Source: an uncultured Methylomirabilota bacterium
GTDB lineage: Bacteria; Methylomirabilota; Methylomirabilia; Methylomirabilales; 2-02-FULL-66-22
Length of the DNA stretch: 64,000 nt
Assembly: GCA_963845565.1 (NCBI GenBank)
Contig: CAWJSJ010000006.1
Coordinates: 1-64,000 of the forward strand
Reading direction: 5' to 3'
Shown here: piece after piece, positions 1-64,000 of the stretch
Position numbering within the stretch: the stretch's first letter is position 1
Layout: each line of letters starts with the position of its first letter
Position numbers and translations under genes: made by a program
The notes under the pieces: generated by a model
What the model was told of the DNA's origin: nothing
The model's database searches: none
Seen by the model: the letters and a program-made list of their open reading frames with translations, nothing else

Positions 1-223
1 TCCAGTTCTCGATGAGGAACGGCGAACAGGACCACCTCATTCAGGTCCCGAAGCAGATCTGGCCATCTTTCATCCATCAGTTCGGGCATCATCCGTTCGT
101 GGTGCACTTCGGCGATCCCTGATGGTCAACCTGTACGGAGCCGTGGTGGTGGCGGGGGATCCCGATGGCCGGCCGGACCTGTTGGTGTGCAGCGGGATCC
201 CGGTTCAGGGGGGCGTGCCTTGA
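1..223 (+). CDS. 3' end of a hypothetical protein entering from outside the window (possibly frameshifted near 120)
   Basis: Frame 2 is open from 2 to TGA 221-223, which overlaps the TTG start of the RND gene; no recognisable motif. Confidence 0.35.
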   Translation, partial: PVLDEERRTGPPHSGPEADLAIFHPSVRASSVRGALRRSLMVNLYGAVVVAGDPDGRPDLLVCSGIPVQGGVP

Positions 224-3200
224 GCGATCAAACACTGAAAGAGAAGCTGACCGATGCCGCGGGGGCGGTATCCCAGGCTCGTGGGAACATCAGCCGCTGG
301 TCCATCGAGCATCCGTACATCGTCATCGCATTTTATGTTGCGGTGGCGGCGCTGTCGCTGCTCGCCCTGTTCTTCCAGATGCCCCAGCGAATGATGCCGT
401 ACGTGGAGAGCCCGATGGTCGGCATCGTCTCGATGATGCCTGGCCTCTCGGCCGAGGAGATGGAGACGTATTTCTCCAAGCCGATCGAGGAGCGCATGGT
501 GGATCTGAAGAATGTCCACTTCATCCGCTCCACCTCCCAGGAAGGCTTTTCCACCGTGACCGTGGAGTTCTGGTACGGCACGGACATGCGGAAGGCACTG
601 TTCGACGTCCAGTCGCTCATGAATGTCGTTCAGGCCGATCTCCCCATGACGGGCGCGAATCTGAAGCCGTCGTGGGTCCTGCCCATCGACCCCCTGAACC
701 TCCCGGTGCTTTCCCTGGCGGTGACGGCCGAGGGCTATGATCCGGTGCAGCTCCGCACGCTGGTCGAGAACGAGGTCGTCAACCGGCTGAAAGGGGTGAA
801 GGACGTCCAGTCGGTGGTCGCATTCGGCGGCCAGCGGCTCCAGATGCAGGTGATCGTGGACCGGGAAAGGCTGGCCGCCTACCGGATGAGCCTCCTTGAC
901 CTCAAGAACATCCTGGACATGCAGAACCAGTCCAGGCCGGCGGGAAACCTCACCTCCCGGGATCGGGAGATCCTCGTGCGAAGCGATCTCCGGGCGCGCA
1001 CGCCCGAAGAAGTGGCCGCGTACCCCATCGGCAGCATGGACGGGCGAACGATCTATCTCCGGGACGTGGCCCAGGTGGTGACCGCGCCGCGTGAGCAGCG
1101 GAGTCTGTACCGCTTCAACGGCAAGGAAGCCGTGGAGCTGTCCGTCATCCAGCAGCCAGAGGCCAGTTCGGTCCGCGTCATCGAGGACGTTCAGGCCAAG
1201 TTGGCGGAGATCCGGCAGGACTTTCCCGGCCTAACGTTCGACGTCGCCTACGACAACGCGACCTTCGTGGGCTTCCTGATGAACAACATGAAGCAGGAGA
1301 TCCTTGTCGCCATCCTTCTGACCGGGCTCGTCGTGCTCTTGTTCTTGGGAAACCTACGCGGCGCGCTGATCTCGGTCGTCACGATCCCGCTCTCGTTGGC
1401 GCTCGCCGTCCTGGCCATGCTGCCCTTCGGGATGACGCTGAACAGTTCGACCCTCATTGGGCTGCTGATGTCCATCGGGCGACTCGTGGACGACTCCATC
1501 ATCGACCTCCACGCCATCGAGCGGCATCTCAGGATGGGCAAGTCGCCGAAGGACGCCGCAGTGGACGGGATCAGCGAGGTGCGCCTGGCGATCCTCGCCA
1601 CCACCTTCATGGTCTGCGTCGCGCTGTTGCCGCTGGCATTCTCCGGCGGCATCGTCCAGCTCATGTTCGAGGGAATCGTCTGGCCGATCATCTTCAGCCT
1701 GCTGGCCTCTGCGCTGGTGTCATTCACCCTCACGGCCCTCTTGGCGGCGAACCTGCTTACGGTGCCCCTCGAGCGGGAGGTTGCGGGCCGAACGCGGCTG
1801 GAGCGGTTCCTGCTTGACCCCATGCAACGCGCGCTGGACCGCCTGGAGACCCGATACCGCGGGGGCTTGGGCTGGTGCCTCCGGAACCGCTTCACGGTCC
1901 TGGCCGCGGCGACAGCCATGATATTGGCGGGGGTCGCGCTTTACCCGAAGATCGGCAGCGAGATGATGCCGCTGGCTGATGTCTCTCAGGCCTACGCGCA
2001 GCTCGAGACCCAGCCCGGCACTTCGTTCCCGCGGACCGCAGAAATTGCCGGCCAGATCGAGCAGCTCTTGGTGAAGCAGCCCGAGGTGGTCAGGGTCTCC
2101 TCGGAAATCGGCTTCGAGCCAGGAGGGACCTACTTCACCGGATATGGTATGGGGGCGGCCAATGCGGCTAGCATGATGATCACGCTGGTTGATTCCTCGC
2201 AGCGCACGCGGGATATCTGGCAGGTGGTGGACGGGGTCCGCGACGAAGCCGTACGAACGATTCCCGGCATCCGTCGCCTATCCATCAAGGAGATGGGAGC
2301 GGATGTCATGGCCTCCAGCGCGGCACCGATCCAGGTGATCATCTATGGGCCGGACCTCGCGACGCTTCACGCGCTGGGCGAACAGACGCTCAAGCTGGCG
2401 GAAGAGATACCGGGTTTCGTGCAGGCCTCCACTTCCTGGTCCATGACGCTCCCGCAGCTCCACGTCGAGGTGGATCGGGCCCGCGCGCAGGAGATTGGCC
2501 TCGCGGTCGAGGAGGTGGCGAACCAGGCCTACTACGCGCTGAAGGGGGGGCTCACCAACGAGTACTACCGTGTAGACAACCAGCGCCTCTTTACCATCCT
2601 TCTCCGATATCGCGAGGACCAGCGGAAAGACCGGTTGGATCTCGCGCAGGTGAAGATCGCGGGAAAAAAGGGCGAGGTCGTCCCCCTCGGCTCGCTGGCC
2701 CGGTTGGAGGAGCGACCGGGGCCGACCCTCGTCGAGCGCGACAACTTCCGGCGCGTCGTGTCCATCCTGGGGTACTACCGCAAGGGGGGACCGCCGAGCA
2801 TGGATCTGTCCATGGATCTACTCATGGCGGCCCACGAGAAGTTGAACCTCCCGCCGGGGTACGGAATCGAGATGCGCGGAGACATGACCCAGATGGAGGA
2901 GTCGTTCCAGCGACTCCTCAAGGGGCTCTACCTGGCCGTCATCTTCATGCTTCTGATCCTGGTGGCCCAGTTCCGGAGTTTCCTGGAACCGCTGAACATG
3001 GTCTTCTCATTGTCGCTCATGTTGATCGGCATCCTGGGTGGCCTATTTGTGGCCGGCCAGACCTTCTCGACAGTCTCTATGCTTGCCGTCGTCATCCTGG
3101 CTGGGATGATGATGACCACTGCGGTGCTGATGATCGACCTCGTCCTGGTGCTGCGAGAGGGAGGAATGTCACGGGAAGAGGCCATCCTCACCGCCGGTCC

Positions 3201-3465
3201 CATCCGGCTGCGTCCGATCCTCATGACGTCGCTCACTACCATGATTGTCTTGATCCCCGTGGCGTTCTGGCCGCAGACCGGCATCGATGCATACGCTCCG
3301 CTGGCCACGGTGATCCTGGGGGGTCTGAGCATCGGCACGGTCCTGGCCCTGTTCGTCGTGCCGGTGATACATACGTATACGGATGATCTGGCCGAGCTGG
3401 CACACGCGGCGGTCCGCCGCCTCCGCGGCCAATCGGCGGCGAAAGCCGATGGAGGTGTCCGATGA
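220..3465 (+). CDS. RND efflux permease (AcrB/CusA family)
   Basis: ~1080 aa; [38 protein letters not shown] motifs; TTG start at 220 assumed. Confidence 0.93.
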   Translation: MSDQTLKEKLTDAAGAVSQARGNISRWSIEHPYIVIAFYVAVAALSLLALFFQMPQRMMPYVESPMVGIVSMMPGLSAEEMETYFSKPIEERMVDLKNVHFIRSTSQEGFSTVTVEFWYGTDMRKALFDVQSLMNVVQADLPMTGANLKPSWVLPIDPLNLPVLSLAVTAEGYDPVQLRTLVENEVVNRLKGVKDVQSVVAFGGQRLQMQVIVDRERLAAYRMSLLDLKNILDMQNQSRPAGNLTSRDREILVRSDLRARTPEEVAAYPIGSMDGRTIYLRDVAQVVTAPREQRSLYRFNGKEAVELSVIQQPEASSVRVIEDVQAKLAEIRQDFPGLTFDVAYDNATFVGFLMNNMKQEILVAILLTGLVVLLFLGNLRGALISVVTIPLSLALAVLAMLPFGMTLNSSTLIGLLMSIGRLVDDSIIDLHAIERHLRMGKSPKDAAVDGISEVRLAILATTFMVCVALLPLAFSGGIVQLMFEGIVWPIIFSLLASALVSFTLTALLAANLLTVPLEREVAGRTRLERFLLDPMQRALDRLETRYRGGLGWCLRNRFTVLAAATAMILAGVALYPKIGSEMMPLADVSQAYAQLETQPGTSFPRTAEIAGQIEQLLVKQPEVVRVSSEIGFEPGGTYFTGYGMGAANAASMMITLVDSSQRTRDIWQVVDGVRDEAVRTIPGIRRLSIKEMGADVMASSAAPIQVIIYGPDLATLHALGEQTLKLAEEIPGFVQASTSWSMTLPQLHVEVDRARAQEIGLAVEEVANQAYYALKGGLTNEYYRVDNQRLFTILLRYREDQRKDRLDLAQVKIAGKKGEVVPLGSLARLEERPGPTLVERDNFRRVVSILGYYRKGGPPSMDLSMDLLMAAHEKLNLPPGYGIEMRGDMTQMEESFQRLLKGLYLAVIFMLLILVAQFRSFLEPLNMVFSLSLMLIGILGGLFVAGQTFSTVSMLAVVILAGMMMTTAVLMIDLVLVLREGGMSREEAILTAGPIRLRPILMTSLTTMIVLIPVAFWPQTGIDAYAPLATVILGGLSIGTVLALFVVPVIHTYTDDLAELAHAAVRRLRGQSAAKADGGVR

Positions 3466-4910
3466 CATGGGTCCGAAATGTGCTCGCGCTCCTCGTGGTG
3501 GTCGCGGCCGGGAGCTGGGCGTACTACACCAATGTCGTGGCGAAGCCGCATGCCATGGACATGAGCGCCCGGGTGACGGGCGCCGCGTCGGCGTTTCCGG
3601 TGACGCTCGCCACCGTCGAACAGGGTGCCGTCCGCGGGACCGTGGCGTACACCGGCTCGGTGGCCGCCTATAACGAGGAAGACGTGTACGCGCGCGTGAC
3701 GGGGCGCATCCTGGAGATGGCCGTGTATCCCGGGGACGCTGTCAAGGCTGGGCAGGTGGTCGCGCGGTTGGATGACCTGGAGCTGACGTCCCGGGTACAG
3801 GAGGCGGACGCCGCTGCCGCGAGCGCGCACGCCAACCGCGCGCAGATGGATGCGGACCTGGCGGCCTCACGGTACGCGATCACGCAGGCGGAAAAGGAGC
3901 TGGCGACGGCAGAGGCCGAGGCGGGGTACCAGCAGTCCGTGGCCACCCGCGACGAGCGGCTCCTGAGCAAGGGCGCGGTGTCCCAGCAGGAGGCCGACAA
4001 CACACGCGCCCTGGCGGCGGCGGCGCAGGCGCGGGTGGGGGCGGCGCGAGCACGGATCGAACAGGCCAAGGCCCTGGAGACGTCTGCGCAGCGGAAGCTG
4101 GAGGCGGCCGACGCCATCGTCCTGCAGGGGCAGGCGCAGGCCCGGACGGCCCAGGTGGTACGGGACTACGTCAATATCCGGGTCACGACTGCCGGCAACG
4201 TCGTGAAGCGCCTGGTCGCGCCCGGCGTCCTCGTGCAGCCCGGGACGCCCGTCCTGAAGATCGTCCAGGTGGATCAGGTCCGCCTCCAGGCGAACGTCGG
4301 GGAACAGGACCTGGCGGGCATCCGCGTCGGGTCGCCGGTGACCGTCCTCTTGGCCGGGAACGCCGGGGAGCCCCTCACGGCCAAGGTGTCCTCCATCTCT
4401 CCGTTCGTGGATCCCGGGGCGCGCACAGCGCTGGTGGAGGCGGTGGTCCCGAACCCCGGGCGGCGGCTCCTCCCGGGGCAGTACGTGCAGATGCAGTTCG
4501 TCACCGGCGAGCAACGCAATGCCCTGTCCGTGCCGCGCGAGGCCGTCGCGCGCAGCGGCGACAGCGCCAGCGTGTGGGTGGTCGCGGACGACCGTGTCGA
4601 GCGCCGCCAGGTGACCACGGGCCTGGAGAGCCAGGACCGCGTGGAGATCGTGGCCGGGCTCGATGCGGGCGAGCGGGTCGTGCGCCGCGGCCACGAGGGG
4701 CTGTACTCCGGCGCACGGATCGCGGATATGGCGGTAGGTCCGCCGCCTGTCGCCGGGCACGCGGGCCATGGAACGGGCTCGCCCGCGGTCTCCAAGCCAT
4801 CGGGACCGGCGCCGACTTCTGCGGACGCTCCGTCGCCTCACACCGGACACGGGACAGCCACTCCCACACCACCCCGTACCTCGGGAGGTCAAACGCATGG
4901 GAGCCATTAA
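3462..4910 (+). CDS. RND periplasmic adaptor (MFP) with His/Pro-rich C-terminal tail
   Basis: N-terminal TM, lipoyl-like VYPGDAVKAGQ, alpha hairpin, LLPGQYV; ATGA overlap with the RND gene. Confidence 0.92.
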   Translation: MTWVRNVLALLVVVAAGSWAYYTNVVAKPHAMDMSARVTGAASAFPVTLATVEQGAVRGTVAYTGSVAAYNEEDVYARVTGRILEMAVYPGDAVKAGQVVARLDDLELTSRVQEADAAAASAHANRAQMDADLAASRYAITQAEKELATAEAEAGYQQSVATRDERLLSKGAVSQQEADNTRALAAAAQARVGAARARIEQAKALETSAQRKLEAADAIVLQGQAQARTAQVVRDYVNIRVTTAGNVVKRLVAPGVLVQPGTPVLKIVQVDQVRLQANVGEQDLAGIRVGSPVTVLLAGNAGEPLTAKVSSISPFVDPGARTALVEAVVPNPGRRLLPGQYVQMQFVTGEQRNALSVPREAVARSGDSASVWVVADDRVERRQVTTGLESQDRVEIVAGLDAGERVVRRGHEGLYSGARIADMAVGPPPVAGHAGHGTGSPAVSKPSGPAPTSADAPSPHTGHGTATPTPPRTSGGQTHGSH

Positions 4911-6252
4911 CGTGCACACCATCGTCGGCGGACTGGTCGCCTTCGCGATCGCGATCCCGGTCGTGCAAGTCTTCGCGGCGCAAGACGCACTTCCGCGGCT
5001 TGACGGCTCGATCAGCATGGACCAGGCAGTGAACTTGGCCTTGGAGCACAGCCGGAAGATCAAGGCCGCGGCGGCCGACCAACGCGCCATGCGCTCCATG
5101 CAGGGGGAGGCGACGGCGGGCTTCTTCCCGCAGGCCTCGGCGAACGGGTACCTGATCAACCAGAACATGGCCCCGAACATCTACACCTCGGCCGGCGACA
5201 CCATGGCGCGCAACTACTTCTTCTCCGGGACGAACCGGGCCCAGGATGTGAATGTCAGCGTCATGTGGCCGCTCTTCTCCGGGGGGCGGACCTACTATGG
5301 CTACAAGGCGGCGCGCTCACGGGCGGACGCCGCCGCACTGATGCGCGCAGGGACCGAGCTCGACGTTGCCATGCAGGTGCGGCTCGATTACATCGCCGCG
5401 ATGCGCGAGCAGGAGAACGCGCGGGTGACGGCGGACCTGCTCCGGCAAACCGAGGAGCGCCTCCGGGTGACCCGCGAGGAATTCGACGCCGGGCGCGTCG
5501 CGCGGTTCAATGTGCTGCGCGACGAGGCCGAGCTGGCGTTTGCCACCCAGCTCGACACGGCTGCGCGTAGTCAGGCGGCCATGGCCCTCGTGGCCCTGAA
5601 GACGACACTCGGCGTGGACCTGGGCTCCTCGTTGACGGCGACCGAACCGTTGCAGTACACGCCGGAACCGGCCTCGGTCGAGGAGGGGGTCCGGACCGCA
5701 CTCGAGGGGCATCCTGAGGTCCAGGCGGCGGAGAAGCGCACCGAAGCCGCGAAATCCGAGGTGCGCTCCGCATATGGCCGGTATTTACCCGAGGTGTCCG
5801 CGACCTGGATGTACGACTGGCAGTGGGCGCGCAATCGGGGCGATGAGATGACGGAGCGGATGGACGGCTACTCGGCCGGCCTCGTCCTGACCATCCCGCT
5901 CTTCGATGGCTTCATGCGGGAGCATGCCGTCGGAACGGCCCGGGCACGCGAGGACCAGGCGAAAGAGCAGGCGATGCTGGCGCGCCAGCAGATCGCCAAA
6001 GCGGTGAACCAGGCGGCGCTGTTGCTCCAGGCCGCCGAGCAGAACGTCGGGGCCAGCCGGAAGGGCCTGGCCCAGGCGGACGAGCAGTTCCGCATCGTGC
6101 AGGAGCGGTACGCGAGCGGGCGGGGCATCCATGTCGAGGTGCTCGACGCACAGACGACCCTCACCCGCGCGCGCTTCAACGTGGTGGCCGCGCTCGCCGA
6201 CCATCACACGGCCCGCGCCTTGTGGTTGCAGGCCACGGGGCGGGTGCGCTGA
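4897..6252 (+). CDS. TolC-family outer membrane efflux protein
   Basis: Signal peptide, WPLFSGG and IPLFDG repeats, YASG..EVLDAQ; ATG 4897 after GGAGG. Confidence 0.92.
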   Translation: MGAINVHTIVGGLVAFAIAIPVVQVFAAQDALPRLDGSISMDQAVNLALEHSRKIKAAAADQRAMRSMQGEATAGFFPQASANGYLINQNMAPNIYTSAGDTMARNYFFSGTNRAQDVNVSVMWPLFSGGRTYYGYKAARSRADAAALMRAGTELDVAMQVRLDYIAAMREQENARVTADLLRQTEERLRVTREEFDAGRVARFNVLRDEAELAFATQLDTAARSQAAMALVALKTTLGVDLGSSLTATEPLQYTPEPASVEEGVRTALEGHPEVQAAEKRTEAAKSEVRSAYGRYLPEVSATWMYDWQWARNRGDEMTERMDGYSAGLVLTIPLFDGFMREHAVGTARAREDQAKEQAMLARQQIAKAVNQAALLLQAAEQNVGASRKGLAQADEQFRIVQERYASGRGIHVEVLDAQTTLTRARFNVVAALADHHTARALWLQATGRVR

Positions 6253-6253
6253 G

Positions 6254-6380
6254 TCAGGCTGCTGAAAAAGACCCATCTGCGTCGTTGGCGCGCTCGGGCA
6301 CTCGCTGCGGCGTACCTGGAGTACGCCTCACTCGGCCCTTCGCGCGCCGCCTTGCATCTGGGCCTTTTTGAGCAGCCTGA
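6254..6380. mobile_element. MITE/REP-like element family A, copy 1
   Basis: 17-bp terminal inverted repeat TCAGGCTGCTGAAAAAG / CTTTTTGAGCAGCCTGA (1 mismatch) and internal GGCGTAC..GTACGCC hairpin. Confidence 0.85.
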
Positions 6381-6414
6381 TAGGCTGCCAATCGATTTGC
6401 AGAAAGGAGTAGAC

Positions 6415-6753
6415 ATGCATGGACGTTCGCTGATTCTCTTAATCGTTTCCGCGCTGGCCGCCGGCACACTGGTGCAGGTGTCCCCTCTGCTAGCCGGGCA
6501 GGCGCCTGCCCCCGCCACTGGCGGGCATTCTATGCCGATGCATGGGCAGCACGTGGGTGCGCTGGACCTCAACACCGCCTCACTCGAGGAGTTGCGAATG
6601 GTGCCCGGCATAAACGAGGCGACTGCAAAGAAGATCGTGGAGAGCCGGCCTTACGCGCGGGCGGACGAGTTGGTGACGAAAAAGGTGCTCTCGAAGGCGG
6701 CGTACGACAACATCAAGGAGCACATTGCGGTGACCAAACCGGCTGGAAAGTAG
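6415..6753 (+). CDS. Secreted ComEA-like helix-hairpin-helix protein
   Basis: Signal peptide, LDLNTASLEEL..VPGI...AKKIV..RPY; AAAGGAG RBS. Confidence 0.85.
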   Translation: MHGRSLILLIVSALAAGTLVQVSPLLAGQAPAPATGGHSMPMHGQHVGALDLNTASLEELRMVPGINEATAKKIVESRPYARADELVTKKVLSKAAYDNIKEHIAVTKPAGK

Positions 6754-6765
6754 GGGGACGCGCCG

Positions 6766-7321
6766 ATGCAACACTGGCAGTACTGGTCGAGGAGTCTCCT
6801 GTTGAGCTTCGCCCTCACGGTCGTCGCGGTCCCGGCGTGGGCGCAGCAGGGCGGGATGACGGCTATGGGCGACCGGCCGACCGGGTCGTCCCGATCGGCG
6901 AGCCCGTCGAAGAGCGGGACGATGGCGCCCGAGACGCGGCCGAATGCGGGTTCGATGGGCGGCAGCGGGATCTCCAGCATGCCCGCAACCCGACCCCTCG
7001 GGGTCGCAGGGTTGGGCGTCCAATCCGGGATGTCCGGCATGGCCGGAATCTCAGGGTCCCAGGGGGCGTCATCCGGCATGGGAGGTATGCCAGGGAGCGA
7101 AGTCGTCAAGCGCCTCGGGCATGAGTGGAGGTGCGGGGATGGCCAAGGGATCTGCCGGGATGTCGAGCGCCGGCAGCATGGGCGGTTCCTCCGGTCAAGG
7201 CAGCCGCGCTGGTATGGGCGGACAATCAGGCCTTTCCGGGGTAGGTGGAGGGGTGGGGTCGCCAAGCGGCGCTCCCGCTGCATCGAGTGCGGGCCGCATG
7301 TCGGGGATGCCGGCGCGGTAG
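6766..7321 (+). CDS. Secreted Gly/Ser/Met-rich low-complexity protein (frameshift near 7093-7095)
   Basis: Signal peptide ending AWA-QQ; GM/SGM-rich composition continues in the 6944..7321 frame after the GGG at 7093-7095. Confidence 0.65.
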
Positions 7322-7353
7322 CCATCACTGCGTGATGCCTTCAAGATTTTTTC

Positions 7354-7382
7354 TTGACAGGACGCTGGTGTTAGTTTAAAAA
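7354..7382 (+). promoter_or_regulatory. Putative sigma70 promoter of the met operon
   Basis: TTGACA at 7354-7359 followed by an AT-rich -10 zone just upstream of the riboswitch. Confidence 0.55.
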
Positions 7383-7390
7383 AACCAGAC

Positions 7391-7503
7391 TTCTCATCCA
7401 GAGTGGCAGAGGGATAGGCCCTACGAAGCCACGGCAACCCCGCACCAAATGCGGGGTGCCAACTCCTACCCCGGCGGTACGTTCGGTCGGGGAAAGATGA
7501 GAG
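7391..7503 (+). ncRNA. SAM-I (S-box) riboswitch
   Basis: CTCATCCAGAG..GGCAGAGGGA..GGCCC..GAAGCC..GGCAACC...GGTGCCAACTCC...GAAAGATGAG consensus; P1 TTCTCATC/GATGAGAG; upstream of metY. Confidence 0.96.
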
Positions 7504-7520
7504 GGGGAAAAGTCCGCTTT

Positions 7521-7562
7521 AACCCCTTCTCATTCGGATTGATGAGAGGGGGTTTTCTTTTT
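7521..7562 (+). terminator. Intrinsic terminator of the riboswitch expression platform
   Basis: CCCCTTCTCATT/GATGAGAGGGGG stem plus T tract; the 3' arm equals the P1 3' strand (7496-7507), allowing an alternative antiterminator pairing. Confidence 0.9.
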
Positions 7563-7588
7563 CAGGCGGAGAGGGGAGCGGGGAATGA

Positions 7589-9134
<1,546 letters not shown>

Positions 9135-9177
9135 GGTGAAACTGGTGTTTCAGGATCCTACTAAGGGGGCGACGACC

Positions 9178-10425
9178 ATGATCGTCCACACGCAGCAGGT
9201 CACGTTCGACGAGGAACTCCGCTTGAAGAGCGGGGCGACCCTCAAGCCGGTCACCTTGGCGTACGAGACCTACGGCACCTTGAACGCGGATCGCAGCAAC
9301 ACCATTCTCATTTGCCATGCACTGTCCGGCGACGCGCATGTCGCCGGACAGCATTCCCCTCACGACCGGAAGCCCGGCTGGTGGGACGATGCGGTGGGGC
9401 CCGGGAAGGCGTTCGACACCGAACGCTACTTCATCGTCTGTTCGAACGTCATCGCCGGATGTTCGGGCAGCACCGGGCCCTCCTCGATCAACCCCGAGAC
9501 GGGCCGCCCGTATGGGCTTTCCTTCCCGGTGGTCACCGTCGCGGACATGGTGGAGGCGCAGCGCTGGCTGATCGACGCCCTGGACATCCCCTCGCTTCTG
9601 TGCGTGACCGGGGGGAGCATGGGTGGCATGCAGGCCCTGCAATGGGCGGTATCCTATCCGGACCGGGTGCGAAGCGCGCTGGTGCTCGCGTCGACCGCGT
9701 GCACCTCGGCCCAGACGATCGCGCTGAACGAGGTCCCGCGTCAGGCGATCTACGCGGACCCCAACTGGAACGAGGGGGACTATTACGGGAAAGAGCCGCC
9801 CAACGCCGGGCTGGCCGTGGCCCGGATGATCGGCCACATCACCTACCTCAGTGAAACCTCCATGCGGGAGAAGTTCGGCCGCCGGTTGCAGGAGCGCGAG
9901 CGGTACGGGTATGATTTTGCGACCGAGTTCGAAGTGGAGAGCTACCTGAAGTATCACGGAAACCGCTTCACCTCCCGGTTCGACGCCAACTCCTTCCTGT
10001 ACATCACCAAGGCCATCGACTACTTCGATCTGTCCCTCGGCCGCGGCGACCTGTCGGAGGCGTTCGCGGATGTCAAGGCAAAGATCCTGGTGCTCAGCTA
10101 CAGCTCCGACTGGCTCTATCCGCCGGAACAGTCCGAGGAGCTGGTCCGCGGGCTTCTGCGCAATGGGATCGACGCCAGCTACGTGGAGATCAAGAGCGAC
10201 TACGGTCACGATGCCTTCCTCTTGGAAGTCGAGCGACTCGGCGAGCTCGCGCGAGACTTTCTGGCGAAGGTCGAGCGAGAGACGTCTAGTCCCGCCGGTC
10301 CGGCGCAAGGGCCGCCGACCTCGGCTGCAGAGCGCGAGGAGAAGGTCTATCCGCTGGCATCTTGGGCGGCCAAGACGCGCGGCACGTGGCGGCTGGCGGA
10401 CGTCCGGCAACGGGAGACCGCATGA
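9178..10425 (+). CDS. metX: Homoserine O-acetyltransferase
   Basis: [31 protein letters not shown]. Confidence 0.96.
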
Positions 10426-10997
10426 CTTCCTCGCGTCCAGACCTCGACGTGATCGTGCACATGGTTTCGGCAGGGTCCCGGGTATTGGACCTGGGTTGCG
10501 GCGATGGGACACTGCTCGCCGAGTTGGTTGCGCAGAAGGGGGTCCAAGGGCGGGGCGTCGAAGTGGACGAGGCCAAGGTCCGGGCGTGCATGTCGAAAGG
10601 GCTGTCGGTGCGCCACGGAAACATCGAGGATGGACTGGCAGATTTTCCCGACGGCATGTTCGACGTGGTGATCCTCAGTCAAACGGTCGCCTACCTGAAT
10701 CGACCGCTGGGCGTCATGCAGGAGATGGCCCGCGTCGGACGGTCGGCAATCATCTCGTTCGAGAACGCGGGGTACTGGAAGGCGCGCGGGCGATCGCTCT
10801 CCGGCGGCGGGGCCGGAACGACCCTCGTGTCCGGCCAGCCGCGCGTGCGGTCCATCACGCTCCCCCAGTTCGACGAAGTCCTACACCATCTCGGGCTCCG
10901 GGCCAAGGAACGGGTGCTGCTTTGCGGGTCGGAGCCGGTGCGGTGGTGGGCGACGCTCTTCGCCGATGCCGCCGTGTTCCGGGTGGCGAAGGGGTAA
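10422..10997 (+). CDS. metW: Methionine biosynthesis protein MetW
   Basis: [22 protein letters not shown]-coupled to metX. Confidence 0.88.
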
Positions 10998-11002
10998 TGG
11001 GA

Positions 11003-11119
11003 AGCGGTCAGCGTTCAGCCGTCGGCTATCAGCGACCAGCAAAGAATGAAGTCCGATCATTGCCGATCGTTCAGCGCTGACCGCTGAAGGCTAATCCTGG
11101 CTGCTGATCGCTGAACGCT
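11003..11119. repeat. Inverted array of degenerate 7-bp units
   Basis: Left arm AGCGGTC/AGCGTTC/AGCCGTC/GGCTATC/AGCGACC; right arm GCTGACC/GCTGAAG/../GCTGATC/GCTGAAC. Confidence 0.75.
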
Positions 11120-11158
11120 TGCGTGTGATCGTGTTCTATTCACGAACGTAGGGACGAC

Positions 11159-12340
11159 ATGCCGCAGACCAGCGAACGCACCGCTATCTTCACCGAATCC
11201 GTCATCCGCCGAATGACCCGGGTGGCCAATCAGTACGGCGCCATCAACCTGTCGCAGGGATTTCCGGACTTCGACCCGCCTGCCGCCCTAACGGCGGCGC
11301 TCGCGGACGGCGCCCGTACGGGCCCCCATCAGTACGCGGTCACCTGGGGGGCGCCCAATTTCCGGGCGGCGCTGGCCGCCAAGCAGTCTCGGCTCATGGG
11401 GCTGGCGTTGGACCCGGACCGCCATCTGGTCGTCACCTGCGGCAGCACCGAGGCGATGATGGTCGCGATGATGACCGCCTGCAACCCCGGCGACGCGGTC
11501 ATCGTCTTCTCGCCGTTTTACGAGAACTACGGCGCGGATGCCATCCTCTCGGGGGCCCGGCCACTGTACGTGCCGCTGCGGCCGCCCGATTTCGCGTTCG
11601 ATCCGATGGAGCTGCGGGCGGCCTTCCGGCAGCGACCGAAAGCGCTGATTCTCTGCAATCCGTCCAATCCCAGCGGGAAGGTCTTCACGCGGGACGAGTT
11701 GTCCGCCATCGCCGCGCTCGCTGAGGAGTTCGATACCTTCGTCATCACCGACGAGGTCTACGAGCACATCGTGTACGCCCCCAATCGGCATGTCTACTTC
11801 GCCGCGCTTCCCGGGATGTTCGAGCGCACCATCAGCGTGAGTTCGTTGTCCAAGACCTACTCCATCACCGGCTGGCGGCTGGGGTACGTGATCGGTGCCC
11901 CGTCGGTCATCGACAGCGCCCGCAAGGTGCACGATTTCCTGACGGTGGGCGCGGCAGCACCGCTCCAGGAGGCCGCCGTCACGGCGCTCCAGTTCGGCGA
12001 CGACTACTACGCCGAGCTGGTCGCGAGTTACACGCGAAAGCGAGACGTCTTCGTGAGTGCCCTGGACGAAGCGGAGCTACGCTACACCACGCCGCAAGGA
12101 GCCTACTACGTTCTGGTGGACGTGTCGGAGTTCACCGCCGGCGATGATATCGGCTTCTGCGAGTGGCTGGCGCGGGAGGGGGGTGTGGCGGCGGTGCCCG
12201 GGTCCAGTTTTTTCCACGAGCCGGTCCGCCATCTGATCCGGTTCCACTTCGCCAAACGCGAGGAGACGCTGGCGGAGGCCGGCGAGCGGCTGAAGCGACT
12301 CCGCGACCACTGGCAACGCCGCGGCTCCGCCGTGCGATGA
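11159..12340 (+). CDS. PLP-dependent aminotransferase class I/II
   Basis: AINLSQGFPD, CNPSNPSG, DEVYEHI, SLSKTYSITGWRLGY. Confidence 0.93.
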   Translation: MPQTSERTAIFTESVIRRMTRVANQYGAINLSQGFPDFDPPAALTAALADGARTGPHQYAVTWGAPNFRAALAAKQSRLMGLALDPDRHLVVTCGSTEAMMVAMMTACNPGDAVIVFSPFYENYGADAILSGARPLYVPLRPPDFAFDPMELRAAFRQRPKALILCNPSNPSGKVFTRDELSAIAALAEEFDTFVITDEVYEHIVYAPNRHVYFAALPGMFERTISVSSLSKTYSITGWRLGYVIGAPSVIDSARKVHDFLTVGAAAPLQEAAVTALQFGDDYYAELVASYTRKRDVFVSALDEAELRYTTPQGAYYVLVDVSEFTAGDDIGFCEWLAREGGVAAVPGSSFFHEPVRHLIRFHFAKREETLAEAGERLKRLRDHWQRRGSAVR

Positions 12341-12391
12341 CCCACCTGGCAATGCTGTGAAATCACGGCGATTATCCGACGGAACGGAACG

Positions 12392-13855
12392 ATGAGTGCT
12401 CGCGATCTCCTCCGAGATCCGATCTGGAGAGGGGAGGATCTCGGTCGGCCGATTCCCGATTCGCCCCACGCGGTGTCGGTCGCGTTGCCGCGGTGGCAGG
12501 ATGTGGTGGGATACGAAGAGGGTCGGCCGGAGGTGATCGCCCGACTGACCACGGGGTACCCCCGATTCGTCGTGCATCCCTTGGTGCGCGCACTTGCCAA
12601 CAGGCTGGGCGGGGAGAAACCCTGTTTGCCGTTTCCCTCGCAGCGAGCCGCCGAGCTGTGCGCGGACTTCATCCAGCGGTCCAGCGGAGAACCAGCGCAG
12701 GTCGTGTCCGACCATGGGATCTCCGGCGTGATAACGTCCGAGGCCGCGGGCCCTTTCTTGAAGGCTTTCTGGCAACATACCGGTCTGATCGTGTCCAGCC
12801 GTCAGGCGGAAGCGGCACTCGCCGGTCGCCGAATCGGACCGGACGAGGCTGCGGTCCGGACCTCCTTGCGCCGACAAATCGCCGGCCTGTACGACTGCGC
12901 TCCCGACGACGTGTTCCTGACCCCGTCCGGTATGGCGGCACAGTTCGCTGCCCTGCAAACTGTCAGACACCGGCGGCCCGGCCAGCCGACGACTCAACTG
13001 GGATTCCCGTACGTGGATACGCTCAAGCTTCAACAGAAGCTGGGAGACGGCGGGATCTTGCTCCATGACCTGGTTCGCCTCGAGAGCGACCTCGGGATGC
13101 TGCTGGAGCGCCAGTCGCTGGCGGCCTGCTTCTGTGAGATCCCGGGCAATCCCTTGCTGGGGTCCGCCGATGTCCGGAAGATTTCGCCGCTCTTGCGCGC
13201 ACACCAAGTGCCGCTGATCGTCGATGATGTCGTGGCGACGCCCTGCAATGTGAATCTCGGCTCCCATGCGGACCTGATCGCGACCAGCCTCACCAAGTAC
13301 GTCGTCGGCACCGGCGACGCCATGGGCGGCGCGCTGATCGTGAACCCGCGGTCACCCCTGTACCAGGAACTCAAACCTCTGGCCCGGGCGCAGCACGAGG
13401 AGCTGCTCTGGGGCGAGGATGCGGCGATTCTGGACGCCCATGCCCACACGTTTCCGGAGCGGATGCGCCGACACAATCACAATGGTCTCGTGATTGCGGA
13501 GCGTTTGCGCAGTCACCCAAAAGTGGAGCGCGTCTGGTATCCCAAATGGGAGTGCTGCGAGGCCTACGAGGCGGTTCGCCGGCCGGATGGCGGTTATGGC
13601 TCGTTGGTGACGTTTCTCCCCACCCAGGCGGAGAAGCGAGCTGCCATCGTGTACGATAATTTTTCCGTCTGTAAGGGGCCGAGCCTGGGGACGGTGTTCA
13701 CGCTGGCCTGTCCGTTCACGCTCCTGGCGCATTACAACGAGCTGGACTGGGCGGAATCGTGCGGCGTCTCACGGCACCTGATCCGGATTTCGGTCGGGCT
13801 GGAGGACCCCGAGGACTTGTGGCGGCGGCTGGATGCGGCCCTGAACGCCCCGTGA
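12392..13855 (+). CDS. Cystathionine gamma-synthase-like PLP enzyme (Str2-like)
   Basis: HAVSVALPRW..GYEEG..GYPRF N-terminus, SLTKY PLP lysine, KGPSLGTVFTLACPF, IRISVGLED. Confidence 0.85.
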   Translation: MSARDLLRDPIWRGEDLGRPIPDSPHAVSVALPRWQDVVGYEEGRPEVIARLTTGYPRFVVHPLVRALANRLGGEKPCLPFPSQRAAELCADFIQRSSGEPAQVVSDHGISGVITSEAAGPFLKAFWQHTGLIVSSRQAEAALAGRRIGPDEAAVRTSLRRQIAGLYDCAPDDVFLTPSGMAAQFAALQTVRHRRPGQPTTQLGFPYVDTLKLQQKLGDGGILLHDLVRLESDLGMLLERQSLAACFCEIPGNPLLGSADVRKISPLLRAHQVPLIVDDVVATPCNVNLGSHADLIATSLTKYVVGTGDAMGGALIVNPRSPLYQELKPLARAQHEELLWGEDAAILDAHAHTFPERMRRHNHNGLVIAERLRSHPKVERVWYPKWECCEAYEAVRRPDGGYGSLVTFLPTQAEKRAAIVYDNFSVCKGPSLGTVFTLACPFTLLAHYNELDWAESCGVSRHLIRISVGLEDPEDLWRRLDAALNAP

Positions 13856-14474
13856 AGGGGCATCCGGAACAGCGAACAAGGGGCTGAAAATGCATGAACG
13901 ATTCAATGACCAATGGTGGGTTGTGGGCGCGGATCAGCGTGCTTGCGTGGACCTTTCCGATTGACAGGCGCCGGCTTAATCCTCTAGAAGTGAATACACG
14001 GCCGCCGCGCGGTCCCTCAAGTGGTGCCGCGCCGGCTTCCGAGACGGAAAGCTGTGGAGAGAAGCGTAGCGACGACCGAGAGAAATGTCTGCTCCTTGAG
14101 CCAGAGGGTGGAGGCCGGCATGTGGTGCATCTGTAGCCGGCGCCAGGAAGTGGCGCCTTTCCGCACAGCGGGACACAACACAACGACACGCGTCCCGTGG
14201 GAGACGTGAGTCGCCGGCGAGTGCTCAGACTGCGCCCCTTCCGGATCTCCGACTAAGATCCGCCCGGATCCTCAAAGCATTCCCGGCCTTTCGCTCCCAA
14301 CTACCATCGTGTCATGCGTTCGGACCCGTGACATACGTGGCCCCTGAACCGGGACCCGCGGCTCCTCGCGAGCGGCGGCGTTTCGCGAGGACGGCCACAC
14401 ACCCAAGACCTTGGCCCTTTTTCGCGCTCGACGGGGCGGCCACACACCCCCGGTCGAGCCTTGGAGGTTTTTCG

Positions 14475-15407
14475 ATGCGCATCGCCAACGACGTGACCCA
14501 GTTGATCGGCAACACCCCCCTGGTGCGGCTCCAGCGTCTGACGGAGGGCGCTCGGGCGGATGTGGTCGCCAAGCTGGAGTTCTACAACCCCGCCCATAGC
14601 GTCAAGGATCGGATCGGCGTCTCGATGATCGAGGCCGCCGAGAAGGCGGGGAAGATCAAGCCGGACACCATCATCCTGGAGCCGACCAGCGGGAATACCG
14701 GCATCGCCTTGGCCTTTGTCTGCGCGGCCAAGGGCTATAAGCTGGTGCTCACCATGCCGGAGACCATGAGCAAGGAGCGGCGCGTCCTCCTCAAGGCGTA
14801 CGGGGCGCAGCTCATCCTCACCCCGGGGAGTGAGGGGATGCCCGGCGCGATCAAGCGGGCCGAGGAGCTGGCGAAGGGCGACCCGCGATACTTCATTCCC
14901 CAGCAGTTCCAGAACCCGGCGAACCCCGAGATCCACCGGAAGACGACCGCCGAGGAGATCTGGCGGGACACCGACGGGAAGGCCGACATCCTTGTTTCCG
15001 GGATCGGCACCGGCGGCACCATCACTGGGGTCGGCGAGGTGCTCAAGGCGCGGAAGCCCTTGTTCAAGGTTATCGCGGTCGAGCCGGACGCCTCCCCGGT
15101 CCTCTCGGGCGGCCCCAAGGGACCCCATCCCATCCAGGGGATCGGGGCGGGCTTTGTGCCGGAGATTCTCAACACCAAGATCTATGACGAGGTCATCCGG
15201 GTCAAGAACGACGACGCCTTCGCCACGGCCCGGCGGGCGGCCCGCGAGGAGGGGTTGTTGGTCGGTATTTCCTCCGGGGCGGCCATCTGGGCTGCCGTGG
15301 AAGTGGCCCGGCGGAAGGAGCACGCCGGCAAGTTGATCGTGGTGATTGTCCCCTCGTTCGGGGAGCGCTACCTGAGCACGGCGCTCTTCGCGGATTTGGC
15401 GGACTAG
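14475..15407 (+). CDS. cysK: Cysteine synthase A
   Basis: [45 protein letters not shown]. Confidence 0.97.
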
Positions 15408-15408
15408 C

Positions 15409-15551
15409 GGCTGCTAAAAAGGCCCATCGCTGCGAGCGGATGGGTCCGCGGCTCGCGCGGCGCTGCGGCGTACGCGCTAAGTACGCCTCGCGTCTGCACC
15501 CATCCTGCGGTGGGCCGGCGCTCCGCCTGCGGCGGACCTTTTGAGCAGCCT
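15409..15551. mobile_element. MITE/REP-like element family A, copy 3
   Basis: GGCTGCTAAAAAGG...CCTTTTGAGCAGCC ends and GGCGTAC..GTACGCC hairpin, immediately after the cysK stop. Confidence 0.8.
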
Positions 15552-15637
15552 GAGCGAAGACGAGTGTTTCAGCATTGGGAGCACACCGGGACCGCCGGTC
15601 GGTCACCGCAGGGCCGGCGGCGTCCGGGGAGACGCAA

Positions 15638-16345
15638 ATGTTTCGCACGATCCGAAGCGACATTCACTCCATCTTCGGGCGCGATCCCGCCGCCCGAAGC
15701 GTGCTCGAGATTCTGGTATGCTACCCCGGGCTCCACGCGCTCTGGGGTTACCGGATCTCCCACTGGCTGTGGGGACACGGGCTGAAGCTGCCGGGCCGCT
15801 GGGTCTCCCATCTCTTCCGCGCCCTCACCGGGATCGAGATCCACCCCGGCGCCACCATCGGGTCTGGGTTCTTCATCGACCACGGGATGGGCGTGGTGAT
15901 CGGGGAGACGGCCGAGATCGGGGCGGACGTCACGCTCTACCACGGAGTCACACTGGGAGGCACCAGTCTGGCCAAAGGGAAGCGCCATCCCACCCTGGAG
16001 GATCGCGTCGTCGTGGGGGCGGGCGCCAAGATCCTGGGTGCGATCACCATCGGTGCAGACAGCCGTATCGGGGCCAACGCCGTCGTCGTGAAGTCCGTCC
16101 CGTCGAACTCGGTGGTGGTGGGCGTCCCCGGGCAGATTGTCCAACGCAGCAAGCCGCATACCGCGCAGGATGCTCCCGATCTCAACCACGCTCAACTCCC
16201 CGATATGATCGCGGCGAAGCTGGGTGCGCTCACCGCGCGAGTGGAGGCACTCGAAGCGCAGACATCGGGGCCGGGTAGGTCGGCGGCGAACGCCGAGCGG
16301 GAACGCGAGATGGCCGCGTTCCCGTCGCCCGACTTCACCATTTAG
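15638..16345 (+). CDS. cysE: Serine O-acetyltransferase
   Basis: [33 protein letters not shown]. Confidence 0.96.
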
Positions 16346-16478
16346 GCAGCCCCGGCTGCTGCCACCTGCCCGGTGCGGGTTCGGAACGGCGCAAAGCGGA
16401 TGGCGCACGATGCGGCGGGGATGCGCGTATTGTCGATGCGCGCTTGCTCGGTTATCCTAAGCGGAAAGGTGCGCCCCG

Positions 16479-17657
16479 GTGAAAGTGTATCTGGACCACA
16501 ACGCGACCACACCGCTCCATCCCGACGTCCTCGCGGCCATGCTGCCGTTCCTCGGCGAGCGGTTCGGAAACCCCAGCTCGGGGCACGCCTGGGGGCGCGA
16601 GGCGCGCCAGGCCCTGGAGGCGTCGCGACAGGAGGTGGCCGGGGCCTTGGGCGTCGCCGACAAAGACTGCGTCGTCTTCACCGGGGGTGGGACCGAGGCC
16701 AACAATCTCGCCCTGACGGGGGTCGTCGCTGCCCGAGCCGATCGCCCGTGCCATCTCATCGTCTCTGCGGTCGAGCATCCCGCCGTCCTTCACACCGCCG
16801 ATCACCTGGAAAATCAGGGGTGTGCGGTCACGCGGTTGTCGGTGGACCGCGAGGGAGTGCTGGACCCGGACGACGTGCGACGAGCGATCCGGCCCGACAC
16901 GGTCCTGGTCAGTCTCATGCATGCCAATAACGAGACGGGAGTGTTCTTCCCGATCGCCGAGGTTGCCAGGGTGTGCCGCGAGCGGGGCGTCCTGCTCCAC
17001 ACGGATGCGATTCAGAGTTTCGGCAAGATTCCCGTGGACATCGAGGCGCTTGGCGTGGACCTCCTTTCCATCTCGGGACACAAGCTCCACGGCCCCAAAG
17101 GGATCGGCGCGCTCTATGTCCGACGCGGGACCAAGATGGTTCCCTTGATCCTCGGCGGCGGGCAAGAGCGTTCGCGCCGCGGTGGAACGGAGAATGTGGC
17201 GGGTGCGGTCGGCCTGGCCCGTGCCGCGACCCTCCTGGGTGCGGATCTGGCGGAAGCGAGTCGCCGCATCGCAGAGCTCCGAGACCGGCTGGAAACGGTG
17301 TTAATGTCTGCCGGCGGCGCGGGGCTTCGGAACGGCCATCGCGGGCGACGGCTGCCGCATACCAGTAATCTGGCGTTTCCCGGGGTCGAAGCGGAGTCGC
17401 TGGTTATCGCCCTCGACCTCCAGGGGGTCGCTGTCTCGTCCGGTGCCGCGTGCAGTTCAGGGGCGGTGGAACCCTCCCACGTGCTTCTGGCGATGGGGGT
17501 CTCGCCGGATCATGCGCAGTCCTCTGTGAGATTCTCCCTCGGACGGTGGACCACTTCCGGGGAGGTCGAATACGTCGGGGACACCGTTCTCTCGATCGTG
17601 GGGCGGATGCGGGGCGCGAGCCGCAGGCAGCCAGAGCACGCCAGGAGCGTCGCGTGA
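16479..17657 (+). CDS. iscS: Cysteine desulfurase (IscS/NifS type)
   Basis: [27 protein letters not shown]. Confidence 0.93.
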
Positions 17658-18766
17658 ACAGCGCCGACACGGTCGCCGTCGCGATGAGCGGGGGGGTGGA
17701 CTCGTCGGTCGCGGCCGCCCTGTTGGTGCGTGAGGGGTTGCAGGTGATCGGCGTGACCCTGCGTATCTGGCCCGATCAGCGGCCGTCCGATCCCAGCGAT
17801 CGGTTCGATAGCTGCTGCTCGCCGGCCGCGGCGAGCGACGCGCGGGCGGTTGCCGACCGTCTCGGCATTCCCCACTATGTTCTGAACTACGAGGCGGAAT
17901 TCGACCGAGAGGTGATCGAGCCCTTCGTGGACTCGTACCTCAATGGCCGGACGCCCAACCCCTGTGTGGCCTGCAACGCGCGCCTGAAATTCGGTTCCCT
18001 GCGGCGACGCGCCGAAGGGTGGGGCGCCACGCACTTGGCCACCGGCCATTATGCGCGGGTGGATCGCGAACCAGTCAGCGGACGCTATCGCCTTCGGCGC
18101 GGCGTCGACCTGCGCAAAGACCAGAGCTACTTCCTGTATGCGCTGACGCAGCAGCAATTGTCCGGCGTCCTGTTTCCGGTCGGGCATCTGACGAAGGAAG
18201 CGACCCGCCGGATTGCTCGGGAGTGCGGGCTGCCGGTGGCGGAAAAGCAGGAGAGCCAGGAGATCTGCTTCGTATCCGGGGACTACCGCGGCTACCTGCG
18301 GCAACGGGCGGGGGACGTCATCCGACCCGGGATCATTCGGGATACGGGCGGCGGGGTGCGGGGCCGACATCCGGGTGTGGCATATTTCACGGTCGGCCAG
18401 CGGCACGGGCTGGGACTCCACAACCCCTCCCCGCTCTATGTGGTGGGACTGGATGCCGCCCACGACGAGGTCATCGTGGGAGGCGGAGATGACCTCCTGC
18501 GGGACGAGGTATCCCTGGAGCAGGTCAATCTGATTGCGCTGGATGTGCTGGATGCGCCCCGACGGGTTTTGGTGAAGATCCGATACGCCCACGTCGCGGT
18601 GGCGGCGACGCTGCACCCCATCGCCCGCGGCCGCATGCGCGTTCGATTCGACGAAGCGCAGCGGGCGGTGGCCCCGGGGCAAGCCGCGGTGTTTTACGAC
18701 CCGGATGACTCCGAGATCGTCCTGGGGGGCGGGACGATCCTGGGACCGGACCCGCCGGCCGCGTGA
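17654..18766 (+). CDS. mnmA: tRNA 2-thiouridine synthase
   Basis: [41 protein letters not shown] overlap with iscS. Confidence 0.96.
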
Positions 18767-18806
18767 TCGCGTGCCGGACAATTCCACCCCGCACAGGAGG
18801 ACCGAC

Positions 18807-20204
18807 ATGGCGGATCCCTTTCCGGTTCGCGGCTTCATCCGACTCGCCTATGACGACTCCCGCGACCTCGTCTTCGGCCACGCCCCCAAGCCGGTTCGTG
18901 CCGGGTTCGACCTGACCATCGGAGGCGGCCAGGTCTATCCCGAGGTGAATTTCACCCTGCCGCCCATGTCGATCACCGATGCCACTTGGGCCGAGGTGCG
19001 CGGGCATTACGAGGAGATCGGTGAAGGGGTCGTGAAGCGTGCGCTGGCACTCCAGGTGCCGGGGATCGTCCTCGAGTTCGAGCTCCTGCCGCCCATGACG
19101 GATCGGCCGGAGTGGGGCGCCGAGATCACGGCCATCCTCCATCGCCACCTGGCGCGGGCGTACGCCGATCACGGCCTCCGGTCGGCGCTGCGCGCGACCA
19201 TCACCGACCTCCGGGATGAGGTCCGGCCGCCGCTGCTCCGGACCGGGGACGCCTGGGACAAGGTGAAACGCTCCTTCGAGCTCTGCGCCGACGCGGGAGC
19301 GCACATCCTCTCCATCGAGTCCGTTGGGGGGAAGGAGGTGCACGACGAGGCGCTGCTGTACGGAGACGTGCGAGGATTGGCGTTCGCGCTCGGTGTGCTC
19401 TCCTGCCGAGACATGGCCTGGTTGTGGGATCAGATCGTGGGGGTGTGTCGGGCACGGCACGGGGTGATCCCCGGCGGGGACACGGCCTGCGGCTTTGCGA
19501 ACACCGCCATGCAGCTTGCGCATCAGGGTATGCTTCCCGAGGTGCTGGCGGCCGTGGATCGAGCCATGACCGCACCGCGCAGCCTGGTGGCGTTCGCGCG
19601 GGGAGCCATCGGTCCGTCCAAGGATTGTGCGTACGAGGGGCCCGTCCTGAAAGCGATCACCGGCGCACCGATCGCCATGGAGGGGAAGTCGGCCAGCTGC
19701 GCGCACTTCAGCCCACTCGGCAATATCGCTGCCGCCATGTGCGACCTGTGGAGCAACGAGTCTGTCCAAAACGTCCGCCTGCTGTCGGGGAACGCGCCGG
19801 AGGCCTACGCCGAGCTCCTGGCATACGACTGCCGCCTGATGAACCAGGCGACAGCCCGAGGCGGCGCCTTGACGTTGCGCGACTGGCTCAGCGACTCCGA
19901 CCGGTGGCTGAGCGCGCAGGCCGCCATCCTCTCTCCCGAGGCGACCTGGGAGATCGCCCAAGCGATCGTCAACGAGACGAACGACTATCGGCGCACCGTG
20001 GCTGCAGGGATGGCCGCCGTCCGACTCCTGAAGGAAGGGACACGTTCGGGTCGGCTCGCGTTGGCCGAGGCGGAGCGGCAGTGGCTGGATCGGGCGGAAG
20101 CCGCCCTGGCCGAGCTTCCGGCCGAGGAGCACGCGCTCCTGGGCGAGATGCAGGACATATACGGGCACCTGTTCTCCCCGGCGAGTTACGGCCTGAAATC
20201 ATGA
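18807..20204 (+). CDS. mtaB: Methanol:corrinoid methyltransferase MtaB
   Basis: G.APKPV..G..IGGG.V.PEVNF, SIESVGGKEVHD, GDTACGFANTAM, GPSKDCAYEG, MEGKSASCAH, DLWSNESV; AGGAGG RBS. Confidence 0.9.
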   Translation: MADPFPVRGFIRLAYDDSRDLVFGHAPKPVRAGFDLTIGGGQVYPEVNFTLPPMSITDATWAEVRGHYEEIGEGVVKRALALQVPGIVLEFELLPPMTDRPEWGAEITAILHRHLARAYADHGLRSALRATITDLRDEVRPPLLRTGDAWDKVKRSFELCADAGAHILSIESVGGKEVHDEALLYGDVRGLAFALGVLSCRDMAWLWDQIVGVCRARHGVIPGGDTACGFANTAMQLAHQGMLPEVLAAVDRAMTAPRSLVAFARGAIGPSKDCAYEGPVLKAITGAPIAMEGKSASCAHFSPLGNIAAAMCDLWSNESVQNVRLLSGNAPEAYAELLAYDCRLMNQATARGGALTLRDWLSDSDRWLSAQAAILSPEATWEIAQAIVNETNDYRRTVAAGMAAVRLLKEGTRSGRLALAEAERQWLDRAEAALAELPAEEHALLGEMQDIYGHLFSPASYGLKS

Positions 20205-20345
20205 TGAGCAACCATTCCCGCCTGCAGCGGGAGGACACATGGTGGTGAGCGGACCGGGTACCGATCCGCCAGGATGGGTGCGGTGTCATCGTGCACCGGC
20301 GACGCCTGATCCGTTCCGGACCGCCGCCCGCACGGGTTCTTATTA

Positions 20346-20388
20346 AGCCCGCATTGTTCGCGGGCTTCGTTCGCGAATAATGCGGGCT
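20346..20388. repeat. Palindromic REP-like element family B, copy 1
   Basis: AGCCCGCATTGTTCGCGG / TCGCGAATAATGCGGGCT stem, homologous to 35556-35596. Confidence 0.75.
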
Positions 20389-20502
20389 AGCCTCGACGCG
20401 GCGCGACCCCGGGAGAATTTCCTCCCGGCCGTCACCCGGCATGGCGGACCGGGGCGCGTTGCGCTACAATGCATCCATGACCGACCTGCCTCTCTCCTTG
20501 CC

Positions 20503-21762
20503 ATGAATCTCGCCCGCCTCGCCCGCGCCCGCCCTCCGGTCGGCGGGCGAACACTCCGGGCCTTCTACACCCGCGGCTTCTGGCGCGTCTGGGCCGGTAG
20601 CATGTTCTGGTATTCTGCCCGCTGGATGGATCTGTTCGTCCTGCAGTGGCAGGTCCTGGTCATGACCGACTCCGCCTTCCAGGTGAGTCTGGTCGGCTTC
20701 TACCGGATGGCGCCCATGTTCGTCTTTGGGCTCCTCACCGGCGTGATGGCCGATCGGTTCGACCGGAGGAAGGTCCTGCTCGCCGCCCAACTCTGGAATG
20801 CCGGCGCCTCGGCCGGCATCGGCCTCCTCCTCCTCACCGGCCAATTGGCGCTCTGGCACCTGGCCGTCCTGGTGACGGCGCTGGGTTTCTCCTGGGCGCT
20901 GGACCTGCCGTCGCGACGGTCGTACATCTACGACATGATCGGCCCGCGCCGGGTGGTGAACGCCATGGCGCTGGACCACGTGGGCATGGACGGGGCCAAA
21001 ATGCTGGGACCCATCCTGGGCGGTCTGCTCTGGCCGGCGATCGGCGCAGGAGGATGCCTGCTGGTGCTGGCCGTCGGGTATCTGGTGAATTTCTGCCTGT
21101 ATCTCGGCCTCCCGCCGGCACCACCGCTCCGCGCGGCCGGCACCGGCCCCGTGCTGCGGAACCTGGGCGAGGGGCTGATCTACGTGTGGCGGAGCCCGGT
21201 GGTCCGTGGGGTCGTGGTCGTCACGCTGGTCATGAATTTGCTGGGGTTCCCCTACCAGAACATGGTGCCGGTCATCGCCAAACGCGTGCTGGGGCTGGGA
21301 CCGCAACTCACGGGTCTCCTGCTGGCGGCCGACGGCCTCGGCGCATTCAGCGCTTCGCTGGTCGTCGCCTCGCGGCGGAACGTCAGGCGCAAGGGGCGCC
21401 TGTTTGCGACCGGTGCCGTCGTGCTGATGGCGGCAATAATGCTGTTCTCCTTTTCCGGGTGGTACCTGCTTTCCTTTGCGCTGCTGTTTTTGGCGGGGGT
21501 CGGGATAGCGTGCTTTGCTACCATGCAGAGCAGTCTGGTGCTGACCAGTGCGTCCGATGCGATGCGCGGGCGGGCGATGGGTGTGCTGATGCTGGCCATC
21601 GGGTTCGGGCCGCTCGGCGCGCTCCAGATCGGGGTCCTGGCCTCGGCCGTGGGTGCGAGCCTGGCGGTGGCCGTGTCCGCCGGGGCCGGCGTCCTGGTCC
21701 TGGCGCTGGTCCTCTGGAAGGCCACGGCGCTCCGGCGCGTCGGCGCCGGCATCCGGTCGTGA
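20503..21762 (+). CDS. MFS transporter
   Basis: About 12 hydrophobic segments, GVMADRFDRRK, MRGRAMG. Confidence 0.9.
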   Translation: MNLARLARARPPVGGRTLRAFYTRGFWRVWAGSMFWYSARWMDLFVLQWQVLVMTDSAFQVSLVGFYRMAPMFVFGLLTGVMADRFDRRKVLLAAQLWNAGASAGIGLLLLTGQLALWHLAVLVTALGFSWALDLPSRRSYIYDMIGPRRVVNAMALDHVGMDGAKMLGPILGGLLWPAIGAGGCLLVLAVGYLVNFCLYLGLPPAPPLRAAGTGPVLRNLGEGLIYVWRSPVVRGVVVVTLVMNLLGFPYQNMVPVIAKRVLGLGPQLTGLLLAADGLGAFSASLVVASRRNVRRKGRLFATGAVVLMAAIMLFSFSGWYLLSFALLFLAGVGIACFATMQSSLVLTSASDAMRGRAMGVLMLAIGFGPLGALQIGVLASAVGASLAVAVSAGAGVLVLALVLWKATALRRVGAGIRS

Positions 21763-21848
21763 ACCGAGTTGCCAAGCCCCCGAAACGCCCGGTCGCCCGC
21801 TTTCCGAATAGGCGGATCGCTGCATCTGTTGATTGACGGGTAAACATC

Positions 21849-23467
21849 ATGGCGGGAGTTCAGTTATCCGTGCTCACCGCGGTTGCCGCGGCCAGCCCCA
21901 TTGTGGTCGTCCTGGTGGCGATGGTCTGGCTGCGCTGGAGCGGGACCAAGGCGGGCCTGGCGGGTGCGCTCGTGGCCGCCGCGGTCGGGGTGATCCTGTT
22001 CGGCGCCAACTTGTCGGTGCTCGCCGTGGCGAGCTGGAAGGCCGTGATTCTTTCCGTTGACGTCCTGTACATCGTCTGGGCCGCCCTGATCCTGTACAAC
22101 ATCGCGGAGGAGTCCGGGGCGATCCGGAGCATCGGCGTGGGTGTCGCCAATCTGACCGAAGATCACGTCATGCAACTGCTCATCCTCGGATTCGCCTTCT
22201 CGTCGTTCCTGCAGGGGGTGGCGGGCTACGGCGTGCCGGTGGCGGTGGTCGCGCCGCTCCTGGTCGGTCTCGGATTCCCGCCCATGCAGGCCGCCGTGGT
22301 GCCGCTGGTGGGCCACGCCTGGGCCGTGACGATGGGGACGCTGTCGACATCGTTCCAGGCCCTGGTGACGGTGACGGGCTATTCCGGCCGGGTCCTGGGG
22401 CCGTGGACGGCGGGATTCCTGGGGATTGCCTGCCTGCTCTCCGGATTCGCCGTGGCGCACATCCATGCGGGATTTCGACCCATCCGCCGCTGTTTCGGGG
22501 CGATCCTGGTGCTCGGCCTGTCCATGGCGCTGGTCCAGTTCTGGCTGGTCTATTTCGAGTACTTTGTTCTGGCAAGCTTCGTGGCGGGCATGGTGGGTCT
22601 TGGGGTGAGCCTGATCGGGGCACGGCTTGCGCAGGTGGTGCCGGGAAGTTACTGGGGTTTGCTTCCGAACTGGCCGGCGCCTGGCGGCCGGCGGACGACA
22701 CATCGCGAGACCGCGCCCGGCGCAATGAATGCGCCCATGGGATTTCACCTCGCCTTCTCCGCCTACTATGCGGTGATCGTCATCGTGGTGGCCGCCACGC
22801 TGATTCCGGCGCTCGCTGCAGCGCTCGATGTGTGGCGCATTGCCGTCCCGTTCCCGCGCACGGTGACGAACCTGGGACTGGTGACGCACGCCTCCACGCA
22901 GAGCTTCAGCCTCCTCCGCCACCCCGGGACCTACCTGGTGTCCTCCGCAGTGGCGGCCTGGGTGATCTATCGAGTCGCGGGACACTTCACGCCTGGGGGA
23001 TTGCGCGGGGTGCTGCGGCGGACCGTCCGACAGGGTGTTCCGACCACCCAGGCGGTCCTCCTGATGGTCGTCATGGCCATGATCATGTCCTATACGGGGA
23101 TGACCCGCCTCCTGGCGCAGGGCTTCATCGCGGTGGCCGGCCGCGCGTTTCCGATCGTCAGCCCCTTCATCGGGGTGCTGGGCTGCTTCGTGACCGGCTC
23201 GAATACCAACGCCAATTTTCTCTTCGGGGCGCTGCAGCGCGATGTGGCGATCCTGCTCCGCGAGAACCCGGCGATCATGGCCGCCCTGCAGACCACGGGG
23301 GGCGGCGCTGGGGAGCATGATCGCCCCGGCGAAGGTCCTGGTCGTGTGTGCGACGGCAGGATTACAGGGGAAAGAGGGCGAGGTGATGCGGCGTCGCTAT
23401 GAAGTATTGCCTTCCGTTGACGCTCCTGATGGGTGTGCTGGGATGGCTCGCCATTCTCACGTGGTGA
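21849..23467 (+). CDS. lctP: L-lactate permease family (frameshifts near 23300 and 23395)
   Basis: FLQGVAGYGVPVA, GCFVTGSNTNANFLFG; C-terminus GSMIAPAKV...MKYCLPLTLLMGVLGWLAILTW* lies in shifted frames. Confidence 0.85.
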
Positions 23468-23488
23468 GGAGGGGAGCGTCGAATGCGG

Positions 23489-26400
23489 CTACGCGTGCGG
23501 TACTGCAGACACGGCGGGGGTGCGGCGCAGCAGGCGGGCCAGCCAGGCGCGCGGGGCAAAGTTTACGGCAATGTCGTCGAAGATCGAGTAGGCGACCGGC
23601 GTCGCCAGGAGCGTGAGCAGCAACGCCAGGGTCTGCCCGCCGGCGATCACCGATCCGATGGCCCGGTTATCGCCGGAGCCCGGCCCGCTGCTGATGAGGA
23701 GCGGCAGCATCCCGGCGACGAAGGCCAGGGTGGTCATCAGGATGGGGCGCAGCCGGTCGCGGTTGGCCTGGATGATGGCTTCCGCTCGCGGCATGCCCTC
23801 GGCCCGCAGGCCGATCATGTGGTCGATCTGCAGGATCGAATTCTTCTTCACGATCCCGAAGAGCACCAGCAGGCCCAGTGCCGACAGGATGTTCAGGGAC
23901 TGCTGGAAGATGAGGATGGAGAGCAGGGCGAACGGGACCGTGAGCGGCAGGGCCAGGAGGATCGTCACGGGGTGGAGCCAGGACTCGAACTGGGCCGCCA
24001 GGATGAGGTACATGAAGATGATGGACAGCAGGAAGGCCAGGCCGAAGTTCAACGCCGCGGTGCCCATCTCCTTCGACGTGCCGGTCGTCCCCACACGATA
24101 GGCCGGGTCGAGGTTCATGGCCTTGACTTCCTTCCAGAGCGCGTCCAGGGCGGACTGCTGATCGTAGCCGGTCTGCATGTTGGCGCTGATGGTCACCTGG
24201 CGGCGGCGACCGAGGCGGTCCACCTGCGAGGGGCCGTCCGTCTCCTGGAAGCGGGCCACGTTGTCCATGCTGACGGCGCCAAGCTTTTGCGAAGGAACCG
24301 CCATCTGGCTGATCCCGTCGGCGGTCGTGCGCCATTGCTGCACGGCCCGGGCATGGACCTCGTACTGCTCGCCGTTTTCGTTGTAGGTCGAGATCTTCCG
24401 TCCGCCGACCATCACGCGGAGCGTGTCGGCCACGTCCGCCACCTGCACGCCAAGCTCCGCGGCCTTCTTTCGATCCAGGTTCACCGCCAGCTCCGGCTTG
24501 CCGAGGATCAAGCTGGTGTCGATATCGACCACGCCCGGGACCTTCGCGAGCGCGTCCGCCAGCCGGCGCGAATATCCGGCGAGTGTCGTGAGATCCGGCC
24601 CGCTGATGAAGAACGCGATCTCCTTGTTCGCCATGCCGCCACCGGAAAAGGCAGCCACCTGGGAGACGCTGGTGCGCAATTTCTCGCCGACGAATTTCGG
24701 GAGGACCGCCTTGCGCACGTCGTCCATGATCTGGAATTGCGACCGGGCGCGCGTTCGCACGTCGATCAATTTCACGAAGACAGTGGCCAGGTTCGCCGTG
24801 CGGCGATCGTCGTTCCCGACCAGGACGACGGTGTACGCCACGCCCGGGGAGTCGCTTGATCTCCCGCCCGATCCTGGTGGCGGTCAGTTCGGTCTGCTCC
24901 AGCGTGGTGCCCTCGGGCGTCCGAACCGACACCTCGAACTGGGACTCGTCGTTCTTGGGCAAGAAGTCCTTGCCGACCGCCATGAAGAGCGGCACGATCG
25001 ATACCAACGCCACCACCGACGCGGTGACGATCACCCATCGGTGCGCCATGGACCAGCGGAGCAAGCGCTCGTAGCCGGCGTCCAGGATCCGGAAGAATCC
25101 CGAGTCCTTGGAGGAATGCGCGGCGCCCTTTTCCACCGAGAGCCACCGGCTGGACATCATGGGGGTGAGGGTAAAAGCGACGAGCAGGGAGACGAGAATG
25201 GAGAAGGCCATGGTCAAGCCGAAGGAATACATGAATCGGCCGACAATGCCTCCCATGAAGGCTACGGGCAAAAACACCGCGACGAGGGACAAGGTGGTCG
25301 CGAGAACCGCCAGGCCGATTTCGCGCGTGCCCTCGATGGCCGCATCGAACGCGGACAGGCCCTTCTCTTCCATGTGCCGGTAGATGTTCTCCAGGACGAC
25401 GATGGCGTCGTCGATCACGATGCCGACCGCGAGCGTCAGGGCGAGCAGGGTCAGGATGTTGAGCGTGAATCCCATGGCGTACATGAGGGCGAAGGTGCTC
25501 ACGATGGATGCCGGGATGGCGATCGGCCGCGATGAGCGTGGATCGCCAGTTGCGCAGGAACAGCAGGACGACCAGGGCGGCCAGGATCGCCCCGACGATC
25601 AGGTGCTCCTGGACCGTCTTGACCGAATCCTTGATGAAATCGGACTGATCCCGGACGATCGTCCAGCTTGTAGCCCGCGGGCAGTCGCGAGCGCATGGCG
25701 TTGAGCCGTTTCGTGACCTCGTCCACGACTGCGACCGTGTTCGTGCCCGACTGTCGCTGGACGGCCAGGATCACCGCGGCCTTGCCGTCCACGTTGCCGG
25801 CGGTCTCGGCCTCCTCGGTGCCGTCCTCCGCGCGGCCGACCTGGGCGAGGGCGATCTGGGCCCCGGCCCGCGTCGCGACCACGATCCCGTCGAACTCCGG
25901 CACGCTGTTCACCCGCCCCTTCATCCGGACGGTCAATTCCCGTGCGCCCTGGCCGAGGTTTCCCCCGGGAAGCTGAAGGTTCTGGTTGGCGACCGCTCGG
26001 GTGACCTCGGCGGCGGTGAGGGTATAGGCGCGGAGGCGGGTAGGATCGAGCCAGAGGTTGACCTGCCGCAGCTGCGACCCGACCAGGGTGACCTGACCGA
26101 CGCCCGAGATGGATTCGATCTCGCGCCGGAGGGTCTTGTCTGCGAATTCGCTGATGTCCCGGGTGGAGCGATCGGCCGACACCGACACGAAGAGCACGGG
26201 AGCCGCGTCAGGGTCGAGCTTGTCCACCACCGGTTGATCGATATCCTGGGGGAGGTCGGGCAGGATCTGGTTGACCTTGTCCCGCACCTCCTGCGCGGCC
26301 ACATCGACGCTCTTCTCCAGCTTGAACTGGATGAAGACCTGCGAGACCCCCTCCGTGGACACCGAGCGGAGCTCTTCGATGCCCGAAATGGTGTTGACGG

Positions 26401-26611
26401 CGCGCTCGACCTTGTCGGTGATCTCGGTTTCGATCTCTTCCGGGGCGGCGCCGGACTGCCGCGTCGTGACCGTGATGACCGGGAAATCCACCTTGGGGAA
26501 CAGATCCACGCCCAGCTGGAAGTAGGCAAAGACTCCGACGACCGCCAGGGAGAGGACGAGGACGGACGCGAAGACGGGGCGCTTGACGGAGATTTCTGCC
26601 AGCCACTGCAT
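23489..26611 (-). CDS. RND efflux permease (AcrB family) broken by about 3 frameshifts (~25660, ~25520, ~24850)
   Basis: [40 protein letters not shown] distributed over consecutive frames. Confidence 0.9.
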
Positions 26612-26613
26612 GA

Positions 26614-27831
26614 CTATTTCGCCTCCTGGGTCGCGATCGGGACCCCGTCGGCAAGGCCGGCGGCTTGCGGGCTGACCACGCGCTCACCGGCGCCGAGGCC
26701 GCGCAATATCTCAACGGCCCCAGCCACTTCCCGGCCAATCTGGACGATCCGCGCCTCCGCCCGGTCATTCTTGGCGACGAAGAGCTTGGAGACGCCGCTT
26801 TCGTTCTTCACGGCGGCGGCCGGAATCATGACGCTCGGACGGACAGCCGGGAGCTCGATGCGGGCGGTGGCGAACAGCCCGGGCTGGAGGAGCGCCTTCG
26901 GGTTCGGGACGATGGCCTCCACGACCAGTGCGCGCGACTCGGCGCGCACGGCCGGGCCAACGTAGGCGATGTCCCCCTCGAACTTCCGGTCGGGATAACT
27001 CTGAACAGAGAAGGCCACGCGTTGTCCCTTGCGGACCGCCGCGACCGCACCTTCGGGAATCGTGAGCTCGATACGGAGGGGATCCACCCGCACGATGGTG
27101 GCGATACGGTCTCCCTTCTTTGTGAATCGACCTACGTTCACAGCCTTTTCTGCGATCAGGCCGCTGAAGGGGGCGCGGATGATCGTATCCTCCAGCGCCT
27201 TCCGCCCCATGGAGACCCGGACCTTCTGGGCCAGCAGGGATTGAAAGAGCTGTCGCATCTGGTTGATCGTGGTCTCGTACTGGGCCTTGGTGGCCAGATA
27301 ATCGGCGCGGCGGAGGTCATGCTCGGAACGAGAGATCGCCCCTTCCTCGAGGAGCTGGGCAAAGCGCTTGTAGTCTGCCTCGGCACGCTCCATAGTCGCC
27401 CGGGCCTGCTGTACCTCTGGCGTCTTGAGGGGGTCAAAGATCTGCCCATTCACCAGGCCGAGTCGTTCTCGGATCTGGGCTTCGGTGGCCTCGGCCTCTT
27501 GGAGCAGGTTCTTGGCGTCCTGATCGTCCATGCGCGCCACTACCTGCCCGGCGGTGACGTACTGCCCGCGCTCGACCGAGATCTCCACGACCCGCTGCTC
27601 GATCTCGGAGGCAATATCGGTCTGTGCGTCGGCCATCAGCGTGCCCGTGACGTCCAGGGCCGTCGGTAAGGCTCGCTCCTGTGCCGTGACCAGAGAAACG
27701 GCGATGGGTTTCGGCGGCTCCTCGGCCTGGGCCGGGAGCTTGGCCTCAGTATTCCCGCAACCGGTCATCAGCAGGAGCGCCAGCGGGGCCAGGCCCAGCC
27801 ATGGGCGAAAAGTGTTCCGGAAAGCGTTCAT
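26614..27831 (-). CDS. RND periplasmic adaptor (lipoprotein MFP)
   Basis: Lipobox MTGC, VERGQYV.AGQ, IRAPFSG, LQPGLFA. Confidence 0.92.
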   Translation of the reverse strand: MNAFRNTFRPWLGLAPLALLLMTGCGNTEAKLPAQAEEPPKPIAVSLVTAQERALPTALDVTGTLMADAQTDIASEIEQRVVEISVERGQYVTAGQVVARMDDQDAKNLLQEAEATEAQIRERLGLVNGQIFDPLKTPEVQQARATMERAEADYKRFAQLLEEGAISRSEHDLRRADYLATKAQYETTINQMRQLFQSLLAQKVRVSMGRKALEDTIIRAPFSGLIAEKAVNVGRFTKKGDRIATIVRVDPLRIELTIPEGAVAAVRKGQRVAFSVQSYPDRKFEGDIAYVGPAVRAESRALVVEAIVPNPKALLQPGLFATARIELPAVRPSVMIPAAAVKNESGVSKLFVAKNDRAEARIVQIGREVAGAVEILRGLGAGERVVSPQAAGLADGVPIATQEAK

Positions 27832-28073
27832 CGGGTTGACTCCTGCGCGACAGGTTCCTTGCTTATGTGCAGTTTGCAAATGCGATCGTCCAGGCGTGAA
27901 CAGAAATCGACCAGGGCTGGGGTGGGGATCCGGAGCAGGGCCTCGGTTTCTTCGCGCGTCAGTTCGACCCCGATGCGCAAGCTGGCCGCCGCGGGACTTC
28001 GAAAGAACTCCTCACGAAAGTCCTGATCCGTTACCAGCTTTCCCACCATTCGCTCGACGCCTCGTTGGCTCAC
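27828..28073 (-). CDS. Small NHLP-clan (Os1348/Franean1_4349-like) protein, 81 aa
   Basis: MSQRGVERMVGKLVTDQDFREEF..P..A....G.ELT.EE leader-like pattern; stop overlaps the MFP ATG; GAGG RBS. Confidence 0.65.
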   Translation of the reverse strand: MSQRGVERMVGKLVTDQDFREEFFRSPAAASLRIGVELTREETEALLRIPTPALVDFCSRLDDRICKLHISKEPVAQESTR

Positions 28074-28139
28074 GATCCCACCTCGCCGCAGTAGGTGCCC
28101 CATGTTTTGCCTTGCGCCGCGTTTTCATGATTGGTCTTG

Positions 28140-28156
28140 TGCACGCAGTGAGCCAA
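28140..28156 (-). promoter_or_regulatory. Putative sigma54 (-24/-12) promoter
   Basis: Minus strand TTGGCTCACTGCGTGCA = GG-N10-GC; IHF-like TTTCAATGGGTTA at 28172-28184. Confidence 0.65.
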
Positions 28157-28353
28157 GACTTACTTGAATGTTAACCCATTGAAAATGAAGGATTACACTT
28201 GATCCTTCTGTTGACGGTTTCTTGGTTGTGTAGGCCTGTGGTCATTCGGGTGTCTATTTTTAGCCAGAGTGATCATAAATCGACAGGTCACAGGCTAAGG
28301 AACTCTCGGAACGGTGTACTCCACCACCACGCGGCTCGCACAGGGGAATCCTG

Positions 28354-28382
28354 TTGACAATCGTCGGCCACGTCCTTACCGT
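28354..28382 (+). promoter_or_regulatory. Putative sigma70 promoter of the kinase gene
   Basis: TTGACA-17-TACCGT. Confidence 0.5.
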
Positions 28383-28584
28383 GCTCGACACTGAAACATC
28401 AAGACGGCAGCCGGCATGGTCCGGGCCGATTGATTGTTTCGAGCGGGCGCTTTTCTGATGCGGAATCGTCCCGGGCGTTTCGGCAGGTCCCTTTCCGCGA
28501 CGGCGGTCACTGCGCGCGCTCGGCGGCCCCGGTCTTGCAAACAAGGAATGGATTCGAGGTTGGTCCGACGGGTGAGAGCAAGGC

Positions 28585-31500
28585 ATGCCTACGCCACGCA
28601 AACGAGAAGTTTCCGCGGAGAACGCGGCGCTTCGCATCGAGCTGTCAGATCTGAGGCAACGCCTCGCCGCCGAGGAAAAGGCTGGCGCCGTCCAGGCGGA
28701 CCACGCGCGCCAGCTCGCTGCCGTCCGGTCCCTCAGTCAAGAGATTGCCACGGAGCTGGATCTCCAGGCCCTGCTCTCGTTTATTGTGCACCGGATCACC
28801 GAGTTAGTCGAAGGCGGGAATGGGACGATCTGGCTCTATGAGGATACCTCGCGCTCCTTGGTGCTCCAGACGCCGATCAAACACGAGGACCCGGGCCAAC
28901 GCTCCGAATCGGTCAGGGCGTGGCCGGCGTTGTGGCGGAACGTCGCGAAGGCTTGATCGTCAACGACTACCGAGCGTGGCCGCAGGCGCGTCCGGAGATC
29001 GTGGCGCGCACAAAGGTCACTGCAGTGATCGCCGAGCCCCTTCTGTACCGGGACCGGGTGATCGGTGTCCTGTCCATTGATAACGAGGAGACCGGCCGTG
29101 TCTTCGGCACCCGAGATCAAGACATCCTCCGGCTCTTCGCGCCGCAAGCCGCTATTGCCATCGAAAACGCTCGGCTGCACACGGCGGCGCGTCGTCGCGG
29201 GAAGAACTGGCGGCGCTCTTGCGGTCCAGCCGGATCGTCTTGGGTGACCTGGACCTCCGGCAGAGTCTGAATCAGATCGTCGCCGAGGCGGCCCAGATCG
29301 CCCGGACTCCGCATGTGAAGATCCTCCTTGTGGATGAGGCCAAGGGGGCCTTGGTGACGGCAGCCGCCTCCGGCGAGCCCGTGCCACCAGGTTTCCAGGT
29401 GCCCCTCGGCCAAAGCTACTCGGGCACCGTGGCGGCCACAAGGAAGCCGCTCTTCATCGCCGACACCCAGAACGATCCCCGGAACCTCCTCCGCGAACGG
29501 GACCGCAGCGCAGGCATCCGGACGTTTCTGGGCCTTCCCATCGCCAACCGCGACACGGTCCTCGGGGTGCTCACCTTGAACACCGAGTCGCCGCGGGTGT
29601 ACGACGAAGACGATCTTGCCTACCTGGATTCCTTCGCGGGCATGGCCGCCATCGCCATCGAGAACGCGCGGCTGTACGAGGCGGCCCGGGCCGAGCTGGC
29701 GGACCGTCAGCGAGCAGATGCCGCCCTGATGGTGCGTACGCGGGAGCTGGAGGCCATCCGCGCCTTGAGCGTCGAGATTACGCGCGAGCTCGATCTGTCC
29801 CGGTTGCTGGCACTCCTGATCGAGCGGCTGGGTGAGCTCATCGGCGGTGGAGTAGCCTCGATCCATCTGTGGGACGCGCAGGCGCAATGCCTGAACGCGC
29901 GCGTGTCGAAGGCTGCCGATCCCTGGCGCCGGCAGCTCTTCATGCGCCTGGGCGAGGGCGTATCGGGGACGGTCGCGCTGCGGCGGGAAGGATTGATCGT
30001 CAATGACTTTCGATCGTCGGCCTACTTCACCCCGTTTCACGCGCAGCATAGCCGCCACACGGCGGTGATGGCGGAACCGCTGGTGTACCGAGATCGGCTG
30101 CTCGGCGTCATCACCCTGGACAACGAGGGAAGCGACCGACGATTCACCGAGGAGGACCAGCGGGTCTTGCGACTGTTTGCGGACCACGCCGCCATCGCCA
30201 TCGAGAACGCGCGGCTCTTCCAGCAGGAGCAGCAGCGCCGGGAGCAGTTGAAGGCCCTCCAGGCGGTCAGCGAGGAGATCACCCGTGAGCTCGACACGTC
30301 GCGGTTACTGACGCTGCTTGCCGGGCGCGTGCTGGAGCTGCTGGGCGGCTCGTCGGGTGCGATCTGGCTGTGGGACGAGCCGGCGGGCGTCCTCCGGACG
30401 GCCGTCTGGCATGGGTTGGGGGACTGGATGCGCGGCCGGACGCTGCGCCTGAGCGAAGGGATACCGGGGACGGTCGCCGCCGCACGACGGGGGGAGATAT
30501 TCAATGAATACCGCGCCACCCCACAGGCTCATCCGTTGGTGCTGGCGAACACCGATATCACGGCCATCGTGGCCGAACCGCTCCTCTATCGTGAGCGGCT
30601 CGTCGGGGTGATCGTCGTCAACAACAGCGCTGCGACGGCACGGCGCTTCACGCCGGACGACCAGGACCTCCTCCGACTGTTCGCCGCGCAAGCCGCAATC
30701 GCCATCGAGAATGCGCGGCTCTTCGAGGAGCTGCGGCAGTCCTTGACCCGGCTGGAGCAGACCCAGGAGGAGATGGTCCGCTCGGAGAAGCTCCGCGCCC
30801 TCGGCCAGATGAGTGCGGGGATCGCCCACGACCTCAATAATATGCTGGCGACGATCCTGGGGCAGGCCGAGCTCCTGCGGCTTCGGATGCCCGACCCAGT
30901 CATTCGCGAGTCCCTCGTCACGCTGGAGACGGCCGCCACCGACGGCGCGCACGTCGTCCGCCGCCTGCAGGATTTCGCCCGGCAGCGTGGGTACCCGTCG
31001 CTCGCCCCGGTCGACCTCGCCTCGGTGGTGGCCGAGGCGGTGGAGATCACCCGACCCCGGTGGCAGGACGAGGCGCAGCGTCGTGGTGCGTCCATTCGGA
31101 TGGACGTCGCCCTGAGCGCGCCCCTGCCGGTGCTGGGGTACGCGCCCGAGATCCGCGAGGCGCTGACGAACCTGATCTTCAACGCCGTGGACGCCATGCC
31201 GAACGGGGGCACGCTTCGGATGGCCGGTCACGTTGTCGAGTCGCCAGGGAGTCCGTCCCTTGATTGGTTCAGACGTGAGGCCGCGGGAAGCGGGCCGCCT
31301 CCCGCTCAATCGACCCTTCGACCGATCGACCCATCGGCTCGGTTGGTCGAACTTACGGTCAGCGATACCGGGATCGGGATGGCGGAGGATGTCCGACGGC
31401 GGGTGTTCGACCCGTTCTTCACGACCAAAGGGACCGGTGGCACCGGTCTGGGTCTCTCGGTCGTGTACGGGATCATGGAAAGACACGGGGGCCGGATCGA

Positions 31501-32005
31501 GGTCGAATCCACGCAGGGCCGCGGCACCACGTTCACCCTCCGATTTCAGTCGTCAGCCGCGGTCGATGCGCCGTCCAAGGCGTCAGGTGTTGGCGAGGTC
31601 GTCTCCGTGCGGCGACTCCTCGTCATTGACGACGAAGACGCCGTCCGGGAGACACTGGTGCAACTCCTTCTGACCTCGGGGCACCAGGTTCTCGAGGCGC
31701 CATCGGGGGCCGTGGGTCTCCAGATCCTCGATCAGGCGCCTGTGGACTGCGTCCTCACCGATCTGGGCATGCCCGAGATGGTCGGGTGGGAGGTGGCCCG
31801 GCGGGTCAAGGCCCGGAGGCCGGACCTCCCGGTGGTGCTTCTGACCGGCTGGGGAGAGCAGGTGGCCGGCGGGGCTGGAGCCGAGGACGACTCGATGGTG
31901 GACCGTATCGTGGGGAAACCGGTTCGCCTGGACGAGCTACTCAGAGTGATCGCGGTTCTGACGTCGACGCCGGTAAGGGCGCCAATCCCGAACGGTCCCG
32001 CCTGA
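28585..32005 (+). CDS. Cytoplasmic hybrid histidine kinase, 4xGAF-HisKA-HATPase-REC (frameshifts ~28870-28920 and ~29200)
   Basis: Four AIAIENARL GAF ends, GIAHDLNN, NAVDAM, DTGIG, FFTTK, GLGLS, TDLGMP receiver. Confidence 0.9.
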
Positions 32006-32024
32006 CCGCCTGCCTCGGCACAGG

Positions 32025-34193
32025 TCAGTCTTCCAGGCCGTGTCGTTTCAGGCGGGTGTACAGTTGCGAACGGGTGAGTCCGAGCAAGACGGCTGCTTTA
32101 GATTTGTTCCCCTTGGACTCCCGTAACGCGTCCTGCACTGCCTGTTGTTCAATCTCCGCCAGCGGACGGGCGGGTGCGGCATCCGCCGCGGGGATCGGCT
32201 GGGTGCGCGGCGAGATCTCGCCGTGTGGGATCGCCTGGCCGATCCCGAGCTGAGCCGCGGTGAGTAGCCCCCCGTCCGAGACGATGAGTGCCCGCTCGAC
32301 GGCGTTCTGCAGTTCCCGGATATTGCCCGGCCAGGTGTGGCGCAACAGGGCCTCACGCGCGTCCCGGCTGAGGCCCACGTCCCCTTTCGCCATGCGGGCC
32401 CCCAAGTCGGAGACGAACCGGTCGGCCAGCAAGAGGACATCGTCCCCCCGATCCCGAAGCGCGGGCAGGTGGATGGCGAAGACGTTCAACCGATAATAGA
32501 GATCGTCTCGGAACCGCCCGCCCGCCACCTCCCTGGTGAGATCCCGGTTGGTGGCGGCGATGAGCCGCACGTCGGCCCGCAGCGTGGCGGTCCCGCCCAC
32601 ACGCTGGAACTCTCGCTCTTGGAGCACCCGGAGGAGCTTCGCCTGGACGCCGGGAGAGAGTTCACCGACTTCGTCCAGGAACAGAGTGCCCCCCGACGCG
32701 AGCTCGAAACGTCCCGGCTTCTGCCGGTCCGCCCCGGTGAAAGCCCCCCGTTCGTGTCCGAACAGTTCGGATTCCATCAGGGTATCCGGCAAGGCGGCAC
32801 AGTTGATCGCCACGAACGGGCCGTCGGCCCGCCCACTGGCGTGATGGACGGCGCGGGCCACCATCTCCTTACCGGTGCCGCTCTCGCCCGTCAGGAGGAC
32901 CGTCGCCTCCGTCGGGGCGACCTTGGCCGCGCGGGTCAGGACCTCGCGAAGACTCGCGGAGCGGCCGATGATGCGATCAAAACCGTACCGCTCCCCGAGC
33001 TGGTCGCGGAGAGACTCCAGCCGCCGCTCCAATTTCTTGGCGTGCACTTCGACGGAGGCCAAGCGTCGCTGCTCCTCAGCGAGTCGTTGATGCTGGACGG
33101 CCAGCACCACCTGCGCCGAGACCGCAACGGCCACCTCGGCGTCCAGCCGGTCGAACCAGTGCGGACGCCGCTTCCCGAAGTACAGCCCGCCGCCGACCCG
33201 CTCTCCGAATTTCATCGGGACGATGAGGCACGAGCGCCCGCCACCTTCAATGATCAGCCGATCCCCGGGCCGTGCCGGATCGAGTTCCGTGGGGGCGTCG
33301 TGGATCAGCGCTGTCTCGCCGGCCTCGACGCGAGCCGCAAACGAGAAATCCTCCAGGGGGATCCGAGAGGGTGTCTCGGGACCGCCCGGCACATCATCGA
33401 GTTCCGCCAACATCTCCAGGTCGCGTCCGCTGGCGGTCAGCAGCGCTACTCCCATGATCTCGAAGTCCAGCACCGGGCGGATGGCATCGGCCAAGAGCGC
33501 GAACACCTCGCGGACGTTCAGACCGGCTCCCAACGCATGTGCGAGGCCCTCCAGCGCGCGGAGGCGCCGCCGTCGCCGTCGCTCGCGCTGGAGCAATACC
33601 ACGTTCTCGATGAACGGGGCAATCAGGTCGGCGACCTGCCGGAAGATGGCGAGGTGCTGGTCGGTGTACGCCTGAACGGCCTGGGTGGTGACGACCAGCG
33701 CGCCGATTACCCGTCCACCGCTTTCCAGGGGAGCCAGCAGGCCGGAACGGAGACCGGTGTCCACGAGCTTCCGCTCGTACGGGTTCAGGTCGGCGAAGCG
33801 CGGATCCGCGGTGAAGTCGTCCACCCGCATCGCTTCACCGGCAAACACGGTGCGCAGGACCCACTCGGCGACGACGTAGCGGGTCCCGGGGTCGAAGGCA
33901 GTGGTGTAATGGTCCGCGTGGAGCAGCAGCTCCGGTGCGGCGTGCTCCGCAAGCACGGAAAAGGTCCGGCCGTTCTCGTCCAGATAATCCACCACGAGGC
34001 GGTGGTGGGGGACCTGGCGCTGCAGGCAGTCGGAGAGCTGGTCGAGAAAGCGCCGGGGTTCGAACTCCTCCTGCACGGAACGCCCGATCGCCACCAGCGA
34101 AGCCAGCAGGTCGGCCAGCAACGTGTTGGTGGAGCCCGCCACGGCGTTGGCGTCAGGTGGAGTGCGGTCGGGTCGATGGTGTGAATGCGTCAT
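32025..34193 (-). CDS. Sigma54-dependent Fis-family activator with two GAF domains
   Basis: [32 protein letters not shown]-terminal HTH. Confidence 0.95.
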
Positions 34194-34259
34194 GGCCCTT
34201 GGGATGCGTCGTTCGGTGGCGCCAGGATGATGTCGGCAGGCCGGATCGTGGCGCCGCGC

Positions 34260-35540
34260 TCAGTTCAATCGCTGGCCGCTCTCCACGACCACCTTGCCGT
34301 TCTTGATCACCGTCTCCACCAGGTTTACACCGAAATGATAACAGAGGTGCTCGTGGTTCGGGGCGTCCAGGACGAGAAGGTCGGCGTGCTTGCCCACCTC
34401 CAGGGTGCCGACGCAATCCTGTTCCCCGATCGCCCAGGCGGCGTTGATCGTCGCGGCGGTGATCGCCTCGGCGGGCAGCATTCGCATCTGGGTGCAGGCC
34501 AGGTTCAGGATCAGGGCCAGCGACTCGGTCATGCAGGAGCCGGGATTGAAATCGGTGGCCAGCGCGACGGGGACGCCGTCGGCGATCATGTCGCGGGCGC
34601 GGGCGTACCGCTGCATGTGCAGGAAGTAGGCGGTGCCGGGCAGAAGTACGGCGATGACGCCCGCCTCCGCCATGGCGCGGATCCCCTCGTCGTTGACGTA
34701 CAGAAGGTGGTCCGCGGTGCGTGCCTTCAAACGGGCGGCCATGGCGGCGCCGCCCAGGTCGGTGAGTTCGTCCGCGTGGACGCGCAGTTCCAGGCCGACC
34801 GTCTGCGCCGCACGGAAGATGCGCTCCGTCTGGTTGACGCTGAAGACCCCGGTCTCGCAGAAGACGTCACAAAATCGCGCCAATTTCCGGGACGCCACCA
34901 GGGGAATCATACGGGTAATGACGAGATCGACGTACGCCTCGGGGTGTTGACGGAACTCCGGCGGGATCTCGTGGGCGCCCATGAAGGTGGGGACGACGGT
35001 CGCGGGTCCGGCCTCTTCCAGTTCTCGGATGACCTCCAGCATCTTGATCTCGTTCGTGATGTCCAGCCCGTAACCGCTCTTGGCCTCCACGGTGGTGGTC
35101 CCGAGCGTGAGCATGCGGTCGAGCGTTCGACGGGCGGCGGCCTTCAGGTCCGCCTTGTCGGCGGACCGGGTGGCCGCCACGGTGGCGTTGATGCCGCCGC
35201 CGCCGGCCGCGATCTCCTGATAGGTCTTCCCCTGGATGCGCAAGGCGAACTCGTTCTCGCGGCTGCCGGCGAAGACGAGGTGGGTGTGCGGGTCGACCAG
35301 GCCCGGCATCACGGTTTTTCCAGTCGCATCGATCAGCTTGCAGAACGCCAGGGGGCGCACGGCGGTGAGCAGGTCCGCGGTCGGGCCGACCCAGACGATC
35401 TTGCCCCGGCGGGCGGCAAGAGCGCCCCGAGGAAGAATTCCCAGATCGCGCATCTCCTCGCCGAGGCGAGGCCGCCCCGCAAGGCCGGCGAGGGTCACAA
35501 GTTCCGCCGCCCCTTCGACGATCAGGTCTGCCTGGATCAT
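34260..35540 (-). CDS. hutI: Imidazolonepropionase
   Basis: PGLVDPHTHLVF, GTTTVEAKSGYG, HADEL, ATDFNPG. Confidence 0.96.
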   Translation of the reverse strand: MIQADLIVEGAAELVTLAGLAGRPRLGEEMRDLGILPRGALAARRGKIVWVGPTADLLTAVRPLAFCKLIDATGKTVMPGLVDPHTHLVFAGSRENEFALRIQGKTYQEIAAGGGGINATVAATRSADKADLKAAARRTLDRMLTLGTTTVEAKSGYGLDITNEIKMLEVIRELEEAGPATVVPTFMGAHEIPPEFRQHPEAYVDLVITRMIPLVASRKLARFCDVFCETGVFSVNQTERIFRAAQTVGLELRVHADELTDLGGAAMAARLKARTADHLLYVNDEGIRAMAEAGVIAVLLPGTAYFLHMQRYARARDMIADGVPVALATDFNPGSCMTESLALILNLACTQMRMLPAEAITAATINAAWAIGEQDCVGTLEVGKHADLLVLDAPNHEHLCYHFGVNLVETVIKNGKVVVESGQRLN

Positions 35541-35555
35541 GGCGCATCTCCTCTA

Positions 35556-35596
35556 AGCCCGGATTATTCACGAATCCTTCGTGAGTAATCCGGGCT
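35556..35596. repeat. Palindromic REP-like element family B, copy 2 (overlaps the DUF748 stop)
   Basis: AGCCCGGATTATTCACGAA-TCC-TTCGTGAGTAATCCGGGCT. Confidence 0.78.
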
Positions 35597-38500
35597 AGGC
35601 GATCTTGAAGTCCACCCGGCTGTCCTTCACCTTGTCCTTCTTCTCCGGCGTCAGCCCCTTCGGCTCGACGATGAACAGCCGCTCGGCCTCGATCTTGCCC
35701 GACTTGAGGATCGTCTCCTTCACAGTGTTCGCGCGCTGGGCCGCCAACTGGCGAAGCTCTTCCTCGCCGACCTCGATGTTGGTGAGCATCAGTTTTTCCA
35801 TCTCCGGGACGGGCAGGCTCTTCACCATGCCGATGAAGTTGCGGGGTTTAGGGAAGGGCTCGGCCCGATAGGCCAGGGTGAGATATTTCTCGTATTCCTC
35901 CGGCGCCACCGCGAGGTCGTCAACGGGCACGGCGGCCTTGCCTTGCTTGGCGAGGTCGGCCAGCTTCTGCGCCTTGACCTTTCGCTGCATGAGCCATTGT
36001 TTCAATCCTTCCCGATCCTCGTCCGGGGAGACGTACCCGGCGATCTCCAGCTTCAAACCGGGCTTCTCGGACAGGGCGGTGACCAGCGCGTCGAGCTTCT
36101 TCGCGCCGGCCTCGGGAACGGTGGCGCGGCCGGAGTCGAACTCCACATACTGCATCTCCTCGCCGCCGCCGAACCCCGCCCCCAGGAGGGCGAAGGGCGA
36201 GGTCACCGCCTTGGCGATGAGATTGCCGATGACCTGGAGGACGATGCTCCACACGCTGAATTGGGGGTCGTCGATGCTGCCCGTGACGGGAATATCGAGG
36301 TGGATCTCGCCGTTCCGGTCCTTGAGCAGGGCGACTCCGAGCTTCACCGGCAAACTGGTCGCGGTGGGGCTATCCACCTTGTCGCCGAACGTGAACTGAT
36401 CCACGAAGACCTTGTTCTCCGAGTTGAGCTTGCCCTTGTCGATCAGATACTTCAGGTCGAAGGAGAGCTTGCCCTTCGCGATGGTGTATCCCACATACTT
36501 TCCGGCATAGGGCGTCGTCGGGCTGAGATCCATCCCCGTGAACCGCGCCCGCACATCGGCGAAGAGGTCCTGTTTCAGCGGGTTGATCTTGCCGGTGATC
36601 TCCAGCGGGGCAGAGTTGTTCATCCTGCCGCGCAACTCCACGTCCGCCAGGCTGGTTTCCGTCGAAGAGAGACCGGACACCCGGCCTGCGATCTCGGTCA
36701 TGGTGGCGGAATAGCTGGGCTTGAGCGAGCGATCCTGGAACTGGACCCGCCCGGCCTGGAGGGTGACCTCTTCAATCTGGATATCCATCGGCACACTTGG
36801 CGTGTTTGGTGCTTTGGCCTCCGGGGTGACAGGCGCGGGTTTCGGCGAGGCCGTGGGCTTGGCCGCCTCGTCCGGGACGGCGATCTCTTGGAGGTTCAAC
36901 CGACCGTCGGGCTGGATCACGAGGCGGGCGAAGAAGTCGGTCAGTGCGACCTTCTTGGCGCGGACGAGAAGCGGGTTGTACCCGACGGACAGTTCGGTCA
37001 GCGCGAGCGACTCCCACTTCAGGATATCCTCGGCAGTGTTCTTTTCGACGGCGGCGAACTTTCCGAGGGTGATCTCGCCCGTGTATTTCGCCTGCAATCC
37101 GGGTGGCTCTTTGGTGCTGAGTTCGAGGCGGCCGGCGGTCGACACCCGACCGTCCGTGATCGTGACCTTGACGCGTTCGGCGACATAGGGCTGGAAGGGG
37201 CGAAGGTCGATCTCCTTGGCCACCACCTGAAGATCGGCTTGGATGGGAGCGATGTCCAGCGACCCCTCGGTTGTGACCGTTCCCTGGTCGAGGCGGAACG
37301 AGACCGACGCCTTTCCCGGGGTGCTGCTGAGTGCCGTCGAGAGTTTTTCTGCCCGGACAGTCAGGTCATCCATGGCCACCTTGACCGGCTCGGACGGGAC
37401 TTCGTCGGTGACCTCGATTCGGTACTGGCTCACCGAGAGGACACCCGCCTTGACCGTCCAGGGGCGGGCGGGCTGGGCGGCAGCAGCGCCCGCTGCGGGT
37501 CGGACGGCCACGGGCGCGTCCGCCAGGGACTCGGCGGCGGCCGTGGTGCGTGGGAGAAGTTTCGCGAGGTTGATTTCGCCGTCGCGGGATCGAGACACAC
37601 GGACGGTGCCGCGCTCCGTGGACAGGTCGCCCACCGAGACGTCCTGCTGCGACAGGTCCACTGCGGTATTCTTGACCGCCAGAATGGGGATGTTCAGGAA
37701 CTCCTGGTTCGTATCTCGCGTTTTCAGGCGCAGCGTCTTGAGCGCGGTCGACAGGCCCGCCAGCTTGATGTCGAACGCGTCCTTGCTCTGGCTGACCTTA
37801 TAGCCGGTTGCCACGTCAAGGGTGCCATCCTGCACGTCGAAGGCGACCAGGTTCTTGTAGTACGGTGCATACCGGTTCAGCACCACGCCGGTAATCTCCG
37901 CCTTACCGTCGGCCCGCAGCGGGTCCAGACCGACGGAAGTGTTGACCTTGACGGCGGCGGTTTGGTCCAGTACGAGTGAGAGGGCGACTTTCCCAGTGGA
38001 GTTCTTGGCGGTCGAGAGGTTCTCGGCGTGCAGGCGAATCTTCTCGACGGCCAGGGTGATGCGTTCGGATGCCGCGCGATCCTCGACTTTGGCCGCGTAC
38101 TGATCCACGGCCAGGCGCTTCAACGTGATGGTCCACGGCTTCTGTTCCGGACCGGCGGGTGCGGCAGTCGGTCCCTGGCCGGCAGGCGGCGGGGCGATGA
38201 GCTTTTGGAGATCCACCTCGCCATTGGCGAGGCGCTTGGCGCCGAGGAAACCCTTCTGAGTAGAGACGCCACCCACGACGACCTGCCGCTGGGTCAGGTC
38301 GATCGCCGTATCCGTGACGGCTAAGGCCGGAACGCGCACGAAGTCTTCGGTCTCGTCGCGCCGCTTGAGCCGGAGGGCGCTCACCGAGACCGCTGCCTCC
38401 GACGCCACGATCGCCGGTTCCTTGTCTCCCGGCGAAACCCGGTAATGGCTGGAGAGATTCAGCGTGCCGCTCTCGATGTCGAAGAGAAGCATGTCGCTGT

Positions 38501-39860
38501 AGTACGGTGCGTACCTTTTGAGCGGAACGCCCTGGACGGCCACCTTGCCGTCCACCTGGAGCGGGGCGAGCGACATGGTGCCGTCGAGGGCGATCTCCTC
38601 CTTGGCGTCGGTCGTCACGGTCAGGGCGTAGGTTCCCTTGGTGTCCGGGCGGGTGCTCAACTGCGTGACCTTGACGTCGATGGGCGCCAGCGTGGCCTTG
38701 AACGGGAGGCGAGGGAGAAGATCCGAGAAGACGACCTTGGCTCCGGCGATACTGATCTCGTCCACGTCCAGGACGACGGTGTCGCCTGGAGCGGTTGTGT
38801 CTTTGTTTGCCGGCTTCTGGTCCGGGGCGGGTTTGGGCAGCAGCGTCTCGAGATTGGTGATCCCCGTCTTCTCGCGACGAACCGTCAGCTCCGGCGATTC
38901 CAGAGATATCTTGGCGAGGTGCACCTTGCGGATGAGGGGTTCGATCGAGGCGAGCCCGACGCCCAGCTTCGGAATCCGCACGACCGGGCCGCCCTGCGTG
39001 TCATCCACTGCCAGCTCGCGCAGCCCGACATCCCCCTTCACGGTCAGCGTCTGTTCGGTTTTGCCCTTCCGGACGAACACGATGGCGATCTTGGAATCGA
39101 GTCGGCCCGACGGCATGCGGAAGGTCAACAGCTCCGCGGGAACGTACGCCAGATAATAGGGGAGGTCCAGGTCGGCCACGTTGACATCCAGCGTGGTTTC
39201 CAGCGAGTCGGCAAAGGGCTTTGTGTTGCCCTGGACCGCGTACCGGGTTCCGTTCACGACGGCCGAGAGCCCCGGCTGGACAAAGGTCTCGATCTGGGAC
39301 GGGATATTCGACAGGAACGGGACCCCGATATTCACCGCGCGGACCGTATGCTTCTTTTGCGCGGGCTCGTCGCTGAAGTCGGCACCGCCGTCAACCACCT
39401 CGATATTGTTGACGGAGAACCGCACGGGCTTCGCCGGCTCCTTGGGCGGCGGTTGCGGACCCGGCAACAGGTCGGAGAAATTGTAGGACTGATCCGCTCG
39501 CCGGACGACGCGGATGAAGGGTTTGGTGAGGCGCGCCTGCTGGACGACGGCGGCCCACCGGAAGAGGGACGACGCTTCGAGATTCAGATAGAGCTCCTCG
39601 AAGGACGCGAACGTCTCGGTGCCCTTGGGCTCCTTGACCGCAAGCCCCCTGAGCGTCGCCGACAGGGCGAAGGGATTGACGCGCGCCTCCGCGATGGTCA
39701 CCTCGCGATGGAGCGCCGCGGTGAGTTGTGCGGCGAGGACGGACTTCAAGATCGGGGGAACGACGAAGAACCCGATAAGCGTGAAAAGGACAAAAAAGGC
39801 CCCGACGCCGATCAGGATGCGCGTGCGGTGGCGTACGACGAACTGCCCAAGGCGACGCAT
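35595..39860 (-). CDS. DUF748 (AsmA-like) protein with OmpA-like C-terminus
   Basis: 1421 aa, N-terminal TM, repeated beta-rich modules, LPVKLGVALLKDRNGEIHLDIPVTGS. Confidence 0.88.
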   Translation of the reverse strand: MRRLGQFVVRHRTRILIGVGAFFVLFTLIGFFVVPPILKSVLAAQLTAALHREVTIAEARVNPFALSATLRGLAVKEPKGTETFASFEELYLNLEASSLFRWAAVVQQARLTKPFIRVVRRADQSYNFSDLLPGPQPPPKEPAKPVRFSVNNIEVVDGGADFSDEPAQKKHTVRAVNIGVPFLSNIPSQIETFVQPGLSAVVNGTRYAVQGNTKPFADSLETTLDVNVADLDLPYYLAYVPAELLTFRMPSGRLDSKIAIVFVRKGKTEQTLTVKGDVGLRELAVDDTQGGPVVRIPKLGVGLASIEPLIRKVHLAKISLESPELTVRREKTGITNLETLLPKPAPDQKPANKDTTAPGDTVVLDVDEISIAGAKVVFSDLLPRLPFKATLAPIDVKVTQLSTRPDTKGTYALTVTTDAKEEIALDGTMSLAPLQVDGKVAVQGVPLKRYAPYYSDMLLFDIESGTLNLSSHYRVSPGDKEPAIVASEAAVSVSALRLKRRDETEDFVRVPALAVTDTAIDLTQRQVVVGGVSTQKGFLGAKRLANGEVDLQKLIAPPPAGQGPTAAPAGPEQKPWTITLKRLAVDQYAAKVEDRAASERITLAVEKIRLHAENLSTAKNSTGKVALSLVLDQTAAVKVNTSVGLDPLRADGKAEITGVVLNRYAPYYKNLVAFDVQDGTLDVATGYKVSQSKDAFDIKLAGLSTALKTLRLKTRDTNQEFLNIPILAVKNTAVDLSQQDVSVGDLSTERGTVRVSRSRDGEINLAKLLPRTTAAAESLADAPVAVRPAAGAAAAQPARPWTVKAGVLSVSQYRIEVTDEVPSEPVKVAMDDLTVRAEKLSTALSSTPGKASVSFRLDQGTVTTEGSLDIAPIQADLQVVAKEIDLRPFQPYVAERVKVTITDGRVSTAGRLELSTKEPPGLQAKYTGEITLGKFAAVEKNTAEDILKWESLALTELSVGYNPLLVRAKKVALTDFFARLVIQPDGRLNLQEIAVPDEAAKPTASPKPAPVTPEAKAPNTPSVPMDIQIEEVTLQAGRVQFQDRSLKPSYSATMTEIAGRVSGLSSTETSLADVELRGRMNNSAPLEITGKINPLKQDLFADVRARFTGMDLSPTTPYAGKYVGYTIAKGKLSFDLKYLIDKGKLNSENKVFVDQFTFGDKVDSPTATSLPVKLGVALLKDRNGEIHLDIPVTGSIDDPQFSVWSIVLQVIGNLIAKAVTSPFALLGAGFGGGEEMQYVEFDSGRATVPEAGAKKLDALVTALSEKPGLKLEIAGYVSPDEDREGLKQWLMQRKVKAQKLADLAKQGKAAVPVDDLAVAPEEYEKYLTLAYRAEPFPKPRNFIGMVKSLPVPEMEKLMLTNIEVGEEELRQLAAQRANTVKETILKSGKIEAERLFIVEPKGLTPEKKDKVKDSRVDFKIA

Positions 39861-39931
39861 GTTGCGCCTCCAGTCCTAGGAGCGTACACGGCCTGGAGCC
39901 CAGGGGGCGGCACGGGTGTTTCCCTGGTGCG

Positions 39932-41602
<1,671 letters not shown>

Positions 41603-41621
41603 TGCAAGACCTCCTCGGGAA

Positions 41622-41676
41622 AACCACAACGGGAATCTAATCCGCGAAATCTGTGCAATCGATGCAATCTGCGGTT
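41622..41676. repeat. Degenerate 9-bp-unit element (mostly the right arm)
   Basis: AACCACA...AATCTGTGC AATCGATGC AATCTGCGGTT. Confidence 0.7.
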
Positions 41677-41706
41677 CAGTATAACCCCCGGTCCCTGGAG
41701 ATGCAA

Positions 41707-42585
41707 TCAGGCCCTGGCGCGCTGGATCCAGAGGATGCCGACGCACACCAAGGCGGCGCCGAGGAGCTGTATCGGGGTGAGGCGTTCTCCGTAGAGGAGC
41801 CAGCCCAGGAGGGCGGCGGTGACGACCTCCCAGGTAGCGATCACGCTCACCTGGCTGGCGGGCAGGTCCCGCAGGCCCAGGGTGAACAGCGCGTAACCTC
41901 CCAGGCTGGGGATTAGCGCCAGGCCGACGATCCAGATCCACGCCACCGTCGGGTAGTCCCGTGCCGCCAGGAGGCCAGGCCCGCTCCCGAGGACCAGGAA
42001 CAGCGCGCCTCCGGCAAAGGCGTAGAGGACGACGGTCCAGGGGGCGTAACGGGCCACGGCCCGCTTACCCAGGATACTGTACACCGCCATGCTGAGACCG
42101 GTCAGGAGGCCGAAGAGGATCCCGCGCAGGTTGAGGCGAAGGAACTCCGCCTCGTGGATCTGGGCCACCAGGGCCGCGCCGAGGACGGTGAGGGCCGCTG
42201 CGGCCAGCTTGACCCGGGTCAGCCGTTCCCCCAGCCAGAGGGCGGAGAAGAGCGTCACGAACATCGGGTAGGTGTAGAGCAGGGTGATGGCGACGGCCAG
42301 GGTGGTGTGCTTGACGGCCGAGAAGTACGACCAGAAGTTCAGGGTCACCCCGAAGAAGCCGTAGACCAGAAAGAATGGGATGGCCGACCAGGGGACGCGC
42401 AGCAGGGTCGGGCGGGAGAGGGCCAGGATGCCGGCGAGGACGACGACGCCGATGAGGGCCCGCCAGGTGACGACCAGCATGGGGTCGCCCTCGAACCGAT
42501 AGACGGCGCGCCCCCAGGCCCCCATCGAGCCAAGCAGGGTGGCGCCGATCAGTACGACGATGGTGGCGCGAATGCGGATGTTCAT
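41707..42585 (-). CDS. EamA/DMT transporter
   Basis: About 10 TM in two repeats, [22 protein letters not shown]. Confidence 0.9.
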
Positions 42586-42660
42586 AGGTTGTGACGGTTC
42601 GGCGGTGCTGCCGTACTGCGGTCTGGAGGGAACCGCCGCACCTCGAACTGCAGCACCCGG

Positions 42661-43374
42661 TCAACCGCCCAAATAGGCCCTCTTCACTTCGGGGGCGGCG
42701 GCCAACTCTGCGGCGGAGCCGCAGAGCGTGATGCTGCCCGTCTCCAAGACGTAACCCCGTGTGGCCACGGAGAGAGCCATGCGGGCGTTTTGTTCCACCA
42801 GAAGGATGGTGGCCCCCTGTCGGTGCAGGTCGCGAATCGTCTGGAAGGTCTGCTCGACCAGCGTGGGCATCAGGCCGAGAGACACCTCGTCCAGTAGGAG
42901 CAACTGGGGCCGGCTGACCAGGGACCGGGCGATGGCGAGCATCTGCTGTTCACCGCCGGAGAGTGTCTTTCCCCGCTGGCGCGAACGCTCGCGAAGGCGC
43001 GGAAAGAGCGTGTAGGCGCTCTCCAGTGCCGCGGAGACCTCGCCGGCGCTCGAGAGGACGTACGCCCCTAGGCGCAGGTTCTCTTCCACGGTCAGGTCGG
43101 GGAGGATGCGCCGCCCTTCGGGAACCAGACTGATCCCGCGGCGGGCCCGAGCGTGCGGGGCCTCGGACGTGATGTCGGCGCCATCGAACAGGATCCGCCC
43201 TCCGCGCGGCCGCTGGAGACCCATCACGGCGCGCAGCGTGGTACTCTTGCCCGCGCCGTTCGCCCCGATGATGGTGACCAGGTCACCGCGGTGCACCTCG
43301 AAGCTCACGCCACGCACGGCCGCGAATTCGCCGTACGTTACCTCGAGGTTTCGGACTTCCAACAGCACTGTCAT
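42661..43374 (-). CDS. livF: Branched-chain amino acid-type ABC ATPase
   Basis: GANGAGKST, VPEGRRI, LSGGEQQML. Confidence 0.93.
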   Translation of the reverse strand: MTVLLEVRNLEVTYGEFAAVRGVSFEVHRGDLVTIIGANGAGKSTTLRAVMGLQRPRGGRILFDGADITSEAPHARARRGISLVPEGRRILPDLTVEENLRLGAYVLSSAGEVSAALESAYTLFPRLRERSRQRGKTLSGGEQQMLAIARSLVSRPQLLLLDEVSLGLMPTLVEQTFQTIRDLHRQGATILLVEQNARMALSVATRGYVLETGSITLCGSAAELAAAPEVKRAYLGG

Positions 43375-43456
43375 TGGTCGACTCGTCGAGAAGTCAATTC
43401 GTGAGTACGGTTGGTCCGTGGCCAAATCGACCATTCGACCAATCGACTAATTGACT
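43374..43456. repeat. Inverted array of 8-bp units
   Basis: TTGGTCGA/CTCGTCGA/GAAGTCAA ... TCGACCAT/TCGACCAA/TCGACTAA/TTGACT. Confidence 0.75.
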
Positions 43457-44196
43457 GTCTTCCCAAGGTACGCCTCGATGACCTCTGGATTCCGCTGGAT
43501 CGCGGCGGGATCGCCTGCGGCGATCTTGACGCCGTGGTCCAGAACCACCAGGCGATGGCAGACGTCCATCACCATGGGCATGTTGTGCTCAATCAGGATG
43601 ACGCTGACGCCTTCCCGGTTCAGGGTGCGGATCAGTTCGAGGAGCTGTTGGGACTCCTCGTGGCGAAGACCGCCCGACGGTTCGTCGAGCAGGAGAAGCT
43701 TGGGTTTCAGGGCCAGGGCGCGCGCGATCTCCAGGCGTTTCTTCAGGCCAAGCGGCAGCGTGCCGGCCAAGCGGTCGTGCCCGGCCGCGAGCCCCACCCG
43801 TGTCAGCAGAGCGGCGGCCGCCTGGCGATTGGCCGAGGTGGCGTAGACCATGGCGGAGCTTCGCAGCGCGGGATACGCCTGATGGCCAATGGCCACCAGG
43901 ACGTTGTCTGTGAGCGACAGCGTGGGGAAGGGGCGAACGATCTGGAAGGTGCGGCCGATTCCGCGGCGCGCAATCTCGAAGGGGCGCTTCCCCTGGATGG
44001 CCTCTCCACGGTACCGGATGACACCGCGGCTCGGGTGGATCATGCCGGTGATGCAATTGAACAGCGTGGTCTTGCCCGCGCCGTTCGGCCCGATGACGCC
44101 GAGGATCTCCCGCTCCTCGACGGCGAAGGCCACGTCCTGGAGGGCGGTTACGCCGTCGAATTCCTTCGTGAGAGAGTCAATCTCGAGAAGCACCAC
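43447..44196 (-). CDS. livG: Branched-chain amino acid-type ABC ATPase
   Basis: GPNGAGKTT, GRTFQ, LLLDEP, VIEAYLG. Confidence 0.93.
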   Translation of the reverse strand: MVLLEIDSLTKEFDGVTALQDVAFAVEEREILGVIGPNGAGKTTLFNCITGMIHPSRGVIRYRGEAIQGKRPFEIARRGIGRTFQIVRPFPTLSLTDNVLVAIGHQAYPALRSSAMVYATSANRQAAAALLTRVGLAAGHDRLAGTLPLGLKKRLEIARALALKPKLLLLDEPSGGLRHEESQQLLELIRTLNREGVSVILIEHNMPMVMDVCHRLVVLDHGVKIAAGDPAAIQRNPEVIEAYLGKTVN

Positions 44197-44215
44197 GGCG
44201 AAAACTCCGCAGGCT

Positions 44216-44315
44216 AACCACAGATTTCACGGATTTCACAGAGGAAGCAGACCCCTTCCCGATAGACCCAGGATCCGAACCAGAAGAATCTGTGTAATCT
44301 GCGTAATCGGTGGTT
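44216..44315. repeat. Solo 9-bp-unit palindromic element
   Basis: AACCACAGATTTCACGGATTTCACAGA ... ATCTGTGTAATCTGCGTAATCGGTGGTT. Confidence 0.88.
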
Positions 44316-44356
44316 CCAACGTGTCTTACCCGATTGTCGGTCGTGCATTTGTCAGG

Positions 44357-45232
44357 CTACGGTATACCGAGCGCCATCCCGCGCACGAGGAGGCTCTGGT
44401 CCCCGAGGATCCCGTCCGGCTGGAAACGCATCAGCAAGAGCAGGAGGATTCCGTACAGGAGCGTGCGGTACTCCATGGCCGGCCGGGAGATCTCCGGCAG
44501 CGCGCCCAGGATGATCGCCCCCACGATGGGTCCCCGGAGCGTGCCGATGCCCCCGAACACGACCATCGAGAGAATGACCATGGACTGGGCGAAGCCGAAA
44601 TTGACCGGCATGATGAATGTCAGAAAATGGGCGTATAGACTGCCGGCCAGCCCCGCCCCGGCGCTCCCCAATGTGAAGGCCAGGACCTTGAAGCGAACCA
44701 CGTCGATCCCCATGGCGCCGGCCGCCTGCTCGTCTTCGCGAATCGCCGCCCAAGCCAGGCCGATCCACGATCGCGTGAGCCAGCGATCGGCGGCGATCGT
44801 CACCAGAATCACGACGCACACCAGGATGAGGAATCCCGACTTGCCGATCTCCGCGCCAAAAACGCTGGGCGGTTCGATTCCACCGATCCCCATACCGGCG
44901 CCGAAGAAGGGGATGTACAGGAAGACCGCCTCGATCACGAAGTTGATGCCCATCGTGGTGATGGCCAGGAAATCCTCGCGGACACGGAGGCAGGGGATCG
45001 CCAGGATCGCTCCCACCAGGCCGGCCATGAGACCGGCGATAAGAAAGGACGGCCAGAAACTGAACCCCGCCTTGGTGAAGAGGAGGGCGGACGTGTACGC
45101 CCCGATCCCCATGAACGCGGCATGGCCCAGCGAGATCTGACCCGCGTAGCCCGTGATGATGTTCAGGCTGAGGGCCAGAATGATATAGATCCCGATGGTG
45201 ATCAGGACCGTGATCGTGTATCCGCTCAACAC
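44357..45232 (-). CDS. livM: Branched-chain amino acid-type ABC permease
   Basis: GYAGQISLGHAAF, AIREDE.AA.AMGI, GGIGTLRG. Confidence 0.92.
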   Translation of the reverse strand: MLSGYTITVLITIGIYIILALSLNIITGYAGQISLGHAAFMGIGAYTSALLFTKAGFSFWPSFLIAGLMAGLVGAILAIPCLRVREDFLAITTMGINFVIEAVFLYIPFFGAGMGIGGIEPPSVFGAEIGKSGFLILVCVVILVTIAADRWLTRSWIGLAWAAIREDEQAAGAMGIDVVRFKVLAFTLGSAGAGLAGSLYAHFLTFIMPVNFGFAQSMVILSMVVFGGIGTLRGPIVGAIILGALPEISRPAMEYRTLLYGILLLLLMRFQPDGILGDQSLLVRGMALGIP

Positions 45233-45252
45233 CTGAGAAGACCCCTTGGGTT

Positions 45253-45398
45253 AACCACAGATTGCACAGATGACACAGATAGCACAGATGCAGCCCCGGG
45301 GTCCGATACCGGGGAAATCTGTGTAATCTGTGGTTTCACGTAACACCGGAAGAATACCCCGTGGGCAACCACAGATTTCACAGATTACACAGATGGGT
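45253..45398. repeat. 9-bp-unit palindrome, 31-bp spacer and a further left arm (downstream flank of the GxxExxY gene)
   Basis: AACCACAGATTGCACAGATGACACAGAT...ATCTGTGTAATCTGTGGTT; spacer 45336-45366; AACCACAGATTTCACAGATTACACAGAT. Confidence 0.9.
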
Positions 45399-45768
45399 CA
45401 TGGCCGGACACAAACCTCCTGTGCTGAAGCGAAGGCGCCCCGAAGTTGAGGAGGAGGGCAATGCGTAGGCCTGATGCCTTCAGGTAATTGAGAACCTGAG
45501 CCTCGTCAACGACGGTTAATTGCCGGATAGCTTTCAGTTCCAGGATTACCGAATCAAAACATATGAAGTCCGCACGGTAGGTAGGGGAGAGCTTCTCTCC
45601 CTTATAAAAAACGGGAATCTCACTCTGCGCGCGAAACGGAACGTTGCGCAAGCCAAGTTCCTTGGCCAGGGCGTCCTGGTACACCGCCTCAAGAAAACCC
45701 GGACCGAGTATCCGGTGAACTTCCAACGCCGCCCCGATTATCGCGTGCGTCCTAGCATCCCTTTCCAC
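45385..45768 (-). CDS. GxxExxY family protein (putative PD-(D/E)XK nuclease), 127 aa
   Basis: IIGAALEVH..LGPGFLEAVY, RADF, ILELKA, QVLNYL, LLLNFG; GTG 45768 with GGGAG RBS (longest ORF extends to 45834). Confidence 0.92.
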   Translation of the reverse strand: MERDARTHAIIGAALEVHRILGPGFLEAVYQDALAKELGLRNVPFRAQSEIPVFYKGEKLSPTYRADFICFDSVILELKAIRQLTVVDEAQVLNYLKASGLRIALLLNFGAPSLQHRRFVSGHDPSV

Positions 45769-45792
45769 GTCGGCTCCCGATTCAACTAGGGT

Positions 45793-45995
45793 AACCACAG
45801 ATTGCACAGATGGGTTAGGACCCGGATCCTGCATTAATCTGTGTAATCTGCGTAATCTGTGGTTTCACGTAACACCGGAAGAATACCCCGTGGGCAACCA
45901 CAGATTGCACAGATTCCACAGATTCCACAGATGGCACAGATTTGGCCCCGGGTCCGAACACAGAGAAATCTGTGTAATCTGTGAAATCTGTGGTT
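45793..45995. repeat. Two tandem 9-bp-unit palindromes separated by the same 31-bp spacer (upstream flank of the GxxExxY gene)
   Basis: Elements 45793-45864 and 45896-45995; spacer 45865-45895 identical to 45336-45366. Confidence 0.9.
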
Positions 45996-46002
45996 TCGCG
46001 CC

Positions 46003-46860
46003 TCAGCCTTTTCCTAGCAGCCCGTGGGGGCGGAACATCAGGACCAGGATCATGGCCACGAACGCCAGGGCATCGCGCGGGAACGGGATGGCCACCACCC
46101 CGATCAGGAGCGTCTCTGCCAGTCCGATAAGGAACGAGGCCAGGACGCTTCCCGGGATGTTTCCCAGGCCGCCGAGGACGACGATTGCAAGACACTTGTA
46201 TGCGGGGATGCTGCCCATCGTCGGCCACACCTGATTATCGTAGACGCCGATGAGGACGCCCGCCGCACCGGCCAGGGCGGAGCCGATGACGAAGTTCAAG
46301 GTGACTACCAGCCGGGTGTTCACGCCGAACGTCGAGGTGGTGTCGGCATCCATGGCGGTGGCCCGCATGCTGAGGCCGACGGCGGAGCGGGACAAAAGAA
46401 GCCAGAGGAGTCCGAGCAATCCCAGCGTCACAGTGAAGATCAGGCTCTGTGGAGAGCTCAGACGGAGCGGCCCGGCGCTCAAGGCGGGGAAATGGATCTC
46501 GGCATCGTAGGCCAGGGCATAGGGTCCTGCGACGATGCGGAATGCCTCCTCCATGGCGATGAAAAGCCCAATGCTTCCGATGAGCGGCACGATCCGCGGC
46601 AGATGGAGGAGCGGAGCGTAGAGGAACCGCTCCACCAGGACCCCGACCACGGCGCACACGGCCATGGCTACGGCCAGGCTCAGCCAGAAGTTCCCGAGGA
46701 GCCGGAATGCGACGACACCCGAGTAGGCGCCCAGGGCATAGATGCCCGCGTGGGCCACGTGGAGCACGCGCAGCACGCCGTACACCATGGTGAGGCCCAG
46801 TGTGGTGAGGGCGTACACGGCGCCGGTGGCAATTCCATTGGCGATCTGCTGCCAAATCAT
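46003..46860 (-). CDS. livH: Branched-chain amino acid-type ABC permease
   Basis: QQIANGIATGAVYAL..LGLTMVYG, VLGGLGNIPG, FRPHGLLG. Confidence 0.93.
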   Translation of the reverse strand: MIWQQIANGIATGAVYALTTLGLTMVYGVLRVLHVAHAGIYALGAYSGVVAFRLLGNFWLSLAVAMAVCAVVGVLVERFLYAPLLHLPRIVPLIGSIGLFIAMEEAFRIVAGPYALAYDAEIHFPALSAGPLRLSSPQSLIFTVTLGLLGLLWLLLSRSAVGLSMRATAMDADTTSTFGVNTRLVVTLNFVIGSALAGAAGVLIGVYDNQVWPTMGSIPAYKCLAIVVLGGLGNIPGSVLASFLIGLAETLLIGVVAIPFPRDALAFVAMILVLMFRPHGLLGKG

Positions 46861-46863
46861 GCG

Positions 46864-46937
46864 GAGAGCCTAGAATCGAGAGCCGAGAACGGCGAGCCAC
46901 GAGCCACGAGCCGCGACTGACCGCTGACCGCTGTCGC
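46864..46937. repeat. Degenerate 7-bp tandem array
   Basis: GAGAGCC..GAGAGCC GAGAACG GCGAGCC ACGAGCC ACGAGCC then CTGACCG CTGACCG. Confidence 0.65.
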
Positions 46938-48101
46938 CTATTGTGCGGGCGTGATGACCTCGGGATTGTCCACCACGCCGTGGCGGCGGAACTTGCCGTT
47001 CTTCACGATCTGGAACTGGACGGGCTTCACGACCTCGCCCTTGACGAACTTGCTGATCTTGCCGGTGAGTCCGTTGTAATCCTTCGTCTCCAGCAGGGCC
47101 TTGATGACGTCCTGGCGATTCACGGAGCCGGCGCGGCCGACGGCGTTCACCAGGATCATGAAGGCATCATAGCTCGACGCGCCCACCATGTCGGGGTCGA
47201 TGTTGTAGGCTTGCTTATAGTTCTTCAGGTAGTTCTGCACCACCGGGCGGGGGTCGTCGCGGTCCAGATTGGTGGCGATGATCACCCCTTCCGCGGTCCC
47301 CTTGGCCAGCTCGATGAACTTGGGCGAGTCGAACCCCTCCTCTGCGAGGATCGGGGTCGTGATGCCGAGCTCCTTAGCCTGCAAGGTCATCAGAGCGGCC
47401 ACGTCATAGTACCCCGCAGCGAAGATGAGGTCTGGCTTGGCCTCCTTGATCCGTGTCAGGAACGGGCGGAAGTCCTTCTCGCCGGGGTACTTGTACACTT
47501 GCTGGAGCAGGACCTTGGCTCCGAGTTTCTCGGCTCGCTTGGCGAAGCCCGCCGAGATCTCGCGTCCGAAGTCGTTGTCCATGTTGAGGATGGCGGGGTT
47601 CTTGCTCTTCAAGACCTTGACGGCGTACTCGCCGGCCGCACCACCTTCGACTTCGCCGAGGAACCCGTTCCGGAAGTTGGAGTCGCTGCCCTTGGTCACG
47701 TCCGGGTGGACGGCATAGCCGGCGACCATGGGGACGCGCGCCTTGGAAAAGATCGGGGCGGTCACGCGGGTCGGACCGCTGTAGGAGCCACTGACCACGC
47801 CCACGACCTGGTCCCTCTCGATCAGTTTGTTGGCGATGGCCACGGCCTCTTGCGGGTTCAGCCGATCGTCGTACACGATCAGCTCGACCTTCTTGCCCAT
47901 GAACCCGCCCGCCGCGTTGACCTCCTTGACGGCCAGCTCGACCGACTGCTTCGCACTCGCACCGTCGGCGGCGACCGGTCCGGTGATGGGCGCGAAGAAG
48001 CCGATCTTGATTGTCTCTTGGGCGGTCGCCGGAACGACGAGATAGGTCGCCAACACGGCGACGGCGAGCAGCAGGGGCATAGCCGTTCGCATGTACTTCA
48101 T
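46938..48101 (-). CDS. livK: LivK/LivJ-type ABC substrate-binding protein
   Basis: Signal peptide, IKIGFFAPITG, EVNAAGG.MGKKVEL..YDD, YDAFMIL. Confidence 0.88.
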   Translation of the reverse strand: MKYMRTAMPLLLAVAVLATYLVVPATAQETIKIGFFAPITGPVAADGASAKQSVELAVKEVNAAGGFMGKKVELIVYDDRLNPQEAVAIANKLIERDQVVGVVSGSYSGPTRVTAPIFSKARVPMVAGYAVHPDVTKGSDSNFRNGFLGEVEGGAAGEYAVKVLKSKNPAILNMDNDFGREISAGFAKRAEKLGAKVLLQQVYKYPGEKDFRPFLTRIKEAKPDLIFAAGYYDVAALMTLQAKELGITTPILAEEGFDSPKFIELAKGTAEGVIIATNLDRDDPRPVVQNYLKNYKQAYNIDPDMVGASSYDAFMILVNAVGRAGSVNRQDVIKALLETKDYNGLTGKISKFVKGEVVKPVQFQIVKNGKFRRHGVVDNPEVITPAQ

Positions 48102-48436
48102 GATGCGGTCCTCCTTTTCGTGAGGTCAGATTCAACCGCGGTTCCGCCGAGTTCGGCCCTGGCACATGATCGCGGTAATTAGGCCACGGAAGGGCAGCCC
48201 CCGTCAAGGGCCGACCAGCGTTGTGTCGGGGAATCAGGCAAGCGCCCCTTCGGCTTGCGAGCGACGCGGAGTTGCGCCGACGAATCCTCGGCGGCCAACC
48301 ATCGCGTCGCCGCCGGTGTCTCTGTCAAGGGAGATCCGAAGTCACTCCGGGCGTTGCGCAAGATCGCCACGCTGAAATCTGAATGCGAGATGCGGACTGG
48401 TGCCGCGCCCAGCGTCACTAGCGTCGCCAGGGAAGC

Positions 48437-48465
48437 TTGACAAGCATCGACGCAGAGAATAGGCT
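48437..48465 (+). promoter_or_regulatory. Putative sigma70 promoter of wzm-wzt
   Basis: TTGACA-17-TAGGCT. Confidence 0.6.
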
Positions 48466-48609
48466 TCGCAGGAATCGCACCATCACGTCTTTTTGATGGC
48501 ACTCCAATCATGGGGACGCCGCCCATTGCCATCCGCGTCGAGTATTCCGTCTTGCACGGCGGAGTGACGCGACTATCGTTTCGTTTGACCGGCTTGGGAC
48601 CTGACCTCT

Positions 48610-49389
48610 ATGCGCTTTCCGACTACGCGGGAACGGGAGTATCTGAAGGACCTCCTTGTCGTCTTGACGCAAAAGGAGGTCAAGCTGCGTTACAAGAGCA
48701 GTTGGCTCGGGTACCTGTGGTCCGTCGCAAATCCGTTGGCGTTTGCCGCTCTGTATTTCGTCGCATTCAGCGTTTACATGCGGGTGGATATCCCGCGGTA
48801 TCCGTTGTTCCTCATTGCAGGGCTGTTCCCTTGGCAATGGATCGCCAATTCGACGGGCGCCGCACCGAACCTTTTTTTGACAAACACGAGCCTGATCAAA
48901 AAGATCAGGTTCCCACGAAATGTCCTGGTTGGGGCGGCGGTCCTGAACGATGGCATCCATTTTCTGTGCTCCATCCCGGTCCTGGTGGGATTTCTTCTGG
49001 CGTACGGCTCTCGCCCGTCGTGGTCCTGGCTGATTGGCATTCCGGTCCTCGCGCTGGGACAGTCGTTGCTCGTGTACGGACTCGCCTTGACCATAGCCAG
49101 CCTGAATCTTTTTTTCCGGGACCTGGAACGCCTCACGACACTCGTCGTCACGTTTCTATTTTTCCTGACGCCGATCGTTTATTCGGAATCCATGATTCCC
49201 GAAAAGTACCGTGCTCTTCTCTATCTCAATCCGGTTGCCCCGCTTATTCTGAGCTGGCGAGAGCTTTTCCTGTCCGGCGGTCTCGATTGGTCCGTCATTT
49301 CCCTCGGGTATCTCTACGCGGCCGGAGTGTTTGTGGTCGGGTCGCTCATCTATATGAAACTGTCGTGGAAGTTCGCCGAGGTCGTATGA
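48610..49389 (+). CDS. wzm: Polysaccharide ABC exporter permease
   Basis: RYKSSWLGYLWS, LIKKIRFP, FRDL, TPIVY, LNPV. Confidence 0.93.
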   Translation: MRFPTTREREYLKDLLVVLTQKEVKLRYKSSWLGYLWSVANPLAFAALYFVAFSVYMRVDIPRYPLFLIAGLFPWQWIANSTGAAPNLFLTNTSLIKKIRFPRNVLVGAAVLNDGIHFLCSIPVLVGFLLAYGSRPSWSWLIGIPVLALGQSLLVYGLALTIASLNLFFRDLERLTTLVVTFLFFLTPIVYSESMIPEKYRALLYLNPVAPLILSWRELFLSGGLDWSVISLGYLYAAGVFVVGSLIYMKLSWKFAEVV

Positions 49390-50123
49390 CCGCCGTACGG
49401 TTTGAGCATGTGTCCAAGTCGTATCCGATCTATAGCCAGATCTTGACTGGGCTCAAGGCGTCTCTGCTGAATGTGCCCCAGACGATCCAACGGTTCAAGC
49501 GGCACCGGTTTATGGCATTGGATGATGTGTCGTTTGAGGTCGGGCAGGGAGAATCGGTTGGCGTGATCGGGTCGAACGGGTCGGGAAAAAGCACGACCCT
49601 CGCGTTGACCGCCGGCGTTCTGCGGGCGCAATCGGGCAGGGTCGAGGTCCGGGGGCGCGTGTGCCCATTGCTCGAGCTCGGTGCGGGATTTCATCCCGAG
49701 TTGACCGGCCGCGAGAACATCCTTCTCAATGGTATCCTCCTTGGACTCACGCGGCGAGAGATCCTCGCACGAATGGACGAAATCATCGCCTTCAGCGAGC
49801 TGGAATCTTTCCTCGACCAGCCGCTCCGTACGTACTCCAGCGGCATGTACGCCCGGCTAGGCTTCTCGGTTGCCGTGCATCTGGAACCCGAAGTGTTTTT
49901 GATCGATGAAGTTCTGGCCGTCGGCGATTTGCGGTTTCAGGCGAAGTGTCGGGAGAAGCTTGAAGAATTCAAGAAGCGCCGTGTCACCATCGTGCTCGTC
50001 TCACATTCGCTGGCCGAAGTGCGCGGTTTCTGCGAGCGTGTGATCTGGCTGAAGGACGGAAAAGTCGCGGCCGACGGGGAGCCGGGTTCTGTCATCGCTC
50101 GGTACGAGGCAGCCATGGCTTGA
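49386..50123 (+). CDS. wzt: Polysaccharide ABC exporter ATPase (no C-terminal carbohydrate-binding module)
   Basis: GSNGSGKST, GFHPELTGREN, YSSGMYARL, DEVLAVGD. Confidence 0.93.
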   Translation: MTAVRFEHVSKSYPIYSQILTGLKASLLNVPQTIQRFKRHRFMALDDVSFEVGQGESVGVIGSNGSGKSTTLALTAGVLRAQSGRVEVRGRVCPLLELGAGFHPELTGRENILLNGILLGLTRREILARMDEIIAFSELESFLDQPLRTYSSGMYARLGFSVAVHLEPEVFLIDEVLAVGDLRFQAKCREKLEEFKKRRVTIVLVSHSLAEVRGFCERVIWLKDGKVAADGEPGSVIARYEAAMA

Positions 50124-50200
50124 CAACGCACGCGGGGCGCGGGAGGAGGCGAGGGCATCTTCGTGTCCGGTGCACCGTTCAGAAGGAAGGCCGTGAGGTC

Positions 50201-51227
50201 TTACGGTTTGCGCCCAAGGACAGCGTAATCCTGGGGGCCGTGAAAATATTCATTGAAGCGCTCGGCGAGGTTGGAACCGTGCACTTGGGCTCTCTCCGGA
50301 TAAGGATGGAGGGGGACAACCTCGACAGCCGTGAAACCCTGCATCTCCATCACGAACTGCATCAGACCCGCCGGAATTGGTCTTCTGTGGGTGGGATCCA
50401 GGTAGAAGGTGCAGCTGCCCACCATCACGTTTTGAGGATTGGGCGTTTCGAAGATGGCAAGCCCTCCCGGTTTCAGGACGCGGTGCGTTTCGTCCAAGAG
50501 GGCTAACAGCACATCGAAAGGCAGGTGTTCGATGATGTGAAATCCCGTCACGGCGCCAACGGCCATGTCGGGAATGTTCCGCAAGTAGGAGAGCGCGTCC
50601 TCTTCGGCGATCTCGAGACCCATTTCGCGGCACCGTGCGATGGACACGCGATTGCAGATCAGCCCCTCTCGCCTTCAGCCCTTCGTCCCTGAGCAGTTCA
50701 AGCCATTCACCTCGTCCGCAACCGAGATCAACGATGGGCATAGCCTCCGTTCCGACTCCGGCTGCCCGGACCCGGGGAAGATGAGCGCGCAGGCGCATCT
50801 TGATGTCCTCCCGGCTCCCGCGAAACCGATCCTGAAACGCCGCATACCAGGCGTCGCGCGCATGCGCCTCCTCTTGCGCTGCCTGCGCAGATTGAGCAAC
50901 TGTCGTGGAGTCGTCACCAGGGCTCTTTGTGTTGGGGAGTCGGGCGTCGAAGCGTCCTTGTTGGAGATGGAGGGCCGATGTGAGATAGGAGATCTGGCGC
51001 AGGTCCTTGTTTCGTTCTTGCTGCAGCAGCTCGATTCGCATTTCCAGTTCCGTGATCGCTTGAGACAATCGTCCTAACGGGTCAGTTGCGGTGTGGTTGG
51101 GGTCGATCGGCTTGGTGGTGAAAAGGCGGGAGAAGCGGCGGATCACCTTCGTGATAAACAAGGCAAGCCTCCATCCCTCACCGTGATAGCTCGTCAACGC
51201 GGGTGGCTTCAGCGGAAGCCCGAACAC
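50201..51227 (-). CDS. Class I SAM methyltransferase with coiled-coil N-terminus (frameshift ~50650; start uncertain)
   Basis: FQDRFRGS, DLGCGRGEW, then FHIIEHL, LKPGG..IFETPNP, FYLDPTH in the next frame. Confidence 0.8.
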
Positions 51228-51585
51228 TTTTCCGCCGCCCCGGCGGCGCCCACGTCCCCCGGCGCGCGAGACCTTCCTTCCCAGAGTGCTCCGCGGCGTC
51301 CACCTCCGGCTCCCCGGGTCCGACCGAGGTGGAGACTCAAACCGGGGCCGAGGCGCGGGGCTACGATGGACCGTAGCACCGAGGTCAGATCGTGTCAAGG
51401 CGCGCTCGGCCGCGTGAGAGGCCGAGCTCCTCATGATACTTGTTCTCGCGCGTCCCCTGTCGTACAATCCAACGCTAACGCGTCTCTCCCTGTAGGCAGG
51501 CAGAGGAATCGGTGTCTTCCAATTCCACCAGGCAGCGGAGATTCGACGTTCAACCGATAGGGGACGATGGTCTGCCGGATTACCT

Positions 51586-52339
51586 ATGCCTATGAGAGAT
51601 GGGTCAGCGCTCAACGCCACATCACTTCGCCCCACCGGGTTGCCCTATACTTTCAAACCCGACCAGTATTCATCTCATGCCGCTATCGCCAGCACGATTC
51701 GGGAACGCGCCACGCAGGCTCGGGATGAGCCCTATTGCGTTCTGGACATCGGCTGTGCCTATGGCTTCTTGAGACCATACCTGCCTGCGCCGCGTTTCTA
51801 CTTGATCGGGGTGGAGCGTGACGAGAAGGCAGCCGACCAGGCACGGGCCTCTTATGACGAGATATACCTGGCGGACATCGTGACGGCGCGGCGCCTGCCC
51901 CTTCGTTGCCCTGTGAACACCATCGTATTCGGCGACATCTTGGAACACGTGGCGGATCCGCTCATGGTGCTGCAGTCGGTGCACCGGGATTATGCCGGCA
52001 ACACCACCCAGGTAGTGATTTCTCTGCCCAATGTTGCGCATCTGTATCTGCGGACTCAACCTGTTGCTGGGCCGATTCGAATATGCGGACCGAGGGATCA
52101 TGGATCGCACGCACCTCCGCTTCTTCACGCTCAGCACGGCCCGGCGACTTATCGCGGACAGCGGGCTGCAGCTTCGGTCTGTCGGTGCCACTCCCGTTCC
52201 CTTGCCGCTGATTCATTCGGCGTTTGGGGAAGGCCGTCTTCTCTTTCCGTTGCATCGGATCAACAGCCTGCTCGCAAAGACGTTCAAGACCTTCTTGGCG
52301 TATCAATTCATTCTGGAGGCGGATCGTGGAGGAGGTTAG
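51586..52339 (+). CDS. Class I SAM methyltransferase (frameshift ~52050)
   Basis: LDIGCAYG, FGDILEH, SLPNVAH, then GIMDRTHLRFFT in the shifted frame. Confidence 0.82.
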
Positions 52340-53111
52340 TGTACCGATCGCCGAGCGTAAAGTCATTGTGGTGATGCCGGCATATAACGCATCGCAGACG
52401 TTGAAGCTCACATACGCCGGTCTCCCTCACGATCGGATCGACGGGATTATCCTGGTGGACGACGGCAGCAAGGATGAGACGGTCCGCATCGCTAAGGAGT
52501 TGGGGCTTTCCGTTTTTTTGCATACGCACAACTTCGGCTATGGGGCGAATCAGAAAACCTGTTACCAAGAGGCGCTGAAGGCCGGCGCGACGATTATTGT
52601 CATGGTGCACCCGGACTACCAGTACGATCCGACGCTCTTGCCTGAGTTGATCCGACCGATTGAAGAAGGCCAGTGCGATGTCGTGTTCGGATCGCGCATG
52701 AAGGGTATATCCGCGTACCGGCAGGGGATGCCCTGGTGGAAGTATGTGTCCAACATCGCCCTGACGTGGCTTGAGAACAGGGTATTCGGCCTGCACCTGT
52801 CAGAGTTCCACACCGGCTACCGGGCGTACCGCCGCGAGGTGCTAGAGCAGGTGAGCTTCCTTGCCAATTCCGATGGTTTCATTTTTGACCAGCAAATTGT
52901 GGCCCAGTTCGCCTCCGGCGGATTTCGGATTGGTGAGATCTCAGTCCCGGTCCGGTATTTTCCAGAGGCATCCAGCGCGGGCCTGATCGCCAGTGTAGTC
53001 TATGGACTGGGAATCCTGTGGTTGTGTGTTCGGTATTCTCTGCACAAGCGGGGCCGCTGGCCAAGCATGCAGTACACCGTTCATGCCAGCCGGTATCGGC
53101 CCGCCAAATAG
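52326..53111 (+). CDS. GT2 glycosyltransferase (polyprenol-phosphate sugar synthase-like)
   Basis: VMPAYN, VDDGSKD, N.GYGANQK, HPDYQYDP, GSR, TGYRAY. Confidence 0.92.
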   Translation: MEEVSVPIAERKVIVVMPAYNASQTLKLTYAGLPHDRIDGIILVDDGSKDETVRIAKELGLSVFLHTHNFGYGANQKTCYQEALKAGATIIVMVHPDYQYDPTLLPELIRPIEEGQCDVVFGSRMKGISAYRQGMPWWKYVSNIALTWLENRVFGLHLSEFHTGYRAYRREVLEQVSFLANSDGFIFDQQIVAQFASGGFRIGEISVPVRYFPEASSAGLIASVVYGLGILWLCVRYSLHKRGRWPSMQYTVHASRYRPAK

Positions 53112-53114
53112 GTT

Positions 53115-56100
53115 GTGGCGATCAGAGAGGATCACACAGTGCACGGCATCCTGAGGCGTCTTCTGTCGCTCATCGCCTATGGGGTGTTGATCTGGTCTTT
53201 GCCTGAGGTACTCCGCCACCGCAGCGACAGCGCCAAGGTTTTCGGCCGCTACTCGCTCTCCTACTTTACCTGGGTTTCCCTTTACCTCGTGATCGTCATT
53301 GCGTGGACAGCCGTCACGATCTTTGTGTTCCTGCGACGGCAGCAGGCACCCGCCCTGCGAGAGCGTCTTGCCCCGTATTGCCAGAAAGCGTACTTACTGG
53401 GGGTTGCGATTTCTTTGCCTTTGCTGGCGTTCACATTGGTCGCTAATCAACCGGGCGCACTCCCCCTGGCTTTCGTCTTGGCGGGGGCCCTGTTTACCAT
53501 GGCGTGGCTCGGGACTGCACCAGCAGCCAGCAAATTGGGGTTGAAGGACACGGCGCATGTGGTGCGGTTGGAACACACGTCTCTGTCGGAGCGTATCAAT
53601 GCAGTGGCCCGATGGCTGGCTGAAGGCAGGCGATCCGAGATGGTATCCCTGACCGTTATTACGCTGACCGCGTTAACGCTTTTTGCCCCGGTCCTACTGA
53701 AACCAGATCGTCTGGTAGGCGGCCATGACCTGCCGGCACTCTACTACGTCGTTGAGCGATACACGACTGAGGTCATCCACGCCGGCAAACTTCCCTTGTG
53801 GAATCCCTATATGTTCAGCGGGCTGCCGCTATTGGCCCATCCGGACTCCATGGTCTTCTACCCGATACAGGTGGTTTTGCGGTCCGCGCTTCCGGTCAGC
53901 CTTGCGGTCGCGTGGGGATTTGCTATCCATATCTGGATTGCTGGCGCCGGCATGTACGCCCTGTGCCGCTACCTGAGGCTTCGCCCCTGGATCGCGCTGA
54001 TCTGCGCGTTGGCATTCATGCTGAATGGTGGGCTGCTTACGAGAATTCTCGCCGGTCACATCTGGCTGGTCTATGCCCTGAGCTGGCTGCCTCTTGCGTG
54101 GCTGCTTGTCATGCTGGCACTGGAGAGGGGCAGCGCCATAGCGCTGGTGGGAGCGGGCCTGGTGATCGCGATGACGATCCTGACGGGACATCCCACCCTC
54201 CCGGCCTACATGTTGCTATTCCTGGGGCTCTTTTGGCTGTTTCACGCAGTTACCGTGTGGCAGGCGGAGAAGACGCTGCGACAGGTCGTCATTACGGCGG
54301 TCAGGTTCGGCGCGATTCTGGTTCTGGCATTTGGCTTTGCAGCGATTCAGCTTCTTCCCTCGCTGGTCTTCTCCTCGCAGACCTCTCTTGCTTCGGGATA
54401 TGCCCCGGGTGACGCCGCTCTGGGGACGCTCAGCCTTCATCATTTGGCAATGATCTTCCTGCCGGACGCGTATCCGTATCCCGGCCTGGACATCTGGGAG
54501 CAGTTCCCGTATCTCGGCATCTTGTTGCCACTGGCGGCTCCCTGGGCCTTTGCTCGCCCGGAGCGCCGCTCTCTGGCGGTGTTCCTTGGACTGGTGGCGT
54601 TGGTCTCAGTGGTCCTGGCGTTTGGCCAAGAACTGCGGCTCTTCAGTCTGCTGTACTATCTCCTTCCTCCCTTCCGCCTCTTGCGTATTCCGCCGCGGGC
54701 GCTCGTGATGTGGATTCCCTCGCTGGTTCTTCTCGGTGGTTTTGGCTTGGAAACGCTCATGCAGCGCGGAACGTCGGAGGGGAGGGTAGCCTGCGGGACA
54801 TATCTCTATCAGAGGGCGACCCTGTTGCCTCTTGGCATCCTAAGTGGCTTCCTGCTGGCGCGCGCGACCGGGATCGATGTCCTAGTCGGGCTGTCGGAGA
54901 ACAGACAAACACTCATCACGGCGACGATTCTGGGCGCGGTTCTGGCAATCTGCATGTTGACGGCTGGCGCCCCTCTCTATCCCGGAAGGGGGAGCCATAG
55001 AGGTACGTGGGCGGCCGGGGCACTTCTGGCGGCCAACATCCTGTTGGGTTTCGTACTGCTTCCTCGCGCAATCCCGGCTGCCGTCGCCCCTTCCGGCATT
55101 GTCCTGGGGTTTGGAAAACTGGCGATCTTACTCCTCGTCATCGGGTTCCTGCTGCCAGTTCTGTTTCGATTTCCGGGCGCGAGCATCACTTCTCTGCTAC
55201 TCATTATTGTTGTGTTCCTCGATATGTACACTTTCGGGGCGAAGTACGTGGCCGTATCCGATGTTCCGTCTCTGAGCACAGAAGAGCGGCAGGCGCTTGC
55301 CGTGATTCCTCCGCCGCCACAAGGACGTGTGATGCGCGGCGATGCTCCGCTCGCCTTTAACGCGTTAGTGCCGCTGGGGATCAGTAACATCGATGGTTAT
55401 TACTCCGGTATTATGAGCGGCTATACCTCGTTTCTGAGGGGCCTCTCTGCTAATCCGCCGCCGGAAACGACCATCCTGCTGTCCTACGCGGCATACCCGG
55501 AGATCGATGAGCGTGCCCTGGATTTCCTGAACGTGACGCATGTCTTCTCTAAAGAGCCGCTGGCCGCTCCGGGGCGGGAGTTGGTCGCGGAGGTGCCCGG
55601 CCGATACGCCATCTATCGCAATCCGGATGCGCTCCCTCGCGCCTTCTGGGTCGGCAATGCACGGGTGATCGCAAACAAAGACGACGCCATCCGGGCGATG
55701 CTCGATCCCCGCTTTGATTACCGCAGCACCGTCCTACTGGAAAACCCGGTACCCGCTGAAGGGGGCAGCCTCTCGGATGCGGACGTTACCATCACGGAGT
55801 TCGATGGTTCCAGCGGCGGATTCGTCATCCAGGCCAGCACTCCCCGTGCTGGTGTGCTGGTGCTGAGCGAGCCGTATTACAGCGAACGGCATGCCTCGCT
55901 CGATGGGCGGGAGGTGCCCCTCTTGCGAGCAAACGTGGGGTTCAGTGCCATCGCATTGCCGGCGGGAACGCATCAGGTTCGTATTTCCTATGTTCCCACA
56001 TCCCTGTATCAGGGCATCCTGATTACGGTGGGGACCGCTGTCGTGGCGGTGGGGTTGGTCATGTTCAGCCTGTTCCGACGCGGCAGATATGATGCTCTTC

Positions 56101-56150
56101 GGCGTCAGCCGCGTCCCCCAGTTTCTACCGCGCTTTCCAATTTACGTTAG
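53115..56150 (+). CDS. YfhO-family (GT-C-like) membrane protein
   Basis: PLWNPYMFSG.P, FYP, GHP, QLLPS, NPDALPRAF, LVLSE.Y, GTHQV..SY.P. Confidence 0.85.
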   Translation: MAIREDHTVHGILRRLLSLIAYGVLIWSLPEVLRHRSDSAKVFGRYSLSYFTWVSLYLVIVIAWTAVTIFVFLRRQQAPALRERLAPYCQKAYLLGVAISLPLLAFTLVANQPGALPLAFVLAGALFTMAWLGTAPAASKLGLKDTAHVVRLEHTSLSERINAVARWLAEGRRSEMVSLTVITLTALTLFAPVLLKPDRLVGGHDLPALYYVVERYTTEVIHAGKLPLWNPYMFSGLPLLAHPDSMVFYPIQVVLRSALPVSLAVAWGFAIHIWIAGAGMYALCRYLRLRPWIALICALAFMLNGGLLTRILAGHIWLVYALSWLPLAWLLVMLALERGSAIALVGAGLVIAMTILTGHPTLPAYMLLFLGLFWLFHAVTVWQAEKTLRQVVITAVRFGAILVLAFGFAAIQLLPSLVFSSQTSLASGYAPGDAALGTLSLHHLAMIFLPDAYPYPGLDIWEQFPYLGILLPLAAPWAFARPERRSLAVFLGLVALVSVVLAFGQELRLFSLLYYLLPPFRLLRIPPRALVMWIPSLVLLGGFGLETLMQRGTSEGRVACGTYLYQRATLLPLGILSGFLLARATGIDVLVGLSENRQTLITATILGAVLAICMLTAGAPLYPGRGSHRGTWAAGALLAANILLGFVLLPRAIPAAVAPSGIVLGFGKLAILLLVIGFLLPVLFRFPGASITSLLLIIVVFLDMYTFGAKYVAVSDVPSLSTEERQALAVIPPPPQGRVMRGDAPLAFNALVPLGISNIDGYYSGIMSGYTSFLRGLSANPPPETTILLSYAAYPEIDERALDFLNVTHVFSKEPLAAPGRELVAEVPGRYAIYRNPDALPRAFWVGNARVIANKDDAIRAMLDPRFDYRSTVLLENPVPAEGGSLSDADVTITEFDGSSGGFVIQASTPRAGVLVLSEPYYSERHASLDGREVPLLRANVGFSAIALPAGTHQVRISYVPTSLYQGILITVGTAVVAVGLVMFSLFRRGRYDALRRQPRPPVSTALSNLR

Positions 56151-56168
56151 GTGCCCTCTCTGGCAAAG

Positions 56169-56217
56169 ATGGAACGGGAAACCGCACTGGAAATCCCCGC
56201 CAGTCAACCGGGAACCC
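56169..56217. repeat. ~49-bp direct repeat copy 1 (degenerate promoter duplicate)
   Basis: ATGGAACGGGAAAC(C)GCACTGGAAATCCCCGCCAGTCAACCGGGAACCC. Confidence 0.85.
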
Positions 56218-56346
56218 TCCTCCGCGGAGGCATCCCTTTGTGGCGCGCGGCGATCGTCAGCGCTTTGGTTGTCAAGGTGTGTGGGTCTTGCTGCTGAACT
56301 GATGTGTCGCTATGGCGTCTTGGCGGTCAAGAATGTCGGTCTGGGG

Positions 56347-59298
56347 TTAGTGGTCCATGTCACGGGTTCTCTCCCGCGTCCCTTTCCCGTTCCGGCGTCC
56401 CCGCAGCACGCCGACGATCGGTATCCCTATCGTGATGGCCGACGCAAGCACGGTGATGCCCACACCGGCGTAAAATGTCCTGGGCGTGAACTCGAATTTC
56501 ACCAGATGCGCTCCTGCGGGCACCACGGCGCCCCGCAGCACATAGTCCGTCTGGTACAGTCGCGAAGGCACACCGTCAATCGTCACCGACCACCCAGGAT
56601 AGAACACATCGCTGAGGACGAGGAATGAGGCAAGCGACGAACGGGTCCGGACCTCCACCACGGTGTCGGTGACGCGCTCCACTACTGCCTCTGCCTTGGC
56701 ATCGATCTCGCCCTTCAATTCCAATGGTTCTTCAACGAGGCCGATCCGCGACGGATCGAAGGGGCGACCGTCGGGGAGTTGTGACCACTTCAGGGCGGCA
56801 AGCACCTGGTCCGGCTTCAGGGTCACGGTTTCCGGTACCAGCCATGCCCGAGGCATGGACCGGGTGTTCGCATACACCCTCGTCTCCCCCAATTCCTGGA
56901 CCAGACGCCACCTGTCGGCGTTCAGGAGGAATTCCGCCATCTCTGAGACGGGGTAGGAAAGCGCGGTATTCTCGTTGTGGAGAGTGATCTTCTCTATGGC
57001 AATGAGGGCAGGCAGACCGGTCCAGGTCAATTCGAGCGCCTTCACCTCGATCTCCCTGCCGAAACCCAGCGTGCCGACATATTGGTGCCCCCGGCACGAC
57101 GCGACGCCCCGGCGCGCGACGGGAAAGCTCAGAAAGACGGATGCCCTCCTGTGCTTCACCTGCGGACGTACGTCGGCGCAGTCGAACGCCACCTCAGAGG
57201 TGTCCCGGCCTGCACGAAAGGGGTAGGTATGTGTCCGCCCCTGGCTGTCCATGATCGCCACGCGGAGTACCTCGGTGTTGTCGGGGATCGCCGTCGCACA
57301 ACCGAGCGACGTCACCATGCCAAGGGCCGTGGCCTTGACGGGGACCGATAATTGTAACCTCCAGGCGTCACGTTTGGTGCCGCAGCCCGCGCCGAGCCAA
57401 AGCTCCATGCGCTCGCGGGCTCCCCAGGATATGTTCTGGCTCTTGGCAGTCAAGGGCTTGAAAACGCTCAGCGGCACGAACACATGGCTGACGGCCATGA
57501 TATCCAGCGTCCGGTTGTCGGGCATGTACGAGAGCCCCGCGATGTCCCCGTCGGGCCCCATCGAGAGCGCTTCGCCCAGTCTCGAAAGGAGGAGCGGCCC
57601 ATACCCACTCACGCTCGGCACTCCCCAGATCCTGTGCAGGTTGGGCGGAATTTCGTCACGGCTTCCCAGGGCGCCCCTCACCGGTGCGATCCGTTGGTGA
57701 GTCGCCTCTAGCGTTGTCCGATAATGCTGAGCAATATCGGGCGGACGGAAAATGTCGCGATGCGGCGAAAGGAATCTCCACGCGGAGAACCATCCGAAAC
57801 TTCCGAGGTCCACGACAAGCCCCAAAAGGAGGAGCGACGTTCTTAGGGTAGACGCAGGCTTCCTTCGCCACGCGAGGAGGATCACCGCCCCTAAACCAAA
57901 GACCACAAGCGGGATGCCAATAGCGGGATTTGACCAGGGCAGCACCGACAGCGCATCGATCCCCTTTGCGGCCGCCAACTCTTTGAGCGTGTCGGCTCGC
58001 CAGAGGATTACCCCTACGCTGAAAAGGATCGTCGCGCCTGATGCGGCCACCACAACAGCCGTGAGCTTCGCGGTCACCATTCGATTCTTCATGGCAGCAA
58101 CGCCAAGTCCCGCGAGGACGCTTACCGCCAACGCGCACTCGATAAAGTGTCTCGTCGGCGCCCTGAATTTGTTGACGACCGGCAGATGATACATGGCCTT
58201 GGCGAGGGGAGTGAGATCTCCGAGGACGAGGAGGAACGCGAAAAGGCCAACGGCGGCCCAGAAACAGGCGACAGCCCTCTTGAGGGGTGCGAGAGCGCCG
58301 ACCACGGCGAGCATCAAGGCCAGCAGACCCATGTAGCCGGTGAACCCGGCGTCCGGCGCGCCGAAATAGGCGACAGAATAGACGTCACCCGTTAACTCTG
58401 TACCGAAGAGGTATGGGAAAAGGAGCGTTATACTCTGCCGAAAGGGTAGCGAATACGAGACGAACTCCGTGAAAGTCATCTCGCTTCTGAGGCTGAGTCG
58501 GGCCAGCTCCGCCGTTGGCAGGAGCTGAAGAGACGCCACGCCAAGGCCCAGGGTCACTATCAGGGCGTAGAGCCCGCAAAGACGGGCCCTCCCTGCCGGT
58601 ACACACCAGCAACGGACTAAGGTGTAGAAGGTGCCCAGGCCCAGGGTGTACACGGAAATCTGCGGATGGCCCGCCAAGAGGCTGCAGGCGGTGGCCGCCG
58701 TGCCCACGACGAGCCAGAGCAGCTTGGAGCCGCCGACCAGGCCCTCCACAGACCAGATGAGCAATGGCATCCACGCCGCCGCGTGGACGATGGTGGCGTG
58801 AGCGTGAGAGGCGATCATGAAGCCGCTCATGCCATAGACGGTGCCGCTTACCGCAGCCGCCAGCCATGATCCAGTTAGGGTGTGGACGTATCCGTACGTG
58901 AAGCAACTCCCCAGGACGTACGCTGAAAGTATGAGGCCGTTCCAAGACCCAAGCGCAGAGAAGAGGATCGATGGGGGGTACCAGGTCATCGCCTGGGGAT
59001 CGGCGGCGACCGGGAAACCGCCCCAGAGGAGCGGGTCCCAGAATGTGATGCCGCGGATGAAGTTGGGCAGATAGAGGATGAGGTCGCCTGCCCCCAGCAG
59101 TCTGCCGCTGAAGAGCACAGGCGCGAAGAAAAGGACGTAGAGCGCACTGTAGCCGGCCACCACCGACACCACGTGGATGGTCGTCCCCCGCACCGGTGAC
59201 CACGCGCTCGTCACAGTGGTTGTCCCTCCGCCAGGCCGTGGGTCGTCTCCGTGTGTGACCGGAGGGCGTCGCTCCGCTCCCCCATCTTCGATCTTCAT
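56347..59298 (-). CDS. YfhO-family (GT-C-like) membrane protein (start uncertain)
   Basis: WDP..GGFP..ADPQ..YP, GHPQ, QLLPT, MPRAW, LVLSDVFYPGW, GAHLV. Confidence 0.85.
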   Translation of the reverse strand: MKIEDGGAERRPPVTHGDDPRPGGGTTTVTSAWSPVRGTTIHVVSVVAGYSALYVLFFAPVLFSGRLLGAGDLILYLPNFIRGITFWDPLLWGGFPVAADPQAMTWYPPSILFSALGSWNGLILSAYVLGSCFTYGYVHTLTGSWLAAAVSGTVYGMSGFMIASHAHATIVHAAAWMPLLIWSVEGLVGGSKLLWLVVGTAATACSLLAGHPQISVYTLGLGTFYTLVRCWCVPAGRARLCGLYALIVTLGLGVASLQLLPTAELARLSLRSEMTFTEFVSYSLPFRQSITLLFPYLFGTELTGDVYSVAYFGAPDAGFTGYMGLLALMLAVVGALAPLKRAVACFWAAVGLFAFLLVLGDLTPLAKAMYHLPVVNKFRAPTRHFIECALAVSVLAGLGVAAMKNRMVTAKLTAVVVAASGATILFSVGVILWRADTLKELAAAKGIDALSVLPWSNPAIGIPLVVFGLGAVILLAWRRKPASTLRTSLLLLGLVVDLGSFGWFSAWRFLSPHRDIFRPPDIAQHYRTTLEATHQRIAPVRGALGSRDEIPPNLHRIWGVPSVSGYGPLLLSRLGEALSMGPDGDIAGLSYMPDNRTLDIMAVSHVFVPLSVFKPLTAKSQNISWGARERMELWLGAGCGTKRDAWRLQLSVPVKATALGMVTSLGCATAIPDNTEVLRVAIMDSQGRTHTYPFRAGRDTSEVAFDCADVRPQVKHRRASVFLSFPVARRGVASCRGHQYVGTLGFGREIEVKALELTWTGLPALIAIEKITLHNENTALSYPVSEMAEFLLNADRWRLVQELGETRVYANTRSMPRAWLVPETVTLKPDQVLAALKWSQLPDGRPFDPSRIGLVEEPLELKGEIDAKAEAVVERVTDTVVEVRTRSSLASFLVLSDVFYPGWSVTIDGVPSRLYQTDYVLRGAVVPAGAHLVKFEFTPRTFYAGVGITVLASAITIGIPIVGVLRGRRNGKGTRERTRDMDH

Positions 59299-59346
59299 GG
59301 AACGGGAAACTAGCACTGGAAATCCCCGCCAGTCAACCGGGAACCC
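59297..59346 (-). promoter_or_regulatory. Direct repeat copy 2, a putative sigma70 promoter of the second YfhO gene
   Basis: Minus strand TTGACT-18-TAGTTT with TG extension; ATG 8 nt downstream. Confidence 0.6.
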
Positions 59347-59671
59347 CCCTTCGAGGGCGGAGCGTGCAGCCGTCACCCTCGTGTGCGGGTCGATTCGCCG
59401 CCCTCGCCGCGTAATGGGGCCGCCCGTGCCATCTCCTCGCGGTAACCGTGTGGGGCCGGCCGCGGTGCCGGCGTGTGCCCCTGGTACACGAGAGAGCCCG
59501 GTTCGCTCTTGACATCGGTGTCCCGCGCACTAGATACTCCCGCCCAGCGGCTGGGGAACCCCCGCGAGGCGCGGATCGCCAGCGCCGGTGGCCTCGTGGG
59601 ACGGGCAGCGGCGCGATCGTCGCGCCGGCCCCCAAAAGCAAATTCCTATCACCTTCTGGGAGAGTATCACC

Positions 59672-60859
59672 ATGCGCCTCAGGATCGTTGACTACGTCGC
59701 CAACCTGGGAGGCGGCGTTCGCTTCTGCGAACAAACGGTCCGAGCGCTGGTCCGCGGGAGAGACCTTGCGGTTGAGCTCGTCAGCCACGGTGCCGAGCTG
59801 CGCAGATACCAGGAGCTCCTCCGGTCGGTCGACCACGTCTCCTTCCTCGATATCCCCCCGGCCAACTTGCCGACATTCCGCGGATTCTCCGGTTTCAGAG
59901 GCGCGAACCGTCTGAACCGATGGCTGCGTCTTGGCAAGACGGACTTCCACTACGACGTGCCCCATCTTGCGCTCGCGGACTGCGATCTCGTGTGGTTTCC
60001 CTGGATCCATCGACACAGGATCCCCCGGGCCCGGGGTGCCAAAGTGATCGCGTCTCTTCACGACCTCATCTTCCTGCAGCTGCCCGAGCTCTTTCCGGGA
60101 TGGGGTCGGGCCAGCGAGGAGAAGACGATCGGGTCGTGGCTGGCCTCGAATGCCAAGATCGTGACCAGCTCGCACGCCACGGTCTCCGCATTGGTGCAGA
60201 TCTTCAAGTGCGAACCCGGCCGGCTGAACGTTATCCCCCTGTCCGGTCAGCACGTGCGCGAGGGAGAGTCGACACGGAAAACGTCCCCCGCCGTCGGAGG
60301 CTCCGGCTACCTGCTGTGTCCTGCAAACACAACGCCGCACAAGAACCATGAAGTCCTTTTCGCGGGCGTTGCCGCTGCCGGGATCGAGCGCCCATTGGTG
60401 CTGACCGGCGGTGCGACCGACTTCTGGACATCCACAGGATTACGGGACGCTGCGCTTCGGCGGCGCGCCAGGGAAGCCGGACTCAGTTGGGGGCGCTCAC
60501 TGATCGGCCTTGGGTACGTCGATGACGCGACCTACTTCGATCTGCTCGACGGTGCCTGGGCTTTGGTGATGCCCACGCTGGCTGAAGGGGGAGGAAGTTT
60601 CCCGGTGCTCGAGGCGATGCTGCGCGGCGTGCCGACGGTCGTCTCCGACATCCCCGTGATGCGGGAGATGGCCGAGAGGGTTGGCGGGTCGGTGCTCTGG
60701 TTCGATCCTCGGGACCCGAATGCTCTGGCATGCCAACTCCGCGAACTCGAGCGCGACTACCCCCGCTACAAGAAGGCAGCCGTGGAACAGATTTCCACGC
60801 TCCGGATGCGCAGCTGGGTGGATGTCGCCAACGACTACGCCGCGCTCATGGGACTCTAA
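59672..60859 (+). CDS. GT4 glycosyltransferase
   Basis: GGGVR, LHDL, PHKNH, LGYV, EGGGSFPVLEAM. Confidence 0.9.
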   Translation: MRLRIVDYVANLGGGVRFCEQTVRALVRGRDLAVELVSHGAELRRYQELLRSVDHVSFLDIPPANLPTFRGFSGFRGANRLNRWLRLGKTDFHYDVPHLALADCDLVWFPWIHRHRIPRARGAKVIASLHDLIFLQLPELFPGWGRASEEKTIGSWLASNAKIVTSSHATVSALVQIFKCEPGRLNVIPLSGQHVREGESTRKTSPAVGGSGYLLCPANTTPHKNHEVLFAGVAAAGIERPLVLTGGATDFWTSTGLRDAALRRRAREAGLSWGRSLIGLGYVDDATYFDLLDGAWALVMPTLAEGGGSFPVLEAMLRGVPTVVSDIPVMREMAERVGGSVLWFDPRDPNALACQLRELERDYPRYKKAAVEQISTLRMRSWVDVANDYAALMGL

Positions 60860-61127
60860 CGGTCGGGACGCTGGCGGCGGCGCTCCCCGCTAGGTCACGT
60901 AGTGGGGTGCCCGATGATCGTTGGGGGCCACTCGAGCAATGGCGGTGTGTCGGTCGTTTCGGGCGAAGACGTTTCGCCTTGATTTCCGCCTCCCGCATGC
61001 CCGATACTTTTGGGGTTCGGCTGGGGACACTCGGGCCAGGCGCGGATCGGCGGCGCCGGTGGCCTCGTGGGGCGGGTGGTTCCTGCGGTTCGAGCGACGC
61101 GTTCCTTTAGGCTGCTCTTCTTGAGGA

Positions 61128-62202
61128 GTGAGCGAGGCCCGTATGGTGTCTGAATCGACGGTCACAACGTTGCTGGAGAAGGAGATCCCCGGCTTCACCA
61201 TGGCGCGAGCCGGCGAGAGCTTCACGACGCTCGGGGTGGACAGCTTCGCGATGTTGGAGCTGCGCATCGTGATCGAGCATGCGATCGGCGCGACCATTCC
61301 CGACCCGGTGTGGGTGCAGCTCGACAGCCCGGCGCAGCTCGTCGCGCACCTCGGCGCAGCGCCCGCGCCGGTGGCCACACCGCCGCCGTCGGCTGACCTG
61401 CGCCGGCACTACGTGCTCAACATGCCGCAGATGGCGCTCGGTGGTCTGTCCGAGTCGTGGCTGTTCAAGGAGCTCGGGGACGCCCACTGGTCGATGATCA
61501 CCAGCGGTCTCGGGGCGCCGTCCAGCGCGCTGCGCGACGGCAACGGCGATCGCCTTTACGCGACGTTCGTACGGCTGCGCATCGAGGCGACGGTACCGCT
61601 GGCGCGCTTCGAGGAGAACGAGCCGCTGGCGCTCGAGGGGCGCATCGGCCGCTTCGGCGCCGGGATGTTTTTCAGCGAGATCGCGCTCGAGGGTGTCAAG
61701 GAGCGCGTCATGGCGTCGGTCATGTCGAGCTTCACCAAGCGCGGCTCACCCACGTCGAACACCAGCCTGCTGAAAGGCCAGCCGACCATCCCCGCCGGCT
61801 GCCCGATCGCGGATCTGTGCGCCATGCCACCGTTCGGTCAGGGCTACCGCGAGCGGCGCAGTGGAACACTGGCCCCGGCGCTGTTCGAAACCACGTACGA
61901 CATCATCCCGTATCACGACATCAACGGCGTGGGTCTCCTGTACTTCGCCGCATACCCGATCATCAGCGACATCTGCGAACTGAAGTACATCGACCGTGCC
62001 AACAACTGGGCCCTCGAGGCGAGCACGGTCTGCCGCGACGTCTATTACTTCGCCAACTGCGACACCCAAGACCGCCTGATCTACCGGGTACACGCGCGCC
62101 AGGACACACCCACCGGCGTCGACCTCGAGAGCTCGCTGTCGCGCGCGTCCGACGGCGCGCTGATGGCGTATTTCGTGACCCGGAAGCGTCGCCCGTGGGT
62201 AA
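61128..62202 (+). CDS. ACP fused to an LnmK/Pnap_2097-like double hot-dog domain (true stop probably TAA 62200-62202; as given the ORF runs to 62537)
   Basis: LGVDSF phosphopantetheine motif; NMPQMALGGLSESWL, DRLYATF, DINGVGLLYFAAY. Confidence 0.75.
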
Positions 62203-62782
62203 GGCCTTCATCATCGGCAGTAGCGGGCACGCACGCGTCGTCGCGTCGATGCTCGACGTGGAACCGCAGTTCGTGGACCCCGATCGTGCGAGCGAGGACC
62301 GCGTCCTCGCTGAACTGGTCGCGGATCACGGCGGTGCGGACTTCTACCTCGGCATCGGGATCAATGCGGGTCGCCGGCGCGTGGCCGAGAAGCTGCGGGC
62401 GCTTGGCGCGCGACTGCCGCCGTGCGTGGCGCCGAACGCGTTCGTCGCCCGGGACGCCCAAGTCGCAGACGGGGCGGTGCTCTGTCTGGGCAGCCAGATC
62501 GGCTCGGGTGCGCACATCGGCTTCGCCTGCATCGTGAACACGCTGTCGAGCGTGGACCACGACTGCGTGCTCGGCGACTACACGCAGGTGACCGCGGGCG
62601 TGAACTTCGGCGGCTGGGTTGCCGTCGGGTCGAACGGCTTCTTCGGCATGAAGAGCGCGGTGATCCCGAAGTGCACCATCGGCGACGACGTCGTCGTGAT
62701 GGCGGGCGCGCTGGTGACACGCGACGTCCCCGACCGCGTCATGGTCGGCGGCAGCCCGGCGCGCATCGTCCGGCGCCTCTGA
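62195..62782 (+). CDS. NeuD/PglD-family sugar acetyltransferase
   Basis: IIGSSGHARVV, LGIG, VNTLSSVDHDC, hexapeptide repeats, GGSPAR. Confidence 0.88.
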   Translation: MGKAFIIGSSGHARVVASMLDVEPQFVDPDRASEDRVLAELVADHGGADFYLGIGINAGRRRVAEKLRALGARLPPCVAPNAFVARDAQVADGAVLCLGSQIGSGAHIGFACIVNTLSSVDHDCVLGDYTQVTAGVNFGGWVAVGSNGFFGMKSAVIPKCTIGDDVVVMAGALVTRDVPDRVMVGGSPARIVRRL

Positions 62783-62826
62783 GTCGGCGTCACGCTGGCT
62801 CCGCCAGTTGGGGGGACCGAAGGGAG

Positions 62827-64000
62827 TCAGCGGCAGGATTGTTCGAATATCCGCAGAGGTGCAATCGTATCCTGCATGGGCAACCCTTCTCTGGTTGCTC
62901 CCCAACTCACTAACAGATTTGCAAAAAATCGGCTCGCCTCGATAACCGGCTGGGTACGCGCCGCGCGAAGAGCGAAATCCACCAACCTATCCGCGTAGAG
63001 TCGAGGGCTGAAGGTCGCCGCTGCCCATTGGGCCGCCCGTTCGCCCAACGCCGACCGCTCAGCCGGGTTGTGCAGGAGGAATACCAGCGTTTTTTGCAGA
63101 TCGCTGATTTCCTGGTTGGGCGCCACCTTGCACACGCAATCGTCCGGAAGCTCGCGATAGAACCCCGTGTCGGTTACGACCACGGCTTTGCCACAGAGCA
63201 TCGCCTCGATGGTCGATGCCGACGCGGCTTCCAGCGGTGGAAACCGTAGACAGCACACCACATCGGCGCGATCAATGGCGTGCGCCAACGTGGCATCGTC
63301 CACCTCACCGGAAATCAGCAACCGCACACCCAAACTGTGCGCCAGGGCGGAAAGGCGGGCTTGGGCATCCGACTCGATGTGACCGACGAGCCGCAGGATG
63401 GCCGTGTTCTGCAACTGCGGAGAAGTTCCGATGGCGCGGAGGATGCTGTCGACCCGCTTGTTGGCGTTGATTCGCCCGATGGTCAGGACAAGCATGGCGT
63501 CGCGCGCGGCTGAACTGTCAACCGGCACCGAGGCAGAACCAGATCCGGTCGCCGGACTGGCCGTGGGTTTGTCGTACGCAAGTGGAATAACCTCCACCGG
63601 GCCGGGGCACGAGCGCAAGACCCGCTGGATATCCCAACTCGAGTGGGTGATGACCCCCGTCGCCATCGCAGCGACCCATTCCGTCATGGGAGCCTTCTCT
63701 CGCGTTCCCTCGATGTAATCCGCCGGGTTGTCGTAGGCAAAATAGGACGCAGCGACCTCCTCGCCATAGCACGATTGCAGGATCGCTTGCGCCACCGTCC
63801 AGCGCGCTCCCGCCCACCCCCTGAAGAGATCACCGAGGAAATAGTCGTGCAGGCACACGATACCGGGAAGCGAGGGGAGCCACTCCAGGCAACCGCGATG
63901 GAAGGGAAAGTTGCCCCCGATCTGGTACACGATGGCGTCGGCATCCCGCGCGACACGAAACACCCCGTCGGTATCGTCCCAGCGCACCATCCTGGTTCCG
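62827..64000 (-). CDS. GT4 glycosyltransferase (5' end may lie outside the window)
   Basis: LHD, THS, IGRINANKR, LRFP..EAASASTIEAM..GK.VVVTD. Confidence 0.85.
   Translation of the reverse strand, partial: GTRMVRWDDTDGVFRVARDADAIVYQIGGNFPFHRGCLEWLPSLPGIVCLHDYFLGDLFRGWAGARWTVAQAILQSCYGEEVAASYFAYDNPADYIEGTREKAPMTEWVAAMATGVITHSSWDIQRVLRSCPGPVEVIPLAYDKPTASPATGSGSASVPVDSSAARDAMLVLTIGRINANKRVDSILRAIGTSPQLQNTAILRLVGHIESDAQARLSALAHSLGVRLLISGEVDDATLAHAIDRADVVCCLRFPPLEAASASTIEAMLCGKAVVVTDTGFYRELPDDCVCKVAPNQEISDLQKTLVFLLHNPAERSALGERAAQWAAATFSPRLYADRLVDFALRAARTQPVIEASRFFANLLVSWGATREGLPMQDTIAPLRIFEQSCR

Follow-up and report, generated by a model that had tools for sequence, protein, structure and literature searches.

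A GxxExxY putative-nuclease gene bracketed by inverted word arrays in a bacterial liv operon, and its resemblance to ORF-bearing 23S rRNA IVS

REP sequences are single short imperfect palindromes with a conserved head motif that occur in many near-identical copies, and the RAYT that goes with them is a Y1/HUH tyrosine transposase; REP-type repeats also serve as mRNA punctuation. A different association of a small gene with inverted repeats is represented by the 23S rRNA IVS of Coxiella burnetii and Leptospira, which bear an ORF, and in Coxiella the 28-bp terminal stem is cut by RNase III in vitro (PMC4990558). Inverted pairs of the heptamer GGGAATC have in turn been described in Xanthomonas, with no linked gene in the accessible text of that study (PMC4692102). 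The protein family considered here was covered by a 2012 survey of the PD-(D/E)XK superfamily, where the function of PF13366 is listed as 'Unknown' and multiple transfers are noted (PMC3424549). In the literature outside subscription journals, we found no description of a link between such a gene and hairpins. A preliminary description of the present locus had proposed a REP/RAYT-like mobile or recombinational system, in which the nuclease recognises periodic hairpins and spreads its gene as well as gene-less copies into intergenic gaps. Here, we compare the locus with its relatives and with the systems above.

Architecture of the livH-livM gap

The window, a 64,000-nt stretch (positions 1-64000 of contig C6), belongs to a genome of 5.36 Mb with 66% G+C in 6 contigs, hereafter G000. 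A liv-type ABC transporter operon occupies the minus strand at 42661-48101, with genes for the binding protein (46938-48101), a livH-type branched-chain amino-acid ABC permease (46003-46860; PF02653, E 2.3e-37), a livM-type permease (44357-45232; PF02653, E 1.6e-47) and two ATPases (43447-44196 and 42661-43434), all on the minus strand. The gap between livH and livM, the upstream and downstream host genes, measures 770 nt and contains, in plus-strand order, hairpin P1, spacer S, a solo arm of three units, the GxxExxY gene, hairpin P2, an identical copy of S and hairpin P3. The gene has the orientation of livH and livM. Checked coordinates and profile matches confirmed what had been observed initially, namely that a 127-aa GxxExxY gene splits the co-oriented livH-livM pair and is surrounded by three full palindromes and one extra left arm.

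The gene (45385-45768, minus strand) starts with GTG at 45768 and has its stop codon in the downstream arm. It matches PF13366 (E 1e-39, 136 bits, cut-off 22) and TIGR04256 GxxExxY (E 1e-41, 141.8 bits, cut-off 35). A longer ORF, starting with ATG and extending up to 45834, reads through an arm and was set aside as probably not real. As the preliminary description had it, the stop lies within a repeat unit; positions 45385-45387 overlap one unit and its spacer.

Folding of the three complete hairpins was computed as single-stranded DNA. P1 (45253-45335) comprises four units, a loop and two units (z = -7.4), and is missing in the nearest relative, G009. It is followed by the first copy of the 31-nt spacer S (45336-45366) and by the solo left arm (45367-45394), three CACAGATnn units that overlap the stop codon and form the downstream (3') arm of the cassette in gene orientation. 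On the other side of the gene, P2 (45793-45864) holds two units, a loop and three units (z = -5.6), its right arm being the upstream (5') arm of the cassette in gene orientation. The second copy of S (45865-45895) is identical to the first and leads to P3 (45896-45995), with five units, a loop and three units (-25 kcal/mol, z = -6.0). The form AAC-(CACAGATnn)n ... (nnATCTGTG)n-GTT with a variable number of units, noted at the outset, holds for P1, P2 and P3; the window's own arrays and those of the flanks that were read by eye open with AACC or something close to it and finish with GGTT. In addition, a degenerate gene-less hairpin of the same CACAGATnn family is located in the livM-livG gap (44216-44315; z = -3.1).

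The CACAGATnn pattern in the window is far beyond chance: two successive units with at most one mismatch occur 17 times, versus 0 in 100 shuffles. Genome-wide, successive CACAGAT words on the same strand and less than 40 nt apart are spaced by 9 nt (27 pairs) or 18 nt (8 pairs) only. Spacer S is present twice at the locus and nowhere else in the genome, and a direct repeat is therefore formed by the sequence running from right arm through spacer to left arm. Considering this duplicated R-S-L junction, the mutual resemblance of the loops of P1, P2 and P3, and the lack of P1 and P3 in G009, the three hairpins look like local tandem duplicates rather than separate insertions. In contigs from two metagenome runs, each belonging to a different study, the left arm of P3 at 45908 is short of exactly one 9-nt unit; thus, the unit number is polymorphic in natural populations.

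The protein carries the GxxExxY motif and the D...ExK triad (D67, E77 and K79), and the residues G24, E27, Y30, D67, E77, K79, Q91 and Y95 are invariant in 22 aligned sequences. Its AlphaFold model (pLDDT 91) displays a generic restriction-endonuclease-like fold, with Cas4 SSO0001 as the best Foldseek match (E 5e-4), and the BpuSI nuclease domain (Z 8.1), Cas4 (7.8) and Hjc (6.2) as the best matches in VIA-align; a sequence search of solved structures returned none reaching E 0.01. The structure searches hence yield only generic PD-(D/E)XK matches that point to no substrate. Because of the invariant residues and the restriction-endonuclease-like model, the 127-aa protein is probably an active nuclease. 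The intact copies of G000 and G009, which are orthologous, are under strong purifying selection, with a dN/dS of 0.06 (5 non-synonymous and 23 synonymous changes) vs 0.13 for livM.

Gene and arrays across genomes

G000 has two PF13366 genes and two 9-nt word families, and each gene sits with one family: the window gene with CACAGATnn arrays, and the second gene (C5:118567-118905) between inverted CACAAGAnn arrays. With two paralogues and two words, the genome represents a natural specificity control. At the level of the order, 30 PF13366 loci out of 41 genomes were assembled, and periodic arrays of 8-10 nt adjoin the gene in 28 of them (19 from an automatic three-unit scan and 9 more from reading the flanks); the two misses are a locus at a contig start (L024) and a fragment (L049). 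None of our claims depends on G028, an unpublished genome. The repeat word follows the protein clade, with CRCAGAT at 9 nt (100/99 support), CGCCAAG (97/93 support) and, in further clades, CGCAGAG at 8 nt, CGCARAG at 9 nt, CACAGATGAA at 10 nt and CACAAGA at 9 nt. As related sequences share labels, this agreement could arise from co-inheritance alone.

A wider set of 80 loci from the CAGAT protein clade only, gathered with an 8-sequence alignment of that clade, covers about 12 phylum-level groups as judged by record title; 79 loci were scored, one being left out as its flank was too short. An inverted match between the 250-nt flanks with a score of at least 14 was detected for 53 of the 79 GxxExxY genes, as opposed to 3 of the 304 control ORFs that these loci provided. 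Likewise, at least two CRCAGAT words upstream combined with at least two ATCTGYG words downstream were found at 53/79 genes vs 1/304 control ORFs. The association of gene and arms is not chance, and the comparison with control genes that had been suggested in the preliminary description returned a strong excess of bracketing arrays. Its view of gene and arrays as one unit is supported by this enrichment and by the word tracking the protein clade; the gene is inherited and transferred along with its arms.

A separate observation concerns the protein P0054, which its source names as coming from a Baltobacteraceae MAG. It is identical to the GxxExxY protein of the same-genus relative G008 (L033), reflecting either a cross-phylum transfer in the very recent past or faulty binning.

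In our judgement, there is about an even chance that the locus is an insertable cassette of the 23S rRNA IVS design, with a nuclease gene that is placed between inverted word arrays and acts on its own arms. The cassette would combine a small PD-(D/E)XK gene, catalytically intact as far as its residues tell, with inverted arrays of a 7-nt word (CRCAGAT) at a 9-nt pitch. The protein would bind the words arrayed in its own arms, in DNA or RNA form, and nuclease activity at the arms would promote recombination or gene conversion at existing hairpins, through which cassettes may be gained, lost or replaced in intergenic slots. Transcription would be achieved by read-through from the host operon, so that the arms would also pair in mRNA. 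Gene-less hairpins would then be relics or derivatives of cassettes, able to persist and to change their unit number by slippage with no need for the gene. We treat the recognition of the arms by the putative nuclease as inferred. For PF13366/GxxExxY, a very large family (at least 7981 homologues at E <= 0.001 with 8000 candidates scored), the bracketing provides a concrete candidate substrate, the protein's own word array, and should the protein prove to read a code of tandem words, it would represent a compact programmable recognition system.

The placement of the arms also bears on an alternative, where they act mainly in RNA: a stem in the host-operon transcript would be cut by RNase III, as in the 23S rRNA IVS, freeing the cassette mRNA and making the insertion tolerable, while the protein, perhaps an RNase or an autoregulator that binds RNA, would have no part in DNA mobility. 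At the cross-phylum loci, the median distance between the end of the upstream arm and the start codon is 21 nt. The downstream arm begins ahead of the last position of the stop, by 20 nt at the median; thus, the ORF reads into the arm. The little room left for an own promoter and the stop codon inside the arm are congruent with a function in RNA, as is a bias towards co-orientation with the upstream neighbour (56/72 cassettes vs 89/146 control pairs, p = 0.015, from crude ORF calls). An RNA fold of the whole gap moreover pairs distant arms around the gene, the Coxiella stem offers a precedent for RNase III cleavage in vitro (PMC4990558), and genes of PF05635, the IVS cargo family, are packaged alike here (see below). 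A stem, however, needs complementarity only, which leaves both the conservation of the word over phyla and the fixed pitch unexplained, together with the arrival of cassettes at new DNA sites; contigs of one RNA library over the gene (~95% identity) show neither transcription nor processing. We consider it unlikely that the arms act mainly in RNA, a reading that is compatible with the cassette proposed above and not exclusive of it.

Turnover at the liv gap and gene-less hairpins

The livH-livM gap was compared in 14 same-genus genomes, G000 among them. The gene with its arms, in the layout L-gene-L-loop-R, occupies the gap in G000, G009 and G004 (3/14); in the G004 copy, a single inserted nucleotide shifts the reading frame and breaks the GxxExxY region. 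Gene-less CRCAGAT hairpins are present in G001, G005, G011 and G017 (4/14), and hairpins of other periodic words in 7/14 genomes, namely GACAGC/GATAGC in G003, G006, G008, G010 and G016 (G003 also with a GCCGAGA x4 array), GCTCATG in G002 and CAATGAC in G018. On a livH+livM tree of 13 of the 14 genomes, these states are scattered. G011, with a CRCAGAT hairpin, and G003, with other words, are sisters separated by ~0.04 changes per site; as they differ in gap state, turnover is fast relative to the flanking genes.

Among the relatives searched, 15 cassettes of the CAGAT clade are located at no fewer than 9 distinct loci, so the cassette resides at different loci in related genomes, and the gene, found at the liv site in 3/14 only, is without a fixed syntenic position. 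The preliminary description had looked to relatives for empty livH-livM sites: the gene is indeed absent from the gap in 11 of the 14 genomes of the set, but no empty livH-livM gap was found among them. Other sites vary as well. At the orthologous site A6, the hairpin type has been replaced, with a CACAGAT hairpin present in G000 as opposed to a CGCCAAG array in G009, and the gap orthologous to G000:C5:50181 is hairpin-free in G011, while G018 (L148, C70) displays a CACAAGA hairpin nested in a CGCCAAG loop. A clean pair of empty and filled sites was not found, and intergenic DNA is unalignable beyond the nearest relative. No excision joints were recovered from metagenome contigs over the gene; apparent joints across it were rejected as excision products, as they carry loops of other genomic hairpins, such as C2:1268165.

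A further locus distinguishes G003 from G011, the liv genes of which are ~4% diverged. Between G003:C231:9774-11765 (L185, L044) and G011:C236 and C71 (L043, L179), the flanks are 91-96% identical and the cassette genes 73%, and G003 has, between two direct CRCAGAT arrays, a membrane-protein gene of ~1.5 kb that G011 is without. Cassette replacement and array-mediated deletion may explain this, and so may MAG chimerism.

The gene-less hairpins have only their ~27-nt arms in common, the loops being locus-unique in a blastn-short search of the genome. When seven of them were compared between G000 and G009, 4 were conserved in place, 1 partly, and 2 differed. At four gene-less sites, the arm cores diverged at 13/119 positions and the flanks at 92/711 (p = 0.66), and this small test of 119 core positions detected no extra constraint on the cores. 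CRCAGAT array hits amount to 27 in G015 and 33 in G018, both with no PF13366 match found, and to 36 in G002, where the only PF13366 match is of the CGCCAAG type; since the genomes are 93-96% complete, a PF13366 gene may have been missed in each of the three. Two identities for these hairpins were considered and dismissed. As remnants of deleted genes, the loops fail to convince, the recurring arm-adjacent motif being equally a decayed unit, and the copies of a MITE, which carry target-site duplications, would share internal sequence along with terminal inverted repeats, whereas loops and spacer are unique.

These data weigh on the strict form of the REP/RAYT-like proposal, according to which the nuclease copies gene-less hairpins and its own gene to new intergenic sites. 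Inverted repeat copies do flank the gene, as REPs flank a RAYT, one cognate gene in the genome is set against about 17 sites with a hairpin or an arm, and the gene is patchily distributed among relatives. However, the copies have no loop or spacer sequence in common, most are orthologous between species and not recent, they number tens and not hundreds, and arrays are still present in genomes that yielded no such gene. To our knowledge, moreover, hydrolytic PD-(D/E)XK enzymes cannot rejoin DNA on their own. The strict proposal is thus highly improbable. From the preliminary description, the gene-plus-arms unit and its turnover can be retained, but the data speak against an active, REP/RAYT-style spread of gene-less copies, given that the arms alone are shared, that 4/7 hairpins are orthologous in place and that arrays persist where no PF13366 gene was found.

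Periodic arms extend well past the two word families of the nuclease genes. Of 324 hairpins in G000 with arms of at least 18 nt, 48 have periodic arms of 7, 8 or 9 nt, representing ~10 word families, and most of these have no gene in the loop. The ~10 further families built on tandem 7- or 8-nt words include TCAGCGn, CGATTGn, AACCGAC, GCCGAGA, GTTCGxCG and GGCAAxTG, among others; examples of such hairpins are C2:1383056, C5:594326 and C5:949360. We also observed two dispersed repeats that are unrelated to the word hairpins and have dozens of copies each in relatives, one of ~107 nt (G000:C5 ~62771-62878; L132 16772-16878; >30 copies at 92-97% identity in G009) and one of ~170 nt (G000:C5 ~63494-63667; L132 17495-17667).

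It may accordingly be asked if hairpins with periodic arms form an intergenic repeat class in their own right, comparable to cyanobacterial STRR heptamers, the Xanthomonas GGGAATC pairs or REP-type mRNA punctuation, with small genes lodging in tolerant loops and the protein inactive on the arms. The predominance of gene-less examples among the 48 periodic hairpins fits this alternative, as do the persistence of arrays in genomes that yielded no GxxExxY gene, the unique loop at each locus, the equal rates of arm and flank evolution, the presence of some periodic hairpin in the liv gap of every relative, and the paired heptamers of Xanthomonas, published with no linked gene in the accessible text (PMC4692102). 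On the other hand, CRCAGAT accompanies one protein clade over ~12 phyla, with proteins diverged to 52-72% identity, and other clades carry other words; passive lodging would keep neither word and protein matched nor the arms within ~20 nt of both ORF ends. We assign this alternative a low probability.

The sole PF05635 gene of G000 (C5:671199-671426), encoding a 23S rRNA IVS protein of the four-helix-bundle type, is bracketed by inverted ~7-nt TCGAAAT-like arrays (L131 about 1340-1385 and 1790-1850). We collected 31 PF05635 loci from the relatives and G000, of which 30 were scored; inverted arrays, mostly of 7-8-nt words, bracket the gene in 22/30, vs 1/36 control ORFs. Several of the PF05635 words, such as TCAGCGG, CGAGCCG and GTTCGGCG, occur as words of gene-less hairpins in G000 too. 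Because this unrelated family is packaged alike, the nuclease is not the general mobilising enzyme of the architecture; a packaging common to two unrelated small proteins argues against it as a general engine. The parallel with REP/RAYT is further weakened by this second cargo using the same architecture and by the nuclease not being a Y1/HUH transposase.

Relation to described systems

In a broader and rather doubtful extension, the GxxExxY cassettes would make up a so far undescribed class of autonomous mobile elements in prokaryotes: the nuclease would read and cut its own word arms, and other periodic hairpins would then receive the cassette by host recombination, as a copy or by exchange. 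A sister class would be formed by the four-helix-bundle cassettes, and together the two would explain much of the unexplained excess of 7-10-nt intergenic tandem repeats. The bracket brings the ORF-bearing rRNA IVS together with the bacterial excess of heptamer-type repeats under one architecture; for annotation, such operon-internal hairpins are neither terminators nor assembly artefacts.

With REP/REPIN and RAYT, the cassette has in common that inverted, palindrome-forming repeats flank a gene and that gene-less copies are found in intergenic gaps, operons included. A flanking inverted dispersed repeat, as in a REPtron, is thus present, whereas a Y1/HUH gene and a single palindrome in many near-identical copies are not. 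The enzyme is of the PD-(D/E)XK fold, with no Pfam match of the ORF other than PF13366, the arms consist of tandem 9-nt units instead of single REP palindromes, the copies are counted in tens instead of hundreds, and gene-less hairpins of the cassette type share only their arms. Cas4, RecB-type and restriction-endonuclease-fold nucleases exhibit the same fold and the D...ExK active-site motif. The likeness to these enzymes is however at the level of the fold only (best Foldseek E 5e-4, best Z 8.1); the cassette protein has 127 aa and no Fe-S cluster domain, and the cassette is without a CRISPR or restriction context.

The heptamer repeats, cyanobacterial STRR and Xanthomonas GGGAATC, resemble the arrays as tandem 7-9-nt intergenic words that often form convergent pairs able to adopt a stem-loop. 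In the Xanthomonas work, related species mostly agree in the type and position of a repeat and differ in its unit number (PMC4692102), in line with the arrays here. Unlike the present word families, which bracket specific small genes, those repeats are tied to no gene in the accessible portions of the reports.

The comparison overall points to the ORF-bearing rRNA IVS as the closest described relative. In both, terminal inverted repeats form a long stem that encloses a small ORF in its loop, the insertion resides inside a transcription unit, and the distribution is sporadic, which for the IVS suggests horizontal transfer (PMC4990558). The IVS cargo family itself, PF05635, is packaged between periodic arms in G000 and its relatives. 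The two differ in cargo, a PD-(D/E)XK GxxExxY nuclease here as opposed to a four-helix bundle, and in site, between the protein-coding livH and livM instead of in helix 25 or 45 of 23S rRNA. Finally, unlike anything mentioned in the accessible part of the IVS report, the arms of the cassette are arrays of a short word at a fixed pitch, with a word that co-varies with the protein clade.

What the first reader, a model, noticed from the sequence alone, without database searches (positions are those of the whole stretch)
45323..45906. Exact 55-bp direct repeat brackets the GxxExxY gene, defining a 529-bp excisable unit
Seen: GTAATCTGTGGTTTCACGTAACACCGGAAGAATACCCCGTGGGCAACCACAGATT occurs identically at 45323-45377 and 45852-45906. 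It includes a 31-bp non-periodic spacer, whereas the element loops have diverged. Inference: this is a recent integration or duplication footprint. Recombination between the copies would release a 529-bp circle carrying the gene and leave two tandem palindromes, reminiscent of a gene cassette.
Basis: partly seen in the sequence, partly recalled or inferred. Interest (0 to 1): 0.75.

Follow-up and report, generated by a model that had tools for sequence, protein, structure and literature searches.

The report
Repeat junction duplicated around nuclease gene
The exact 55-base repeat is real, but it is the duplicated junction between neighbouring hairpin repeats that have colonised the gap between two transporter genes, one of which carries a small nuclease gene of a very widespread, barely described kind of selfish insertion.

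Summary
The 55-bp direct repeat is confirmed at both coordinates, 529 bp apart. It is not a free-standing attachment site. Each copy is the junction between two neighbouring palindromic elements: the outer end of one arm, a 31-nt spacer, and the outer end of the next arm. The arms are tandem 9-bp units (CACAGATTN).

The spacer is a diverged copy of the local livM start region, so it is local DNA and not cassette-borne. The 64 kb hold no integrase, and the attC core motifs are absent.

The bracketed gene is a GxxExxY / PD-(D/E)XK nuclease (TIGR04256). It is co-oriented inside a liv-type ABC transporter operon and has foreign codon usage.

The same arm sequence occurs as short intergenic palindromes in many bacterial phyla and some archaea. 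GxxExxY genes elsewhere sit between similar tandem-unit inverted repeats. Filled and empty sites exist between related genera.

Best reading: a cluster of GxxExxY-type palindromic elements, in which local duplication or gene conversion with endpoints in the arms made the exact repeat. Deletion of the gene by recombination between the copies is possible but incidental. The wider element family appears undescribed in the searched literature.

The parts
46003..46860 (-). livH-type ABC permease gene, upstream neighbour in the operon
   Evidence: NCBIfam LivH/UrtB-type matches, below the curated cutoffs; ORF
45896..45995 (.). Palindromic element E4. Arm F4 is 45896-45943 (5 units), the loop follows, and arm R4 is 45966-45995 (3 units). 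R4 is 28/28 complementary to arm F2.
   Evidence: I1, I2; DNA hairpin -25.7 kcal/mol, z -6.0
45852..45906 (.). Direct repeat copy 2: last 13 nt of arm R3, the 31-nt spacer (45865-45895), and the first 11 nt of arm F4
45793..45864 (.). Palindromic element E3, lying just upstream of the gene on the gene's strand. Arm F3 is 45793-45811, then loop c, then arm R3 at 45836-45864.
   Evidence: I20; hairpin -16.5 kcal/mol, z -4.2
45385..45768 (-). GxxExxY / PD-(D/E)XK nuclease gene, 127 aa. The start is taken as GTG 45768, preceded by GGGAG. The stop TAA at 45385-45387 lies inside arm F2.
   Evidence: TIGR04256 E 1e-41; PF13366; homologues start at the same residue; D67/E77/K79 conserved; AF2 pLDDT 94.8; GC3 0.62 against 0.81-0.87 in the liv genes
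45367..45395 (.). Arm F2 (3 units), directly downstream of the gene on the gene's strand. There is no partner arm of its own nearby.
   Evidence: I1, I4
45323..45377 (.). Direct repeat copy 1: last 13 nt of arm R1, the 31-nt spacer (45336-45366), and the first 11 nt of arm F2
45253..45335 (.). Palindromic element E1. Arm F1 is 45253-45289 (4 units), then loop a, then arm R1 at 45315-45335.
   Evidence: I17; hairpin -24.5 kcal/mol, z -6.5
45228..45252 (.). T0: the livM ribosome-binding region and start codon. It abuts arm F1 and is a diverged paralogue of the 31-nt spacer.
   Evidence: Local alignment 19/24 identical plus 1 gap, score 26; the maximum was 20 in 3774 random windows
44357..45232 (-). 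livM-type ABC permease gene, downstream neighbour in the operon
   Evidence: ORF
44216..44315 (.). Element E0: a further palindrome of the same family, between livM and livG, with a loop related to those of E1, E3 and E4
   Evidence: (D1, D3); hairpin z -2.9

Best explanation
The livH-livM spacer has been colonised by a cluster of palindromic repeat elements whose arms are tandem 9-bp units (AAC-CACAGATTN...). One of these elements carries a promoterless GxxExxY PD-(D/E)XK nuclease gene, co-oriented with the operon.

The 55-bp repeat is the junction between adjacent elements, present twice: arm end, 31-nt inter-element spacer, next arm start. The spacer derives from the local livM 5' flank. 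The cluster therefore grew by local duplication of an element-plus-flank unit.

The two inner junctions were then made identical by a recombination event (unequal exchange or a short gene-conversion tract) whose endpoints lie in the repetitive arms.

The gene-bearing unit belongs to a widespread class of selfish insertions: tandem-unit inverted repeats around a GxxExxY gene, with many gene-less hairpin derivatives.

Shown: the anatomy, the local origin of the spacer, the class-wide flanking repeats, and filled and empty sites in other genera.

Inferred:
- the order of events;
- that the nuclease acts on the arms and spreads the element by break-induced copying among them;
- that the arms form double-stranded RNA stems in the operon transcript.
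For: - Anatomy. All 17 two-unit matches in 64 kb lie in two liv intergenic spacers, against 0 expected.
- Spacer similar to the livM flank at the same position relative to an arm: score 26 against a random maximum of 20, n=3774.
- The identity ends exactly where arms F2/F4 and R1/R3 differ.
- No integrase or transposase in 34 of 47 window ORFs scanned.
- Foreign composition of the gene.
- Same arm motif in 125 or more stretches from many phyla; 55 of 125 are complete 47-154 bp palindromes.
- GxxExxY genes or remnants abut the arms in 6 of 125 of these loci.
- 7 of 10 GxxExxY genes examined have flanking inverted or direct repeats. Six score above the 99th percentile of 135 control ORFs. The seventh, L132, has a 25-nt, 92% inverted repeat that the percentile test missed because one arm lies in the annotated CDS end.
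- Tandem 120-bp palindromes at 99% identity lie beside the Prevotella gene, showing that local amplification happens.
- Filled against empty sites: radA|FAD gene and fabD|fabG.
- 75 of 120 closest homologues end in SV or SA, as expected if the stop codon lies in an arm.
- A 98%-identical homologue has the same upstream arm and leader.
Against: - A simple unequal crossover predicts a longer exact repeat, or a duplicated gene; neither is seen. A short conversion tract has to be assumed.
- The two conversion partners must already have existed, and this is not shown.
- Loops a, c and d differ much more than the spacers do, so the history is not a single recent unit duplication.
- No orthologous DNA from relatives was available. 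The relatives' gene-arm-flank arrangement is read only from read-through protein tails.
- The role of the nuclease is untested. The arms occur in 119 of 125 loci without any GxxExxY gene nearby, and beside other small genes, so the gene may be a passenger.
Confidence: 0.55

Rival explanations
1. Long target-site duplication. The gene-bearing segment (about 45378-45851, itself ending in CACAGATTACACAGAT-type inverted ends) was inserted into a pre-existing arm-spacer-arm hairpin. This followed staggered cuts at symmetric positions, about 11-13 nt into each arm, and fill-in duplicated the 53-55 bp between the cuts.
For: - The repeat boundaries are near-symmetric within the two arms of a 20-bp/31-nt-loop hairpin (I15, -19.5 and -23.4 kcal/mol).
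- The encoded protein has a structure-specific-nuclease fold. Foldseek hits include Hjc and the homing endonuclease I-Bth0305I, all weak.
- Two other GxxExxY genes (L131 and L133) are flanked by direct repeats that score above the control 99th percentile.
Against: - 64 solitary elements show no long flank duplication (mean score 11.7 against control 10.9).
- The spacer also has a third, older copy at livM, which a single insertion event does not explain.
- Relatives appear to carry the gene without the extra element.
Confidence: 0.15
2. The 529 bp are a mobile cassette that excises as a circle and integrates by site-specific recombination at the 55-bp site, as integron cassettes do at attC.
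For: - A small promoterless gene co-oriented with its neighbours, bracketed by imperfect palindromes.
- Arms of this kind also bound other small accessory genes in a Bacteroidales MAG: RhuM, and DUF2442 with DUF4160.
Against: - No tyrosine recombinase in the window.
- RYYYAAC / GTTRRRY cores are absent at the arm ends (read).
- The spacer is local livM-flank sequence and occurs nowhere else in the window or the fetched loci.
- The canonical elements elsewhere are arm-gene-arm, not gene plus one site.
Confidence: 0.05
3. The two spacers are identical because selection preserves them. The arm-spacer-arm hairpin would be a functional RNA or DNA signal, for example a small terminator-like stem or a processing site flanking the nuclease mRNA.
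For: - On the operon strand each copy gives a terminator-like hit: TCTGTGGTTGCCCACGGG followed by a U-rich tail.
- In the RNA fold copy 2 forms the top of a long hairpin, and a 26-28 bp stem encloses the gene.
Against: - The scan found 5 terminator-like sites against 2.3 expected, which is weak.
- No Rfam family matches: the best E-value was 0.003 and every score was far below gathering.
- The spacer is not found in any other locus, and the third copy at livM has drifted.
Confidence: 0.1
4. Assembly artefact in a repeat-rich spacer.
For: The region holds many near-identical 19-48 nt arms. Homologues of the gene lie mostly on very short contigs, which shows that assemblers struggle with this element.
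Against: The two copies sit in different, unique contexts. The repeat (55-79 nt) is shorter than ordinary reads. The structure lies in the middle of a 64-kb contig and has a coherent operon around it.
Confidence: 0.03

Closest known systems
REP/REPIN elements with their RAYT genes (recalled from the literature, not read here)
   Same: Short intergenic palindromes in many copies and clusters. A single small gene is flanked by the repeats in inverted orientation. Gene-less copies far outnumber gene-bearing ones.
   Different: The enzyme is a PD-(D/E)XK nuclease (PF13366), not an HUH/Y1 transposase. The arms are tandem 9-bp units. The same arm sequence recurs across phyla, whereas REPs are lineage-specific. 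The gene family is multi-copy (18,449 clusters at E<=1e-3).
MITEs and their parent insertion sequences
   Same: Terminal inverted repeats, small size, decayed gene remnants inside some copies (Desulfosporosinus loci), and filled and empty sites.
   Different: There is no DDE or other known transposase. No target-site duplication was detected in 64 elements.
Integron gene cassettes (attC)
   Same: A promoterless small ORF followed by an imperfect palindrome, co-oriented with its neighbours. Recombination between flanking sites would give a circle.
   Different: No IntI and no attC core motifs. The duplicated spacer is local flank sequence.
Free-standing and intron-borne PD-(D/E)XK homing endonuclease genes (I-Bth0305I appeared in the fold search; I-Ssp6803I is recalled)
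   Same: A small selfish nuclease gene inserted between host genes.
   Different: There is no single conserved homing site. Insertion sites are diverse operon spacers, and the repeats travel with the gene.
Intervening sequences of 23S rRNA carrying small ORFs, and transcribed palindromes such as Correia or ERIC elements (recalled)
   Same: Long inverted repeats bracket the insert. They are predicted to form a stem in the host transcript that RNase III could cut.
   Different: The location is an mRNA operon. The ORF family and repeat architecture differ. Processing was not tested.

Membership tests
GxxExxY protein family (TIGR04256 / PF13366 PDDEXK_3) | Profile match above the curated cutoff | tested here: met
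   141.8 bits against cutoff 35; 136 bits against cutoff 22
GxxExxY protein family (TIGR04256 / PF13366 PDDEXK_3) | GxxExxY motif and the PD-(D/E)XK catalytic D...ExK | tested here: met
   G24-F-L-E27-A-V-Y30, with D67, E77 and K79 in invariant or nearly invariant columns of 60 sequences. The predicted alpha/beta core is confident (pLDDT 94.8). Fold matches to Cas4, lambda exonuclease and Hjc are only weak (best E 8e-4).
Integron gene cassette | Integron integrase (IntI) at or near the array | tested here: not met
   No Phage_integrase or other recombinase domain in the 34 ORFs scanned, out of 47 called in 64 kb. The rest of the genome was not available.
Integron gene cassette | attC with an inverse core RYYYAAC and a core GTTRRRY at its ends | tested here: not met
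   Read. The arm ends are GGTTAAC / GGGCAAC / GGGTAAC and GTTTCAC / GTTTCGC, and none fits the consensus. The consensus itself is recalled.
Integron gene cassette | Circular excised form and empty sites | not testable with these tools
   No reads were available.
REP/RAYT system | A Y1 (HUH) RAYT transposase gene flanked by the repeats | tested here: not met
   The flanked gene is PF13366 only.
MITE | Terminal inverted repeats on a short non-coding unit | tested here: met
   E0, E1, E3 and E4. 55 of 125 foreign loci hold 47-154 bp palindromes with the same ends.
MITE | Target-site duplication | tested here: inconclusive
   No long duplication was found in 64 elements. Short duplications of 2-4 bp were not assessed, and the filled/empty pairs come from different genera.
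MITE | An autonomous partner that encodes the mobilising enzyme | not testable with these tools
   The GxxExxY gene is the only gene found between the arms. Its activity on the arms is untested.

The most novel reading that the evidence does not exclude
The tandem-nonamer palindromes (AAC-CACAGATTN...) and the GxxExxY nucleases together form a pan-prokaryotic, so far undescribed autonomous/non-autonomous mobile-element system. The roughly 125-aa PD-(D/E)XK nuclease cuts the hairpin or cruciform formed by the arms and spreads by break-induced copying between arm-bearing sites. On this reading the exact 55-bp repeat is the footprint of such an event: symmetric cuts in both arms, followed by fill-in or co-conversion.
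Probability: 0.2. Interest if true: 0.8.

Novelty: new variant of a known kind. Interest (0 to 1): 0.5.

Why it matters
The repeat on its own is an ordinary recombination product inside a repeat cluster.

What it points to is less ordinary. A 19-nt arm motif recurs as short intergenic palindromes in Planctomycetota, Chloroflexota, Acidobacteriota, Bacteroidota, Spirochaetota, Verrucomicrobiota, Firmicutes, Proteobacteria, several candidate phyla and archaea. The only gene found inside such palindromes belongs to one of the largest uncharacterised nuclease families. That family inserts between operon genes.

If the nuclease mobilises the repeats, three things would be explained: the purpose of GxxExxY proteins, the fragmentation of assemblies around them, and how a sequence-specific repeat stays the same while the protein diverges to about 54% identity. 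It would also add a PD-(D/E)XK-based counterpart to the REPIN/RAYT and IS/MITE pairs.

Tried and rejected
- Rfam on the region at E<=1 gave only chance microRNA/riboswitch-like hairpin hits far below gathering. The whole window gave only a SAM riboswitch.
- There are no tRNA genes in the window, so a tRNA-linked integration site is excluded.
- PADLOC and PHROGs gave 0 families for the protein.
- A sequence search of PDB gave nothing meaningful (E 0.5).
- Complex prediction on two copies of the protein returned no verdict.
- Literature: 'GxxExxY' (3 papers) and PF13366/PDDEXK_3/TIGR04256 (2 papers). I read only the matching passages of PMC3424549 and PMC8934634, and they say nothing on repeats or mobility. 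None of the four two-unit arm 16-mers occurs in any paper. Searches on 23S-IVS protein names found nothing relevant; I saw only listings and abstract starts.
- A long target-site duplication as a general property of the elements was rejected.
- The spacer, the loops and the gene DNA have no similarity in the fetched loci.
- Same-species filled/empty comparisons for the Prevotella and Treponema loci found no second strain carrying the locus.
- Similarity of the spacer to the livH end is only suggestive: an 8-mer, score 16, reached by 2.1% of random windows.
- In my own HMM one seed row for L128 was a wrong-frame ORF. The strong hits do not depend on it, but the weak ones (L017, L116, L079) should be read with care.

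Full report
**Observation**

The sequence GTAATCTGTGGTTTCACGTAACACCGGAAGAATACCCCGTGGGCAACCACAGATT stands at 45323-45377 and at 45852-45906. The two copies are identical, and the identity stops at once on both sides. With three mismatches the similarity runs 79 nt (D4). The inner 31 nt occur nowhere else in the 64 kb even with 3 mismatches allowed, and in none of 100 shuffles.

**Setting**

The repeat lies in the 770-bp gap between two permease genes of a liv-type ABC transporter operon on the minus strand. The gene order is:
- substrate-binding protein, 46938-48101;
- livH-like, 46003-46860;
- livM-like, 44357-45232;
- livG-like, 43447-44196;
- livF-like, 42661-43434.

The window is otherwise ordinary chromosome: efflux pumps, methionine genes, regulators and glycosyltransferases. 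No integrase or transposase was found in the 34 of 47 ORFs I scanned. There are no tRNA genes.

**Anatomy**

The gap is filled with arms made of 9-bp units. The forward arm (F) reads AAC-CACAGATTN-CACAGATTN..., and R is its reverse complement. All 17 two-unit matches in the window lie in this gap or in the livM-livG gap, against 0 expected.

From left to right the gap holds:
- T0 (45228-45252), the livM ribosome-binding region and start codon;
- element E1: F1, loop a, R1;
- a 31-nt spacer;
- arm F2;
- the GxxExxY gene on the minus strand;
- element E3: F3, loop c, R3;
- the same 31-nt spacer again;
- element E4: F4, loop d, R4;
- 7 nt, then the livH stop codon.

A fifth palindrome, E0, sits between livM and livG. 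Each palindrome folds well as single-stranded DNA (z -2.9 to -6.5). The loops are related to one another but diverged (D3).

Each copy of the 55-bp repeat is therefore 13 nt of an R arm, the spacer, and 11 nt of the next F arm. The identity ends exactly where R1 differs from R3 and where F2 differs from F4. The repeat is itself a hairpin with a 31-nt loop (I15).

**The gene**

The ORF matches TIGR04256 'GxxExxY protein' and PF13366. I take GTG 45768 as the start. GGGAG lies 5 nt upstream, and homologues begin M/V-E-R-D-A-R-T-H at the same place. The TAA stop lies inside arm F2.

The motif G-F-L-E-A-V-Y is present, and D67, E77 and K79 are conserved. The AlphaFold model is confident (pLDDT 94.8). 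Its fold matches only generic PD-(D/E)XK nucleases: Cas4 SSO0001 at E 8e-4, then lambda exonuclease, Hjc and I-Bth0305I.

The gene has GC 0.55 and GC3 0.62. The window has GC 0.65, and the liv genes have GC3 0.81-0.87. The gene is foreign to its operon.

The family is huge:
- 7940 of the 8000 candidates scored reach E<=1e-10;
- 18,449 clusters at 50% identity reach E<=1e-3.

The nearest named relatives are from candidate division NC10, up to 84% identity. Many of the closest homologues sit on contigs of 0.5-5 kb, as expected of a repeat that breaks assemblies.

**The spacer is local DNA**

The spacer aligns with T0. T0 abuts arm F1 exactly as the spacer abuts F2 and F4. The alignment is 19 of 24 identical with one gap, score 26. 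Random 48-nt windows gave mean 10.3, sd 1.9 and maximum 20 (n=3774). The match covers the livM Shine-Dalgarno region and GTGTT of its start.

The cluster thus has the form flank-element-flank-element-flank-element. A weaker 8-mer match to the livH end is only suggestive (2.1% of random windows reach it).

This pattern is not a general mark of insertion. In 64 solitary elements from other genomes, left and right flanks are no more alike than shuffled pairs (11.7 against 10.9). Local duplication of an element together with its flank is the simpler source.

**The elements elsewhere**

Flanks were kept for 80 of them.

The hosts, by record title, are Planctomycetota (many, including anammox bacteria), Chloroflexota, Acidobacteriota, Bacteroidota, Spirochaetota, Verrucomicrobiota, Desulfosporosinus, alpha-, gamma- and delta-proteobacteria, WOR-3, Omnitrophota, Ignavibacteriota, Cloacimonadota, Sericytochromatia, and ANME-1/Methanophagales and Desulfurococcales archaea.
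- 55 of the 125 hold a complete F-loop-R palindrome of 47-154 bp, median 72.
- Arm midpoints fall inside long ORFs in 41 of 96 cases, against 88% of background bases. This crude measure points to an intergenic preference.
- Only the arms are shared. The spacer, the loops and the gene DNA find nothing in these loci.
- The very 28-mer of arm F2/R4 recurs in six loci of at least five phyla.

**Link to the gene**

From the repeat side, a GxxExxY gene or its remnant abuts an arm in 6 of the 125 loci:
- L070 has arm-gene-arm, with a frameshifted gene;
- L106 has the gene followed by an arm;
- L080, L116, L079 and L017 are Desulfosporosinus palindromes holding only a C-terminal remnant.

No other gene lies between arms within 600 bp.

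From the gene side, I examined 10 genes: the window, L070, and 8 plasmid or chromid records.
- Four have flanking inverted repeats above the 99th percentile of 135 control ORFs: the window, L070, L129 and L130.
- Three have direct repeats above that mark: the window, L131 and L133.
- L132 has a 25-nt, 92% inverted repeat whose right arm lies in the annotated CDS end.
- L126 and L127 fall below the mark. L128 has only a downstream hairpin.

The arms in these other genomes are again tandem 8-9 bp units, but with other sequences: CACAGAGGA, CACAGAGAN, CGCGAAGG, CGCGGATNN, CACGGATTC.

Among the 120 closest homologues, 46 end in SV and 29 end in SA. That is the translation of TCTGTG/TCTGCG just before a TAA inside an R arm. 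88 of the 120 show some trace of an arm. This evidence is indirect, because it rests on protein tails only.

In all 7 cases with annotated neighbours, the gene is co-oriented with both of them.

**Mobility**

- Bacteroides finegoldii has arm-gene-arm between radA and an FAD-dependent gene. Parabacteroides distasonis has 13 nt there.
- Sphingomonas parapaucimobilis has it between fabD and fabG. S. paeninsulae does not.

In both filled sites the insert begins TTCAC plus units and ends units plus GTGAA. These pairs come from different genera, so exact boundaries and short duplications cannot be read.

**How old is the insertion here?**

A homologue that is 98% identical (P0001, 45 member sequences) carries the same upstream R-type arm and the leader TLVESGAD as a read-through extension. 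Three homologues at 79-86% identity read through a three-unit arm into a tail ending ...EGxxxC-stop. That tail resembles the translation of T0, not of the spacer.

This suggests that relatives have the order gene, arm, livM flank, without E1 and its spacer. The gene would then be an old resident and the extra unit a later local addition. This is an inference from protein tails.

**How the exact repeat arose**

A plain unequal crossover between elements would duplicate everything between the exchange points. It would give either a longer exact repeat or two genes, and neither is seen.

Two routes fit the data.
- A short gene-conversion tract between two pre-existing arm-spacer-arm junctions, with endpoints in the arms. 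I prefer this route. The flank-element pattern already shows older duplications, and the Prevotella locus shows tandem 120-bp palindromes at 99% identity. These clusters are evidently being amplified and homogenised.
- Insertion of the gene-bearing segment into one junction, with a 53-55 bp duplication produced by symmetric cuts in both arms.

The perfect 28/28 pairing of F2 with R4 (I1) carries little weight, because arms differ mostly at one base per unit.

A dedicated cassette system is the least likely reading. There is no recombinase, there are no attC cores, and the spacer is local.

**What the element does**

On the operon strand, the centroid RNA structure pairs the complement of R4 with the complement of F2 over 26-28 bp, enclosing the gene (z -6.4 for the whole region). 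The transcript may therefore be cut there, but this is untested.

The protein diverges (62% and 46% identity to the two pieces of L070, 54% to L106), yet the arm downstream of the gene is identical in L070 and in the window. The arms are thus under sequence constraint.

I commit, at modest confidence, to a selfish element whose nuclease acts on the arms and spreads by break-induced copying among arm-bearing sites. Against this, most arm-bearing loci have no such gene nearby. Arms also bound other small genes in a Bacteroidales MAG and surround a PemK-like pair in an anammox MAG.

**Known or new**

The protein family is catalogued, with function listed as 'Unknown' in the one survey I could read (table row in PMC3424549). 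I found no paper in the searched library that describes the tandem-unit repeats, the operon-spacer insertions or the arm motif. Subscription journals are mostly outside that library.

**Left unchecked**

Noticed in passing
window 44216-44315: A second palindrome of the same nonamer family sits between livM and livG. One operon therefore carries these elements in two of its four intergenic gaps. Its loop is related to the loops of the livH-livM cluster.
   Followed up: partly
L064 1450-3150; L090 1-830; L102 300-930 (Candidatus Anammoxibacter MAG): Long arrays of arms all in one orientation. Several unit types are mixed (CACAGATTN, CACGGATTN, CACTAATCT, CACGAANNN), separated by AAAAGC-rich filler. 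In L064 the arrays surround an antitoxin-like ORF and a PemK/MazF-like ORF (named from reading the sequence, not scanned). This is unlike the simple palindromes elsewhere.
   Followed up: no
L056 2900-5400 (Bacteroidales MAG): Three copies of a repeat of roughly 100 nt, each ending in a forward arm, spaced about 1.1 kb apart. They bound small accessory genes: a split RhuM-family gene, and a DUF2442 plus DUF4160 pair. This is a cassette-like array without GxxExxY.
   Followed up: partly
arms in window 45315-45335, 45836-45864, 45966-45995 and in L001-L125: The two commonest bases between units (TA 89 and TT 61 of 199 counted; the search pattern biases the first one) put TAA and TGA into two frames of the reverse-type arm. 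The frequent ending GGTTAA adds a stop in the third frame. The forward-type strand is open in all frames. Whichever way a ribosome enters a palindrome, the far arm would stop it.
   Followed up: no
L126-L133, L070, L106, window: Arm unit type seems to follow protein subfamily. All 6 proteins with G-F-L-E have units ending GAT. Three of 4 with G-L-L-E-S have units ending GAG or AAG. The sample is too small to test.
   Followed up: no
L070 3031-3434: The GxxExxY gene between perfect-looking arms is split by a frameshift. It also has G in place of the conserved aspartate (YVPGF against YRADF). It is either a decaying copy or a MAG sequencing error.
   Followed up: partly
window 7391-7503: A SAM riboswitch (92.5 bits) lies upstream of a Cys/Met PLP-enzyme gene (7700-9019), with metW-like and aminotransferase genes following.
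   Followed up: no
window 23667-26611: An AcrB-family gene appears as two adjacent minus-strand ORFs. 25499-26611 matches profile positions 2-316 and 23667-25502 matches 370-588. This is either a frameshifted pseudogene or an artefact of my ORF calling.
   Followed up: no
P0121, P0135, P0141, P0160 and others: Some family members are 250-295 aa long with two GxxExxY domains in tandem.
   Followed up: no
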